64,000 nucleotides of DNA from Thermodesulfobium acidiphilum (GTDB taxonomy: Bacteria; Thermodesulfobiota; Thermodesulfobiia; Thermodesulfobiales; Thermodesulfobiaceae). The DNA lies in contig NZ_CP020921.1 of the NCBI RefSeq assembly GCF_003057965.1, positions 62,001 to 126,000 on the forward strand, in the 5' to 3' direction. This document shows, piece by piece, positions 1 to 64,000 of the stretch. The notes beneath the pieces were generated by a model. That model saw nothing but the letters and a program-made list of their open reading frames with translations, did not search any database and had not been told where the DNA came from. Within the stretch, counting starts at the first letter, position 1, and each line of letters begins with the position of its first letter. Position numbers and translations under genes: made by a program.

Positions 1-9909: not shown

Positions 9910-12345
9910 TTACTCTACGCCTCTAAAAATATGTCCTTTTGTAAAGTAAAGTTTTTCTTTGTCATCTAAACTGAAATTAGGAAAATTGGGTTTTTTAGAT
10001 TCGTTCAAAAAGGTTCTAACGACTTTTGGTATAAGATTTTCATTTGTTGCCCTCAGATCGATTCTTAGTTTAAGGTTCAAATCTAAAAGGATATTTTTCT
10101 CGTTAATTAAATTTTGGGTATGAGCGTTTAATATGTGAGTTCTGCAGCTTTCGTCTATGAAAACTGGATATTTAACCTTGTTGTCTTTAAGGTAGAAATC
10201 TCTATCTTTACACAAAGGTGAACACTGACTCTTTGAAAACAACACACAGCCTTCTGAAATCATCATTTCCAGATTGCCATAAGCAGTAATTTCAATAGGC
10301 ATATTAGTTTTTAGATTTGAAATTTCATCAAAATTCAATTCATTTGAGACATGCACCATAGATGCTCCTAAATTGCTTATTAATTCTAGCGCATAGGAAT
10401 TAAAAACATTTAGAGAATGATCTACTACAAAGCTTATCCCTTCTGAAAGAACGAAATCAAGCATGGCTGTATTTGTCACCAAAATAATTGGTTTTTCTTG
10501 TTTTTTTATAATCTCAGCTATGAGTTCAAATTCTTTTCTTATAATTCTTGGGGTTGAGATTATCATTTGTCCTCTTGCATCTTCGATCATCTTTTTTGCT
10601 TCTGTAAAAATTTCTGGCGTGTAAGGAAATTTTTCTTTATATCCTTCTGGCCCAAATATAATTGTTTTTGCTCCATTTTCTAAAGCTATTTTAAGGTCTT
10701 TTATGGAAGACACTCTAAAGATAAAATTAGAATTAATACCTATTTTTTTTGGTTTATTTTTAATTAGTTTCTCAAGATAAAATTCTCTTTCTTTGTTTTG
10801 CTCTATTTCTTTTTCCAAAAGAAATTTCTTAATCTCTTTTATAATACTTAAGGGTAACATTAAATTTTTCTTATTTTCAAGGTTTATTTCAAAAGAAAAT
10901 GGGTGGTCTTGAGTATTTATTTTTTCAGATAGTATTTCTTTCGTAGTAGGATATTTTTTTGCAATTTCTAAACCTGTTTTTTTTATAAATTTCTTTTGTT
11001 TGTTGTCAGCTTCTACGATAATTTTGTCTGAATCTAGTTCTATGCGAACCTTTACCTGATATCTCTTAATTGAGCGTCGAAATATTTCATTGGCCCTTTC
11101 TTCGAGGATGCTGGCCCTTACTCTGAAAACTCTATCTCCTTCGCGTACCTTTGACATGATATGGTGATTTGATATAAAAACTTTATTGCCTTGTATAAAA
11201 AAATCATTTGACTCAAGCGTTATATTGCCGTGAGAAGAAAATATCACAAAGCAGTCATTTGCCTTGCACTCCCTCAAGGGTTCAAAGCACAATTTGTTTT
11301 CTGAAATAATTACCCTTCCTATAAACAAGCCTCTGTTGTTAGGTCTTGAGCTGTCCATAAAAGTATTTTCTTTGTTTTTTATTAATTTTATCTGAGAATA
11401 CTTTCTTTGATGTACAGGTGCTTTTATATTGTAAGTGGTAAAAGTTCTATTAAAGCATTCTGCCAAATCATCTAAATCACTTCTTGAAGGTTCGAATATT
11501 TCTTTATTTCCAGATAAATATGTATCTTTTATAAAATCCAAAGCATTTCTGTATATTCTAGTAACGTTTGCAACGTATATCCTTGATTTTAGTCTTCCCT
11601 CTATTTTTAAGGATTTTATCTTAGTTTTAACAATTTCTGACAGTATTGGATAAAGGCACAGATCTTTCATGGAAAGAAGATATCCTTTTTCGATCAGATT
11701 CTCGCCTTTTAGAAGAGAATACTCCATTCTGCACGGTTGTGCACACTTGCCTCTGTTGCCAGATCTTGCCCCTATTAAGCTACTCATAAGACATTGCCCA
11801 GAGTACGAGTAACAAAGTGCTCCGTGAATAAATATCTCTGTATCTATAACTTCGGCAATTTCAGAAATTTCAGATAGGGATAATTCTCTTGCAAGTATAA
11901 CCCTAGAAACGCCCAAATTCTTTAAAAATTTCGCTCCGTATAAGGATGTAGTTGTAGCTTGTGTGCTTGCGTGAATTTCTAAATCTGGAAACTCTTTCCT
12001 AATCCGGTATATTAATCCAAAGTCTTGAACAATTATTGCATCCACCTTGAGATTGTATAGTTGCTCAATTAATTTCATGCACTCATAGAATTCGCTGTCT
12101 TTTATTAGGGTATTGACTGTTATATAACATTTTACGTTTCTTTCATGAGCGAATTGAACTGCACTTTTAATCTCTTCGTAATCAAAATTTTTTGCACTGC
12201 TTCTTGCTGAAAAATTCTTTGCGCCAAAATATACTGCGTCAGCCCCAGCAAATATAGCAGCCTTTAAAGTGTCAAAATTTCCAGCAGGGGATAATAATTC
12301 TGGTATATATATCTTTTTTTTCTCTGAAACATGAATGCTTTCCAA
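9910..12345 (-). CDS. U32 family Fe-S protein, long RlhA-like form (probable RNA hydroxylation)
   Basis: PELLSPAG, HASTQ, HGALCYSYSGQC, NRGKCAQPCR and KIEGR motifs, plus a C-terminal degenerate repeat. Confidence 0.88.
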   Translation of the reverse strand: MESIHVSEKKKIYIPELLSPAGNFDTLKAAIFAGADAVYFGAKNFSARSSAKNFDYEEIKSAVQFAHERNVKCYITVNTLIKDSEFYECMKLIEQLYNLKVDAIIVQDFGLIYRIRKEFPDLEIHASTQATTTSLYGAKFLKNLGVSRVILARELSLSEISEIAEVIDTEIFIHGALCYSYSGQCLMSSLIGARSGNRGKCAQPCRMEYSLLKGENLIEKGYLLSMKDLCLYPILSEIVKTKIKSLKIEGRLKSRIYVANVTRIYRNALDFIKDTYLSGNKEIFEPSRSDLDDLAECFNRTFTTYNIKAPVHQRKYSQIKLIKNKENTFMDSSRPNNRGLFIGRVIISENKLCFEPLRECKANDCFVIFSSHGNITLESNDFFIQGNKVFISNHHIMSKVREGDRVFRVRASILEERANEIFRRSIKRYQVKVRIELDSDKIIVEADNKQKKFIKKTGLEIAKKYPTTKEILSEKINTQDHPFSFEINLENKKNLMLPLSIIKEIKKFLLEKEIEQNKEREFYLEKLIKNKPKKIGINSNFIFRVSSIKDLKIALENGAKTIIFGPEGYKEKFPYTPEIFTEAKKMIEDARGQMIISTPRIIRKEFELIAEIIKKQEKPIILVTNTAMLDFVLSEGISFVVDHSLNVFNSYALELISNLGASMVHVSNELNFDEISNLKTNMPIEITAYGNLEMMISEGCVLFSKSQCSPLCKDRDFYLKDNKVKYPVFIDESCRTHILNAHTQNLINEKNILLDLNLKLRIDLRATNENLIPKVVRTFLNESKKPNFPNFSLDDKEKLYFTKGHIFRGVE

Positions 12346-12393
12346 AATTTAATTGACTCCTTTAAAAATATTAATACTTGATTGTATTTTTAC

Positions 12394-15300
12394 TCAGGAT
12401 TTACTAACTCCAGGGCCTACAATTATACTTTTCCCGCCAGGTTTTGATATAACTTTTATTTGAGTAGCAATTCTTTCCTGTATATATGTAAGGTGGGATA
12501 TTATTCCTATTGTCTTGTTTTCTTGATTTAAATTAGATATTGCATTAAGCGCTGTTTCTAAGGTTTCCTCGTCTAATGTACCAAAGCCCTCGTCGAGAAA
12601 CAGTGAATCTACTCTGACATTTTTGCTTGACATAGAAGATAGACCAAGCGCTAGGGCAAGGCTTACAATGAAGCTTTCTCCACCAGATAAATTTTTTGTG
12701 CTTCTAATTTCTCCTGCTTGGTAGTTATCTATTACGGAAAAACAAAGCCTCTCTTTTTTATCCTTTGTAAGAATATATCTATCACTAATTCTTTTTAAGT
12801 GCCTGTTTGCGTGTTTTATCAATATGTCAAATGTGATTTCCTGAGCAAAGCTCCTAAATTTTTTTCCATCGGATGATCCGATAAGATCATATAATATATC
12901 ATACTTTTTTAAATTTTTTTCCTTCATTTCTATTTCTTTTATTAATTTGTTATATTTTTCTTTTACTTCGTTATTTGCACTTAATTTTTGCTTCAACATT
13001 CCAATATTTTCTCTGATATTTTTTACTTTTTCCCTTTGAAACTCTAAGTCTTTAAACGTTTCTTCCAGAGTTTGGTTGTTTTTTCCAATTAGCTCTTTTA
13101 TTTGCTCTAGCTCCCTTCTCTTTTCAGATACCTTTGAATCAAGTAACTCCCTTTCTATCTCTATAGCTTTAAGCTCCTTGGATATAATCGCAATCTCTTC
13201 ATCCGAAATTAGTGACGCTTCGAAATTTTCTATATCTATAAAATTATGTTCTCTTAAGAGACTCTCAAATTCATATTTTTTAAGCTTATACAATTCTTCC
13301 ATTTCAAGCTTTTTCTTCTTTGTATTTTCAATTTCTCCGTTTAGAAACGATCTGGTATTTTCTAGGTTGTTGAGGGCACTTTGATTATCTTGCAACCTTT
13401 TTTCTAAGCCTTCTTTAATTTCCCTTAATTTTTTTTCGCATAGATCGGTATCGTAATTTCTAAGAGTTTTGTATCTTTTTTCTTCTAAATTTTTTATATC
13501 TGAAGTAATTTTATTGAATTCTTCTTGATATTTTTTAATTTCTTCTTCAATATTTTCTAAATCAAACTGTAATTTGTTTAAATTTTTTTCTTCATTTTCT
13601 AGGTCTGAGTGATATTTTATATGAAATTCTTTAACTTTTAAAAACTCTTCATATCTTTTTTTGAGATCTAAGTATAGGTTATTTATCTCTTTGGGATAAA
13701 CTGTTTTAATGCCAATTTTTTGCAAAATACATGAAATATTTTTTTCTTGAGAATGCTTTTGACTATTCAATTCTTCCCTTGTGGCTTGTAAATTTGAGAC
13801 CTCAGCCTTTATGATGTTGAGTTTTTGCTCTTTAGAATTAATAATATTTTTTAGCGAGCTGATATCTTCTTTTAAAGATAAAAGTTCTTTATTCTTTTTA
13901 TTTATATTATTTTCTAAAGCCTCATATCTTTCAATTAGACTGGCTAAATTATTTATTTCGATTTCATTTTTTTCAATTTCTGTATTTAGGGCTGTAATGT
14001 TCACATGGTAGTCAAATTTTTTTTCAATTCCTTCAATCTTTTTAAGAGACTCATTTTTGGCGCTTAGCAACCTTTTTATTTGAATAGCATTGTTTTGAAG
14101 TTTATTTTCTTGCAAACTAATTTTGGTACTTATTTCAGAGATATCATCTTTGAGCTTTTTTATATTTTCTGACTTGTTGTTATACTCTTCAATTAGAGAG
14201 TAATCGATTAGGGTATTATCCATTTGTTTGTAAGGATGATGAGTAGATCCACAGACCGGACAGGGTCTGCCTTCTTCCAATATTTCTCTTGTCTTTTCAA
14301 AATCTTTTAGAAGTTTAAGTTCTTCAAATTTCTTTTTATTCGCTTCTAAAAAATCTTCAATTAATTTCTTTTCGTATTCCTTTTGCTCTCTTTCCCTTTC
14401 TAATCTTTCCCTTTCTGTTGTTAAAGATTCAAATTCAGCATACCTTTCTTTGATATCTAGATCTATGCTTTCTAATATTTCAAGATATGGTTTTTTTGTT
14501 TTTTCCCTGTCGAGTGCCTTTTTTATCTCGTTGATGTCTTTATATGAAAGCAAGTTCTCTATATCCTTTTGAATAGATGTTATTTCTAATTCAATACTTT
14601 CTTTTTCTCGTGTTTTTTGATCTAATTTTTCATATTCTCTTTGCACTTCAAGGGTTAGACTTTCTTCTTCTTTCTCCTTAGATGACAAAATTTTTTCTGT
14701 ACTAAGAAGCCTGACTTCTAAATCCTTTATCATTTCGAGAAAACTTTTTAAATCAGGAAGGATATCTTTTAATTTCTCAAGGTAAGCATTTTCTAATAAA
14801 TCTAGGTTAAATGCTTTTATTTCTCTTTTAATTCTTTCTATTCTTTGTTTTGTTAAATCACTTTGACTTAATATTTCCCTTTTCTTTTTCGAGACTTCGT
14901 TAACTAATTTTTTGTATATTTCTTCTTGTTTATTTAAGTTTTGTATATTCAAGTCAATTGTCTTTGCCTCGTTTATAAGAGGTTCTATTTTCCCTTTTTT
15001 TTCTATAAATTTTTGCGTTTTTAGCTTTATTTCTTCTAAACTTTTTTTTAAATTTTCTAAATCTTTACTTAAGCCTTTTTCTTCATCTTCTTTTTTTTCT
15101 AAAGAACGACTTATATCTTTTAGCGAATCTTCCAAATTCTTTAGTTCTTTGTATTCAGGATAGATGCTCCTTGCTTCTTTGGCTTTCTCTAGTTTTAATT
15201 TTTGTTGATTACCATCTGAAAGCTTTTTGTTTATGTCTAAAAGGTTTTTTTCTAACATTTTTATTTCGATTGATATATCCTTTTCCTTCTTTTTAGCGTT

Positions 15301-16023
15301 AAACCTTTCACTTAATTTTTCGAGTTCTTCATTACAAATCTTTTCTCGTAGGGTATAAGAATCTTGCTGAAGTCTTAGTTCTCCTTCTTCTTCGGGGCTT
15401 AATATTCTAAGAGTTTCAAGTTCTTTTTTTATTAAACTTAACTGTTCTCTTTCTGTCTTTCTTTTTTCGTAAACCATTATAGATACCTCACTGTAAATCT
15501 GTGTACCAGTGATTTGTTCAAGAATTGCTGATCTTTCATCATAATTGGCTTTTAAAAAAGATGCAAAGTCACCCTGTGCCAGAAGGATAGACCTTGTAAA
15601 CTGATCGTATGTCATCCCTGTAAGTTCAATTATTTTTTCTTCTACTTTGTTTGTTCCTGTTTCTATGATTTTGTTTTCTTTAACCTCTTGTAACTCTCTT
15701 TTTGGATGTTGTAACTCTTTGGTTCTTTTTTGCCACCATAGGGCTTTATACAATCCCTTTTGTGTTTCGAAAGTAACCTCAGAAAAGCATTCATCAGTGT
15801 TTCTTGACATTAACTCGTTATTATTTTTGGAGATTTTGCCTAGTCTTGGAGTTCTACCGTATAAAGCAAGCGAAATGGCATCCAATATAGTAGATTTTCC
15901 AGCGCCAGTTTGCCCAGTAATTAAAAATATAGAATTTGATGTGAATTCAGGATGGGTAAAGTCTATAGTCCATTCGTTGTAAAGTGAATTTATATTCTTT
16001 AGCCTTATTTTAAGAATCTTCAT
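12394..16023 (-). CDS. sbcC: SbcC (Rad50-like) ATPase
   Basis: Walker A GQTGAGKS, Zn-hook CPVCG, LSGGE, LDEGFGTLD. Confidence 0.95.
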   Translation of the reverse strand: MKILKIRLKNINSLYNEWTIDFTHPEFTSNSIFLITGQTGAGKSTILDAISLALYGRTPRLGKISKNNNELMSRNTDECFSEVTFETQKGLYKALWWQKRTKELQHPKRELQEVKENKIIETGTNKVEEKIIELTGMTYDQFTRSILLAQGDFASFLKANYDERSAILEQITGTQIYSEVSIMVYEKRKTEREQLSLIKKELETLRILSPEEEGELRLQQDSYTLREKICNEELEKLSERFNAKKKEKDISIEIKMLEKNLLDINKKLSDGNQQKLKLEKAKEARSIYPEYKELKNLEDSLKDISRSLEKKEDEEKGLSKDLENLKKSLEEIKLKTQKFIEKKGKIEPLINEAKTIDLNIQNLNKQEEIYKKLVNEVSKKKREILSQSDLTKQRIERIKREIKAFNLDLLENAYLEKLKDILPDLKSFLEMIKDLEVRLLSTEKILSSKEKEEESLTLEVQREYEKLDQKTREKESIELEITSIQKDIENLLSYKDINEIKKALDREKTKKPYLEILESIDLDIKERYAEFESLTTERERLEREREQKEYEKKLIEDFLEANKKKFEELKLLKDFEKTREILEEGRPCPVCGSTHHPYKQMDNTLIDYSLIEEYNNKSENIKKLKDDISEISTKISLQENKLQNNAIQIKRLLSAKNESLKKIEGIEKKFDYHVNITALNTEIEKNEIEINNLASLIERYEALENNINKKNKELLSLKEDISSLKNIINSKEQKLNIIKAEVSNLQATREELNSQKHSQEKNISCILQKIGIKTVYPKEINNLYLDLKKRYEEFLKVKEFHIKYHSDLENEEKNLNKLQFDLENIEEEIKKYQEEFNKITSDIKNLEEKRYKTLRNYDTDLCEKKLREIKEGLEKRLQDNQSALNNLENTRSFLNGEIENTKKKKLEMEELYKLKKYEFESLLREHNFIDIENFEASLISDEEIAIISKELKAIEIERELLDSKVSEKRRELEQIKELIGKNNQTLEETFKDLEFQREKVKNIRENIGMLKQKLSANNEVKEKYNKLIKEIEMKEKNLKKYDILYDLIGSSDGKKFRSFAQEITFDILIKHANRHLKRISDRYILTKDKKERLCFSVIDNYQAGEIRSTKNLSGGESFIVSLALALGLSSMSSKNVRVDSLFLDEGFGTLDEETLETALNAISNLNQENKTIGIISHLTYIQERIATQIKVISKPGGKSIIVGPGVSKS

Positions 16024-17260
16024 TTAGTAAGTCCTTTTCGCTCATAGATTTTAGGATTTCTCTAAAGGCACCTCTCAATTCAACTCTTTGTTCTTCTGAT
16101 ATTAAGTTTTCCTCCAGGCACCTTTCAAAGATTGAAAACAAATCTAAGCTTAGGTCTTCATCTATAATTTCAGAATTATCTTCTGAAGCCTTCTGTAGCC
16201 TGTTATTTTTAATTTTTAGTATCTCTATTTTATTTGATCTAGGTAAATACTCTATTTGTTCCTTTAAGTTCGGCACTATTTCTTCGCCTGTATAAATTAC
16301 TTCTAGATAATATTCTTTATCAGTTGATAATAAAATTTCAATTTTTTGTTTTATTTCCTCAAATGAACCGCTTAAGGAGATTAATTCTTTTTTTCTTGGC
16401 ACTTCTACACTTTCTACGTTTAAAACTTCATTATAAAATTGAGCGAGGAATACTACTTTTTTCTGCTCATATGGTTTAAAATTCATTGGCAACAAAGAAC
16501 CAGAATATCTAATTTTTTCATTTTTACCAACACTTTGAGGCGAATGAAGGTGACCGAGGGCGATATAATCGGCTTTTTGCGGCAAAAATTCTACTGGTAT
16601 CTGGCACAACGATCCAACATAAAGATCTCTTATCCCATCGTTATCTTCTAACTTTGCTGAATTTAAAAATAAGTGCCCCATTACAATTATTGGAACATCC
16701 AGCCCCAACTCGTTCTTTTTGTTCTTTGCAACATCAAAGACGTCATCATAGTGCTTTTTGATAGCATTGATAATTTTCATCTCTCTTTCAGTGGTGTCTT
16801 CTTCTTCAGAAAATCTTATATCCCTTTCTCTTAAATATGGCACTGCACAGACTATTAGTATGGGTTTGTTTTCATTATCTTTTAAAACTATAACTTCGTC
16901 TTCTAACCTGTCAGATATTGATCCTATTACGTGAACGTTTAATGCCTTTAATATCTCTTTTGGCGCTGATAAAAAGGTTGGAGAATCGTGATTGCCAGCA
17001 GTGATCACAACGTGCTTGCATTTTGAACGGGTTATATTGTGTAGAAATCTATAATAGAGCTCCTGTGCTTGACTGCTTGGAGTACTTGTGTTAAAGATAT
17101 CTCCGGATATGAGCACTATGTCAACATCTTTTTCTTCTATTACGCTATATAGCCAATTTAAAGCAACTTCAAACTCGTCATATCTCTTCTTTGAACAAAT
17201 GGTGTCTCCAATGTGCCAATCAGACGTGTGCAGGACTTTCAATGGCTTTATTTTATTCAA
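16010..17260 (-). CDS. sbcD: SbcD nuclease
   Basis: HTSDWHIG, GNHD, ALGHLH and RYSGS motifs. Confidence 0.95.
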   Translation of the reverse strand: MNKIKPLKVLHTSDWHIGDTICSKKRYDEFEVALNWLYSVIEEKDVDIVLISGDIFNTSTPSSQAQELYYRFLHNITRSKCKHVVITAGNHDSPTFLSAPKEILKALNVHVIGSISDRLEDEVIVLKDNENKPILIVCAVPYLRERDIRFSEEEDTTEREMKIINAIKKHYDDVFDVAKNKKNELGLDVPIIVMGHLFLNSAKLEDNDGIRDLYVGSLCQIPVEFLPQKADYIALGHLHSPQSVGKNEKIRYSGSLLPMNFKPYEQKKVVFLAQFYNEVLNVESVEVPRKKELISLSGSFEEIKQKIEILLSTDKEYYLEVIYTGEEIVPNLKEQIEYLPRSNKIEILKIKNNRLQKASEDNSEIIDEDLSLDLFSIFERCLEENLISEEQRVELRGAFREILKSMSEKDLLNEDS

Positions 17261-17306
17261 ATTTTCTCCTTAAATAAATTTACAATTTAGAAAGTATTTC
17301 AAACTC

Positions 17307-18323
17307 TCAATTTACGTTCACATCTTTCGTCCACTTTAGACCGCTTATATCAATCAATTCTACTTTGTATTTTCCCTTTTTAAGCTCTATATTGTGATTT
17401 GGCAAAAATTCTACTTCGGCTTTAGCTCCAAGGGGTACTACTAAACTATATTTATTGGGCTCTACTTTATTTAAGTAAAAGTTTTTAATCTTTGAGCTGT
17501 CAACACTTGTTTCATTTGGATCGAAAGTTTCAACGATATTGCCAGAATCATCAGATACAATAATTTGTCTAACAAACGCCCCGTATGTATCTGGCCCATC
17601 AACTCTATAAATAAGCAATTTCAAAGACCCGTTGTTGTATAAATTTGCGCTTAAGATTTCTATTTTCGGCACTTTTGAGAGATTGTAGAGTTTACCATAT
17701 AAGCCATTGTGCAGCGCTTGATATGTAAAAAGAGTTATAGAAACTGCAACCAGACTAAAAATTAATGCAATATTTCTTATCTGAGCACTGTTTAAATCTA
17801 ATGGACCTGATGTAAGTAACTTTAGAATTTTTGAAGTTCTTTTTCTGAAGAGAAGGTAGTCTATAGAAAATTGTCCGCCTCCAAAACACATAACAACTAT
17901 TCCAGAGCCAATTCCTGCAATGCCTATTTGCCACTCGTCAACACAAGTTGAACCCAGCCAGCCAGAACCCAGGAGTATGCCAAACGACAATAGAGCTGCT
18001 CCGAGAGCAGACAGCCTTGTTAACAGGCCTAAAATTAACCCGATACCTACCAAACCTTCAATAATAGTAAAGGTAAGTAAGAAAATGTAAAGCAAATGAA
18101 CATGGGTAATTAAAAACTCTATCATCGGTTTAATAAACAGCGCATGCGGCAAAAAGTGATTGAATGCATGTCCTATATATGCTGGTGAATTTGGATCGAG
18201 TTTTTCTGGATCGTTTAACGTCCTTCTTAAAAATGCGCTGAAAAATTGCCAACCTAAAATTAACCTGATAGGGGTGAGAAGATTAGATATATTATCAAAC
18301 GAGACTCTTTTTTCTGATTGCAT
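17307..18323 (-). CDS. Thiosulfate:quinone oxidoreductase-like DoxD(A) fusion
   Basis: RLILGWQFFSAFLRR, GSGWLGSTCVDEWQIG and YRVDGPDTYGAF motifs; start moved to ATG 18323 because of an AGGAG SD. Confidence 0.8.
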   Translation of the reverse strand: MQSEKRVSFDNISNLLTPIRLILGWQFFSAFLRRTLNDPEKLDPNSPAYIGHAFNHFLPHALFIKPMIEFLITHVHLLYIFLLTFTIIEGLVGIGLILGLLTRLSALGAALLSFGILLGSGWLGSTCVDEWQIGIAGIGSGIVVMCFGGGQFSIDYLLFRKRTSKILKLLTSGPLDLNSAQIRNIALIFSLVAVSITLFTYQALHNGLYGKLYNLSKVPKIEILSANLYNNGSLKLLIYRVDGPDTYGAFVRQIIVSDDSGNIVETFDPNETSVDSSKIKNFYLNKVEPNKYSLVVPLGAKAEVEFLPNHNIELKKGKYKVELIDISGLKWTKDVNVN

Positions 18324-18491
18324 TGTTAAACTCCTTAAAAAATTATATACTCTCATCTTTGACAGTTAGAGCAAATAAAAATCTCAATAATCGTTAACAC
18401 TTAAAAGCATTTAAACTTTTTATTTATTGCTAAAAAGTGAGTAATATTTTTGTTTTTTGGTGTAAGTTAATAAGAGATCGATTCTTTGAAT

Positions 18492-19125
18492 TTATAGCAA
18501 CTCTTCAAGCTTGCTTATGCTGTTAATCTTAAACATAGCCTTCATTATATTTTTTAGTCTCTCTCTATCTGTAATACTTTTAACCTTGCTTTTTAATAAT
18601 ATGATACACCAATGCAAATATTTTTTTCAATTCTTCGTAATTATCTTTACAGTACTTTAAAGCTGCAAGCTTAAAGATCTGATTCTATTGATTTAAATTG
18701 ATCTGAAAACTCATTTGACATGTTCCACTTCTCTTTTCCTTGATAGAAGATTATAGGAATTATAGGTATCAAGTCCTTATTTTGTTTTAGATTTGCCTCC
18801 CGTGTCACTACCATATAGCTTAGTATCTGAAGAAGTACAAATTTATCTAAGCCTGATTTATGTTCAAATATCAGATAAAATTTAGACTTTTTTTCCATTG
18901 AACTTGCAATCAAAGGATAGATCTAACTGATACTTCTTGTATCCCTTTGTCAGCTTTTTGTTGTCTATTAGCTTTACAGAATCTAAATCAATGTGTTTTC
19001 TAATATCTTTTGGAAAGAACCTGCCTATAAAAGTTCTTGTATCCAAATTCATTTGAAAAAACCATCTTAAAGAACTTCTCATGTGCATCCTTAACGCCCC
19101 TTGCATCCTCTAAGAAATCAGCCAA
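18492..19125 (-). pseudogene. Rpn/YhgA-like PD-(D/E)XK recombination-promoting nuclease, frameshifted and internally deleted
   Basis: Pieces in different frames: AHEKFFKMVFS, DLSFDCKF, YLIFEHKS..LLQILSYM..IPIIFYQGKEKW and a C-terminal SKVKSITDRERLKNIMK. Confidence 0.8.
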
Positions 19126-19369
19126 ATGATATTATCCCCATTGGTTAGTCTAAAGCAAAATATCATAATTTGGTGAAATTTGACAACTTATTTATAAAAA
19201 TTTATTTTTAAGACTTTTAGAATTTTCAAGACAATTAAGATTGAGTAAATTTCAAAGAATTAAAACCTTTCCTTCTGCTTACATTGTTTGTCCTCCTTAA
19301 AAAAATTATATAATTTATTATGATTTAGTTAATACTGTTATTGCATCATCACTCAGGATTTTGATTTTC

Positions 19370-19411
19370 TTGATTTAAGTCAATTATTTTTTAAGGCTAA
19401 ACCTTTATAAT
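19370..19411 (+). promoter_or_regulatory. FNR/Crp-family box plus -10 (class II promoter) for the nar operon
   Basis: TTGAT-ttaa-GTCAA at 19370-19383 and TATAAT at 19406-19411. Confidence 0.7.
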
Positions 19412-19448
19412 GTAAAAAAAGTGAATGCGGGTGAAGATCTTTTGAAAG

Positions 19449-22400
19449 GTGGGGTATGAATTGGATAATTGGATAGAAGAGAAAAAAGAACCATGTTCGG
19501 CTGAAGATGGCTACAGAAAAAGATTTTCTTATGACAAAGTAGTTAGATCTACACATGGGGTGAACTGCACCGGTTCCTGCAGCTGGCAGATTTTTGTAAA
19601 AGAGGGAATCATCACCTATGAAATTCAGCAAAACGATTACCCATCTACCCAGGATGGCCTTCCTGAATACGAGCCCAGAGGATGTCCCTGTGGAGCCAGC
19701 TATTCCTGGTATGAATACAGCCCTCACAGGATAAAGTATCCAATGATAAGAAGATCTCTATATGAGCTTTACAAAGAAAAGAGAAAGGATCTTGATCCTG
19801 TAAACGCATGGGGGGAGATTGTGAAAAGTTCTTCTCTATATAAAAAAAAGAGGGGCTGTGGCTCTTTTATAAGAATTTCTTTTGATGAGGCGGTTGAGAT
19901 AATTTCTGCAGCAAACATATATACCATAAAAAAATATGGACCAGATAGGGTAGTCGGCTTTAGTCCTATCCCTGCTAAGTCGATGGTCAGTTATGCATCG
20001 GGCACTAGATACCTTTCTTTGATAGGTGGAGCAATATTAAGTTTTTATGACTGGTATTGCGATCTGCCTCCCTCTTCTCCCCAGATGTTTGGGGATCAGA
20101 CAGACGTTCCAAAGTCGGCAGATTGGTACAATTCTACCTATCTTCTTTTGTGGGGGTCAAACGTTCCTCAAACCAGAAGGCCTGATGCACACTTTTTCAC
20201 AGAAACCAGGTATAAGGGGACAAAGACTGTGGTTATATCCCCCGATTTCAGTGAAGCGTGTAAATTTGCAGACGTTTGGCTCAGCCCAAAACCAGGAAGT
20301 GATGCTGCTTTGGGGATGGCCATGGGACACGTTGTATTAAAAGAATTTTTTATTGACAAAAGAAGCGATTACTTTGAGTCTTATTGCAAGCAGTTTTCAG
20401 ATATGCCTTGCTTGGTAATGCTTGAAAAGGAAGGTGATTTTTTTAAACCTGGAAGATTTCTTAGATCGAGCGATCTTGGTGGTAGAGAAAAATTTGATGA
20501 ATGGAAAACTGTTATATTTGATAAAAAGATTGGTATATGTACACCAAATGGCAGTATAGGTTTTAGATACCAGGAAAATGGAAAGTGGAATCTTGAGTTA
20601 AGAGATTCTTTAACTGGAAAAGAAATAAATCCAGAGCTTAGCTTGATTGATTTTAGAGATATTGATGCAAAAGTTTTGTACCCATATTTCGGAGGGACTA
20701 AAGAAGTAATCGTAAGAAAAGTTCCTGCAAAGAAGATAATCATAGACTCCAAAGAATTTTACGTCTCAACTGTATTTGACTTACTTGTAGCTCACTATGG
20801 GATTGATAGAGGATTGGGTGATGAAAACGTTGCAAAGAGCTATAACGATCTCAATTGTTATACCCCAGCGTGGCAGGAGAAGATAACAGGTGTAAAGAAA
20901 GAAATTGTAATAAAGATTGCCCGCGAATTTGCAGAGAATGCACTTCTCACAAGAGGAAAGTCAATGATAATAATAGGTGCAGGAGTCAATCACTACTACT
21001 ATACTGATACTATCTATAGGGCGGCTATAAATCTACTTACAATGTGTGGTTGCATTGGGCAATCTGGCGGTGGTTGGGCCCACTATGTGGGACAAGAGAA
21101 AGTCAGGCCGCTTGCAGGCTGGTCAACCTTTGCATTTGCGCTTGACTGGTATAGACCCCCAAGACATGTAAACTCGACCTCCTTTTTCTATGTCCACACT
21201 GATCAGTATAGATATGAAACCTTGAAGGTTGATGATTTACTTTCTCCTATCGCTAAAAAGGATGCGTATAGCTCTCACCCATTTGATCTTAATGTAAAGG
21301 CCATAAGACTTGGCTGGCTTCCAGCTGCGCCATATTTAAATATAAGTCCTCTGGATATATCGGATCTTGCAAAGGCAAAGGGAATAAACATATCAGAATA
21401 TATTTCTGATGAAGTTAAAAAGGGAAACATCCTATTTTCCTATCAAGATCCAGAAGATGAGAAAAATTATCCAAGAAATATGTTTGTTTGGAGATCGAAT
21501 ATAATGGGTGCAAGCTCAAAAGGGCACGAGTATTTTATAAAATATCTCTTAGGCGCAAAATCTGGGCTGATAGAAGAGGAGTCAGACTTAAGCGATCTTA
21601 AAGAAATAAAAGTAAGAGAACCAGTTATTGGCAAGCTGGATCTATTGGTAACTATCGATTTCAGAATGAGCACGACTTGTCTGTATTCCGATATAGTATT
21701 GCCCTCAGCTACGTGGTACGAGAAAGAAGATATAAGCACTACTGATATGCACCCATTTATTCATCCCTTTTCACAGGCGGTAGATCCATTGTGGGAGTCC
21801 AAAACTGACTATGAGATCTTCAAGGCGATTTCAAAGAAGTTTTCTGAACTCGCTAAGGACAATTTGGGGAAAAGAACCGATACTGTTCTTTCTCCGCTTT
21901 TACACGATACGCCATCTGAATTAGGTCAGCCAACTGAAGTGAAAGATTGGAAATTGGGAGAGTGTGATATCTTACCAGGCAAGACGTTTCCTGGCATCAC
22001 TCAGGTAGAGAGAGACTATCCCAATGTTTATAAACAGTATACGTCCATTGGACCCCTTGTCGAAAAATTAGGAATTGGCGCAAAAGGGGTGTCCTGGTTT
22101 TGCAGTGAAGAACTTAATGACTTAAGATCTATTAATTCAGAAAATAATGGTTTAGTTAGTATCTCTTCAGCAAGGAGCGTTTGTGAAGCAATAATGTGTC
22201 TTAGCCCTGAGACAAATTCAAGCGTTTCGTTTAAGGCGTGGGAAAACATTTCGAAAAAGACTGGGAGAGATCATTCAAAAGTTTTGCCACCAAAGGATTA
22301 TGTTCTAAGATTTAGAGACCTTCAGATCCAGCCAAGGAGAACTATCACCTCACCTTGCTGGAGCGGAATTGAGTCAAAAGAGGTTCCATACAGCGCAAAC

Positions 22401-23042
22401 TATTTAAACGTTCACGAGTTAATTCCATGGCGCACCCTTTCTGGCAGGATAGAGATATACCAGGATCACAGATGGATGAGAGACTTTGGCGAAAATTTTG
22501 CAATATATAAAGCGCCAGTTAATATTCTTTCTACCGATAAGATCAAACTTGATGAGAACTGCATAACGTTAAAGTTTTGCACTGCACACCAAAAGTTTGG
22601 CATTCATACCACATTTATTGATCTCCAGATTATGCAAAACCTCTCAAGGGGCGGGCCTCACGTATGGTTGAGCGAGGCTGATGCAAAATCAATTGGGTTA
22701 GAAGATAATGATTGGGTGACTTTATACAACAGAAATGGGACTGTCGTAGCCAGAGCTGTTCTCTCACAGCGCATACCAAGTGGAATGGTAATTATGTATC
22801 ACGCTCAGGACAAGATTATAAACAATCCTATCTCGGAGAGGACATCAGCCAGGGGTGGCGTGCATAACAGCTTGATAAAGATATTACTAAATCCTTTGCA
22901 TATGATCGGTGGATATGCTCAGCTCTCCTATTTCTTTAATTATTATGGCACGATTGGTTCGAATAGGGATGACTTCGTGATTGTGAGAAAACTAAATAAG
23001 GTTATCTGGACTCAGAAAAGAGAAGGGGGTGATGCCTTATGA
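19449..23042 (+). CDS. narG: Respiratory nitrate reductase alpha subunit (likely start TTG 19461)
   Basis: RSTHGVNCTGSC FS0 motif, YDWYCDLPP Mo-ligand Asp, GGGWAHYVGQEK; no Tat signal. Confidence 0.96.
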   Translation: MGYELDNWIEEKKEPCSAEDGYRKRFSYDKVVRSTHGVNCTGSCSWQIFVKEGIITYEIQQNDYPSTQDGLPEYEPRGCPCGASYSWYEYSPHRIKYPMIRRSLYELYKEKRKDLDPVNAWGEIVKSSSLYKKKRGCGSFIRISFDEAVEIISAANIYTIKKYGPDRVVGFSPIPAKSMVSYASGTRYLSLIGGAILSFYDWYCDLPPSSPQMFGDQTDVPKSADWYNSTYLLLWGSNVPQTRRPDAHFFTETRYKGTKTVVISPDFSEACKFADVWLSPKPGSDAALGMAMGHVVLKEFFIDKRSDYFESYCKQFSDMPCLVMLEKEGDFFKPGRFLRSSDLGGREKFDEWKTVIFDKKIGICTPNGSIGFRYQENGKWNLELRDSLTGKEINPELSLIDFRDIDAKVLYPYFGGTKEVIVRKVPAKKIIIDSKEFYVSTVFDLLVAHYGIDRGLGDENVAKSYNDLNCYTPAWQEKITGVKKEIVIKIAREFAENALLTRGKSMIIIGAGVNHYYYTDTIYRAAINLLTMCGCIGQSGGGWAHYVGQEKVRPLAGWSTFAFALDWYRPPRHVNSTSFFYVHTDQYRYETLKVDDLLSPIAKKDAYSSHPFDLNVKAIRLGWLPAAPYLNISPLDISDLAKAKGINISEYISDEVKKGNILFSYQDPEDEKNYPRNMFVWRSNIMGASSKGHEYFIKYLLGAKSGLIEEESDLSDLKEIKVREPVIGKLDLLVTIDFRMSTTCLYSDIVLPSATWYEKEDISTTDMHPFIHPFSQAVDPLWESKTDYEIFKAISKKFSELAKDNLGKRTDTVLSPLLHDTPSELGQPTEVKDWKLGECDILPGKTFPGITQVERDYPNVYKQYTSIGPLVEKLGIGAKGVSWFCSEELNDLRSINSENNGLVSISSARSVCEAIMCLSPETNSSVSFKAWENISKKTGRDHSKVLPPKDYVLRFRDLQIQPRRTITSPCWSGIESKEVPYSANYLNVHELIPWRTLSGRIEIYQDHRWMRDFGENFAIYKAPVNILSTDKIKLDENCITLKFCTAHQKFGIHTTFIDLQIMQNLSRGGPHVWLSEADAKSIGLEDNDWVTLYNRNGTVVARAVLSQRIPSGMVIMYHAQDKIINNPISERTSARGGVHNSLIKILLNPLHMIGGYAQLSYFFNYYGTIGSNRDDFVIVRKLNKVIWTQKREGGDAL

Positions 23043-24475
23043 AGGTAAGGGCACAGCTTGCAATGGTGCTAAATCTTGACAAGTGTATTGGATGCCATGC
23101 CTGTTCTGTCACCTGTAAGAACGTCTGGGCACAAAGATCTGGTTTAGAGTATGCATGGTTTAACAATGTTGAAACAAAGCCAGGCATTGGATTTCCAAAA
23201 AATTGGGAGACTCAAAATAGATACAAAGGAGGCTGGGAGCTTTCGGGGAAAAATCTTAAGTTAAAGTCTGGATCAAAGCTAAATGCATTGTTAAATATAT
23301 TCTCAAACCCAAACCTTCCTACAATTGAAGATTATTCAGAGCCCTTTACATTTGACTATTCTTATCTTAAGAATTCCGAAGAAGATGCCTTCCCAACTCT
23401 GAAGCCTGTATCAGCTATTACCCATAAAGAGATCGATATAAAGTGGGGAGCTAACTGGGAAGATGACCTTGGTACCACCTTTGAGAGCAGGTCGAAAGAC
23501 TATAACTTTAAGGATATTGATTCGTCCTTGTATTCATCGTTTGAAAACACATTTATGATGTATTTGCCAAGGCTTTGCGAACACTGTCTTAATCCTGCTT
23601 GCGTTGCTTCCTGTCCATCTGGTGCAATTTACAAAAGAGATGAAGACGGCATAGTACTAATTGATCAAAATAAATGCAGGGGATTTAGAATGTGTGTTAG
23701 CGCCTGTCCTTATAAGAAGATTTACTATAACTACAAGAGCGGAAAATCTGAGAAGTGTATACTTTGTTTTCCACGTTTGGAAGTAGGAAAGCCTACTGTA
23801 TGTTCTGAGAGTTGTGTGGGGCGAATTAGATATATCGGCGTTTTATTGTACGATAGGGACAGAATAAAAGAGGCTGCAGGCTGTGATGAAAAAGAACTTT
23901 ATAGAAGTCAGCTCTCGATAATACTCGATCCAAATGATAAAGAAGTTATATCAAAAGCCATAGAGGACGGCGTGCCAGAAAACTTTTTAGACGCTGCAAA
24001 AATTTCGCCTGTTTACAAGATGATAAAGGAATTTAAGATAGCTTTTCCGCTTCATCCCGAGTTTAGGACTCTGCCAATGGTTTATTATATTCCACCACTT
24101 TCACCCATACAGTCAGGACTAATCTCAGAATCGGATGAAGACGTTTTGCCCGATGTCTCGAAATTGAGAATCCCTGCAAAATTTTTGGCAAATATGTTAA
24201 CTGCAGGGGATGAAAGCCTAATACTTGAAGCCTTGAATAAATTGCTGGCAATAAGGATATACAACAGAAATAAGATTCTTTACAAGGACAATAACACAGA
24301 TTCCCTCGAAAAATCCAATCTTACTGTTAGCCAGGCAGAATATCTGTATAAGCTTCTTGCCATTGCTGATTACTCTGATAGGTTTGTTATACCGACTCTT
24401 CACAAGGAAAACTATGATGATAACTATGTGAAAAAGGGCATCGTAGGATTTCCAAAAAATGATTTTGGAGGGTAA
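23039..24475 (+). CDS. narH: Nitrate reductase beta subunit
   Basis: LDKCIGCHACSVTCKNVW, CEHCLNPACVASCP, CSESCVGRIRY. Confidence 0.96.
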   Translation: MKVRAQLAMVLNLDKCIGCHACSVTCKNVWAQRSGLEYAWFNNVETKPGIGFPKNWETQNRYKGGWELSGKNLKLKSGSKLNALLNIFSNPNLPTIEDYSEPFTFDYSYLKNSEEDAFPTLKPVSAITHKEIDIKWGANWEDDLGTTFESRSKDYNFKDIDSSLYSSFENTFMMYLPRLCEHCLNPACVASCPSGAIYKRDEDGIVLIDQNKCRGFRMCVSACPYKKIYYNYKSGKSEKCILCFPRLEVGKPTVCSESCVGRIRYIGVLLYDRDRIKEAAGCDEKELYRSQLSIILDPNDKEVISKAIEDGVPENFLDAAKISPVYKMIKEFKIAFPLHPEFRTLPMVYYIPPLSPIQSGLISESDEDVLPDVSKLRIPAKFLANMLTAGDESLILEALNKLLAIRIYNRNKILYKDNNTDSLEKSNLTVSQAEYLYKLLAIADYSDRFVIPTLHKENYDDNYVKKGIVGFPKNDFGG

Positions 24476-24477
24476 AG

Positions 24478-25779
24478 ATGACAGGTGAAAACGTATTAGT
24501 TAAGGGTTCACCTAGCCAGGGTCTATTTGGAGCGACGCTTGGATTTTTCTTTGGATTTGCGGCTGTTGCTCTCTTTGGGCCTACAGCTATAAAGTTTAAG
24601 GATATTCTTGGACTTTCTCCTCAAATGCTTGGTCTTTTGGTTGCAATGCCAGCTCTTTCGGGGTCAATTCTCAGGATACCTTTTTCTGCCTGGGTTGACT
24701 CTGTTGGAGGGAGAAAGCCCTTTTTGACTTTGATGGTTATTGCAATATTTGGACTTATTGGTCTTTCCGGGCTTGTTTACTTTATCTTTAAAAATCCATC
24801 TTATGCCAGTCAAAATAAGATTCTGTTTTATTATCTAACACTGTTTTTTGGACTACTAAGTGGCTGCGGGATTGCAACCTTTTCTGTGGGTATATCTCAA
24901 GTCTCGTATTGGTTTCCGCAAAAAAAGCAAGGTTTCGCGTTGGGGACTTATGCTGGAATAGGAAACCTGGCTCCAGGAATATTTTCATTTTTGCTACCAA
25001 TTAGTCTTGTAAATCTCGGGATAATCAATTCATATTTTATATGGCTCGGATTACTAATATTTGGTACAGTACTTTACTTTATATTGGGAAAAGACTCATA
25101 TTACTTTCAGATGTTAAAAATGGGACACAGTAGAGAAAAGGCAATGGAATTTGCCCAAAGTTGTGGACAGGAGATTTGTCCTGCTAAGAGTTTGATAGAT
25201 AGTTTGAAATTGTCTGCAAAAACTTTAAGAACCTGGCTACTCGTAATTCTTTACTTTACCACATTTGGTGGTTTTATGGCCTTAACAGCCTGGTTTCCTA
25301 CTTATTGGACGCAGTACTTTAAGGTAAGCCTCTTTGTAGCAGGGTCACTAACTGCAACATATTCTATACTTACCTCTGCTATAAGGATATTCGGCGGAGT
25401 TATTGCAGACAAGATTGGCGGCATAAATACATCTATAATTTCGCTTGTCCTTATGGCAGTGGGTTCTTTTGGAATATTATTTATTAGGAATATTGATTTT
25501 TGTGTATTGTCTATGATTATTATGGCAGTAGGTATGGGAATGAACAACGCTGCTGTATTTAAATTGGTACCAAGAATGGTCTCAAACGCAGTAGGAGGTG
25601 CTTCTGGATGGGTTGGCGGATTGGGCGCTTTCGGCGGCTTTGTAATACCGCCTTTACTTGGTGCTTTTGTTGCAAAGAATGGTTTAGAGGGTTATCGAGA
25701 AGGATTTTTAGTCTTTCTTTTGCTCGCAGTTTTCTCGATCGTTATCGATATAATTTTAAAGAATATGGCTAAAGAGTAA
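24478..25779 (+). CDS. narK: Nitrate/nitrite porter (NNP/NarK family MFS)
   Basis: 12 TM segments, GSILRIP, FSVGISQVSYWFP, GWVGGLGAFGGF; lies inside the nar operon. Confidence 0.85.
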   Translation: MTGENVLVKGSPSQGLFGATLGFFFGFAAVALFGPTAIKFKDILGLSPQMLGLLVAMPALSGSILRIPFSAWVDSVGGRKPFLTLMVIAIFGLIGLSGLVYFIFKNPSYASQNKILFYYLTLFFGLLSGCGIATFSVGISQVSYWFPQKKQGFALGTYAGIGNLAPGIFSFLLPISLVNLGIINSYFIWLGLLIFGTVLYFILGKDSYYFQMLKMGHSREKAMEFAQSCGQEICPAKSLIDSLKLSAKTLRTWLLVILYFTTFGGFMALTAWFPTYWTQYFKVSLFVAGSLTATYSILTSAIRIFGGVIADKIGGINTSIISLVLMAVGSFGILFIRNIDFCVLSMIIMAVGMGMNNAAVFKLVPRMVSNAVGGASGWVGGLGAFGGFVIPPLLGAFVAKNGLEGYREGFLVFLLLAVFSIVIDIILKNMAKE

Positions 25780-25785
25780 AATATT

Positions 25786-26295
25786 ATGAATTTTTCAGAA
25801 TTTATGAAGGCACTTTCTTTTCTCTTTAGATATCCAGATGATATGTATAGATTAGAGATCGAAAAATTTGAATTTAATGCAAAAAATCTAAATTTATACG
25901 AATATCTCAAAGAATTTACAGCTTATTACAGAGGCAAATCCACCCTGGATTTGCAGGAATATTACGTAGATATCTTTGATCTCACACCCCAAAATTCTCT
26001 TTGTATGTTAGATCACATGCGCTTAAACAACTCTCAAAAAGGTCATGAATTGGTTAAGATAAAATCTCTTTACAATGAATTTGGCTTTAGCCCAAAAAAT
26101 AATGAATTGCCTGACTACATTCCACTATTCATTGAATTCCTTTCTTGTGTAGAAAAAGAATTTGCTTTAAAGCTTTTGAACAAGTATAAATTGGCTTTTC
26201 AAAACCTATATTCTAGGCTTTTTGAATCGAAAAGTCCATATTACAGCTTATTTGAGATCCTTTTAGATAAGGAGGCGTTAGATGAGTTACTTTGA
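25786..26295 (+). CDS. narJ: Nitrate reductase chaperone
   Basis: LQEYYVDIFD and ELPDYIPLFIEF motifs. Confidence 0.9.
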   Translation: MNFSEFMKALSFLFRYPDDMYRLEIEKFEFNAKNLNLYEYLKEFTAYYRGKSTLDLQEYYVDIFDLTPQNSLCMLDHMRLNNSQKGHELVKIKSLYNEFGFSPKNNELPDYIPLFIEFLSCVEKEFALKLLNKYKLAFQNLYSRLFESKSPYYSLFEILLDKEALDELL

Positions 26296-26971
26296 TTATC
26301 TTACTTTTCTCTTTTATCCCTATGTAGTTTTGAGCATATTTGTATCTGTGAGCATATTTAGATTTTTTTATAGGCCTTATAATTGGAAAACAGCCTCAAG
26401 CGAGATCTTTGAGGACAAAATATTAAAGGTAGGAAGCAATCTATTTCACTTTGGTATTTTGGCGTTATTTTTTGGGCACCTATTTGGCCTTCTCACTCCT
26501 GAGAGAATTTTTCAACTTGTGGGACTATCAAGTGGCGTCCATCAGATGATAGAAATAATTTTTGGATCCATTTTTGGAATTATAACGGTTGTTGGTGTAT
26601 TGCTATTAATATTTAGAAGGCTTACTAACCAATTAGTTTTAGCAATGTCAACTTCGATGGACATCTTTGTCCTCTTGTGGATCTTTTTTACACTGTGTTT
26701 AGGCATGACGTGTGTAATTTATTCTTTTCTATTTGAGAGAGATGGACATCTTTTACTGTATCTATCTCAATATGTAAAAAATCTCTTAACTTTTAGATTT
26801 CAGGCAATAAATTATCTTGTAATGATTCCTGTAATTTATAGAGTTCATATGTTTTTTGGTTTTACTTTGTTTTTAATACTACCATTTAGTAGACTTGTTC
26901 ATATATTTAGTGGTTTTGCACTCCCTCTTTATCTGTTTAGAAAAGCTCAGATAGTTATAAAAAAAATTTAA
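26282..26971 (+). CDS. narI: Nitrate reductase gamma subunit (cytochrome b)
   Basis: GSNLFHFGIL..FGH and VHMFFG..PFSRLVH heme-ligand histidines. Confidence 0.93.
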   Translation: MSYFDYLTFLFYPYVVLSIFVSVSIFRFFYRPYNWKTASSEIFEDKILKVGSNLFHFGILALFFGHLFGLLTPERIFQLVGLSSGVHQMIEIIFGSIFGIITVVGVLLLIFRRLTNQLVLAMSTSMDIFVLLWIFFTLCLGMTCVIYSFLFERDGHLLLYLSQYVKNLLTFRFQAINYLVMIPVIYRVHMFFGFTLFLILPFSRLVHIFSGFALPLYLFRKAQIVIKKI

Positions 26972-26987
26972 AAGGAGGATATTTAAA

Positions 26988-28160
26988 ATGTCTATTAAAA
27001 AGATTTCAGAAGGCGTTTGGTCTTTGAGGTCTAATGATTGGGATAGAAGGGTCTTCGATGAGCTAATTTCTTTGCCGTATGGAACTACTTATAATGCATA
27101 TCTTGTGAAAGGAAGCGATAAATGTGCTCTCATTGACACTACAGACCCTACGAAAACGTATGAACTAATAAACGATCTCAAGAGGCTGAACGTGAGAGTG
27201 GATTATGTAATCTCGAATCATGCTGAGCAAGATCATAGTGGATCAATTGGTGACGTATTAAATCTCTATCCTGATGCTATGGTTGTAACTAATTCTAAAT
27301 GCAAGGACTTTCTGATTGACTTATTGCACATAGATAGCGATAAATTTCTGGTAGTAAAAGAGGGCGACAAACTAGAACTTGGTTTAAAAACCTTACAATT
27401 TAAGATAACTCCATGGGTGCACTGGCCAGAGACTATGATTACTTTTTTGGAAGAAGAAAAAATACTTTTTACGTGCGACTTTTTTGGTTCACACCTTGCA
27501 ACAAGTGAACTTTATGTGACTGATGAATCCCTTGTATATATGGCTGCTAAGAGATATTATTCTGAAATCATGATGCCATTTAGAAATAATGTCAGAAAGA
27601 ACTTGGAGATTGTAAAGAGTCTTTCCCCAAAAATTATTGCTCCAAGTCATGGCCCTGTTTATCAGGATCCAAAATTTATAGTAAACGCAACCGAAGATTG
27701 GATATCGGACAAAGTGAAAAATCTTGTTTTGATACCGTATGTTTCTATGCATGGAAGTACTAAAATATTGGTCGAAAGACTTGTCCAAAGCTTGACAGAT
27801 CTTAATATTGAAGTGATACAATTTAGTTTAACAAAAACTGATATAGGAGAAATAGCTATCCATATGGTTGATGCTGCAACTATTGTGCTTGCAACGCCTA
27901 CGGTATTGCTGGGGCCTCATCCTGCAGCTTTATATGCTACTTATTTGGTATCTGCCCTGAAACCAAAAACGAAATACTTTGGTTTAATAGGTTCATACGG
28001 TTGGGGGTCAAAAGTTGTGGATATTGTTTCAAATATGCTTTCACCACTAAAGCCACATATAATATCCCCTGTCCTTATAAAGGGTATGCCAAAAGATGAA
28101 GATCTAAAAAAGATAGATGATTTAGCTATCCAGATAAGTGGATTGCACAAAAACTTATAA
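26988..28160 (+). CDS. Class A flavodiiron protein (FprA; NO/O2 reductase)
   Basis: GTTYNAYL, NHAEQDHSG, WVHWPET and PSHGP motifs, flavodoxin domain SMHGST. Confidence 0.92.
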   Translation: MSIKKISEGVWSLRSNDWDRRVFDELISLPYGTTYNAYLVKGSDKCALIDTTDPTKTYELINDLKRLNVRVDYVISNHAEQDHSGSIGDVLNLYPDAMVVTNSKCKDFLIDLLHIDSDKFLVVKEGDKLELGLKTLQFKITPWVHWPETMITFLEEEKILFTCDFFGSHLATSELYVTDESLVYMAAKRYYSEIMMPFRNNVRKNLEIVKSLSPKIIAPSHGPVYQDPKFIVNATEDWISDKVKNLVLIPYVSMHGSTKILVERLVQSLTDLNIEVIQFSLTKTDIGEIAIHMVDAATIVLATPTVLLGPHPAALYATYLVSALKPKTKYFGLIGSYGWGSKVVDIVSNMLSPLKPHIISPVLIKGMPKDEDLKKIDDLAIQISGLHKNL

Positions 28161-28175
28161 ATAGTGTTTGATTTG

Positions 28176-28349
28176 TTATTCTAACCATATAGCCTCAACC
28201 GGACAGGATTCTTTAGCGCTCTGGCAACAATCACTACAGGTTTCTGAGATGACTTTTGCCACAGCGCCATCCATTTTAAATACATCGGGACAAAGCGCTT
28301 CACAGGTTCCGCAGCCAATGCACAGAGTTTCGTTTACATAAGCTTTCAT
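28176..28349 (-). CDS. Monocluster [4Fe-4S] ferredoxin, 57 aa (not in ORF track)
   Basis: MKAYVNETLCIGCGTCEALCPDVF...AKESCPVEAI; SD GGAGGTG. Confidence 0.9.
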   Translation of the reverse strand: MKAYVNETLCIGCGTCEALCPDVFKMDGAVAKVISETCSDCCQSAKESCPVEAIWLE

Positions 28350-28466
28350 TCTTTCACCTCCTTTTAAAGCTTTAAAGTATAGATAAAGGTTATAATATGT
28401 TTATAAATCTTACAAATAAGAAATTTTTATTTAAAACTTTAATATCCAATTATTTTTATTCGTGAG

Positions 28467-29204
28467 GTGAAAAGGATGCTACTTAGTTCTTTGAAAGATA
28501 GATGGTGGAGAAGAGTGGTTGATATGGGACTTCAGGGGGAGAGCATAAGCGTAGAAATTAAGGGTCTTACTCCAAAGGAAGCAATTGGAGAACCACAGAG
28601 GAATGACTTTCCACTGTTAAAAGGAAAAGAATTATTAATTCAAGCTAAAATCAAAAATTCAATTGGTCAGGCGTTTACCTCAATTCCATCTAAATATGTT
28701 GGCCGTCTTGAAGAGATAAATAAATTGAACGAGTCGCAAGAACAAAATAGGGCATTGATAGTTGCAACTATCAATGCTACTTACAGATATCTTGGGCTTT
28801 TAAATGATACTGTCCACTGTAGAGATGAAGGGCCTGAACTTTGTGCCAGGAAAGCATTAGAACAATTTATAGAAAACTATAGAAATTTAAAAGTTGCAGT
28901 TATAGGATATCAACCGGCATTCATATCAGCTCTTTCAAAGTATTTTAATATGCGAGTGACTGATATGGATCCAGAGAATATTGGGAAATTAAAAAATGGG
29001 AGCTTAATTGAATCTTACGAATTGAACAAGGATATAATAAAAGAAAGCGATTTAGTTTTCATGACTGGCTCAACTCTTGTAAACGGTTCAATTGATGAGT
29101 TAGTTGAATACAGTTCTGGAAAAGAAATTATTCTGTTTGGAACGACGTGTGCCGCTTTTGCCTATGAATTCGGCTTTAAAAGGCTTTGTTTTCAGAGTAG
29201 CTAA
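28467..29204 (+). CDS. DUF364 / Rossmann-like putative heavy-metal chelation protein
   Basis: DFPLLKGKE, RALIVATINA, VHCRDEGPELC, TGSTLVNG. Confidence 0.75.
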   Translation: MKRMLLSSLKDRWWRRVVDMGLQGESISVEIKGLTPKEAIGEPQRNDFPLLKGKELLIQAKIKNSIGQAFTSIPSKYVGRLEEINKLNESQEQNRALIVATINATYRYLGLLNDTVHCRDEGPELCARKALEQFIENYRNLKVAVIGYQPAFISALSKYFNMRVTDMDPENIGKLKNGSLIESYELNKDIIKESDLVFMTGSTLVNGSIDELVEYSSGKEIILFGTTCAAFAYEFGFKRLCFQSS

Positions 29205-29326
29205 GCAATGTTAATTAAAACTTTATAAAAATATTAATCTATATTATAATATAAATATATTATTGAGTATTGTGTTACATAATTTTTCCAATAATCGTAT
29301 TTCATAAAAAGCTTTGAGAGGATAAT

Positions 29327-30445
29327 TTGTTTTATAAAGCAAGAGGTTTGTTTGTAATAGTTCTGACGCTTTTTGCACTACTGTGCATAGGCTCTATGGC
29401 ATTTGGGTGTACAGCAGTTGTTTTGCATGGGAAAGATATAATTGCAGCAAGAAACTTTGATTGGACTGATGGACATGCCCTTGTGGCAAGACATGAAAGA
29501 GGAATTAAAAAGGAAGCGGATTTTTTACAGGACAACGATGATGATGATTTCAAGAGTGCTGAATGGACTTCAAAGTATGGCAGTATAACTTTTGATGTTG
29601 TTGAAACCAGTCTTTTATACGGTCAGATAAGTATTCCTGTAGATGGAATGAACGAAAAAGGCCTTTGGGTTTCATCTTTGTGGCTTGATGACAACGACGG
29701 AAAGGCTATAAGTAATTTAGATTTTAAAAAAGTTTCTATAAACAATTGGGAATTGATAGAGTATCTTCTTGATAATTGTGCAGATGTAGATGATGCTTTA
29801 ACTGCTATCAAGAATATTCAAATAATCAATTTTAATTATGCTGACATGTTAGTTAACCTGCACTATATTATGGCTGACAGTTCAGGTAACACTGCAATAG
29901 TAGACATATTGCCTGATAGCAGGGTTATAATTTATAAAAATCCTGAACTTGATATTCTAACGAACAACTTTTACCAATCGAGCTTAGATAACCTAAAGAG
30001 ATATAAAGGCTTTGGAGGGAAATTAAACTTTCCAAAGGACGCCGAAGCAAATAGCGAAAATAGGTTTGTAAAGGCAGCAATTTTATATAACGATATGAAA
30101 ATATATCATAAAGATTCAATTTGTGGTGCATTCAAAATCATGAGGGAAACTGCGCAAAATGACATTGGAGAGCTACCTTATGAAGGGATTACTCAGTGGA
30201 CTGTGGGATATGATCTTACAAAAAAAGAAATTTATTGGTATTCGAGAACAAAGAATGCTAAAAAATTCATAAAACTTTCTGATATTGACTTCTCAAAGCC
30301 TCAAAAAATAAAACCTCTTGACATAAACGATGTGCTTGTAGGTGACACTACAGACTATTTTAAAACGGGGGGAAAGACTTCACCGAACAAAAAACATAAA
30401 TTTTTATTCTTTATTTTTAACTCTTCTTCGGAAGATAATATTTGA
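29327..30445 (+). CDS. Secreted Ntn linear amide C-N hydrolase (choloylglycine hydrolase/penicillin V acylase family)
   Basis: Signal peptide then CT..ARNFDW, DGMNEKGL, LTN and RFV motifs. Confidence 0.88.
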   Translation: MFYKARGLFVIVLTLFALLCIGSMAFGCTAVVLHGKDIIAARNFDWTDGHALVARHERGIKKEADFLQDNDDDDFKSAEWTSKYGSITFDVVETSLLYGQISIPVDGMNEKGLWVSSLWLDDNDGKAISNLDFKKVSINNWELIEYLLDNCADVDDALTAIKNIQIINFNYADMLVNLHYIMADSSGNTAIVDILPDSRVIIYKNPELDILTNNFYQSSLDNLKRYKGFGGKLNFPKDAEANSENRFVKAAILYNDMKIYHKDSICGAFKIMRETAQNDIGELPYEGITQWTVGYDLTKKEIYWYSRTKNAKKFIKLSDIDFSKPQKIKPLDINDVLVGDTTDYFKTGGKTSPNKKHKFLFFIFNSSSEDNI

Positions 30446-30556
30446 ATATAATTTATTTTATATTATATAATATTTTGTATGTCAAATCGTATTGACAAAA
30501 TTAATGAATATATTTTTACTATAAAATTATAAATAACTAAGGGGTAAAATTATTTT

Positions 30557-31312
30557 TTGAACAAGTGGGATGCAGAAAATTATGATAAGAAAGTAGGTTT
30601 TGTTTCCGAATTTGGGAAAGAACTGCTTCAATTGTTATCCCCTATACCCGGTGAGAGCATTTTAGATCTTGGTTGTGGAACTGGCGACTTGACTTATGAA
30701 ATCTTTAAGTTTGGGGCAGAACCTATAGGGATAGACTGTTCTCCTGCTATGATTGAAAGAGCACGCAAAAAATATCCTGAAATACAATTTTTCGTAGATT
30801 TAGCAGAAAGCTTTCGATTAAAAAGCCAAGTTGATGCAGTTTTTTCTAATGCAGCTCTTCATTGGGTGAAAAAAGCCTCTTTAGCAATTGAATCAATTTA
30901 TCTTGCTTTAAAGGAAGGCGGCAGATTTGTGGCCGAATTTGGAGGTAGGGGCAATGTGGATATGGTTATAAAAGCGATATATGAGGTACTTTCTAAATAT
31001 AAAATTGATGCAGCTAAACTTAATCCATGGTTCTACCCTTCTGTGGAAGAATATACTTTATTACTTGAGAATCAAGGCTTTAAGGTAATAGAAGCGTATC
31101 TATTTGAAAGGCCTACCAGACTCAGAGGAAAAGAGAGAGGATTAAGAGACTGGCTAGATATATTTTTCGGAATATTTTTTGAGGAGTTATCAGTTGATGA
31201 AAAAGAAGAATCTTATAAGTCTATAGAAGAAATTCTCAAGCCAGCTTTATTCAGAGATGGGAGCTATTTTGCAGATTATGTACGCATAAGGATTAAGGCT
31301 GTAAAAGTATGA
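30557..31312 (+). CDS. Class I SAM-dependent methyltransferase
   Basis: ILDLGCGTG, DAVFSNAALHW, EFGGRGNV. Confidence 0.9.
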   Translation: MNKWDAENYDKKVGFVSEFGKELLQLLSPIPGESILDLGCGTGDLTYEIFKFGAEPIGIDCSPAMIERARKKYPEIQFFVDLAESFRLKSQVDAVFSNAALHWVKKASLAIESIYLALKEGGRFVAEFGGRGNVDMVIKAIYEVLSKYKIDAAKLNPWFYPSVEEYTLLLENQGFKVIEAYLFERPTRLRGKERGLRDWLDIFFGIFFEELSVDEKEESYKSIEEILKPALFRDGSYFADYVRIRIKAVKV

Positions 31313-31461
31313 TTTTTAAAATTTATTTAAGGTAATAAATACTTAAGATCAGAGTAAAAATATAAAATTAAAATAAAATTTACTCTAAAAGTTTTTTAGT
31401 ATTCTTTAAGCTATTAAATTTTAATAGCTTTTTAAGTAATTTTTATCTGAAGGAGGTTTAT

Positions 31462-32277
31462 GTGCACTCTTTAGTTTTTATTAAACAAGTTCCAGATGCA
31501 GCTCAGGTTAGAGTAGACTATCATACTGGGACCCTGATTAGAGACGGAGTTCCTGCAATAATCAATCCTTACGACGCTCACGCTATTGAAGCAGCTGTCC
31601 AGATAAAGGACAGATTTGGTGGAATAGTTTCAGTTTTAAGTATGGGTCCTCCAATGGCCGAAGAGGCTTTAAGAAAAGCTTTATCCATGGGAGCGGATAA
31701 GGCATATCTTCTTTGTGATAAGGTCTTTGCAGGATCTGATACCTGGGCTACAAGTTATGCTTTGTGGGCAGGGGCACAGGAGGTTATACAGGAGAATGGG
31801 CCAGTTGATATATTTTGGGCTGGCAAACAGGCTATTGACGGTGATACCGCTCAAACTGGCCCTGGTTTGGCAACTCGCTTTGATATACCACTTGTGACTT
31901 GTGCTATAAAAATAATAGAAGTAAATCCTGAGAAAGGCTATGTGATAGCTCAGAGACAAATCGAAGGAGGTTTTGAAACCCTTCAGGTTACCATACCGTG
32001 TATGATTACTACAGAAAAAGAGTTGAATACTCTTAGATTTTCTCCTCTTCCAGATTTAATTAGAGCTGCAAAGTTAGAGATACGCGTGCTTAACTCAAAT
32101 AATATAAAGATTGATCCAACAAAGTGTGGTTTAAAAAGTTCTCCTACGAAGGTAAAGAGAGTCTTTGTCCCGCCTAAGAGAGAGAGAAAAGAGATTATTG
32201 AGGCTAGCGTTAACGATGTGGCAAGAGCTCTATTTGAGAAATTAGAACCCGTTTTAAAAGAAATGGGCAAATTATAG
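31462..32277 (+). CDS. fixA: Electron transfer flavoprotein beta subunit (FixA)
   Basis: KQVPD, INPYD and GKQAIDGDTAQTGP motifs; fixABCX context. Confidence 0.9.
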   Translation: MHSLVFIKQVPDAAQVRVDYHTGTLIRDGVPAIINPYDAHAIEAAVQIKDRFGGIVSVLSMGPPMAEEALRKALSMGADKAYLLCDKVFAGSDTWATSYALWAGAQEVIQENGPVDIFWAGKQAIDGDTAQTGPGLATRFDIPLVTCAIKIIEVNPEKGYVIAQRQIEGGFETLQVTIPCMITTEKELNTLRFSPLPDLIRAAKLEIRVLNSNNIKIDPTKCGLKSSPTKVKRVFVPPKRERKEIIEASVNDVARALFEKLEPVLKEMGKL

Positions 32278-32288
32278 GAGACTGTGTT

Positions 32289-33323
32289 ATGACTCATAAT
32301 ATTAGAGAATATAAAGATGTATGGGTTTTTATAGAACACGATAATGGGAGAATTGAGCACGTTTCTCTGGAGCTATTAACTAAAGGTCGCCAACTGGCAA
32401 AAGACTTAGGATGTAAAATTTGTGCCTTTACTGTAGGGGATAAAGTTGAGATTTTTTCAAATAAGTTATCAGAATATGGAGCTGAAAAATTTTATTTTGT
32501 TGAAAACCCTGTGCTGAAAGAATATAGAACTGAACCTTACAGGGATAGTCTTCTATATTTAATTGAAAAATATAAACCTGAAATAATATTAATTGGAGCG
32601 ACCACTCTTGGTAGAGATATAGCAGCGACACTTGCAACCAAACTTGATACAGGATTAACTGCTGATACTACGGCGCTCGATATAGACTTTGAATCAGACG
32701 CAAAAAATCTATTAATGACCCGTCCAACCTTTGGTGGGAATCTTATGGCTGTAATATATTGTCCTGACAATAGGCCTCAAATGTCTACAGTAAGGCCTGG
32801 AGTTTTCCAGGCAATAAAAGATCCTGTAAACATTGAAAAGATTAGAGAAGAATTTGAGTTCTTTGAGGATAAAATACCAAAAAAAATTTTAGAAAGAGTT
32901 AAGACTGAATCTGATAAAGTAAATTTGAGCTTTTACGACGTAATAATAGCAGGGGGTAGGGGAATAGGAAAAAAGGAGAATATAAAGCTTCTAGAAGACC
33001 TTGCAAGAACTTTGGGAGGCACATGGGCTGTATCAAGAAAGGTGGTTCAAATGGGTTGGGCTCCATACTCAAGACAAGTAGGTCAAACTGGTCAAACTGT
33101 TCATCCAAAGATTTATATAGCTGCAGGAATATCTGGGGCAATTCAACATCTGGCTGGAATGAAATCTTCTGAAATTATTGTTGCCATCAATAAAGATCCT
33201 CATGCACCAATATTTGACATAGCAACTTATGGAATTGTAGGAGATGCTATAGAGATTTTACCAAGACTAACTCAATTTTTTAGCGATAAGCTAAAAGCTG
33301 GAGGTTCAAATGAGAAAAAATGA
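32289..33323 (+). CDS. fixB: Electron transfer flavoprotein alpha subunit (FixB)
   Basis: TGLTAD, RPTFGGN, QVGQTG, GISGAIQHLAG. Confidence 0.9.
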   Translation: MTHNIREYKDVWVFIEHDNGRIEHVSLELLTKGRQLAKDLGCKICAFTVGDKVEIFSNKLSEYGAEKFYFVENPVLKEYRTEPYRDSLLYLIEKYKPEIILIGATTLGRDIAATLATKLDTGLTADTTALDIDFESDAKNLLMTRPTFGGNLMAVIYCPDNRPQMSTVRPGVFQAIKDPVNIEKIREEFEFFEDKIPKKILERVKTESDKVNLSFYDVIIAGGRGIGKKENIKLLEDLARTLGGTWAVSRKVVQMGWAPYSRQVGQTGQTVHPKIYIAAGISGAIQHLAGMKSSEIIVAINKDPHAPIFDIATYGIVGDAIEILPRLTQFFSDKLKAGGSNEKK

Positions 33324-34611
33324 TTTTGACGTAATAATAGTAGGGGCAGGACCTGCGGGACTCGCTGCTGGCTATGTTTTAGCTAAAGAGGGAATAAACG
33401 TTGCTATTATAGAACGTGGTATTTTTCCAGGCTCTAAAAACGTTATGGGTGGCATATTTTACAGAAGTTCTTTGGATGACTTGATACCTGATTTTTATAA
33501 AGAAGCACCTTTAGAAAGACATATAGTGGAGCAAAAGATTTGGCTTTTATCAGATGATTCTATGTTTTCTGTAGGGTTAAAGAGCGAAAAATATAACGCT
33601 GAGCCGTACAATTGTTTTAGTGTGTTCAGGGCAAAATTTGATAAATGGTTTGCAAAAAAAGTATTGGATGCCTCTGCGATGATAATAAATGAGACAGTAG
33701 TGAAAGAACTAATTTTGGATAAAGAGAAAGTAGTCGGTGTAAGAACCGATAGACCAAATGGAGATCTTTATTCTGATGTAGTTATATCGGCTGAAGGGGT
33801 TAATTCCTTTTTGCCAAAATATCTTGGTTTGAGAAGAGAGATTAATACAAATAACGTTGCTCTTGGCGTAAAGGAAGTTATAGAGTTGCCAGATAAGGTT
33901 ATAAACGATAGGTTTGGAGTTTCAAACTCTTCTGAGGGAGTGGCCATAGAGATAACTGGTCCCTATTTTAAAGAAATGAGAGCAATGGGTTTTGTTTATA
34001 CCAATAGGAATTCTTTGTCTATAGGCATAGGAGCAGTTATAGAAGATCTGGTGAGGCTTAAAATAAATCCTAATGATTTGCTCGAAACTTTAAAAGGCCA
34101 TCCAGCAATAAAGCCCTTAATTAGCGGTAGCGAAACTAAGGAGTACATGGCTCACATGATTCCTGAGGGGGGATATTATTCAATGCCAAAACTCTATTAT
34201 GATGGTTTTATGGTTGTAGGAGATGCAGCTATGCTTGTAAACAGCATTCACAGAGAAGGAGCAAATCTAGCAATTGAATCTGGAAAGTTTGCAGCAAAAA
34301 CATATATTGAAGCAAGAAAGATAGGAGATTTCTCACAGAGGACGCTGAGCGCTTATCAGAAAAAACTTGAAGAATCATTTGTGTTGAAAGACTTAAAGAC
34401 ATATAGAAATTTACCAAAATTGTTAGAAGAAAAAAAGTACCTTATTTCAAAATATCCAAAATTTTTAATAGATGCTATGTATGAAATATATAACGTAGAT
34501 AGAGTTTCAAAATCAGATAAAATAAAGTTAATCTTAAATAAAGCGAAAAAGGAAATTGGATATTTTAACATTATTAAAGATATATTTAGTGTCTGGAGGA
34601 ACTTCAAATGA
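33310..34611 (+). CDS. fixC: FixC flavoprotein (ETF:quinone oxidoreductase)
   Basis: GAGPAG, PGSKNVMGG, EYMAHMIPEGG, GDAA..EGANLA. Confidence 0.9.
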   Translation: MRKNDFDVIIVGAGPAGLAAGYVLAKEGINVAIIERGIFPGSKNVMGGIFYRSSLDDLIPDFYKEAPLERHIVEQKIWLLSDDSMFSVGLKSEKYNAEPYNCFSVFRAKFDKWFAKKVLDASAMIINETVVKELILDKEKVVGVRTDRPNGDLYSDVVISAEGVNSFLPKYLGLRREINTNNVALGVKEVIELPDKVINDRFGVSNSSEGVAIEITGPYFKEMRAMGFVYTNRNSLSIGIGAVIEDLVRLKINPNDLLETLKGHPAIKPLISGSETKEYMAHMIPEGGYYSMPKLYYDGFMVVGDAAMLVNSIHREGANLAIESGKFAAKTYIEARKIGDFSQRTLSAYQKKLEESFVLKDLKTYRNLPKLLEEKKYLISKYPKFLIDAMYEIYNVDRVSKSDKIKLILNKAKKEIGYFNIIKDIFSVWRNFK

Positions 34612-34880
34612 GAATTGAAGATAAGCTTTATTTGATAGGTTACAATATCGACGAAGAAAGCCATCTGGGAGTAAGTGATCCAAATGAGTGCAAGAGATGT
34701 CAGGGGAGACCCTGTACGTATATTTGTCCAGCGGGAGTTTATTCATACGACGATGAAGAGGATAAACTCTCTATTAATTATGATGCATGCGTTGAATGTG
34801 GCACATGCAGAATTGTTTGCAGTTATATTACTTGGAGATACCCAAGAGGGGGGTTTGGTGTACAGTATAAATTTGGATAG
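34608..34880 (+). CDS. fixX: FixX ferredoxin
   Basis: CxxC..CTYICPA and CVECGTC..C, ending WRYPRGGFGVQYKFG. Confidence 0.92.
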   Translation: MRIEDKLYLIGYNIDEESHLGVSDPNECKRCQGRPCTYICPAGVYSYDDEEDKLSINYDACVECGTCRIVCSYITWRYPRGGFGVQYKFG

Positions 34881-35016
34881 AGCTTTATAAAAAGTTATAA
34901 AGAAAATAAAATTTTAGTAAATTCCTTTTTTTACAGTTATCTTAAGATAAAGTTTCCTTTTTTTTATGTTATAATAACAGAATATTCTGACAATTATTTT
35001 AGGAGAGGGATAATTT

Positions 35017-36777
35017 ATGAAAAGAGAGTTAGAAGAGTTTTTGAAACTTAGGGATTTTGTCTTGTCTTACCCTGATTATGAACAGTGTAGAAGAGAATTT
35101 AAATGGCCTCATTTGACGAAATTTAATTGGGCATTAGATTATTTTGATTTTATCGCATCAAATAACAACGATACTGCTTTATTATTTGTAGATGATGATG
35201 GAAAAGAGATCTGGGCAAGCTACGATTTTTTAAGAAAAAGATCTAATCAGGTGGCTAATTTTTTAAAGGAAATTGGACTACAAAAAAGGGATAGAGTGAT
35301 GGTTATGATGGAAAACTCTGTTTCTCTATTTGAAATCCTTCTTGGAATAATGAAAGCGGGGGGGGTTATAATTCCTGCTGCTACCATGCTTCCTGCTGAA
35401 GACGTTGCAGAAAGAATAGAAACTGCTAATATAAAGTTTGTCTTTGTAGATGGTGATATTGTTCCAAAGCTTTCTAAAATTGAAGTTATTGCAAACAAAT
35501 ATCTAAATGCTGTTGTCAATGTAGGGAATCATTCAAACTCAGTTTTTAATAATAGTAAAGGAAAGTCCCCTATTTGGATAAATTACATTGAAGTTGACAA
35601 TTTCAAAGAAGAGTATTCCCCCTCCTTTATCACATATTCAACTGATGAAATGTACTCATTCTTTACCTCAGGTACTACTGCAAAGCCAAAGTTAGTTACA
35701 CATAATCATAACTATCCTGTTGGCCATCTAACAACTCTTTACTGGGTGGGATGTACAAGAGGTGATATTCATTACAATATAAGTGCTCCTGGCTGGGCAA
35801 AACACGCTTGGAGTAGCGTTTTTGTTCCCTGGAACGCTCAGGCGACGGCTTTTATCTATAAATATAAGGGTAGATTTAATCCGAAAAATATTTTGTCTAA
35901 GATAGAAAAATATAAAATTACTACGCTTTGTGCACCACTTAGTGTATGGAAACTCTTTTTGATTGAAAATCTAAAGAGTTATAAATTTTCTTTAAGAGAG
36001 ATTGTTAGCGCAGGCGAGCCTCTTAATCCCGAAGTTATAAAGAAAGTCAAAGAATACATAAATCTTAATTTAAGAGAAGGTTATGGCCAGACTGAGAGCA
36101 CTCTTATGATTGGAAATTTTAAGGGGGAGCACACTAAAAAAGGTTCAATGGGCAAAGCTGCCCCCGGATATAATTTGAGCATTTTGAGTAATCAGCTAGA
36201 TCTTAAAAATGAAGGTGAAGATGGACAAATAGGTGTCAATATCTATCCTATTAAACCTCTTGGGATTTTAAATGCCTACAATGATTCGGCTAAAAATGAA
36301 TCGGTTTTTAAGGGCGGTTATTATCTTTCAGGCGATACCGCTTATGTAGATAAGGATGGTTATTTTTATTTCGTTGGTAGAACTGATGATGTGTTTAAGA
36401 GTCTTGACTATAGAATCAGTCCTTTTGAGGTTGAAAGCGAAATTATGGAACATCATGCAGTTCTTGAAGTTGCAGTAGTGCCTACCACAGATGAAAGAGA
36501 GATGATAGTTCCAAAAGCTTTTATAGTTTTGAAGCCTGACTACATTCCTTCTCGCGAAATGGCACTCGAATTGTTTAGATTTATCAGGAAACATATAGCT
36601 CCTTATAAAAGACCTCGCTTTATAGAATTTTTGGATTCATTTCCAAAGACAGTAAGCGCAAAGATAATAAGAAAGGATCTGAGAGAATACGATCAAAAGA
36701 TAAAAAAGAAGAAAATTAAAGCTGAACACGAATATAGAGAAAAGGACTTCCTGGAGGAGATAAGGGGTAGCGTATAA
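35017..36777 (+). CDS. Acyl-CoA synthetase (AMP-forming)
   Basis: FTSGTTAKPK, EGYGQTE, GRTDD, PKTVSAKI. Confidence 0.9.
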   Translation: MKRELEEFLKLRDFVLSYPDYEQCRREFKWPHLTKFNWALDYFDFIASNNNDTALLFVDDDGKEIWASYDFLRKRSNQVANFLKEIGLQKRDRVMVMMENSVSLFEILLGIMKAGGVIIPAATMLPAEDVAERIETANIKFVFVDGDIVPKLSKIEVIANKYLNAVVNVGNHSNSVFNNSKGKSPIWINYIEVDNFKEEYSPSFITYSTDEMYSFFTSGTTAKPKLVTHNHNYPVGHLTTLYWVGCTRGDIHYNISAPGWAKHAWSSVFVPWNAQATAFIYKYKGRFNPKNILSKIEKYKITTLCAPLSVWKLFLIENLKSYKFSLREIVSAGEPLNPEVIKKVKEYINLNLREGYGQTESTLMIGNFKGEHTKKGSMGKAAPGYNLSILSNQLDLKNEGEDGQIGVNIYPIKPLGILNAYNDSAKNESVFKGGYYLSGDTAYVDKDGYFYFVGRTDDVFKSLDYRISPFEVESEIMEHHAVLEVAVVPTTDEREMIVPKAFIVLKPDYIPSREMALELFRFIRKHIAPYKRPRFIEFLDSFPKTVSAKIIRKDLREYDQKIKKKKIKAEHEYREKDFLEEIRGSV

Positions 36778-36780
36778 AAT

Positions 36781-36947
36781 TTAATTATTAATTAACAATA
36801 TAATAAAAGGAATTATTTTTACTCCATTCTGCTTCGCTACAAACTTTACAGCATCTTCTGGCCTCAAACCTAGAAGGCGCCTTATTTTTTTAGGTTTGGC
36901 TGCTTGAACTTTCTTTGTTAAAGCCGATCCGTTTGAGTTTTTAGCAT
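36781..36947 (-). pseudogene. AbrB/MazE-type DNA-binding (antitoxin) gene, frameshifted
   Basis: SD AAGGAGG + ATG 36947 stops after 9 codons; the shifted frame reads ALTKKVQAAKPKKIRRLLGLRPEDAVKFV..GVKIIP. Confidence 0.55.
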
Positions 36948-37032
36948 GCTCCTCCTTTATTTATTGTAATACTATGTTACATGTAACCCTAAATCTTTTG
37001 TATGACAAAATCAGGCAAAATTATATAAATAC

Positions 37033-37080
37033 TTGACGAAATTTATTATATAATTATAATATACATAATTAATAATGTAT
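37033..37080 (+). promoter_or_regulatory. SigmaA promoter followed by an ArsR/SmtB-like operator
   Basis: TTGACG-N16-TATAAT, then palindrome ATACAT-N8-ATGTAT at 37061-37080. Confidence 0.55.
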
Positions 37081-37098
37081 TTATTAGGAGGTCAAAAG

Positions 37099-37359
37099 GT
37101 GATTATAAAGATTTTAGGAACAGGATGTACGAATTGTAATAGGTTATATGACAACACAAAAAAGGCTATTGAGATGGGACAGATTCCAGCAACTATTTAT
37201 AAAGTTGAGGATGTAAAAGAGATAATGAAATATAAGGTTATGACTACCCCAGTTCTTGTGGTGGACGAAAAGGTCGTTTTCAAGGGAAAGGTTCCTTCGC
37301 CTGAAGACATACTAAAAACAATATTTAACGAAATGTTAAATAAAGATAAGGACAGTTAA
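37099..37359 (+). CDS. Small redox-active disulfide protein (TM0996/MTH895-like thioredoxin)
   Basis: IKILGTGCTNC and VMTTP motifs; GTG start after SD AGGAGG. Confidence 0.85.
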   Translation: MIIKILGTGCTNCNRLYDNTKKAIEMGQIPATIYKVEDVKEIMKYKVMTTPVLVVDEKVVFKGKVPSPEDILKTIFNEMLNKDKDS

Positions 37360-37363
37360 TCTT

Positions 37364-38338
37364 ATGCAAATATTTACCTGGTTTGCTGATTACGTAGTTT
37401 ATAACTTTTTGCATCTTGAGAAGGGACATCATCTTACTAACGCTGTTCACTTTTTTATTGAGGATACTTCCAAAATATTTTTTTTGCTTCTGGTTATTAT
37501 ATTTATAATAACCTATATAAGAAGCTATTTGACTCCAGAGAAAGTCAGATCGCTTCTTGTAAAAAAGGGTAAAAATATTTATTTTGCTCACCTTTTAGCC
37601 GATCTTGTGGGAATAATAACTCCATTCTGTTCTTGTTCTGCTGTGCCACTGTTTATTGGATTTGTTGAAGCTGGAGTACCACTGGGCGTTACTTTTACAT
37701 ATTTAATAGCTGCTCCCACTGTCAATGAAGTAGCACTAGTTCTTTTGTATGGCTTATTCGGTTGGGAGATAGCTGCTATATATATACTTTCAGGAGAAGT
37801 TATCGCATTTTTTGGTGGCATTATAATAGGGGCACTGAAACTTGAGAAATATGTAGAGGGTTATGTTTATGAGAATGTCTCGACAGATATAGATTTAGAA
37901 GTAGAAGAAATTAAGATAACTTTTAAAGAGAGGGTAAAGGAAGCTTTTGAATACACTATAAATCTTATAAAAAAGATTGGGATATGGGTGATTATAGGTA
38001 TAGGTATGGCATCTGGAATGCACGGATGGGCACCTACTGGCTTTTTGGCTCAGATTGCAGGACCGAATAACCCTTTTGCAGTTTTAGTAGCAGTTTTGAT
38101 AGGAATTCCGCTTTACTCAAACGCTGCTGGCATGATACCTGTAGTCTCAGAGTTAATTAGATTGGGAGTTCCTATTGGTACAGCTTTAGCCTTTATGATG
38201 TCTGTAACTGCAGTATCTCTTCCTGAAACAATACTTTTAAGACAAGTTATAAAACCACCTCTTTTAGCTATATTTCTTGGAATAGTGACGGTATCTATAA
38301 TCTTTACAGGGTATCTTTTTAATTTCCTGATACCATAA
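37364..38338 (+). CDS. ArsP-like (DUF318) permease
   Basis: TPFCSCSAVPLF, GVPLGVTF, GIPLYSN, SLPE. Confidence 0.88.
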   Translation: MQIFTWFADYVVYNFLHLEKGHHLTNAVHFFIEDTSKIFFLLLVIIFIITYIRSYLTPEKVRSLLVKKGKNIYFAHLLADLVGIITPFCSCSAVPLFIGFVEAGVPLGVTFTYLIAAPTVNEVALVLLYGLFGWEIAAIYILSGEVIAFFGGIIIGALKLEKYVEGYVYENVSTDIDLEVEEIKITFKERVKEAFEYTINLIKKIGIWVIIGIGMASGMHGWAPTGFLAQIAGPNNPFAVLVAVLIGIPLYSNAAGMIPVVSELIRLGVPIGTALAFMMSVTAVSLPETILLRQVIKPPLLAIFLGIVTVSIIFTGYLFNFLIP

Positions 38339-38341
38339 AAG

Positions 38342-39049
38342 TTATAGGGGTGAGGGGATAATTTCTAATTTGTTGCATTTGTCAAATTCGTACTCGAGTC
38401 TATCAGAGTGTATGGTTGCTCCACTAATAAGCACCACTGCCTCGAGAAATTTTAGACTACCTTTTACTTTGTATCTTGTTTTCTTGCTTCTTATTACCGT
38501 ATTTTTATTTATAAGTTCGAGAAAAAATTCTATAGCTTCAATTGAGTCTTGAGAAATGTTGCCAAGGGACTTCTTTATAAAGCCGATTAAAAGCTCTCTT
38601 CTCTCCTCAACGCTTAACTTTGTAAAGATGAAGCTCTTTTCCTGTGTAGCGCTTAGGATAATTTCATTAAAAGGAGAATATGATTTTATATCGAGTATTG
38701 GTGTTTCGTCATAGAAGTCTAGGCCTGAAACTTTTAAAATATTTTGCTCTCTTTTTATTAGTTCTACAGTATCTAGCGCAATAGGGTTGGGTCTAACAGG
38801 ACTTCTTAGAGAAAATACGCCCGTCAGAGGTTGGCTAAAATCTCCTCTTGGATAAACCAAAAGAGGCTTATCTGAAGGAGTTCCAAAGAGCGCTACTAAT
38901 ACTAAAAAAGAATTATTTTCTATACCTCTAAGTCCAGCTTCAAACTCTTCAAACACATGGATCTCACCACTATAGCCGTCCGGTGGAATTTTTGAACCCT
39001 TTTTCAGGTTCGATACTACTCTTCCAATCACTTTAAAAAATTCATTCAT
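38342..39049 (-). CDS. TsaA/TrmO-like tRNA methyltransferase with C-terminal extension
   Basis: GVFSLRSPVRPNPI and GLDFYDETPILDIK motifs. Confidence 0.8.
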   Translation of the reverse strand: MNEFFKVIGRVVSNLKKGSKIPPDGYSGEIHVFEEFEAGLRGIENNSFLVLVALFGTPSDKPLLVYPRGDFSQPLTGVFSLRSPVRPNPIALDTVELIKREQNILKVSGLDFYDETPILDIKSYSPFNEIILSATQEKSFIFTKLSVEERRELLIGFIKKSLGNISQDSIEAIEFFLELINKNTVIRSKKTRYKVKGSLKFLEAVVLISGATIHSDRLEYEFDKCNKLEIIPSPL

Positions 39050-39066
39050 TTTTCCCCCTAAAAAAA

Positions 39067-39142
39067 TGGTAGCCCTATGGGGATTCGAACCCCAGTTACC
39101 GAGCTGAGAACCCGGCGTCCTGGTCCACTAGACGATAGGGCC
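39067..39142 (-). tRNA. tRNA-Glu (CTC)
   Basis: Cloverleaf GGCCCTATCGTCTAGTGG...GTTCGAATC...ACCA with anticodon CTC. Confidence 0.95.
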
Positions 39143-39152
39143 ACAAACTAAC

Positions 39153-39226
39153 TGGCTGGGGAAGATGGATTCGAACCACCACTACATGGTCCAGAGCCAT
39201 GCGTCCTACCGTTAGACGATTCCCCA
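39153..39226 (-). tRNA. tRNA-Gln (CTG)
   Basis: TGGGGAATCGTCTAACGG...CTCTGGA...GTTCGAATC...GCCA. Confidence 0.95.
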
Positions 39227-39232
39227 ATAAAA

Positions 39233-39308
39233 TGGTGCCGAGGGCCGGAATCGAACCAGCGACACGAGGATTTTCAGTCCTCTGCTCTACCTACTGAGCT
39301 ACCTCGGC
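39233..39308 (-). tRNA. tRNA-Phe (GAA)
   Basis: GCCGAGGTAGCTCAG...CTGAAAA...GTTCGATTC...ACCA. Confidence 0.95.
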
Positions 39309-39451
39309 AAACCTTATATATTTATACATTATTTTAATTTAAAATGCAAGCCTTGACATAACGAGATGATATTACACTATTCACTTTTTGTAATTATTTA
39401 TATAAAATAAAGCCATTTACATACTTGAAGAAATGAGGAGAAAGAAACCTG

Positions 39452-42400
39452 ATGGGAAAGACTTTTGCAAATGGTTTGTACGAACCCTTTTATGAACACG
39501 ATGCATGCGGAATAGGTTTTATTGCCAACATCAAAGGTAAAAAATCTTTTCAGATTGTTCAGAGTGCTCTGGAAATATTGGTTAATCTGGATCACAGAGG
39601 GGCAAGAGGATGTGAAGAGAATACAGGTGATGGTGCGGGTCTACTAGCTCAAATTCCTCATAAATTTTTTAAGAAGATTTTTCCAAATCTTCCACAAGAG
39701 GGAGACTATGCAGTAGCTCAGATATTCTTTCCTGGAGATGAAGAAAAGATAAGGGTTCTCGAATCAAAGTTTGAAGAAATTGTTGAAGAAGAGGGCCTAA
39801 AGCTTATTTTTTGGAGAAGGCTTGAAACAGATAATTCAACATTGGGAAACGTTGCGAAACTTAAAGAACCAGTAGTAAAACAAGCATTTATTAAAAGATC
39901 TGATTTAATAAAAAGAGGCATTGATTTTGAAAGAAAGCTCTATCTTATTAGAAAAAGGGCTGAAAAAGAGATAAAGTATGCTGATGAAGACAATTTGCTT
40001 TTTTATATATGTAGCCTCTCTTCAAGAACAATAGTTTATAAAGGGATGCTTACGCCGCAACAGGTACCAGAGTATTATAAAGATCTTAGGGACCCTGACT
40101 TTGAAAGTGCAATTGCGGTGGTTCATTCAAGATTTTCCACGAATACCTTCCCTTCCTGGGAAAGGGCTCATCCATATAGATATATAATTCACAATGGCGA
40201 AATAAATACTCTTAGAGGGAATATAAACTGGATGAAGGCAAGAGAGAAGCTTTTTGCTTCTAAAGTCTTTCCTGAAATTACTAAATGTTTGCCTGTTATT
40301 AATGAAGACGGTTCTGATTCTCAGATGTTCGATAATTGTCTTGAAATGTTGTACCTGACGGGTAGAAGTTTGCCACATGCGGTTATGATGATGATACCGG
40401 AACCATGGCAAAACCACGAAAGTATGGATGAGAAAAAGAGAGCTTTTTACAAATATCACAGTTGTTTAATGGAACCATGGGATGGTCCTGCTTCAATAGT
40501 CTTTACAGATGGACTAATTGTAGGAGCTGTTTTAGATAGAAATGGTCTTAGACCATCAAGATATTATGTAATGGATGATGACACAATAGTACTTTCTTCA
40601 GAGGTTGGTGTGTGCGATATAGATCCTGAAAAAATTGTTCTCAAGGATAGGCTCAAACCCGGAAGAATGCTTTTAGTTGATACCGTTGAGGGTAGAATAA
40701 TCTCTGATGAAGAGCTAAAAAAGAGCATTTCCGAAGAGAAGCCGTATTCTTCATGGCTTGATAAATATATGATTGCCCTTGATGACTTAGTGATTAAAAA
40801 TACATCTCTCTCACAAAGTAATTCAAATTTATCCCTGACTCAATTGCAGCTTGCTTTCGGATATACATATGAGGATATAAAAAAGATAATTGAACCAATG
40901 GCACTTCAGGGAGTTGAACCTGTTGGGTCAATGGGTTATGATTCTCCACTTGCAGTGCTTTCTAATCAAGAACAATTGCTATATAACTATTTTAAACAAC
41001 TCTTTGCCCAGGTTACAAATCCGCCGCTAGACGGTATTAGAGAAGAGATAATAACGGCTTCCGAGATGCTTCTTGGAAGCGAAGGAAATCTTATCGAGCC
41101 AAGACCAGAAGATTGCAGACGTCTTTTGTTAAAAAATCCAATACTTACAAACACAGATATGCTGATGATAAAGTCTCTCGATCATGAGAACCTGAAATCT
41201 GAAACAGTTTCAATATTATTTAATCGAGATTCTGATCTAAAGACTTCTCTTGATAACCTTTTTGAAGTAGTAGACGTATTAATTGGAAAGGGAGTAAACG
41301 TTATAGTGCTTTCTGATAAAGGCGCCAGTTTTGATTTCGTCCCAATTCCTGCTCTTCTTGCTCTTTCAGGGCTGAATCATCATCTTATAAAAAAGGGCAC
41401 CAGAACGAAGGTTAGTATAGTTCTGGAGTCAGCAGAGCCAAGAGAAGTCCACCACTTTGCATGTTTAATTGGTTATGGGGCCAGTGCTATAAATCCCTAT
41501 CTTGTCTTTGACACGCTAAAAGATATGTGTGAAAGATCACTTTTAGAAATAGAATACGATTTAGCTGTAAAAAATTACGTAAAAGCAGCTTTGAAAGGTG
41601 TGATGAAGGTAGCCTCCAAAATGGGCATTTCAACTCTCCAAAGTTATATGGGCGCTCAGATATTCGAGTGCGTAGGAATTGGCAAGGAGGTGATCGATAA
41701 ATATTTTACAGGAACGCCGTCAAGAATTGGCGGAATAAATTTGGATATAATTAAACAAGAAACCCTATTAAGATACAACAAAGCCTTTTTACCAAACAAT
41801 CAGATACTACCCCCAGGAGGTATTTATCAGTATAGGGATGATGGTGAATACCACGCTTATAGGCCAGAAACTATATATCTTTTACAAAGGGCTGTTATAG
41901 AGGGCGATTATAAAAAATTTAAAGCCTTTACCGCCTCTTTACACGAAGGGTGCGGCGCTATTCAGAACTTGAGAGGACTTTTTAGATTCAAAAAACAAAA
42001 CAACTCAATACCTATTGATGAAGTTGAGAGCGTTGAATCCATTGTAAAGAGATTTAAAACTGGTGCTATGAGCTACGGTTCAATTTCAAAAGAAGCACAT
42101 GAGACACTTGCTATTGCTATGAATAGAATAGGTGGTAAGTCAAATACTGGAGAAGGCGGTGAGGATCCATCTAGGTATATTCCAGATGAAAACGGTGATT
42201 CAAGAAATAGTGCTATTAAACAAGTTGCATCAGCAAGATTTGGTGTTGATAGTTTGTATCTTGCAAATGCATCCGAAATTCAAATAAAAATGGCTCAAGG
42301 AGCAAAGCCTGGTGAAGGAGGGCAACTCCCTGGTCAGAAAGTTTATCCATGGGTAGCAAAAACAAGATATTCAACTCCTGGAGTAGGCCTTATTTCACCT

Positions 42401-44005
42401 CCCCCACACCACGACATATACTCTATCGAAGATCTGGCTGAGCTCATTCACGATCTCAAGAACGCCAATCGAAAGGCGAGGATCAACGTAAAACTTGTTT
42501 CTGAGGTGGGAGTTGGCACTATTGCTGCTGGAGTGTCTAAGGGAAAAGCAGATGTGGTGTTAATATCTGGATATGATGGTGGAACGGGTGCGTCTCCACG
42601 ATCCAGCATACGGCATGCAGGACTTCCCTGGGAGTTAGGGTTGTCTGAAACTCATCAAACGCTTGTTTTAAACAATTTAAGGGATAGAATAACCGTTGAG
42701 GTAGACGGGAAACTTATGTCTGGTAGAGATATTGCAATTGCAGCAATGCTGGGGGCTGAAGAATTTGGATTCGCTACCTTGCCACTTGTAGCGCTTGGAT
42801 GTGTGATGATGAGAGTTTGTAATCTTGATACATGTCCTGTAGGTATTGCAACCCAGAATCCAGAGTTAAGAAAGTATTTCAAGGGGAAGCCTGAATATGT
42901 AATTAATTTAATGTATTTTTTGGCAACAGAGCTTAGGGAAATTATGGCTCAAATGGGATTTAGAACTGTAAATGAGATGGTAGGAAGAACTGATTGTCTT
43001 GAGGTTATAGAAACCGATCACTGGAAAGCCAAAACGCTTTGTCTGGATCCAATTCTGGCAAAACCACCAGTTGGTCCTTTAGTTGGAAGATATTGTACTA
43101 AAAGACAGGATCATTCAATTGAAAAGTCCCTGGATTATAGAATATTGTTGGATAGATGTAAAAGAGCAATAGAAAATAAAGAACCAGTTGAAATTTCTCT
43201 ACCTATCAAGAATACCAATAGGGTGGTAGGGACAATTCTCGGTAGCGAAATAACTTCGAGATATGGTCTAAATGGCTTACCTCCAGATACTATAAAAATA
43301 AATTTTGTAGGTTCTGCCGGTCAAAGTTTTGGAGCATTTTTACCTAAAGGGATAACTCTTGTTCTTGAAGGCGATTCAAATGATTACATAGCAAAGGGTT
43401 TAAGTGGTGGCAAGATAATAGTTTATCCACCGAAGAATTCAAAATTTGTCGCTCATGAGAACATAATTATAGGGAATGTTGCGTTTTATGGAGCTACGTC
43501 AGGAGAGGGATATATAAGAGGAGTTGCGGGAGAAAGGTTCTGTGTGAGAAATTCAGGGGCAAACGTCGTTGTTGAGGGCGTAGGCGATCACGGTTGTGAA
43601 TATATGACTGGCGGTATTGTGATTTGCTTAGGAAAAACAGGAAGAAACTTTGCTGCCGGAATGACTGGTGGAATAGCTTATGTGTATGATATAGATGAGA
43701 GTTTTAAAGCAAAAATAAATATTAATACTGTTTACGTAGAATCTATAAAAGATTTGTCTGAAGAAGAAAAGGTTCGATCTATGATTGAAAAACACGAGCT
43801 GTATACAGATTCTTCTCTTGCCAGACAAATTCTGTCAAATTGGGAACAAAATAAGAAGAGGTTTGTAAAGATAATACCAAAAGATTATAAGAGGATGCTT
43901 CTTGCAATTGAGAAAGCTTATAATGCTGGCTTTAGTGGAGATGAAGCTTTGATGGAGGCTTTCTATGAAAATATCAAGGATATGTCAAGAATTTCTGGTA
44001 ACTAA
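39452..44005 (+). CDS. gltB: Glutamate synthase large subunit
   Basis: [33 protein letters not shown]. Confidence 0.97.
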
Positions 44006-44025
44006 TCATTGTTTAGGAGGTATTT

Positions 44026-45498
44026 ATGGGCAAGATTGGCGCCTTTCTTGAACAAAAAAGAATAGCCCCTTCTGAAAGAGATCCTCTTGAGAGGATTAAA
44101 GATTTTAACGAGTTTAGGATACCTATGAGCGAAGAAGAAGTAATTATTCAGGCATCAAGGTGTATGGATTGTGGAATACCTTTTTGTCATTCAGGAGTCC
44201 TTCTTGGAGGAATGACTGCAGGATGCCCACTTCACAACCTTATTCCCGAGTTTAACGATCTAATTTATAAAAAGGCATGGGAAGAGGCATATAAAAGGCT
44301 AATTTTTACCAATAACTTTCCTGAATTTACCGGCAGAGTTTGTCCGGCTCCTTGTGAGGGTTCTTGTACAGAAGGTTTAAATTGGGAGAGCGTAACTATT
44401 AAGAATAACGAACTTTCTATCATAGAAAGGGCTTTTTCTGCGGGTTTTGTTAAGAAAAAGGTTATTAAAAGAACCGGTAAAAGAGTAGCTGTAGTTGGAT
44501 CGGGTCCATCTGGTCTGGCTTGTGCTGATACCTTAAACTCTTATGGTCACGAAGTTTCGGTCTTTGAAAGAGCAGATAGAGTTGGTGGACTTCTTATGTA
44601 TGGCATACCAAACATGAAGCTTGACAAAAAAATCGTAATGAGAAGGATCAGCTTAATGCAAGAAGAGGGCGTAAAATTTTTTACAAATGAAGAAATTGGT
44701 ATAGATATACATTTAAAAGACCTTGTAGAAGAGTTTGACGCTGTGGTTCTTTGTTGTGGTGCGACAAAGCCCAGAGATCTAAGAGTTCCCGGGAGAGAAC
44801 TAAACGGAATCTACTTTGCTGTGGATTTTTTGAGATCAAATACAAAATGTCTTTTGGATAACGATTATTCAACCTTAATATCTGCAAAGAACAAAAATGT
44901 AATTATAATAGGTGGTGGAGATACAGGCACAGATTGTGTGGCTACAGCTATCAGACATGGGTGTAAAGACGTTATACAAATAGAAATACTTCCTGAACCC
45001 CCAAAGATTAGATCTCAAAATAATCCATGGCCAGAGTGGCCAAAAGTTTTAAAAGTTGATTACGGACAAGAAGAAAGAATAGCTCTCTTTGGAAAAGACC
45101 CGAGAATTTATCTTACCACTGTTACGAGTTTTGAACCTAAAGAAGACGGCATTAATCTTGGCTGGGTTAACACAGTTAAAGTAAAATGGGAGAGAGATAA
45201 CAAAGGCAATTTTATACCAAAGCACATTGATGGTAGTGAAGAAAAGTTAAAAGCTGATATGGTCTTGATTGCTATGGGTTTTTTGGGTCCGGAGGATAAA
45301 GCTATTAAGGGGCTTTCTATTGAGCAAGATCATAGATCTAACGTCAAAGCACAGTTTGGTGATTTTAAAACAAACGTAAAAAAAGTGTTTGCAGCAGGGG
45401 ATATGAGAAGAGGCCAAAGCCTTGTTGTTTGGGCTATAGCAGAAGGAAGGGGTGCTGCCAGGAGCGTAAATGAGTTTTTAATGAGAGAAATAAAATAA
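44026..45498 (+). CDS. gltD: Glutamate synthase small subunit
   Basis: RCMDCGIPFC, GRVCPAPCE, GDMRRGQSLVVWAI. Confidence 0.96.
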   Translation: MGKIGAFLEQKRIAPSERDPLERIKDFNEFRIPMSEEEVIIQASRCMDCGIPFCHSGVLLGGMTAGCPLHNLIPEFNDLIYKKAWEEAYKRLIFTNNFPEFTGRVCPAPCEGSCTEGLNWESVTIKNNELSIIERAFSAGFVKKKVIKRTGKRVAVVGSGPSGLACADTLNSYGHEVSVFERADRVGGLLMYGIPNMKLDKKIVMRRISLMQEEGVKFFTNEEIGIDIHLKDLVEEFDAVVLCCGATKPRDLRVPGRELNGIYFAVDFLRSNTKCLLDNDYSTLISAKNKNVIIIGGGDTGTDCVATAIRHGCKDVIQIEILPEPPKIRSQNNPWPEWPKVLKVDYGQEERIALFGKDPRIYLTTVTSFEPKEDGINLGWVNTVKVKWERDNKGNFIPKHIDGSEEKLKADMVLIAMGFLGPEDKAIKGLSIEQDHRSNVKAQFGDFKTNVKKVFAAGDMRRGQSLVVWAIAEGRGAARSVNEFLMREIK

Positions 45499-45597
45499 TT
45501 GGTTTTTGTAGATTTTTGTTAAATTTAAAATAATATAGTTTAATATAATATTATTATCACTAATAATTTTGAAAACTAAAAAATAGGGAGTGTAGAT

Positions 45598-46167
45598 ATG
45601 GCTGAAATTTCAATGAATGACTTAAAAAATTCTACAAACATTTTAATTGACGGAGCTGTGTATCAGGTTGTTTACTTTCAACATGCTAGAAAAGCACAAG
45701 GTGCTGCATATGTCAGAACAAAGCTAAAGAATCTAAAGACTGGAGCTGTCCTTGAAAAGACCTTTAGATCTGAAGACAAGATAATAGAAGCAGATGTCGA
45801 GAGAAGACCATTTCAATTTCTTTACAAGTCGGGTGATACGTACCACTTTATGGATTTAAATAATTATGAGCAGTGGGAGTTGAACAAAGACATTTTGGGA
45901 GATGCTGTAAACTATCTTAAAGAAGAGCAAAGCGTTGACGCAATAGTTTATAATGGCATGCTTTTAAATATTGAACTTCCGACTACTGTTGATCTGGAAG
46001 TGGTTGAGACCGAGCCGGGAGTAAGAGGCGATACCGCACAAGGTGGTTCAAAGCCTGCTACCCTTGAGACTGGAGCAGTGATAAGTGTGCCTTTGTTTAT
46101 TAACGTGGGAGATGTGGTAAGAGTGGATACCCGAACAAATCTTTATATTGAAAGGGTAAAATCATGA
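45598..46167 (+). CDS. efp: Elongation factor P (atypical loop)
   Basis: [18 protein letters not shown] and VPLFI..G..V.VDTR motifs; efp-accB-accC-nusB synteny. Confidence 0.95.
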
Positions 46168-46619
46168 TTAACTTTGATCTTGAGGAAATAAAAGAGCTAA
46201 TAAAGGCTATGCAGGAAAACTCGATTACTGAGCTTTGTTTAGAATCCGAAGGCATAAAATTAAATCTTAAAAGAGAAGGCAGTCATAAAGTCGTAGCTGA
46301 TACTGGCGCTCCTAATTTCTCTACTTCTGATGAAATCAAAAAAGATAGCCTGGAGCAAAATTCTAAATCTCGATCAGATGGAGTTTTTATAAAATCTCCG
46401 ATGGTTGGCACATTTTATAGATCCCCTTCACCTAACTCCCCCCCTTTTGTAGAGGTTGGAGACTACGTAAAAAAAGGTCAGGTTGTATGTATTATTGAGG
46501 CAATGAAACTTATGAACGAAATAGAATCTGAAGTAGAGGGAGTTATAAAGGAAATACTCGTAGAAAATGCTATGCCTGTTGAATTTGGCCAGCCTTTGAT
46601 GGTTGTTGAACCGCAATAA
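46164..46619 (+). CDS. accB: Acetyl-CoA carboxylase biotin carboxyl carrier protein
   Basis: SPMVGTFY and EAMKLMNEI motifs. Confidence 0.95.
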
Positions 46620-46659
46620 AATTATTTAATTCTTTATTTGATATTTTAGAGGTGAATCA

Positions 46660-46719
46660 ATGTTTGAACTAAGGTTGCTATTTGTAAAATTTACTTATTT
46701 TAATTATTTTGCTTTATGA
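46660..46719 (+). CDS. 19-aa uORF coupled to accC (not in ORF track)
   Basis: SD AGAGGTGA; MFELRLLFVKFTYFNYFAL; stop overlaps the accC start as ATGA. Confidence 0.5.
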   Translation: MFELRLLFVKFTYFNYFAL

Positions 46720-48059
46720 AAAGAATACTGATCGCGAACAGGGGAGAAATTGCCCTAAGAATTATTAGAGCTTTGAGGGAATACGGGTACTTTTCTGTCT
46801 TAGCTTATTCTGAGGTTGATAAAGAAAGCCTTGCAGTAAAACTGGCAGACGCAAGCATATGCATAGGGCCTGCAAGTGCAAAGGGAAGTTACTTAAATAT
46901 ACCGGCTATAGTCTCTGCGGTTGAGGTTACTGGCTGCGATGCTGTGCATCCAGGCTATGGGTTTCTTGCTGAATCTCCTCAATTTGCAAGGGTTTGTAGG
47001 GATGCTGGGATTACCTTTATAGGACCATCTCCTGAGGCTATGGAAAAGGTTGGAGATAAGTCTGTTGCAAGATCTGTGGCTATGAGTGCTGGAGTTCCAG
47101 TAGTTCCTGGTTCAACTGGATTTGTTTCCTCAAAAGAAGATCTATTTAGACTTGCAAAAGAGATAGGATTCCCGCTAATATTAAAAGCTGCGGCAGGAGG
47201 TGGTGGAAAAGGTATGAGAATAGTCCAGAGTTTTAAAGAACTGGAAGATTCCTTTGAAACTGCCTCAAATGAAGCCAAAACAGCATTTGGAAACAGTAAT
47301 TTATATCTTGAAAAGTATGTTTCAGAGCCAAGACATATAGAGATTCAATTTGTAAGGGACAAATTTGGCAACTGTGTCTCTCTTTTTGAAAGGGAGTGTT
47401 CAATCCAGAGAAAACACCAAAAGCTTCTTGAAGAGAGTCCCTCATGTATTATCAGCCCAAAATTGAGAAAAGATTTAAGTGAGGCTGCTCTTGCTATTGC
47501 CAACCAGGTAGGCTATGTGGGAGTGGGTACAGCAGAATTTTTGGTTACTCCTGAAGAGATGTTTTATTTTATTGAAATTAATGCAAGGATACAAGTTGAA
47601 CACCCTTTAACAGAGATGGTAACTGGCATCGATCTGGTAGAATTACAGCTCTTGATTGCTGAAGATAGACCAATTCCATTTTCTCAGGCCGACGTAAAGA
47701 TTATCGGACATGCTATAGAGTGTAGAATTAATGCAGAGGATCCTCGTAATAACTTTTGTCCATCTCCGGGGAAGGTTACTCAATTTATTCCTCCAGGTGG
47801 CCCTGGCATAAGGTGCGATACGCATCTTTATTCGGGATTTGAGATCGTTCCTTACTATGATTCGCTCATCGCAAAGGTTATCGCATACGCTCCTACCAGA
47901 GAGAAGGCCATAAACAGGATGGAAAGGGCGTTATATGAGATGACAATAGAGGGAATTTCAACTACCATAGACTTTCACAAAGAAGTCTTGAAGAATGCCT
48001 TTTTTATAAAGGGAGATTATTATACGAATTTCGTTCAAAGAAGAATGGGCATAAAGTGA
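46716..48059 (+). CDS. accC: Biotin carboxylase
   Basis: ANRGEIA, HPGYGFLAE, GGGGKGMR, RECSIQR. Confidence 0.96.
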   Translation: MKRILIANRGEIALRIIRALREYGYFSVLAYSEVDKESLAVKLADASICIGPASAKGSYLNIPAIVSAVEVTGCDAVHPGYGFLAESPQFARVCRDAGITFIGPSPEAMEKVGDKSVARSVAMSAGVPVVPGSTGFVSSKEDLFRLAKEIGFPLILKAAAGGGGKGMRIVQSFKELEDSFETASNEAKTAFGNSNLYLEKYVSEPRHIEIQFVRDKFGNCVSLFERECSIQRKHQKLLEESPSCIISPKLRKDLSEAALAIANQVGYVGVGTAEFLVTPEEMFYFIEINARIQVEHPLTEMVTGIDLVELQLLIAEDRPIPFSQADVKIIGHAIECRINAEDPRNNFCPSPGKVTQFIPPGGPGIRCDTHLYSGFEIVPYYDSLIAKVIAYAPTREKAINRMERALYEMTIEGISTTIDFHKEVLKNAFFIKGDYYTNFVQRRMGIK

Positions 48060-48460
48060 AAAAATCCTTAAGATATTTAAGAGAGATAGTTTTAAAGATT
48101 TTATATGAACTTGAGATAAACAGTCAAAGTACGATTGGCTCTCTTATGCAAAGGTATGGCGAACACATTCAACAAGAAGACTTTGAGTTTATAAGGATAA
48201 GAGCTGAGGGAATAATTGAAAATAAAGAAGCTATTGATAAATTATTAGACGAATTGTCTGTTGATTGGCCAACGGAAAGGATGGTTGTAACCGACAGACT
48301 TATTATGGAAATTGCAGTTTTTGAAATAAATTTTTTAAAATTATCTCCTTCGATTGCGATTAATGAAGCTGTAGAACTCTCAAAACTTTATGGAACTGAG
48401 AAATCATATAAGTTTGTAAACGCTATACTATCTAAAGTAGCAAGCATTAGCAAGCCTTAG
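48056..48460 (+). CDS. nusB: Transcription antitermination factor NusB
   Basis: AINEAVELSKLYG...FVNAIL. Confidence 0.9.
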   Translation: MKKSLRYLREIVLKILYELEINSQSTIGSLMQRYGEHIQQEDFEFIRIRAEGIIENKEAIDKLLDELSVDWPTERMVVTDRLIMEIAVFEINFLKLSPSIAINEAVELSKLYGTEKSYKFVNAILSKVASISKP

Positions 48461-48520
48461 AATTTTAGTTTAGCCTATATTTAATTTTTTGTGATTTACA
48501 ATAATTATGAGGAGGACCTT

Positions 48521-49282
48521 ATGCTCTCAAAGAGAATTATACCCTGTCTTGACGTGAAGGGTGGGAGAGTTGTAAAAGGGATAAGTTTTATAAATCTAAG
48601 AGATGCTGGCGATCCCGTACTTCTTGCAAGAACTTATGATAGAGAAGGGGCCGATGAGCTGGTTTTTTTAGACATTACAGCTTCAAAAGAAAAAAGGGAC
48701 ATAATGTTAAAAGTTGTCCAGGACGTAGCAAAGGAAGTCTTTATTCCCTTTACCGTTGGCGGTGGCATAAAGTCTCTTAAAGATATGGAAGAACTTCTTA
48801 TGGCTGGTGCCGATAAAGTCTCGATAAATACTTCAGCTGTTTTTGATCCTGAGCTCATAACAAAAGGCGCTACTACGTTTGGAAGGCAGTTCATGGTGGT
48901 GGCTATAGATGCAAAAAGGGACAACAACTCGTTTAGAGTTTTTACGCACGGTGGTTCAAGGCCTACAGATCTTGATGCTGTTGAATGGGCAAAAGAAGTG
49001 GAAGATAGAGGCGCGGGGGAAATATTGCTAACCAGTATGGATCAGGATGGAAGAAAAACTGGTTATGATATTGAACTTACAAAAAGGATATCTGAAGCTG
49101 TAAATATTCCTGTTATAGCTTCTGGCGGAGCGGGCACAATTGAACACGTAATAGACGTTTTCAAAAAAACCAGGGCTTCGGCAGCGCTTCTTGCCAGTGT
49201 TCTGCATTTTGGTGAGATTAGAATTAAAGATATAAAGATAGCTATGCAAAAAGAAAAAATACCGGTAAGGTTAGACTGGTAA
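48521..49282 (+). CDS. hisF: Imidazole glycerol phosphate synthase cyclase subunit
   Basis: [29 protein letters not shown] 48521 after GAGGAGG. Confidence 0.95.
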
Positions 49283-49293
49283 GGGAGGCATTT

Positions 49294-50586
49294 ATGGAAC
49301 TTAATAGATATGCTCAGAGAGAGATGAAGGCTATATTCTCTGAAGAAAATAAGATTAACCTGTGGCTAGATATTGAAATGGCGGTTTTAAAGGCATGGGA
49401 AACAGAAGGAGTTATTCCTGAAGGTACGTACAAAGCCATTCGCTCAAATGCAAAAGTGGATATTAAAAGAATAAAAGAGATAGAAAGCGTTGTTCATCAC
49501 GAAATTATTGCATTCCTCACCGTCCTTGCAGAAAATGTTGGTGAAAAAAGTAGATTTATTCATCTTGGGCTTACATCTTCTGATATTCTTGACACTGCAA
49601 CTAGCTTGCAGATAAAAGAGGCAAACAACCTTATCTATCAAGAGTTAGAGAAACTGGAATCTGTTTTGAAAGATCTGGTTATAAAGACCAAAGATATTTT
49701 ATGTGTGGGCAGAACTCATGGAGTTCACGCTGAACCCATTACCTTTGGATTCAAACTTGCCGGTTATTTACTTGAACTGAAAAGAAATAAAGAAAGGCTT
49801 CAAAATGTTTCAAAAGAGGCCGCAGTGGGGAAGATTTCTGGTGCAGTAGGAACTTATGCTCACCTTAACCCAAATATAGAGCGACTAACCCTTGAACAAC
49901 TTGGACTCAGACCCCTGGAAGTATCCACTCAGATAATACCAAGGGATATATTCGCAAACGTATTTTCTGCATGGGCATTGATTGGAGCATTTATAGAAAG
50001 ACTTGCCCTTGAAATCAGACATTTGCAGAAAACTGAAGTATTAGAGATGGAAGAGCCTTTTTATGAAGGCCAAAAGGGTTCTTCTGCTATGCCTCACAAG
50101 AGAAATCCAATACTTTGTGAGAGACTTGACGGGATGTCAAGAATACTTAGAGGCAACCTTATAGTATCTCTTGAAAATACTGCACTCTGGCATGAGAGAG
50201 ATATATCTCACTCCTCTGTGGAAAGGATGATCATACCAGAAAGCGCTATATTGACTCATTATATGATTAAGACTATGATTAAAATTCTAACTGATTGTAA
50301 AATATATCCAGACAATATGATGGAAAACCTTAACTTTAGAGGCAAGCTTATATGTTCTCAAAGGCTCCTTCTCGAACTTGTAAGAAAGAATATGTTAAGA
50401 GAACAGGCATACAAAATAGTTCAGGCGCTTGCAATGAAGGCGTTTAACGAAAAGATGAATTTTGAACAAATAGTTAGAAGCGATCCAGAAATAAAATCAT
50501 ATTTAAGCGAAGAAGAACTAAATGGTGTATTCGATTACAAATATTTTGTCCGTTATGTAGACGAAATAGTTTCAAGAGTAATATAA
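49294..50586 (+). CDS. purB: Adenylosuccinate lyase
   Basis: GRTHGVHAEP and GSSAMPHKRNP motifs. Confidence 0.96.
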   Translation: MELNRYAQREMKAIFSEENKINLWLDIEMAVLKAWETEGVIPEGTYKAIRSNAKVDIKRIKEIESVVHHEIIAFLTVLAENVGEKSRFIHLGLTSSDILDTATSLQIKEANNLIYQELEKLESVLKDLVIKTKDILCVGRTHGVHAEPITFGFKLAGYLLELKRNKERLQNVSKEAAVGKISGAVGTYAHLNPNIERLTLEQLGLRPLEVSTQIIPRDIFANVFSAWALIGAFIERLALEIRHLQKTEVLEMEEPFYEGQKGSSAMPHKRNPILCERLDGMSRILRGNLIVSLENTALWHERDISHSSVERMIIPESAILTHYMIKTMIKILTDCKIYPDNMMENLNFRGKLICSQRLLLELVRKNMLREQAYKIVQALAMKAFNEKMNFEQIVRSDPEIKSYLSEEELNGVFDYKYFVRYVDEIVSRVI

Positions 50587-50611
50587 CTAAACTCTTAAGG
50601 GAGATGATTTT

Positions 50612-51307
50612 GTGGAACTTTTGTATGAAGGAAAGGGAAAGCAAGTATTTTTGACAGAAGACCCTGATCTGGTTGTTTTTCGATTCAAGGATGAAGCGAC
50701 GGCATTTGATGGAGTGAAAAAAGAATCCTTTGGCGGCAAAGGAGAGATATGTGCAACTATTACAGAAATTCTAATGAATCTTCTTGAAAAGGGTGGCGTA
50801 AAGACACACTTTGTAAAGAGAATCTCCCAAAATGAAATGTTGGTCAAAAGGTGCACAATGCTGCCTATAGAAGTAGTAGTACGTAACTATTCTGCCGGTT
50901 CGATTGCAAAGAATCTTGGACTTAAGGAAGGCATAAAATTTCCGTTCCCTATTAAAGACCTTTTTTACAAAAGTGATGAGCTTCACGATCCTATGCTAAA
51001 CGACGATAGAGCAGTTGCGCTTGGATTCTTAACCTTTGATGATCTTGACGTGCTGTACAAGAATGCACTCAAGGTGAATGAAATTCTTTCTAACTTTCTT
51101 TTAGAAAAAGGAATTATACTTGCCGACTTCAAGCTTGAGTTCGGAAAGTTTAAGGATTCAATATTATTGGCTGACGAGATTACTCCTGATTCGATGAGAC
51201 TATGGGATAAGGATACTCTTGAGCCTTTTGACAAAGATAGGTTCAGATTTGATTTAGGTGATTTGCTTGCTGGCTATAGGCTATTTTTAGAAAAGATAAC
51301 CAGCTAA
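50612..51307 (+). CDS. purC: SAICAR synthetase
   Basis: YEGKGK, DFKLEFG, LADEITPDSMRLWD. Confidence 0.96.
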   Translation: MELLYEGKGKQVFLTEDPDLVVFRFKDEATAFDGVKKESFGGKGEICATITEILMNLLEKGGVKTHFVKRISQNEMLVKRCTMLPIEVVVRNYSAGSIAKNLGLKEGIKFPFPIKDLFYKSDELHDPMLNDDRAVALGFLTFDDLDVLYKNALKVNEILSNFLLEKGIILADFKLEFGKFKDSILLADEITPDSMRLWDKDTLEPFDKDRFRFDLGDLLAGYRLFLEKITS

Positions 51308-51329
51308 GTTTTAAAAATAGTTTAAGGCT

Positions 51330-52160
51330 ATGACGATAAAAAGAGCCTCTTCTTTAGGTTTTTGTTATGGGGTCAGGCTTGCTCACCAGAAGGTTCTGGA
51401 TGCGCTAAAGAAATATCAAAGAGTTAATACGCTTGGGCCACTAATACACAACGAGCGTGAAGTGGATAGACTTTCCCAATTGGGCGTTACTATAATAAAC
51501 TCCCTTGATGAGGTTAACGCTCCTGTGGTAGTATTAAGAACTCATGGAGTAAGACGAGACACTCTTGAGAGAGCCAGGAAACTGGGTATAGAAGTAATAG
51601 ACGCAACGTGTCCTCATGTGGCAAAGGCACAAAGTATTGCACATAAGTTCTATAATGAAGGGTATCGCGTAGTAATTTTAGGAGAAATTGAGCATCCTGA
51701 AGTGCAGTCGATTTTAAGCTATGCGCCGGATGCAACTGTAGTAAACGAAAATCTCGAAAAGTTTAGCTTTGACAAAAGAGTTGTGGAGAGGGTGGGATTA
51801 CTCTCCCAGACAACACAGCCAATTGAGAAGTTAAAGTTAATTGCATCAAGGATGGTGGAACTATCCCAGGAACTAGTGGTAGCGAATACAGTTTGTTTTG
51901 CTACCAGAAAAAGGCAGGAGGCGGCAAAGGAGTTAGCAGGTGAAGTCGAGGCTATGATCGTAATAGGTGGAAAAGCCAGTTCAAATACAAAAAAGTTGTT
52001 TTTAGCTCTGAGTTCATATAATATTGACGTATATCAGGTTGAGGGTGTTGCCGATCTGCCCGAAAGCGTGTCAAGATATAAGAGAATTGGAATTACTGCA
52101 GGGGCATCTACGCCTGAGTGGATTATTGAAGAGGTAGAAAGTAGGTTAAAGAGTTTATGA
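51330..52160 (+). CDS. ispH: 4-hydroxy-3-methylbut-2-enyl diphosphate reductase
   Basis: GFCYGV, DATCP, NTVCFAT, ITAGASTP. Confidence 0.95.
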   Translation: MTIKRASSLGFCYGVRLAHQKVLDALKKYQRVNTLGPLIHNEREVDRLSQLGVTIINSLDEVNAPVVVLRTHGVRRDTLERARKLGIEVIDATCPHVAKAQSIAHKFYNEGYRVVILGEIEHPEVQSILSYAPDATVVNENLEKFSFDKRVVERVGLLSQTTQPIEKLKLIASRMVELSQELVVANTVCFATRKRQEAAKELAGEVEAMIVIGGKASSNTKKLFLALSSYNIDVYQVEGVADLPESVSRYKRIGITAGASTPEWIIEEVESRLKSL

Positions 52161-53434
52161 AAAGACTTCCTGTTGTAGTTCTAGCGGGTAGGGCAAATGT
52201 AGGGAAGTCTACGCTTTTTAATAGATTGCTCAAACAAAGCTATTCAATGGTTTCATCTGTACCCGGAACTACGAGAGACTTTCATGAAGGCATTTTTAGA
52301 TATACCGATTCAACAGCTATAACTTTAGTGGATTTGCCAGGCGTTCTCGAAGGAGATTATTTTTCTGAACTTGCTTTCGAAAAGTCTAAAAAAATTATCG
52401 AAAAGTCTGATCTGATTGTTCAGATAGTAGAAGCAAAGGGCCTTACCAACGTGGACGAAGAGATAACTTTATATTTGAGAAAATTTAATAAACCCATGAT
52501 TCTTGCAATAAATAAATGCGAAGGGAAAGTTGATTTATCGGATTTTTATTTACTTGGGATTGAAGATATGGTAGAGATAAGTGCCTATCACGGCCTGAAT
52601 ATATATCAGCTTGAAGACTTAATATTTAGCAAATTAACAGGACAAAAATTCGAAGAGTCCAGCCCTATTGTATTTGGTATATTTGGTGCTCCGAACGTAG
52701 GAAAATCATCTCTTGCCAATGCAATTCTTGAGGAGGAGAGATTTATAGTTTCAAACTTTGCAGGCACAACAAGAGAAGTAGTAGCAAAACCATTTAGAAG
52801 ACTTGGTAAAAGCTGGCTTTTATTGGATAGCGCAGGCATAAAGAGAAGAAAGTCTTATGACAAAGAGCTCGATGGATTGAGCGTTTCAAGAAGTATATCT
52901 GCTATGAAGGCTCCTATGGGAATTCTTGTTATAGATGCAAGTCGTCTGGTTACTCATCAAGACAAAAGGATTGCCAGTTTGATGATCGAAAGAACTGGCG
53001 CTTCAATAATCTTTCTAAACAAAAAAGATCTTATTCCTCACTCTTCTCTTGGAGTCGTATATAATAACGTAAAAAGCGATCTAAAGTTTATGGACTCTCC
53101 TCTATTATTTGGGTCTGCTTTAACAGGAGAAAGCGTTCACCTTGTATTAGAAAATCTTAAAGATCTCTGGGAAAGGGCCATGACCTCTTATAGCAAAAAG
53201 GATATTTTAGAGGCAATACGGGAAGCAGTCTTAAGGAGGCCTATAACATTAGAGAACAAAACACTTGTAATAAGAAATGTTAGGTTTGAGTCAAAGTTTC
53301 CCCTGGAAATTCATATCAAATCAAACGTTCGTTCAGATCTTGTTCCAAAGTCATATTTAAGATATTTAACAAATACAGTAAAAAAAGAGCTTGGTATGAG
53401 AGGTATAAATTTGAGAATGGAATTCAAAGATTAA
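52157..53434 (+). CDS. der: Ribosome biogenesis GTPase Der
   Basis: Two G-domains (GRANVGKS, GAPNVGKS, GTTR) and a KH-like tail; precedes plsY. Confidence 0.9.
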   Translation: MKRLPVVVLAGRANVGKSTLFNRLLKQSYSMVSSVPGTTRDFHEGIFRYTDSTAITLVDLPGVLEGDYFSELAFEKSKKIIEKSDLIVQIVEAKGLTNVDEEITLYLRKFNKPMILAINKCEGKVDLSDFYLLGIEDMVEISAYHGLNIYQLEDLIFSKLTGQKFEESSPIVFGIFGAPNVGKSSLANAILEEERFIVSNFAGTTREVVAKPFRRLGKSWLLLDSAGIKRRKSYDKELDGLSVSRSISAMKAPMGILVIDASRLVTHQDKRIASLMIERTGASIIFLNKKDLIPHSSLGVVYNNVKSDLKFMDSPLLFGSALTGESVHLVLENLKDLWERAMTSYSKKDILEAIREAVLRRPITLENKTLVIRNVRFESKFPLEIHIKSNVRSDLVPKSYLRYLTNTVKKELGMRGINLRMEFKD

Positions 53435-53436
53435 AT

Positions 53437-54036
53437 ATGAGTCTTCAGAATTTTTTCCCCTATTTATTTTTTTTGATTATATCCTATATAATAGGAAGTC
53501 TGCCTTTTTCGCATTGGATAGCGCTTTCAAAGGGATGCGATCTTAGAAAAGTTGGAAGCGGCAATGTAGGCGCTACCAACGTATACAGGGTGCTTGGTTT
53601 AAGATATGCTATTTTTGCAGGACTTCTTGATGCTATGAAGGGATTTTTTCCGGTTTTCTTTGCAAGATTTGTTTTTTTCTCAAATTCTGAGATATTCGCT
53701 ATTTTAGTTGGATTTGCTGCAATGTTTGGGCATATAAGTTCACCCTTTATGAACTTTAAGGGAGGCAAAGGTGTAGCTACTGGTGCAGGGGCCTTTCTGG
53801 GCATTGATCCGGGAGCTTTAACTGTTGGTTTCATCGTATGGTTTATAACCTTAAAGAGAACAAAAATAATGTCTCTTGCATCTATATTTGGTGCAACAAG
53901 TGTGTTAATATATGAGATATTGATAGGCTTTATATATCTGAAAGTCGTGTCTTTGATTGCCTTTTTGGTAATACTATATAGACACAGGGATAACATCAAA
54001 AGATTACTAAGAGGTGAGGAGTTAAGGCTGAAGTGA
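53437..54036 (+). CDS. plsY: Glycerol-3-phosphate acyltransferase PlsY
   Basis: GSGNVGATN, FKGGKGVATG, RHRDNIKRL. Confidence 0.95.
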   Translation: MSLQNFFPYLFFLIISYIIGSLPFSHWIALSKGCDLRKVGSGNVGATNVYRVLGLRYAIFAGLLDAMKGFFPVFFARFVFFSNSEIFAILVGFAAMFGHISSPFMNFKGGKGVATGAGAFLGIDPGALTVGFIVWFITLKRTKIMSLASIFGATSVLIYEILIGFIYLKVVSLIAFLVILYRHRDNIKRLLRGEELRLK

Positions 54037-55016
54037 TAGGTGTTATAGGTGCGGGAACGTGGGGAACTTCCTTTTCTACGGTAATTGCAAATAGAAGTGA
54101 CGTGATGTTGTTCGCAAGAGACGAAGAGGTTGTCAATAGTATAAACTCTCTTCATGAAAACTTAAAGTATCTAAAGGGTATTAAGCTACCCCTAAACGTT
54201 TTTGCAACTAGTGATAGAAAATTAATTTCTAAAATCGAAGATGTGGTCTTTTCTGTTCCTGTTCAATCTATAAGACAGGTAATAGATGACTTCAGGCCAT
54301 TTTTTAAAGAGTCTGTTAGAATTTTAAATCTTGGCAAGGGTATAGAAATAAGTACGTTAAAAAGGGTTTCTGAAATATTTAAGGAGCTCTTGCCTACCTC
54401 AAGGTATTCGGTCCTTTCAGGCCCGAATTTTGCTAGAGAAGTGGCTCTAAAGGAATTTTGTGCGACTGTTGTAGCATCAGAGCATGAAGATGAAAGCGAA
54501 TATTGGCAAAAACTATTGATCTATCCATACTTTAGAGTGTATACTACAGATGATGTGGTGGGAGTTGAGATTTCGGGAGGATTGAAAAACGTGATTGCTA
54601 TAGCTGCAGGAGTTGTTAAAGGTTTAAAATACGGCGATAATTCAAAAGCTGCTCTCATAACCAGGGGGTTAGCTGAGATTACAAGACTTGGTTTGAAACT
54701 GGGGGCAAGACAGGAGACTTTTTTTGGACTCTCTGGAGTTGGCGATCTCTTGTTAAGTTGCACCTCTTTTCAAAGTAGGAATTTTAGAGCTGGTGTGCTT
54801 CTTGCTGAGGGCTACTCTTTGGATGATATAAAGAAAAGGCTGGGCAGCATTATAGAGGGCATTTATACGTCTGAAGCAGCTTTTAAGTTATCTAAAAAAT
54901 TAGGAGTTGATATGCCAATTGCTCAACAAGTTTTTGCAATTATAAATAAAGAAGCTTCTATAAAAGATGCAATTGATTTACTCACTTCTCGAAAGCCACT
55001 AAAAGAATTCTACTAA
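54033..55016 (+). CDS. gpsA: NAD(P)H-dependent glycerol-3-phosphate dehydrogenase
   Basis: GAGTWGT, SGPNFAREV, GGLKNVIAIAAG, GDL..SRN. Confidence 0.95.
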   Translation: MIGVIGAGTWGTSFSTVIANRSDVMLFARDEEVVNSINSLHENLKYLKGIKLPLNVFATSDRKLISKIEDVVFSVPVQSIRQVIDDFRPFFKESVRILNLGKGIEISTLKRVSEIFKELLPTSRYSVLSGPNFAREVALKEFCATVVASEHEDESEYWQKLLIYPYFRVYTTDDVVGVEISGGLKNVIAIAAGVVKGLKYGDNSKAALITRGLAEITRLGLKLGARQETFFGLSGVGDLLLSCTSFQSRNFRAGVLLAEGYSLDDIKKRLGSIIEGIYTSEAAFKLSKKLGVDMPIAQQVFAIINKEASIKDAIDLLTSRKPLKEFY

Positions 55017-55028
55017 ATTTGAAAGGAG

Positions 55029-55358
55029 GTGAATTTTTTGAGGAAAACAGATCTTATCAATGCAGTTGCTGAAAAATGTAAGGGTATGACTAAAAAGGAT
55101 TGCACAGGTGTTGTGGAAGCCGTTTTTGACTCTATTAAGGATGCTCTTAAGAGGAACGAGAAAGTTCAGTTAATTGGTTTTGGCACCTTTGAAGTCAGAG
55201 AAAGAAAAGAGCGAAAGGGCAGGAACCCAAGGAGCAAGGAAGAAATAATTATTCCTGCCATGAAGACTCCAGGCTTTAAGGCTGGGAAGGCTTTGAAGGA
55301 AGCTGTTCAACCAAAAAAAACTGAAAAAAAGTCTGTTAAGGGCGCAAAGAAAAAATAG
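55029..55358 (+). CDS. hup: HU DNA-binding protein with Lys-rich tail (likely start TTG 55038)
   Basis: [20 protein letters not shown]...FKAGKALK. Confidence 0.93.
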
Positions 55359-55368
55359 ATATTTGAAA

Positions 55369-55407
55369 AGAAGGAAAAGGAGAGAAAAAAAACTTTCCTT
55401 TTCCTTC
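55369..55407. terminator. Stem-loop after the HU gene
   Basis: AGAAGGAAAAGGAGAG pairs with CTTTCCTTTTCCTTCT. Confidence 0.6.
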
Positions 55408-55463
55408 TAAGTTTGTATTGCCTTTATTGCACAAAATTATTCCTTTTGTTATTATTCATAAAT

Positions 55464-55712
55464 ATGACTATCTTTAAAAGAAAAGAAGAAAAGATCTGTT
55501 ATAGATGTAATACTAAAAATCCACCTGATGCATTTTTTTGCAGGAATTGTGGTGTGCCCCTGACGAGAGATGTCCTTCTTCAGAATTCTACAAAAAAGTT
55601 GAGACTAAAAAAGAGCTCTATGACAACGACATATATCTTATTTCTTGTAGTTGCGCTGATAATTGGTCTTGTTGTAGGTTTGGTTTCTTCTTTTAGTGTA
55701 TTTAAAAAGTAG
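55464..55712 (+). CDS. Zinc-ribbon protein with C-terminal TM helix
   Basis: CYRC..N...AFFCRNCG motif and hydrophobic C-terminus. Confidence 0.7.
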   Translation: MTIFKRKEEKICYRCNTKNPPDAFFCRNCGVPLTRDVLLQNSTKKLRLKKSSMTTTYILFLVVALIIGLVVGLVSSFSVFKK

Positions 55713-55756
55713 CTACTTAGTGAAATCTTTTATCATTTCATAAAAAAAAGTGCATA

Positions 55757-57298
55757 TTAAATTAGCTTTATATCTATTTCTATATTTGCCTCAAAGGTTC
55801 TTGCCCATGGAAGAGAAAATCTTACATCCGTAATGTCAAATTTTATTGGGCTGAATATCCTAATCTCTTCTGAAATTCCGGGGAAGTACTGGAAGAATAT
55901 GTTCTTTGCTATTTCAATACTTTCCTCTGTCATCTTGAAGTTGGATTGGTTGTTTTGGATTAATATGTTGTTTATCTGTGGCCTTATTACGTTTTGATAG
56001 TAATAGTCATAAATTATTCTCTCTATCAGAAATCTAAAATTTTCTTTAAAGTTTCTGCCAGAAAGGTAACTAACTGCTTGAGAAAGAGCGCATCCAGTAG
56101 TATTTGCCGCTGTATTCCAGCCTGCGTAAGCTATAAGCCTAAATATTAGACCACTTGTGAGCAAAAGTTTAAACATGTTTTTATCCGTCATGTTCATGTT
56201 TGACACGTCTGCAAAAGCCACATTTTTTTTGTTGTTAACAAGATATTTTACCTTCTCAAAAGCTGTTCTTTTATCTTCATCTTTGCCAAAGACTACCATA
56301 TAAAAGTCTGGCTCGTTGATCTTTAGTTTAAGGTTTAAAAGGTTTATCTGCGATAAAAGGTTTTTCCCAAGAGCTACCGTTTCAAGTGGCATCACCTCTT
56401 CTTCTATATCTTCTGGGATAAAAATGGTTTTCAAGCTTATGTCTTTATTCTTTCCAAACCTTGTTACAAGAATCATACCTATCTCATCAGAACCCTGTAC
56501 TATCTTGGTATTTTTTGTAGCGATCATACTCAGCCTCTTTTTCTCTTCGTATGCTATACCCCTATCAGCCGAGTCATCCTGGGCAAGTACCAGAAGATCC
56601 ACTTTCTCAGAATTTTTTATTAACATCCTATCTACAAAATAATTAATCTTTCTTGAAGTTATATAATCTTTCAATATGTCTGGGGGAACGTAAGTCAAAA
56701 GAAGTTCTCTTTCATAGAAATTTACAGGATTTTTAATATCTTCATCTGAAAACTTCATTATTTCTTCTATCTTTGTAGCATAGAAGAGTTCTTTTTCATC
56801 TAAAACGGTAGGCATCAGCCTCATGAGAGATTTAAATAGATATACTTTGTCAAATATGTTTGAACTCTTTAGGCTAAGGAGCCTTTTTGTGTACCATATG
56901 GCATCATCCTGTGTCATCTGGGTCTCTCTTGAAGGGACTAGGCCTCCGAATATCATTGAGTCAGCGCTAATTATAGCACAATCTGCCCAATTTTCTACTA
57001 AAAATGCCAGTATTTTCTGACTAGAAGCCTTTTTTCTTCTTTCGGAAAGCATATCTTCTGGGGGAATAAGTAACTTTATTCCTAAAATATCTGCCAATCT
57101 TTTCGGATAGATAAAGTTTGGCGGCCTGTTGTCCAGAGGTACATAACATGCACTTCTTGATGAAGCTATGCTAAAATCACTAAAATATATCTTGTTTATA
57201 AGAGGTGATATTATAAGTATCTTTAGTAAATCCCTTCTAGAAAGAGAGGATTTCGAAAGAATTCTCTTTATAACACTGTCTTCTCTTGGGGATACCAT
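55757..57298 (-). CDS. DUF4127 family protein with Tat-like N-terminus
   Basis: YVPLDNRP, DSMIFGGLVPSR, QDD, GSDE and YAGWNTAANT motifs; SRRDLLK. Confidence 0.8.
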   Translation of the reverse strand: MVSPREDSVIKRILSKSSLSRRDLLKILIISPLINKIYFSDFSIASSRSACYVPLDNRPPNFIYPKRLADILGIKLLIPPEDMLSERRKKASSQKILAFLVENWADCAIISADSMIFGGLVPSRETQMTQDDAIWYTKRLLSLKSSNIFDKVYLFKSLMRLMPTVLDEKELFYATKIEEIMKFSDEDIKNPVNFYERELLLTYVPPDILKDYITSRKINYFVDRMLIKNSEKVDLLVLAQDDSADRGIAYEEKKRLSMIATKNTKIVQGSDEIGMILVTRFGKNKDISLKTIFIPEDIEEEVMPLETVALGKNLLSQINLLNLKLKINEPDFYMVVFGKDEDKRTAFEKVKYLVNNKKNVAFADVSNMNMTDKNMFKLLLTSGLIFRLIAYAGWNTAANTTGCALSQAVSYLSGRNFKENFRFLIERIIYDYYYQNVIRPQINNILIQNNQSNFKMTEESIEIAKNIFFQYFPGISEEIRIFSPIKFDITDVRFSLPWARTFEANIEIDIKLI

Positions 57299-58199
57299 AA
57301 TGACTCTACCTGTCTTTTTTGAGCTTGAAAATCTCTTTCCAAAAGCTCAATTTGATATCCTAGTAGGCGAAAGGTCAAAGGAAATATTTTTAACCCTGCC
57401 AAACGTAGACGAAGTCTTTTTGTATACATCTGAAAACAGAGGCATAAAGGGTAAGATCCCTTTAATAAAGGATATTTCAAAAAAAAAATACGATCTTGTC
57501 ATAGACCTCAGACACTCCATTCTGCCAATATTTGTGCGTTCCAAACAAAAAATATTCACAACCTTTAAGCCAAAAATCCCTGGAATTCATGCAACCGAAG
57601 AACATCTAAGAAATATCTTTCACAAAGATGCCGAAAACTTTAAATTCGATTACTCTGATAAGATTATAATTAACAATAAGACTATTATCAAGTTTGGTGA
57701 TGTTCTTGACAGGATATTGGGTTCGGTTGGCATCGTGCCGGGCGCTACGTGGCAGCCTAAGGCATACAGAATTGATGGTTTTGTGGAGGCTTCAAAGATG
57801 TTGAGAAATAAAGGCTTAAATCTGGTTTTGCTCGGGTCAAGCGATGAAGTAGGCCTTTGTGATGAGATCTCGAAAGAGGTGGAATCGCTTAATCTTTGCG
57901 GAAAGACGAGCCTGATGGACTTGTTCTATATTATAAAAAATCTCTCAGCTCTTGTTACTAATGATTCAGGACCTATGCACATAGCATCTTTGCTAAATAT
58001 TCCTACAGTTGCGCTCTTTGGGCCTTCTGACGAGAGAAGATATAGACCCTGGGGCAAAAGGTATAAGGTATTGATGCACAAAGAGATTTGCAGAGAGTGT
58101 CTTTATCAAGGGTGCGATAAAGGTGGAAAGTGTATGAACTTGATTACTCCTGATGAAATAGTTGATGCCACTATAAATCTTATTGGAGCTTTAATTTAA
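57168..58199 (+). CDS. GT9 glycosyltransferase (LPS heptosyltransferase-like)
   Basis: RILFITLSSLGD, YDLVIDL, NLCGKTSL, NDSGPMHIA..PTVALFGP. Confidence 0.9.
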   Translation: MLKSLKYILFIRGDIISIFSKSLLEREDFERILFITLSSLGDTIMTLPVFFELENLFPKAQFDILVGERSKEIFLTLPNVDEVFLYTSENRGIKGKIPLIKDISKKKYDLVIDLRHSILPIFVRSKQKIFTTFKPKIPGIHATEEHLRNIFHKDAENFKFDYSDKIIINNKTIIKFGDVLDRILGSVGIVPGATWQPKAYRIDGFVEASKMLRNKGLNLVLLGSSDEVGLCDEISKEVESLNLCGKTSLMDLFYIIKNLSALVTNDSGPMHIASLLNIPTVALFGPSDERRYRPWGKRYKVLMHKEICRECLYQGCDKGGKCMNLITPDEIVDATINLIGALI

Positions 58200-58200
58200 T

Positions 58201-58273
58201 GATTAAAATAATGTTAATGTAAGGTTAAAATGATTTTATCTACTTGACAGAATTTTCTAATCTAGAGTAAATT
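58201..58273 (+). promoter_or_regulatory. ompM promoter with upstream 11-bp-period direct repeats
   Basis: GATTAA/TGTTAA/GGTTAA at 58201/58212/58223; TTGACA at 58244; TAAATT at 58268. Confidence 0.55.
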
Positions 58274-58495
58274 ACTATAAGCTAATTATAGTTTTTCAAC
58301 TTTGACAACTAAATAGCGTTTCGCTTCTCCCAAAGCTTTGAAAGGCTTTTTTAAAAGCCTTCAAAGAGCCTTTTACAGATGATTTCAATCTGCGAAAGAA
58401 GGAGGTGAAATCCCCCGAAAGCAAGAAATGATTCTGTAAAGAGGCTAATATATGAAACAAAAAAACTAAACTTTCCTAAAGGGGGATTTTGAAAG
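58274..58495 (+). ncRNA. Structured 5' leader of ompM (candidate cis-regulatory RNA)
   Basis: Hairpin plus boxA-like sequence, two long stems, decoy SD and anti-SD (see findings). Confidence 0.55.
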
Positions 58496-60073
58496 ATGAA
58501 AAAATTCGCTATGTTTTTTGTAGTAGCATCTCTTCTCGTTGCCCTTGCAGTTCCCGCTATGGCAGGACCATTCTCAGATGTACCAGCTAATTCTTGGGCA
58601 TACAAGGCAGTGCAAGATTTAGCAGCAAAGGGATTGGTCATTGGTTATGGCGATGGAACATTTAGAGGCGACAGACTTGCCACCCGTTATGAGATGGCAA
58701 TGGTAGTTGCAAGAATGCTTGATATGTATGAAAAGGGTCAAAACGCACAGGATCAAAAGATAGAGCTTAACGCTAACGACATCGCAACGCTTATGAAGTT
58801 AGCAGAAGAGTTTAAGTCAGAACTCGCATCTTTAAACGTCAGAGTTGCAGCGCTCGAGAAAAAGGCAGCTCTTGACACTGTGAACTTCACAGGAGACGCA
58901 AGATTTAGACTCGCAAGCGATAAGAGAACGTTTTCAGCGCTTTTACCAGGAACTATAGTTGCACCTGCGATAACAAATAACATTCCAGGTGGAATTGGTG
59001 GACAGGTTTTTTCGGTTGCAGGGACTCCTATTCCTGACAAGAAAGATGATACCTTTATGCGTTACAGAATCAGACTAAACGTTGCAGCACCGGTTGCAGA
59101 CAATATATCTTTTAATGGCAGACTTACTATGCAGAAAAATGCAGGAGTCAACGGCAATGGAGATAACTCAAATCCTATTACAGCAGCAAACACGGGTTAC
59201 AACAACAACCAGAATACTCTATTTGTAGAAAGGGCATATATCACATGGACTCTTAACCCATATCCTGTAACGTTTGTCCTCGGCAGACTTCCTACCCTGG
59301 ATACAGGCAGATATTATAACGTTTTCTTCCTTGATGCATCAGTTGAAGGCGGCCTTGTAGTATTTGACCTTAGCAATATGCTTCCATCAACATCAGTTTC
59401 AGCAGCATGGGCAAAGCTCTTTGACGCAGGCTTGGTTACCTCTTCGCAAGAGGCAAATGGCTTCAAAGACAAGGATGTATACATTCTAAATTTGAAGACA
59501 AAGCTCTTTAATACCTTTGGCTTAGAGGCAGACTACGGTTATGCAGATAAGCTAACATATTTTGGCGGCCTTAGTAATAATACTTCTGGCTATACTTCAG
59601 GCGCAAACGGCATTTATGGCAAGTATGATTGGTGGGCAGTCATAGGTAACTGGACTATGTATAACATAAATATGTGGGCAGGTTACAATGGCACATCTAC
59701 AGATATGCCAGCACAAACCGCCACAGGTCCAAGCCTTACAAGTTTACACTCTGTTAATGGCGGCGCATGGAGAGTTGGAGCTACCATTCCTCTTCCAGTT
59801 GGCGCACTTACAGGAGACTTCTGGTTTGGCGACAACAAGTGGTTTAACCCATTCATACTTAACACAATGGTTACTACAGAGTATAAGGACTACTACAACG
59901 TATACTACACGCTCCCGGTCGCAAAGAACGCATCTCTTACCCTTAACTATGACTACTGGAAGGGCAAGAAGCCATATGCAACTGATTCTATTAACGGCTA
60001 TTACTATACCTTTAACCCAGATCAGATTGACAAGGATCAAAGATACTACATCCAGATGGACGTAAAGTTCTAA
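58496..60073 (+). CDS. OmpM-type SLH-domain outer-membrane beta-barrel protein
   Basis: Signal peptide, FSDVPANSWAY..GYGDGTFRG..TRYEMA SLH domain, coiled coil, barrel (GDARFR..RYRIRL) and C-terminal Phe. Confidence 0.88.
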   Translation: MKKFAMFFVVASLLVALAVPAMAGPFSDVPANSWAYKAVQDLAAKGLVIGYGDGTFRGDRLATRYEMAMVVARMLDMYEKGQNAQDQKIELNANDIATLMKLAEEFKSELASLNVRVAALEKKAALDTVNFTGDARFRLASDKRTFSALLPGTIVAPAITNNIPGGIGGQVFSVAGTPIPDKKDDTFMRYRIRLNVAAPVADNISFNGRLTMQKNAGVNGNGDNSNPITAANTGYNNNQNTLFVERAYITWTLNPYPVTFVLGRLPTLDTGRYYNVFFLDASVEGGLVVFDLSNMLPSTSVSAAWAKLFDAGLVTSSQEANGFKDKDVYILNLKTKLFNTFGLEADYGYADKLTYFGGLSNNTSGYTSGANGIYGKYDWWAVIGNWTMYNINMWAGYNGTSTDMPAQTATGPSLTSLHSVNGGAWRVGATIPLPVGALTGDFWFGDNKWFNPFILNTMVTTEYKDYYNVYYTLPVAKNASLTLNYDYWKGKKPYATDSINGYYYTFNPDQIDKDQRYYIQMDVKF

Positions 60074-60086
60074 AAAAGCTTTTTTT

Positions 60087-60112
60087 AACCCCCGAGAAAT
60101 CGGGGGTTTTTT
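60087..60112 (+). terminator. Rho-independent terminator of ompM
   Basis: AACCCCCGA-GAAA-TCGGGGGTT followed by a T-run. Confidence 0.9.
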
Positions 60113-60219
60113 ATTGATTATTGATAAGTAAAAGTATTTTTATCTTATAATTTTCTTATAGTTTTTGCCTCTTCACTAAATTGTTTCTTTTGTGATAACA
60201 TAAGTAAACTTATTTAAAA

Positions 60220-61374
60220 GTGAGGGGCTATTTATTGAATAGTCGCAGGTTAACGCTATTTTTGTCATTATTATTCATAGCTATATTTAGTTTATTTATC
60301 TCTGGGTGCTCGCGGATAGGCCCTGTAGCTTCTTCATTAAAAATTGCTGTTATAGTTCCTCTCTCGGGGGAGTTTTCTCAGATTGGAGAAGAGGAGAGAA
60401 ACGGTGCACTCCTTGCCATAGAGGATGCCAATGCCAATGGGGGAGCATTTGGCAGAAAGTTTGAGCTTGTCCAGATGGACGATAAGGACGATCCAGTAGA
60501 ATCTGCCATAATTGCTCAAAAAATCTGTGCTGATTCCTCTATCCTTGGCGTTGTTGGAGGGGTAAATGCAGGAGATACTATACCGTCAGCTAAGATCTAT
60601 GCAAAGAACAACGTAGTAATGGTAACACCCTCTACTACCAGCACAGAGCTTACCAGCAAGGGTTATTATAGTGTCTTTAGGATCTGTGCTAGCGATGTCC
60701 TGGAGGGTCCCTATGCGGCTAATTTTATAGTTAGCAATTTAAAATTCAAGCGAGTTGCAATAATTGAAGACAATAGTGCTTATGCAAAAGAGCTAACAGA
60801 TTCTTTTAAAAGCGAGTTTTTGAAACTTGGGGGGACAGTTCTTATAGAAGAGAAAATCTCTCAGGGCGATAAGGATTTCAAGGCTCCTCTCGAAAAGATA
60901 AAGGCTCTTAACCCCCAGGTAGTTTATTTTGCAGGAATGTATCCAGAGTGTGCCCAAATCATAAAAGAGGCAAAGGAAATGGGAATAAAATCATCATTTT
61001 TTGGTGCTAACGGCATAAAGGATACTGAATTTATAAAAGTTGCAGGCATAGCTTCAGAGGGTACAATGGCTACATCAGTTGGATTTTCTCTAAACAAGAT
61101 TTTAAAAGGACCTGACTTTGTTCAGAGATATAGAAATGAATTTAAGAAGGATCCAACTGACTACTCGGTCTTTGCATATGACGCAACTCTTTCTATAATA
61201 GACGCTATCAAATTAGCAGGCAATCCGGATAGGGCTACCCTTGCAAACGCGATGCATAATCTGAAATTTGATGGTATATTAGGTAGTACTTCTTTTGATA
61301 AGGAGGGTAACACTACTAACAATCTTATTAACGTCTATGTGGTAAAAAACGGCAATTGGGTAAGTTTCAACTAA
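60220..61374 (+). CDS. livK: Branched-chain amino acid ABC transporter substrate-binding lipoprotein
   Basis: Lipobox ISGC, PLSG, DD..DP and AYDA motifs; liv operon context. Confidence 0.88.
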   Translation: MRGYLLNSRRLTLFLSLLFIAIFSLFISGCSRIGPVASSLKIAVIVPLSGEFSQIGEEERNGALLAIEDANANGGAFGRKFELVQMDDKDDPVESAIIAQKICADSSILGVVGGVNAGDTIPSAKIYAKNNVVMVTPSTTSTELTSKGYYSVFRICASDVLEGPYAANFIVSNLKFKRVAIIEDNSAYAKELTDSFKSEFLKLGGTVLIEEKISQGDKDFKAPLEKIKALNPQVVYFAGMYPECAQIIKEAKEMGIKSSFFGANGIKDTEFIKVAGIASEGTMATSVGFSLNKILKGPDFVQRYRNEFKKDPTDYSVFAYDATLSIIDAIKLAGNPDRATLANAMHNLKFDGILGSTSFDKEGNTTNNLINVYVVKNGNWVSFN

Positions 61375-61395
61375 TATGAGGGGAGTGATTTTACA

Positions 61396-62304
61396 ATTTT
61401 TTTACAACAGCTTGTAAATGGAGTAACTTTGGGTTCTGTGTATGCCCTGATTGCATTGGGCTATACTATGGTTTATGGGATACTTGAACTTATCAACTTT
61501 GCACACGGAGAGATCTTTATGATGGGGTCTTTTTTTGGTCTACTTTTCTGGTGGATATTGGAGATGACAGGTCTTTCAAAGGTTATACCTATTCCACTTG
61601 CTATCTTTCTGATGTTTATATTTTCTATGATCGCCACAGCTTTCCTGGGAGCTCTTCTGGAGTTTATTGCATATCGTCCACTAAGGAGTGTGACAAACAG
61701 GCTCATACCCTTGATCAGTGCCCTTGGTGCATCAATTTTTTTGCAAAATTTTGCTATGCTTACGTTTGGTTCTACAAATAGGGTGTATCCTGCAATATTT
61801 CCAGATGTTGGGTGGAATCTGTTTCACGCGAGGATAAGCCTGATACAGATATTTATTTTTATTACGTGTATTCTAATAATGGCAGGCTTAACCGTTCTTG
61901 TAAACAAGACAAAGCTAGGTAGATCTATGAGAGCTGTAGCACAGGACTATGTTACAGCAAGCTTGATGGGTATAAGGGTCAATAGAATTATTACAATTAC
62001 CTTTATGATAGGTTCATCCTTAGCTGCTGCTGCTGGAGTGATGTATGGAATGTACTACGGAGTTGCAAAATTTGATATGGGATATCTTGCTGGCTTGAAG
62101 GCTTTTACGGCCGCTGTGCTTGGTGGGATAGGTAACATACCTGGCGCTATGCTTGGTGGCTTTTGTCTTGGTATTATAGAGAGCTTTGGTGCTGGTTATA
62201 TTTCTTCTGAATATAAAGATATGTTTGCTTTTCTTATGCTTTTATTCATCTTGCTACTTAGACCTTCTGGTCTCTTAGGCCAGCAGGTACCAGATAAAGT
62301 ATGA
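61396..62304 (+). CDS. livH: Branched-chain amino acid ABC permease LivH (probable ATT start)
   Basis: FLQQLVNGVTLGSVYALIALGYTMVYGIL..INFAHGE and KAFTAAVLGGIG motifs. Confidence 0.9.
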   Translation: MFLQQLVNGVTLGSVYALIALGYTMVYGILELINFAHGEIFMMGSFFGLLFWWILEMTGLSKVIPIPLAIFLMFIFSMIATAFLGALLEFIAYRPLRSVTNRLIPLISALGASIFLQNFAMLTFGSTNRVYPAIFPDVGWNLFHARISLIQIFIFITCILIMAGLTVLVNKTKLGRSMRAVAQDYVTASLMGIRVNRIITITFMIGSSLAAAAGVMYGMYYGVAKFDMGYLAGLKAFTAAVLGGIGNIPGAMLGGFCLGIIESFGAGYISSEYKDMFAFLMLLFILLLRPSGLLGQQVPDKV

Positions 62305-63323
62305 TGAACATCAGATTTAGAAGAAGGATTAAAAACGTCGCAAGATTTTGGAACAACCTGGATATGCGCCTTAAGTGGGGTATACTTTTTGTGATTGCTA
62401 TTGTTTATCCATTTCTTGCTTCGTCTCAATATTATGTTCACATTATGAATCTTGCTTTTATCTATGTGGTCCTGTCTTTGGGGCTAAACATCGTATGCGG
62501 TTTGGCAGGGCTTTTAGATTTAGGATTTATAGCCTTTTATGCTGTAGGAGCTTATACCTATGCAATTTTATCAATTAAGCTTGGCTTAAGCTTTTGGGAA
62601 ATATTGCCGATTGCCTGTTTAACAACAGCTCTTTTTGGGCTCTTAGTTGGTTCTGCTGCTTTCAGGCTCAGAGGCGACTACTTTGCAATTGTTACTATGG
62701 GATACGGTGAAATAATTAGAATTCTTGCAAATAACCTTACTTTCCTGACAAATGGCCCAATAGGAATAGCGGGTATCCCCAGGCCAACTCTCTTTGGTTT
62801 CAAATTTGAAGACCCGTTTCAGTATTATTTTCTTGCACTTTCTTTTGTTGCTATTTCAATATTCTTAACCTATAGGTTTCAGGCATCAAGGATAGGGAGA
62901 GCTCTCGAAGCTATAAGAGAGGATGAAATTGCAGCTGTTTCTATGGGTGTAAACCTTAAAAATTTTAAATTAATCTCTTTTATAATAGGGGCAATGCTGG
63001 GCGGCTCTATAGGAGTCTTTTTCGCAAGCTATGCTACTTTTGTATCTCCTGAGAGCTTTAGCTTTATGGAATCAGTTATGGTTCTTGCTATGGTGGTAAT
63101 CGGAGGTATGGGCACTATAGAGGGTCCAGTAATAGGCGCTCTTATTCTTGTCTTTTTGCCTGAGGCCCTGAGGAGCCTCTCTGATTACAGGATGCTTATA
63201 TTTGGCGCTCTTATGGTATTTATGATGATCGTAATGCCAAAGGGCTTTATGGGGTGGATAAAGCCAAGGAGAATTTTAAAGGTTGCAGAGGAGGAAAATT
63301 CTTTTGTTACTAGAGATTTCTAA
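62301..63323 (+). CDS. livM: Branched-chain amino acid ABC permease LivM
   Basis: GLLDLGFIAFYAVGAY, RLRGDYFAIVTMGYGEI, AIREDEIAA. Confidence 0.92.
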   Translation: MMNIRFRRRIKNVARFWNNLDMRLKWGILFVIAIVYPFLASSQYYVHIMNLAFIYVVLSLGLNIVCGLAGLLDLGFIAFYAVGAYTYAILSIKLGLSFWEILPIACLTTALFGLLVGSAAFRLRGDYFAIVTMGYGEIIRILANNLTFLTNGPIGIAGIPRPTLFGFKFEDPFQYYFLALSFVAISIFLTYRFQASRIGRALEAIREDEIAAVSMGVNLKNFKLISFIIGAMLGGSIGVFFASYATFVSPESFSFMESVMVLAMVVIGGMGTIEGPVIGALILVFLPEALRSLSDYRMLIFGALMVFMMIVMPKGFMGWIKPRRILKVAEEENSFVTRDF

Positions 63324-64000
63324 TGTTACCAAACAATTTGGAGGGCTTATAGCTGTAAATGACGTTTCTATGGAAGTTAATGAGGGGGAGATAGTTTCTG
63401 TTATAGGGCCTAATGGTGCCGGTAAGACAACGCTCTTTAACTGTGTTACAGGTGTGTATACACCAGAGAAGGGGAAGATCCTCTATAAAAAGGATGGGGT
63501 GGTAAGAAATATTGTAGGAATTCCTGCTCACAAGATTGCATATCTTGGCATATCAAGAACTTTTCAAAACATCAGGCTTTTTAAAAATATGACAGTTCTT
63601 GAAAATGTACTTGTTGGCAGACATTCAAAATTGAAGTCTAAAGTGTGGGAAATACTTTTGACCCTGCCTGCTTTTATAAGAGAAGAGAAGGAAAGCGTAA
63701 GACTTGCAAGAAACCTATTAGATTTTGTGGGTTTGTTAAATAGAGAATCGGAGATCTCAGTAAACTTGCCATATGGACTTCAAAGAAAGCTTGAGATAGC
63801 AAGAGCTTTAGCATCTGAACCGAAGATACTTTTACTTGATGAGCCTGCTGCAGGAATGAATCCGTCAGAGACTGAAGAACTTATAAGGTTAATTAAAAAG
63901 ATTAGAGAAATGGGGGTAACCATAATTCTAATAGAACATGATATGTCTCTTGTTATGAGACTCTCAGAAAAGATTATTGTATTAGATTTTGGGCAAAAGA
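63304..64000 (+). CDS. livG: Branched-chain amino acid ABC ATPase LivG (runs off window end)
   Basis: TTG 63304 after GAGGAGG; KQFGGL, GPNGAGKTT, RTFQNIRLF, LLDEPAAG. Confidence 0.92.
   Translation, partial: MLLEISNVTKQFGGLIAVNDVSMEVNEGEIVSVIGPNGAGKTTLFNCVTGVYTPEKGKILYKKDGVVRNIVGIPAHKIAYLGISRTFQNIRLFKNMTVLENVLVGRHSKLKSKVWEILLTLPAFIREEKESVRLARNLLDFVGLLNRESEISVNLPYGLQRKLEIARALASEPKILLLDEPAAGMNPSETEELIRLIKKIREMGVTIILIEHDMSLVMRLSEKIIVLDFGQK

Follow-up and report, generated by a model that had tools for sequence, protein, structure and literature searches.

A conserved leader of SLH-porin genes with a non-initiating Shine-Dalgarno site, a candidate mRNA stabiliser, in Thermodesulfobium

The DNA immediately upstream of an SLH-porin (OmpM-like) gene in Thermodesulfobium acidiphilum appears to specify the structured 5' untranslated leader, about 216 nt long by its predicted promoter, of an abundant porin mRNA. 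Within this leader, at the apex of a hairpin, lies a strong Shine-Dalgarno (SD) sequence at which translation does not appear to start. We propose that it acts as a 5' stabiliser of the STAB-SD type, displayed on the hairpin. Transcription of the leader, binding of the 30S subunit and stabilisation are what we infer here, and we give this reading a probability of roughly 0.45. The organism appears to employ the same orphan (that is, non-initiating) SD device throughout its genome, where it also stands in front of further ompM paralogs and of the genes for flagellin, pilin, sulfite reductase and APS reductase. The window, by which we mean the whole stretch of 64,000 nt that was analysed, comes from a single-contig genome of 1.77 Mb with 33.7% G+C. 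The comparison set included three genomes of the same genus, with all remaining genomes sharing only the domain.

A conserved leader ahead of the porin gene

The features of the region are given below, with positions in the window.

58244..58273, + strand: promoter-like site (TTGACA, 18-nt spacer, TAAATT; 10/12 consensus matches)
58296..58495, + strand: conserved leader block, common to ompM paralogs and orthologs (8 full and 1 partial copies, 81-100% identity)
58326..58331, + strand: upstream C-rich tract UCUCCC, anti-SD-like, for which nested folding predicts the ribosome-binding site (RBS) as partner
58336..58366, + strand: hairpin P1, formed by inverted repeats (helix 1 has 10 pairs, 100% paired in 8/8 copies)
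58367..58446, + strand: hairpin P2, long and irregular, whose apex holds both the orphan SD and the C5 tract
58399..58408, + strand: orphan SD AAGGAGGTGA (GGAGGTG core invariant in 9/9 copies)
58411..58416, + strand: UCCCCC (C5) tract, complementary to GGGGGA of the RBS (invariant in 9/9 copies)
58447..58477, + strand: A-rich linker, predicted unpaired and of variable length (L043 has a 13-nt insertion and is still A-rich)
58478..58486, + strand: true RBS AAAGGGGGA, 9 nt before the ATG (invariant in 8/8 copies)
58496..60073, + strand: SLH-porin (OmpM-like) gene, 525 aa, with its ATG at 58496
60087..60108, + strand: terminator-like hairpin 3' of the porin gene

The predicted promoter implies a transcription start near 58280. 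Similar TTGACA/TATAAT-like sites lie 30-75 nt 5' of the conserved block in 9/9 copies, each copy having its own. The downstream protein matches Pfam SLH (45.8 bits) and DUF3373 (45.6 bits), and its residues 2-146 match the solved SLH-domain outer-membrane proteins PDB 8bys (E = 4e-22), 8bym (E = 2e-20) and SlpA 7zgx, all of which we take to be OmpM-type tethers. With an N-terminal SLH domain followed by a predicted C-terminal barrel region, it has the architecture of an OmpM-like SLH porin. Several ompM paralogs in G002 and G003 carry an insertion between the SLH/stalk and barrel parts (query 1-155, then 173-525).

BLAST located the leader in all four genomes of the genus, before SLH-porin (OmpM-like) paralogs, with three copies each in G000 and G001 and one each in G003 and G002, the last cut by a contig end. 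A search of metagenome contigs with the protein as query gave 13 loci, 8 of which include the N-terminus and upstream DNA; one of these eight (L043) has this leader. The third copy in G000 (locus L037, C1:1406272-1406567, - strand) is 97% identical and intact, and precedes a 34-codon ompM fragment with TGA; it is a dead ompM paralog with an undecayed leader.

The copies become similar near 58296, and the promoters upstream of that point vary among them. When each copy is compared with that in the window, the leader is 0.80-0.97 identical, as against 0.69-0.87 for synonymous third positions of the adjacent coding sequence (0.79-0.87 for all its nucleotides). The leader is thus more conserved than the synonymous sites beside it, and so is under constraint. 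A sequence-only reading of the window had not recognised a named riboswitch here. No Rfam 15 family reached its gathering score on the leader, and permissive E-values gave sub-threshold chance matches only. The best of these, to Histone3 (the eukaryotic histone 3' stem-loop; 25.1 vs 34 bits, 58339-58385, + strand), is merely hairpin P1, a chance resemblance. No published description of this leader was found in a full-text literature search; for OmpM, SLH and UTR together the match was a paper on the structure of SlpA.

The 246-nt leader is predicted to fold better than 200 of 200 dinucleotide shuffles (z = -2.87). A consensus fold was computed with RNAalifold from the 8 full copies; in the MAFFT alignment the 3' arm of P2 is misplaced for L043, so that alignment-based pairing is undercounted there, and single-sequence folds were used instead. 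Hairpin P1 contains a perfect 9-nt palindrome, and two of its pairs change on one side to G-U wobble, as would fit an RNA of the + strand. The stem arms of P2 (58367-58379 and 58433-58446) include a perfect inverted repeat of 8 nt (58372-58379 with 58433-58440), and the full stem of 13 pairs with one bulge appears in minimum free energy (MFE) folds. Folded singly, P2 takes a similar form in 8/8 copies, at -21.5 to -24.1 kcal/mol at 37 C. Its middle helix varies in sequence while the pairing stays (AUUUC:GAAAU in G000 vs CUUGC:GCAAG in L043); in the lower stem of L043 there is an A-U to G-C change, and three U-to-A changes open an internal loop. In the consensus fold GGAGG at the apex of P2 pairs weakly with the C5 tract, and a helix between UUCUCCC (58325-58331) and the RBS closes the whole. 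The UCUCCC tract is kept in 7/8 full copies and is replaced by CUAUUU in G001_c. No covariation above shuffles was detected, the whole-structure score being 0.075 against a shuffled mean of 0.077 for 8 sequences from ~5 lineages, with L043 partly misaligned. The structure of the leader is plausible on energy and qualitative grounds, and its two C-rich tracts probably pair with its two G-rich tracts in free RNA.

The inverted repeats might instead be transcription-factor operators in the DNA, with the real promoter close to the gene (TAATAT at 58447). The palindrome in P1 would suit such an element, and the copies retain a TATAT-like motif close to 58447. However, this motif has no -35 partner and the promoter scan gave no match near it, so an internal promoter at this position was rejected. 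In addition, the changes in P1 and P2 preserve G-U wobble or swap pairs, which fits RNA rather than a DNA palindrome, and all nine copies have their consensus-like promoters upstream of the block. We consider a DNA-level element very unlikely.

Other readings of the region were rejected. As a leader peptide, the mini-ORF at 58452 (MKQKN) does not survive in G001, which has ACG in place of its ATG; the GTG inside the orphan SD has no spacing; and the near-cognate ATC/ATT frames that follow the orphan SD differ between copies, in frame and in length. An intrinsic terminator or attenuator was dismissed because a U-run is absent downstream of both P1 and P2, the sole terminator-like call inside the leader being on the minus strand. 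Antisense ORFs at 58351-58641 and 58296-58460 have no Pfam match.

The orphan Shine-Dalgarno site as a stabiliser

The 3' end of the 16S rRNA of this genome reads GGATCACCTCCTTTCT..., and AAGGAGGTGA is a perfect complement to it over 10 nt. The predicted duplex with 16S rRNA has an energy of -18.5 kcal/mol at 37 C and -13.1 kcal/mol at 55 C; the corresponding value for the true RBS is -11.1 kcal/mol at 37 C. No ATG, GTG or TTG occurs 3-13 nt after the orphan GGAGG, and no conserved upstream ORF was found there. The sequence-only reading had reported an SD-like element without a start codon at working distance at 58399-58408 and had named the STAB-SD type as known. The element is real, non-initiating and invariant in 9/9 copies, and it resembles a STAB-SD. 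Within the window AAGGAGGTGA occurs four times, with 0.18 expected; two of the other three occurrences are the true RBSs of ferredoxin-like and HU-like ORFs, and the third falls within a coding sequence. Speaking against the stabiliser reading, the nested thermodynamic model has the orphan GGAGG engaged for the most part by the adjacent C5 tract (unpaired about 0.25), and the site is ~120 nt from the predicted transcription start, inside a hairpin rather than at a free 5' end.

As a stabiliser, the orphan SD would be a docking site for a 30S subunit or a whole ribosome that does not initiate there. The docked ribosome would block 5'-to-3' decay by RNase J, possibly after an upstream cut by RNase Y, and the porin message would be longer-lived. 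The genome encodes RNase J (TIGR00649, 525.6 bits against a cut-off of 400) and RNase Y (725.8 bits), and RNase E/G was not found in it (99.99% complete). It has the decay apparatus in which STAB-SD elements have been shown to work.

The best parallel is the STAB-SD of Bacillus thuringiensis cry3A (Agaisse and Lereclus 1996; Mathy et al. 2007, as treated in section 3.2 of PMC4113751). According to that section, RNase J1 trims the cry3A transcript from -558 to -129 and is blocked by a 30S subunit that occupies the non-initiating SD. Like the cry3A element, the ompM site is an SD-like sequence in the 5' UTR, ~90-125 nt before the start, non-initiating and complementary to 16S rRNA; both hosts encode RNase J, and both products are made in very large amounts. 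Unlike it, the ompM site crowns a conserved hairpin of 80 nt, flanked by the C5 tract, recurs as an orphan site before many genes of one genome and is known here from sequence alone, in a lineage for which the set searched contains no close relative beyond the genus. Judged by title, the STAB-SD literature is almost all on Bacillus or consists of reviews, among the matches listed.

A second comparison is with the hbs mRNA of Bacillus subtilis, in which, according to PMC5737220, ribosomes at a very strong SD block RNase J1 and RNase Y is the entry nuclease. As described there, hbs resembles the ompM leader in its structured 5' UTR with a very strong SD, but the protective SD of hbs initiates, whereas the ompM site does not. 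Elsewhere in the window, AAGGAGGTGA at 55023-55032 (+ strand) is the true RBS of the HU-like gene, which has a TTG start; this RBS recalls the strong hbs SD, which blocks RNase J1. A STAB-SD function does not explain the conserved C5 tract or UCUCCC.

Pairing between C-rich tracts and the ribosome-binding site

The sequence-only reading had gone further and proposed a translational switch, in which the C5 tract beside the decoy SD pairs with the RBS and represses translation until 30S or a ligand occupies the decoy and sets the RBS free. The elements that it listed are all at their coordinates: the stem arms, AAGGAGGTGA, GAAATCCCCC (58407-58416), GGGGGATTTT (58481-58490) and the ATG at 58496. 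The complementarity that it saw between anti-SD and RBS stands in the window copy, which has a perfect inverted repeat of 9 nt (58408-58416 with 58481-58489), but does not extend across the copies: a 10-bp form is present in 3/8 full copies, the other five having 6-7 bp. The core of 6 bp, UCCCCC:GGGGGA, is invariant in 8/8 copies, and because these six pairs never vary they cannot show covariation. Among the flanking pairs, one is A-U in three copies, U-A in two and broken in three, and three more are broken in 2-5 of the 8 copies. The covariation score of the whole structure equals the mean of the shuffles (0.075 vs 0.077), for a set of 8 sequences from ~5 lineages that is too small to give statistical power. 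The UCCCCC tract is also complementary to the adjacent GGAGG, with one A-C mismatch, and matches the unusual GGGGG of the RBS better than this neighbour. As a motif, TCCCCC is not rare in the window (20 found vs 17 expected).

Bare duplex energies favour the proposed pairing, at -13.2 to -16.8 kcal/mol for C5 with the RBS compared with -10.3 to -11.4 kcal/mol for UCUCCC with the RBS and -11.1 kcal/mol for the RBS with 16S rRNA; it may form as a loop-to-RBS pseudoknot. In the nested partition function, however, the RBS pairs with UCUCCC, and the probabilities of its pairs with the C5 region add up to 0.00-0.03 at 37 C and to no more than 0.60 at 55 C. Folding with CCCCC:GGGGG imposed yields a nested alternative that joins UCUCC to the decoy GGAGG. 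In the window copy this fold lies 3.5 kcal/mol above the MFE and in two further copies 4.4 and 1.0 kcal/mol above it, but the remaining three require 11.0, 10.2 and 6.9 kcal/mol, so that by these predictions a near-isoenergetic alternative is not conserved in the six copies computed. Two mutually exclusive folds are thus not conserved across the homologs, where the cost ranges from 1.0 to 11.0 kcal/mol by copy. Occlusion of the decoy and C5 together leaves the RBS paired with UCUCCC (unpaired 0.00-0.12), the opposite of the release that 30S binding had been expected to bring about.

Two related leaders, L020 and L048, share the lower stem of P2 and the RBS context CCTAAAGGGGG and have no C-rich tract at all; their SD-like site sits 5' of the hairpin. 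Folding predicts that the GGGGG of the true RBS is mostly paired in the copies of our leader (unpaired 0.01-0.19 at 37 C), but RBS accessibility at this level is ordinary for the genome, at the 26th-41st percentile of 653 genes. Known leaders that sequester the RBS with an anti-SD (riboswitches, RNA thermometers, standby sites) likewise have C-rich tracts complementary to the RBS; the ompM leader differs from them in having no conserved exclusive folds, no Rfam aptamer match and no unusual masking of the RBS. Complementarity between a leader tract and an RBS is, alone, no evidence of a switch. A two-state translational switch is weakly supported, and we regard it as quite improbable.

A related scheme would treat the leader as a four-part ribosome-sensing device, with two G-rich and two C-rich tracts in two pairing arrangements. 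In one arrangement UCUCCC would pair with the RBS and GGAGG with C5; in the other, UCUCC would pair with GGAGG and C5 with the RBS. Free 30S on the orphan site would then repartition the C-rich tracts. If this were true, synthesis of the main outer-membrane tether would be coupled to ribosome availability, and a set of envelope and energy genes in the lineage would share an orphan-SD input. We consider this scheme, too, quite improbable.

The orphan SD could also serve ribosome standby or enhance translation. Together with the A-rich linker, this strong upstream site would preload 30S for a partly masked, weaker RBS; translation would then be raised instead of, or besides, mRNA stability. Consistent with this are the paired GGGGG core of the RBS, the stronger predicted duplex of the orphan SD with 16S rRNA, and the A-rich, unstructured linker of variable length between the two sites. 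On the other hand, the predicted accessibility of the RBS is in the ordinary range for this genome, the distance from orphan SD to RBS is 50-120 nt, and the data here do not separate standby from stabilisation. We consider standby unlikely, and retain the STAB-SD function as the preferred reading of the leader.

Orphan sites across the genome

Orphan SD-like sites are found 50-95 nt before the start in 11 of 13 ompM upstream regions from the genus and in 7 of 8 from metagenomes. The regions without one are L026 and L027 (genus), which directly follow an upstream gene, and L055 (metagenome). Three further classes of ompM leader, which cannot be aligned with the one described above, also carry an orphan GGAGGTG-type site:

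L019 (G000:C1:585116), L012, L046, L047, L053: ompM leader class after a tRNA gene and terminator
G000:1109833, L021, L022, L050, L054: second ompM leader class
L020, L048: third ompM leader class

In the tRNA-linked class the orphan SD starts right after the U-run of the terminator. This arrangement is kept in 5 loci and suggests that the leader may arise by read-through or processing from the tRNA transcript.

Genome-wide, 12 copies of GGAGGTGA lie 25-200 nt upstream of starts, where composition predicts 0.2, and only 7 lie at RBS distance, as counted with crude ORF-based gene calls and with paralogous copies that are not independent. True RBSs favour AAGGAGG(T), with 85 near and 20 far sites. 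GGAGG is followed by TG at 16/69 far sites compared with 16/281 RBS sites (Fisher p = 4.8e-5; paralogs not independent). Counts of the reverse-complement motif are unusable as a control, contaminated as they are by the SDs of divergent neighbours. Orphan sites elsewhere in the genome, beyond the window, include:

G000:C1 157778, 298264, 1325527, 1552181, 1506274, 426708, 1515153, 1655252: orphan GGAGGTG(A) sites, 50-125 nt upstream of genes

Orphan sites without a plausible ORF precede the genes for flagellin, N-methyl pilin, NIR_SIR sulfite reductase and APS reductase beta, and for these four the site is kept in 4/4 genomes of the genus. In the flagellin and pilin leaders it forms an island within variable flanks, flagellin keeping the GGAGG core only. 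Further genes with an orphan site include those for a TauE exporter, an HGD-D protein, an MgtE-like protein and rpsL; the first three are not obviously highly expressed. The sulfite-reductase gene (L059, upstream region at G000:C1:1325465) has a GGGGG-type RBS, AAGGGGGTG, like that of ompM, and its 75-nt spacer is nearly invariant across 4 genomes. Among 13 distant SLH-protein loci, a comparable orphan site was found in one, L009 of the distant genome G026, where GGGAGGTGATAGG lies ~75 nt upstream of the gene with no ORF at working distance.

Flagellin brings in CsrA, a dimer of which blocks initiation on Bacillus flagellin leaders. For the ompM leader, a CsrA dimer could bridge a GGA at the apex of P2 (58401-58403) and the GGA of the RBS (58484-58486) and so block initiation. 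Besides these two GGA motifs, csrA is present, in the flagellar cluster (64-70 bits), with fliW elsewhere in the genome. The flagellin leader has three conserved GGA motifs, one of them orphan, and the other orphan sites, which contain GGA, could equally be CsrA sites. The likeness to the CsrA-controlled flagellin leaders thus lies in an upstream hairpin-loop GGA, an SD GGA and the presence of both csrA and fliW. Against it, the conserved core here extends to GGAGGTG, the complement of CACCUCC in 16S rRNA and longer than a CsrA site needs, and 76 nt of sequence separate the two GGA sites of the ompM leader. CsrA that works with FliW is known chiefly for flagellin, whereas the set of genes here is far wider and includes rpsL and sulfate-reduction genes. 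The CsrA explanation is strongest for flagellin; for the ompM leader we find it improbable.

The ompM leader itself has no published description that we could find, and the STAB-SD mechanism is already known from Bacillus; the leader is most likely of a known type rather than a new switch. We consider it to be of moderate interest, owing to the genome-wide recurrence of orphan SDs in an isolated lineage. Orphan SD stabilisers have been documented for a handful of Bacillus-type mRNAs. If the STAB-SD reading is true, a deep, isolated lineage with an outer membrane and Bacillus-type decay (RNase J and Y, RNase E not found) would share this device, and would use it systematically for those surface and energy-metabolism proteins that it makes in the greatest amounts. 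A GGAGGTG(A) remote from every start would then be a simple signature of long-lived mRNAs in uncultured relatives, and the leader could serve as a compact stabiliser when genes are expressed in hosts that are thermophilic or anaerobic.
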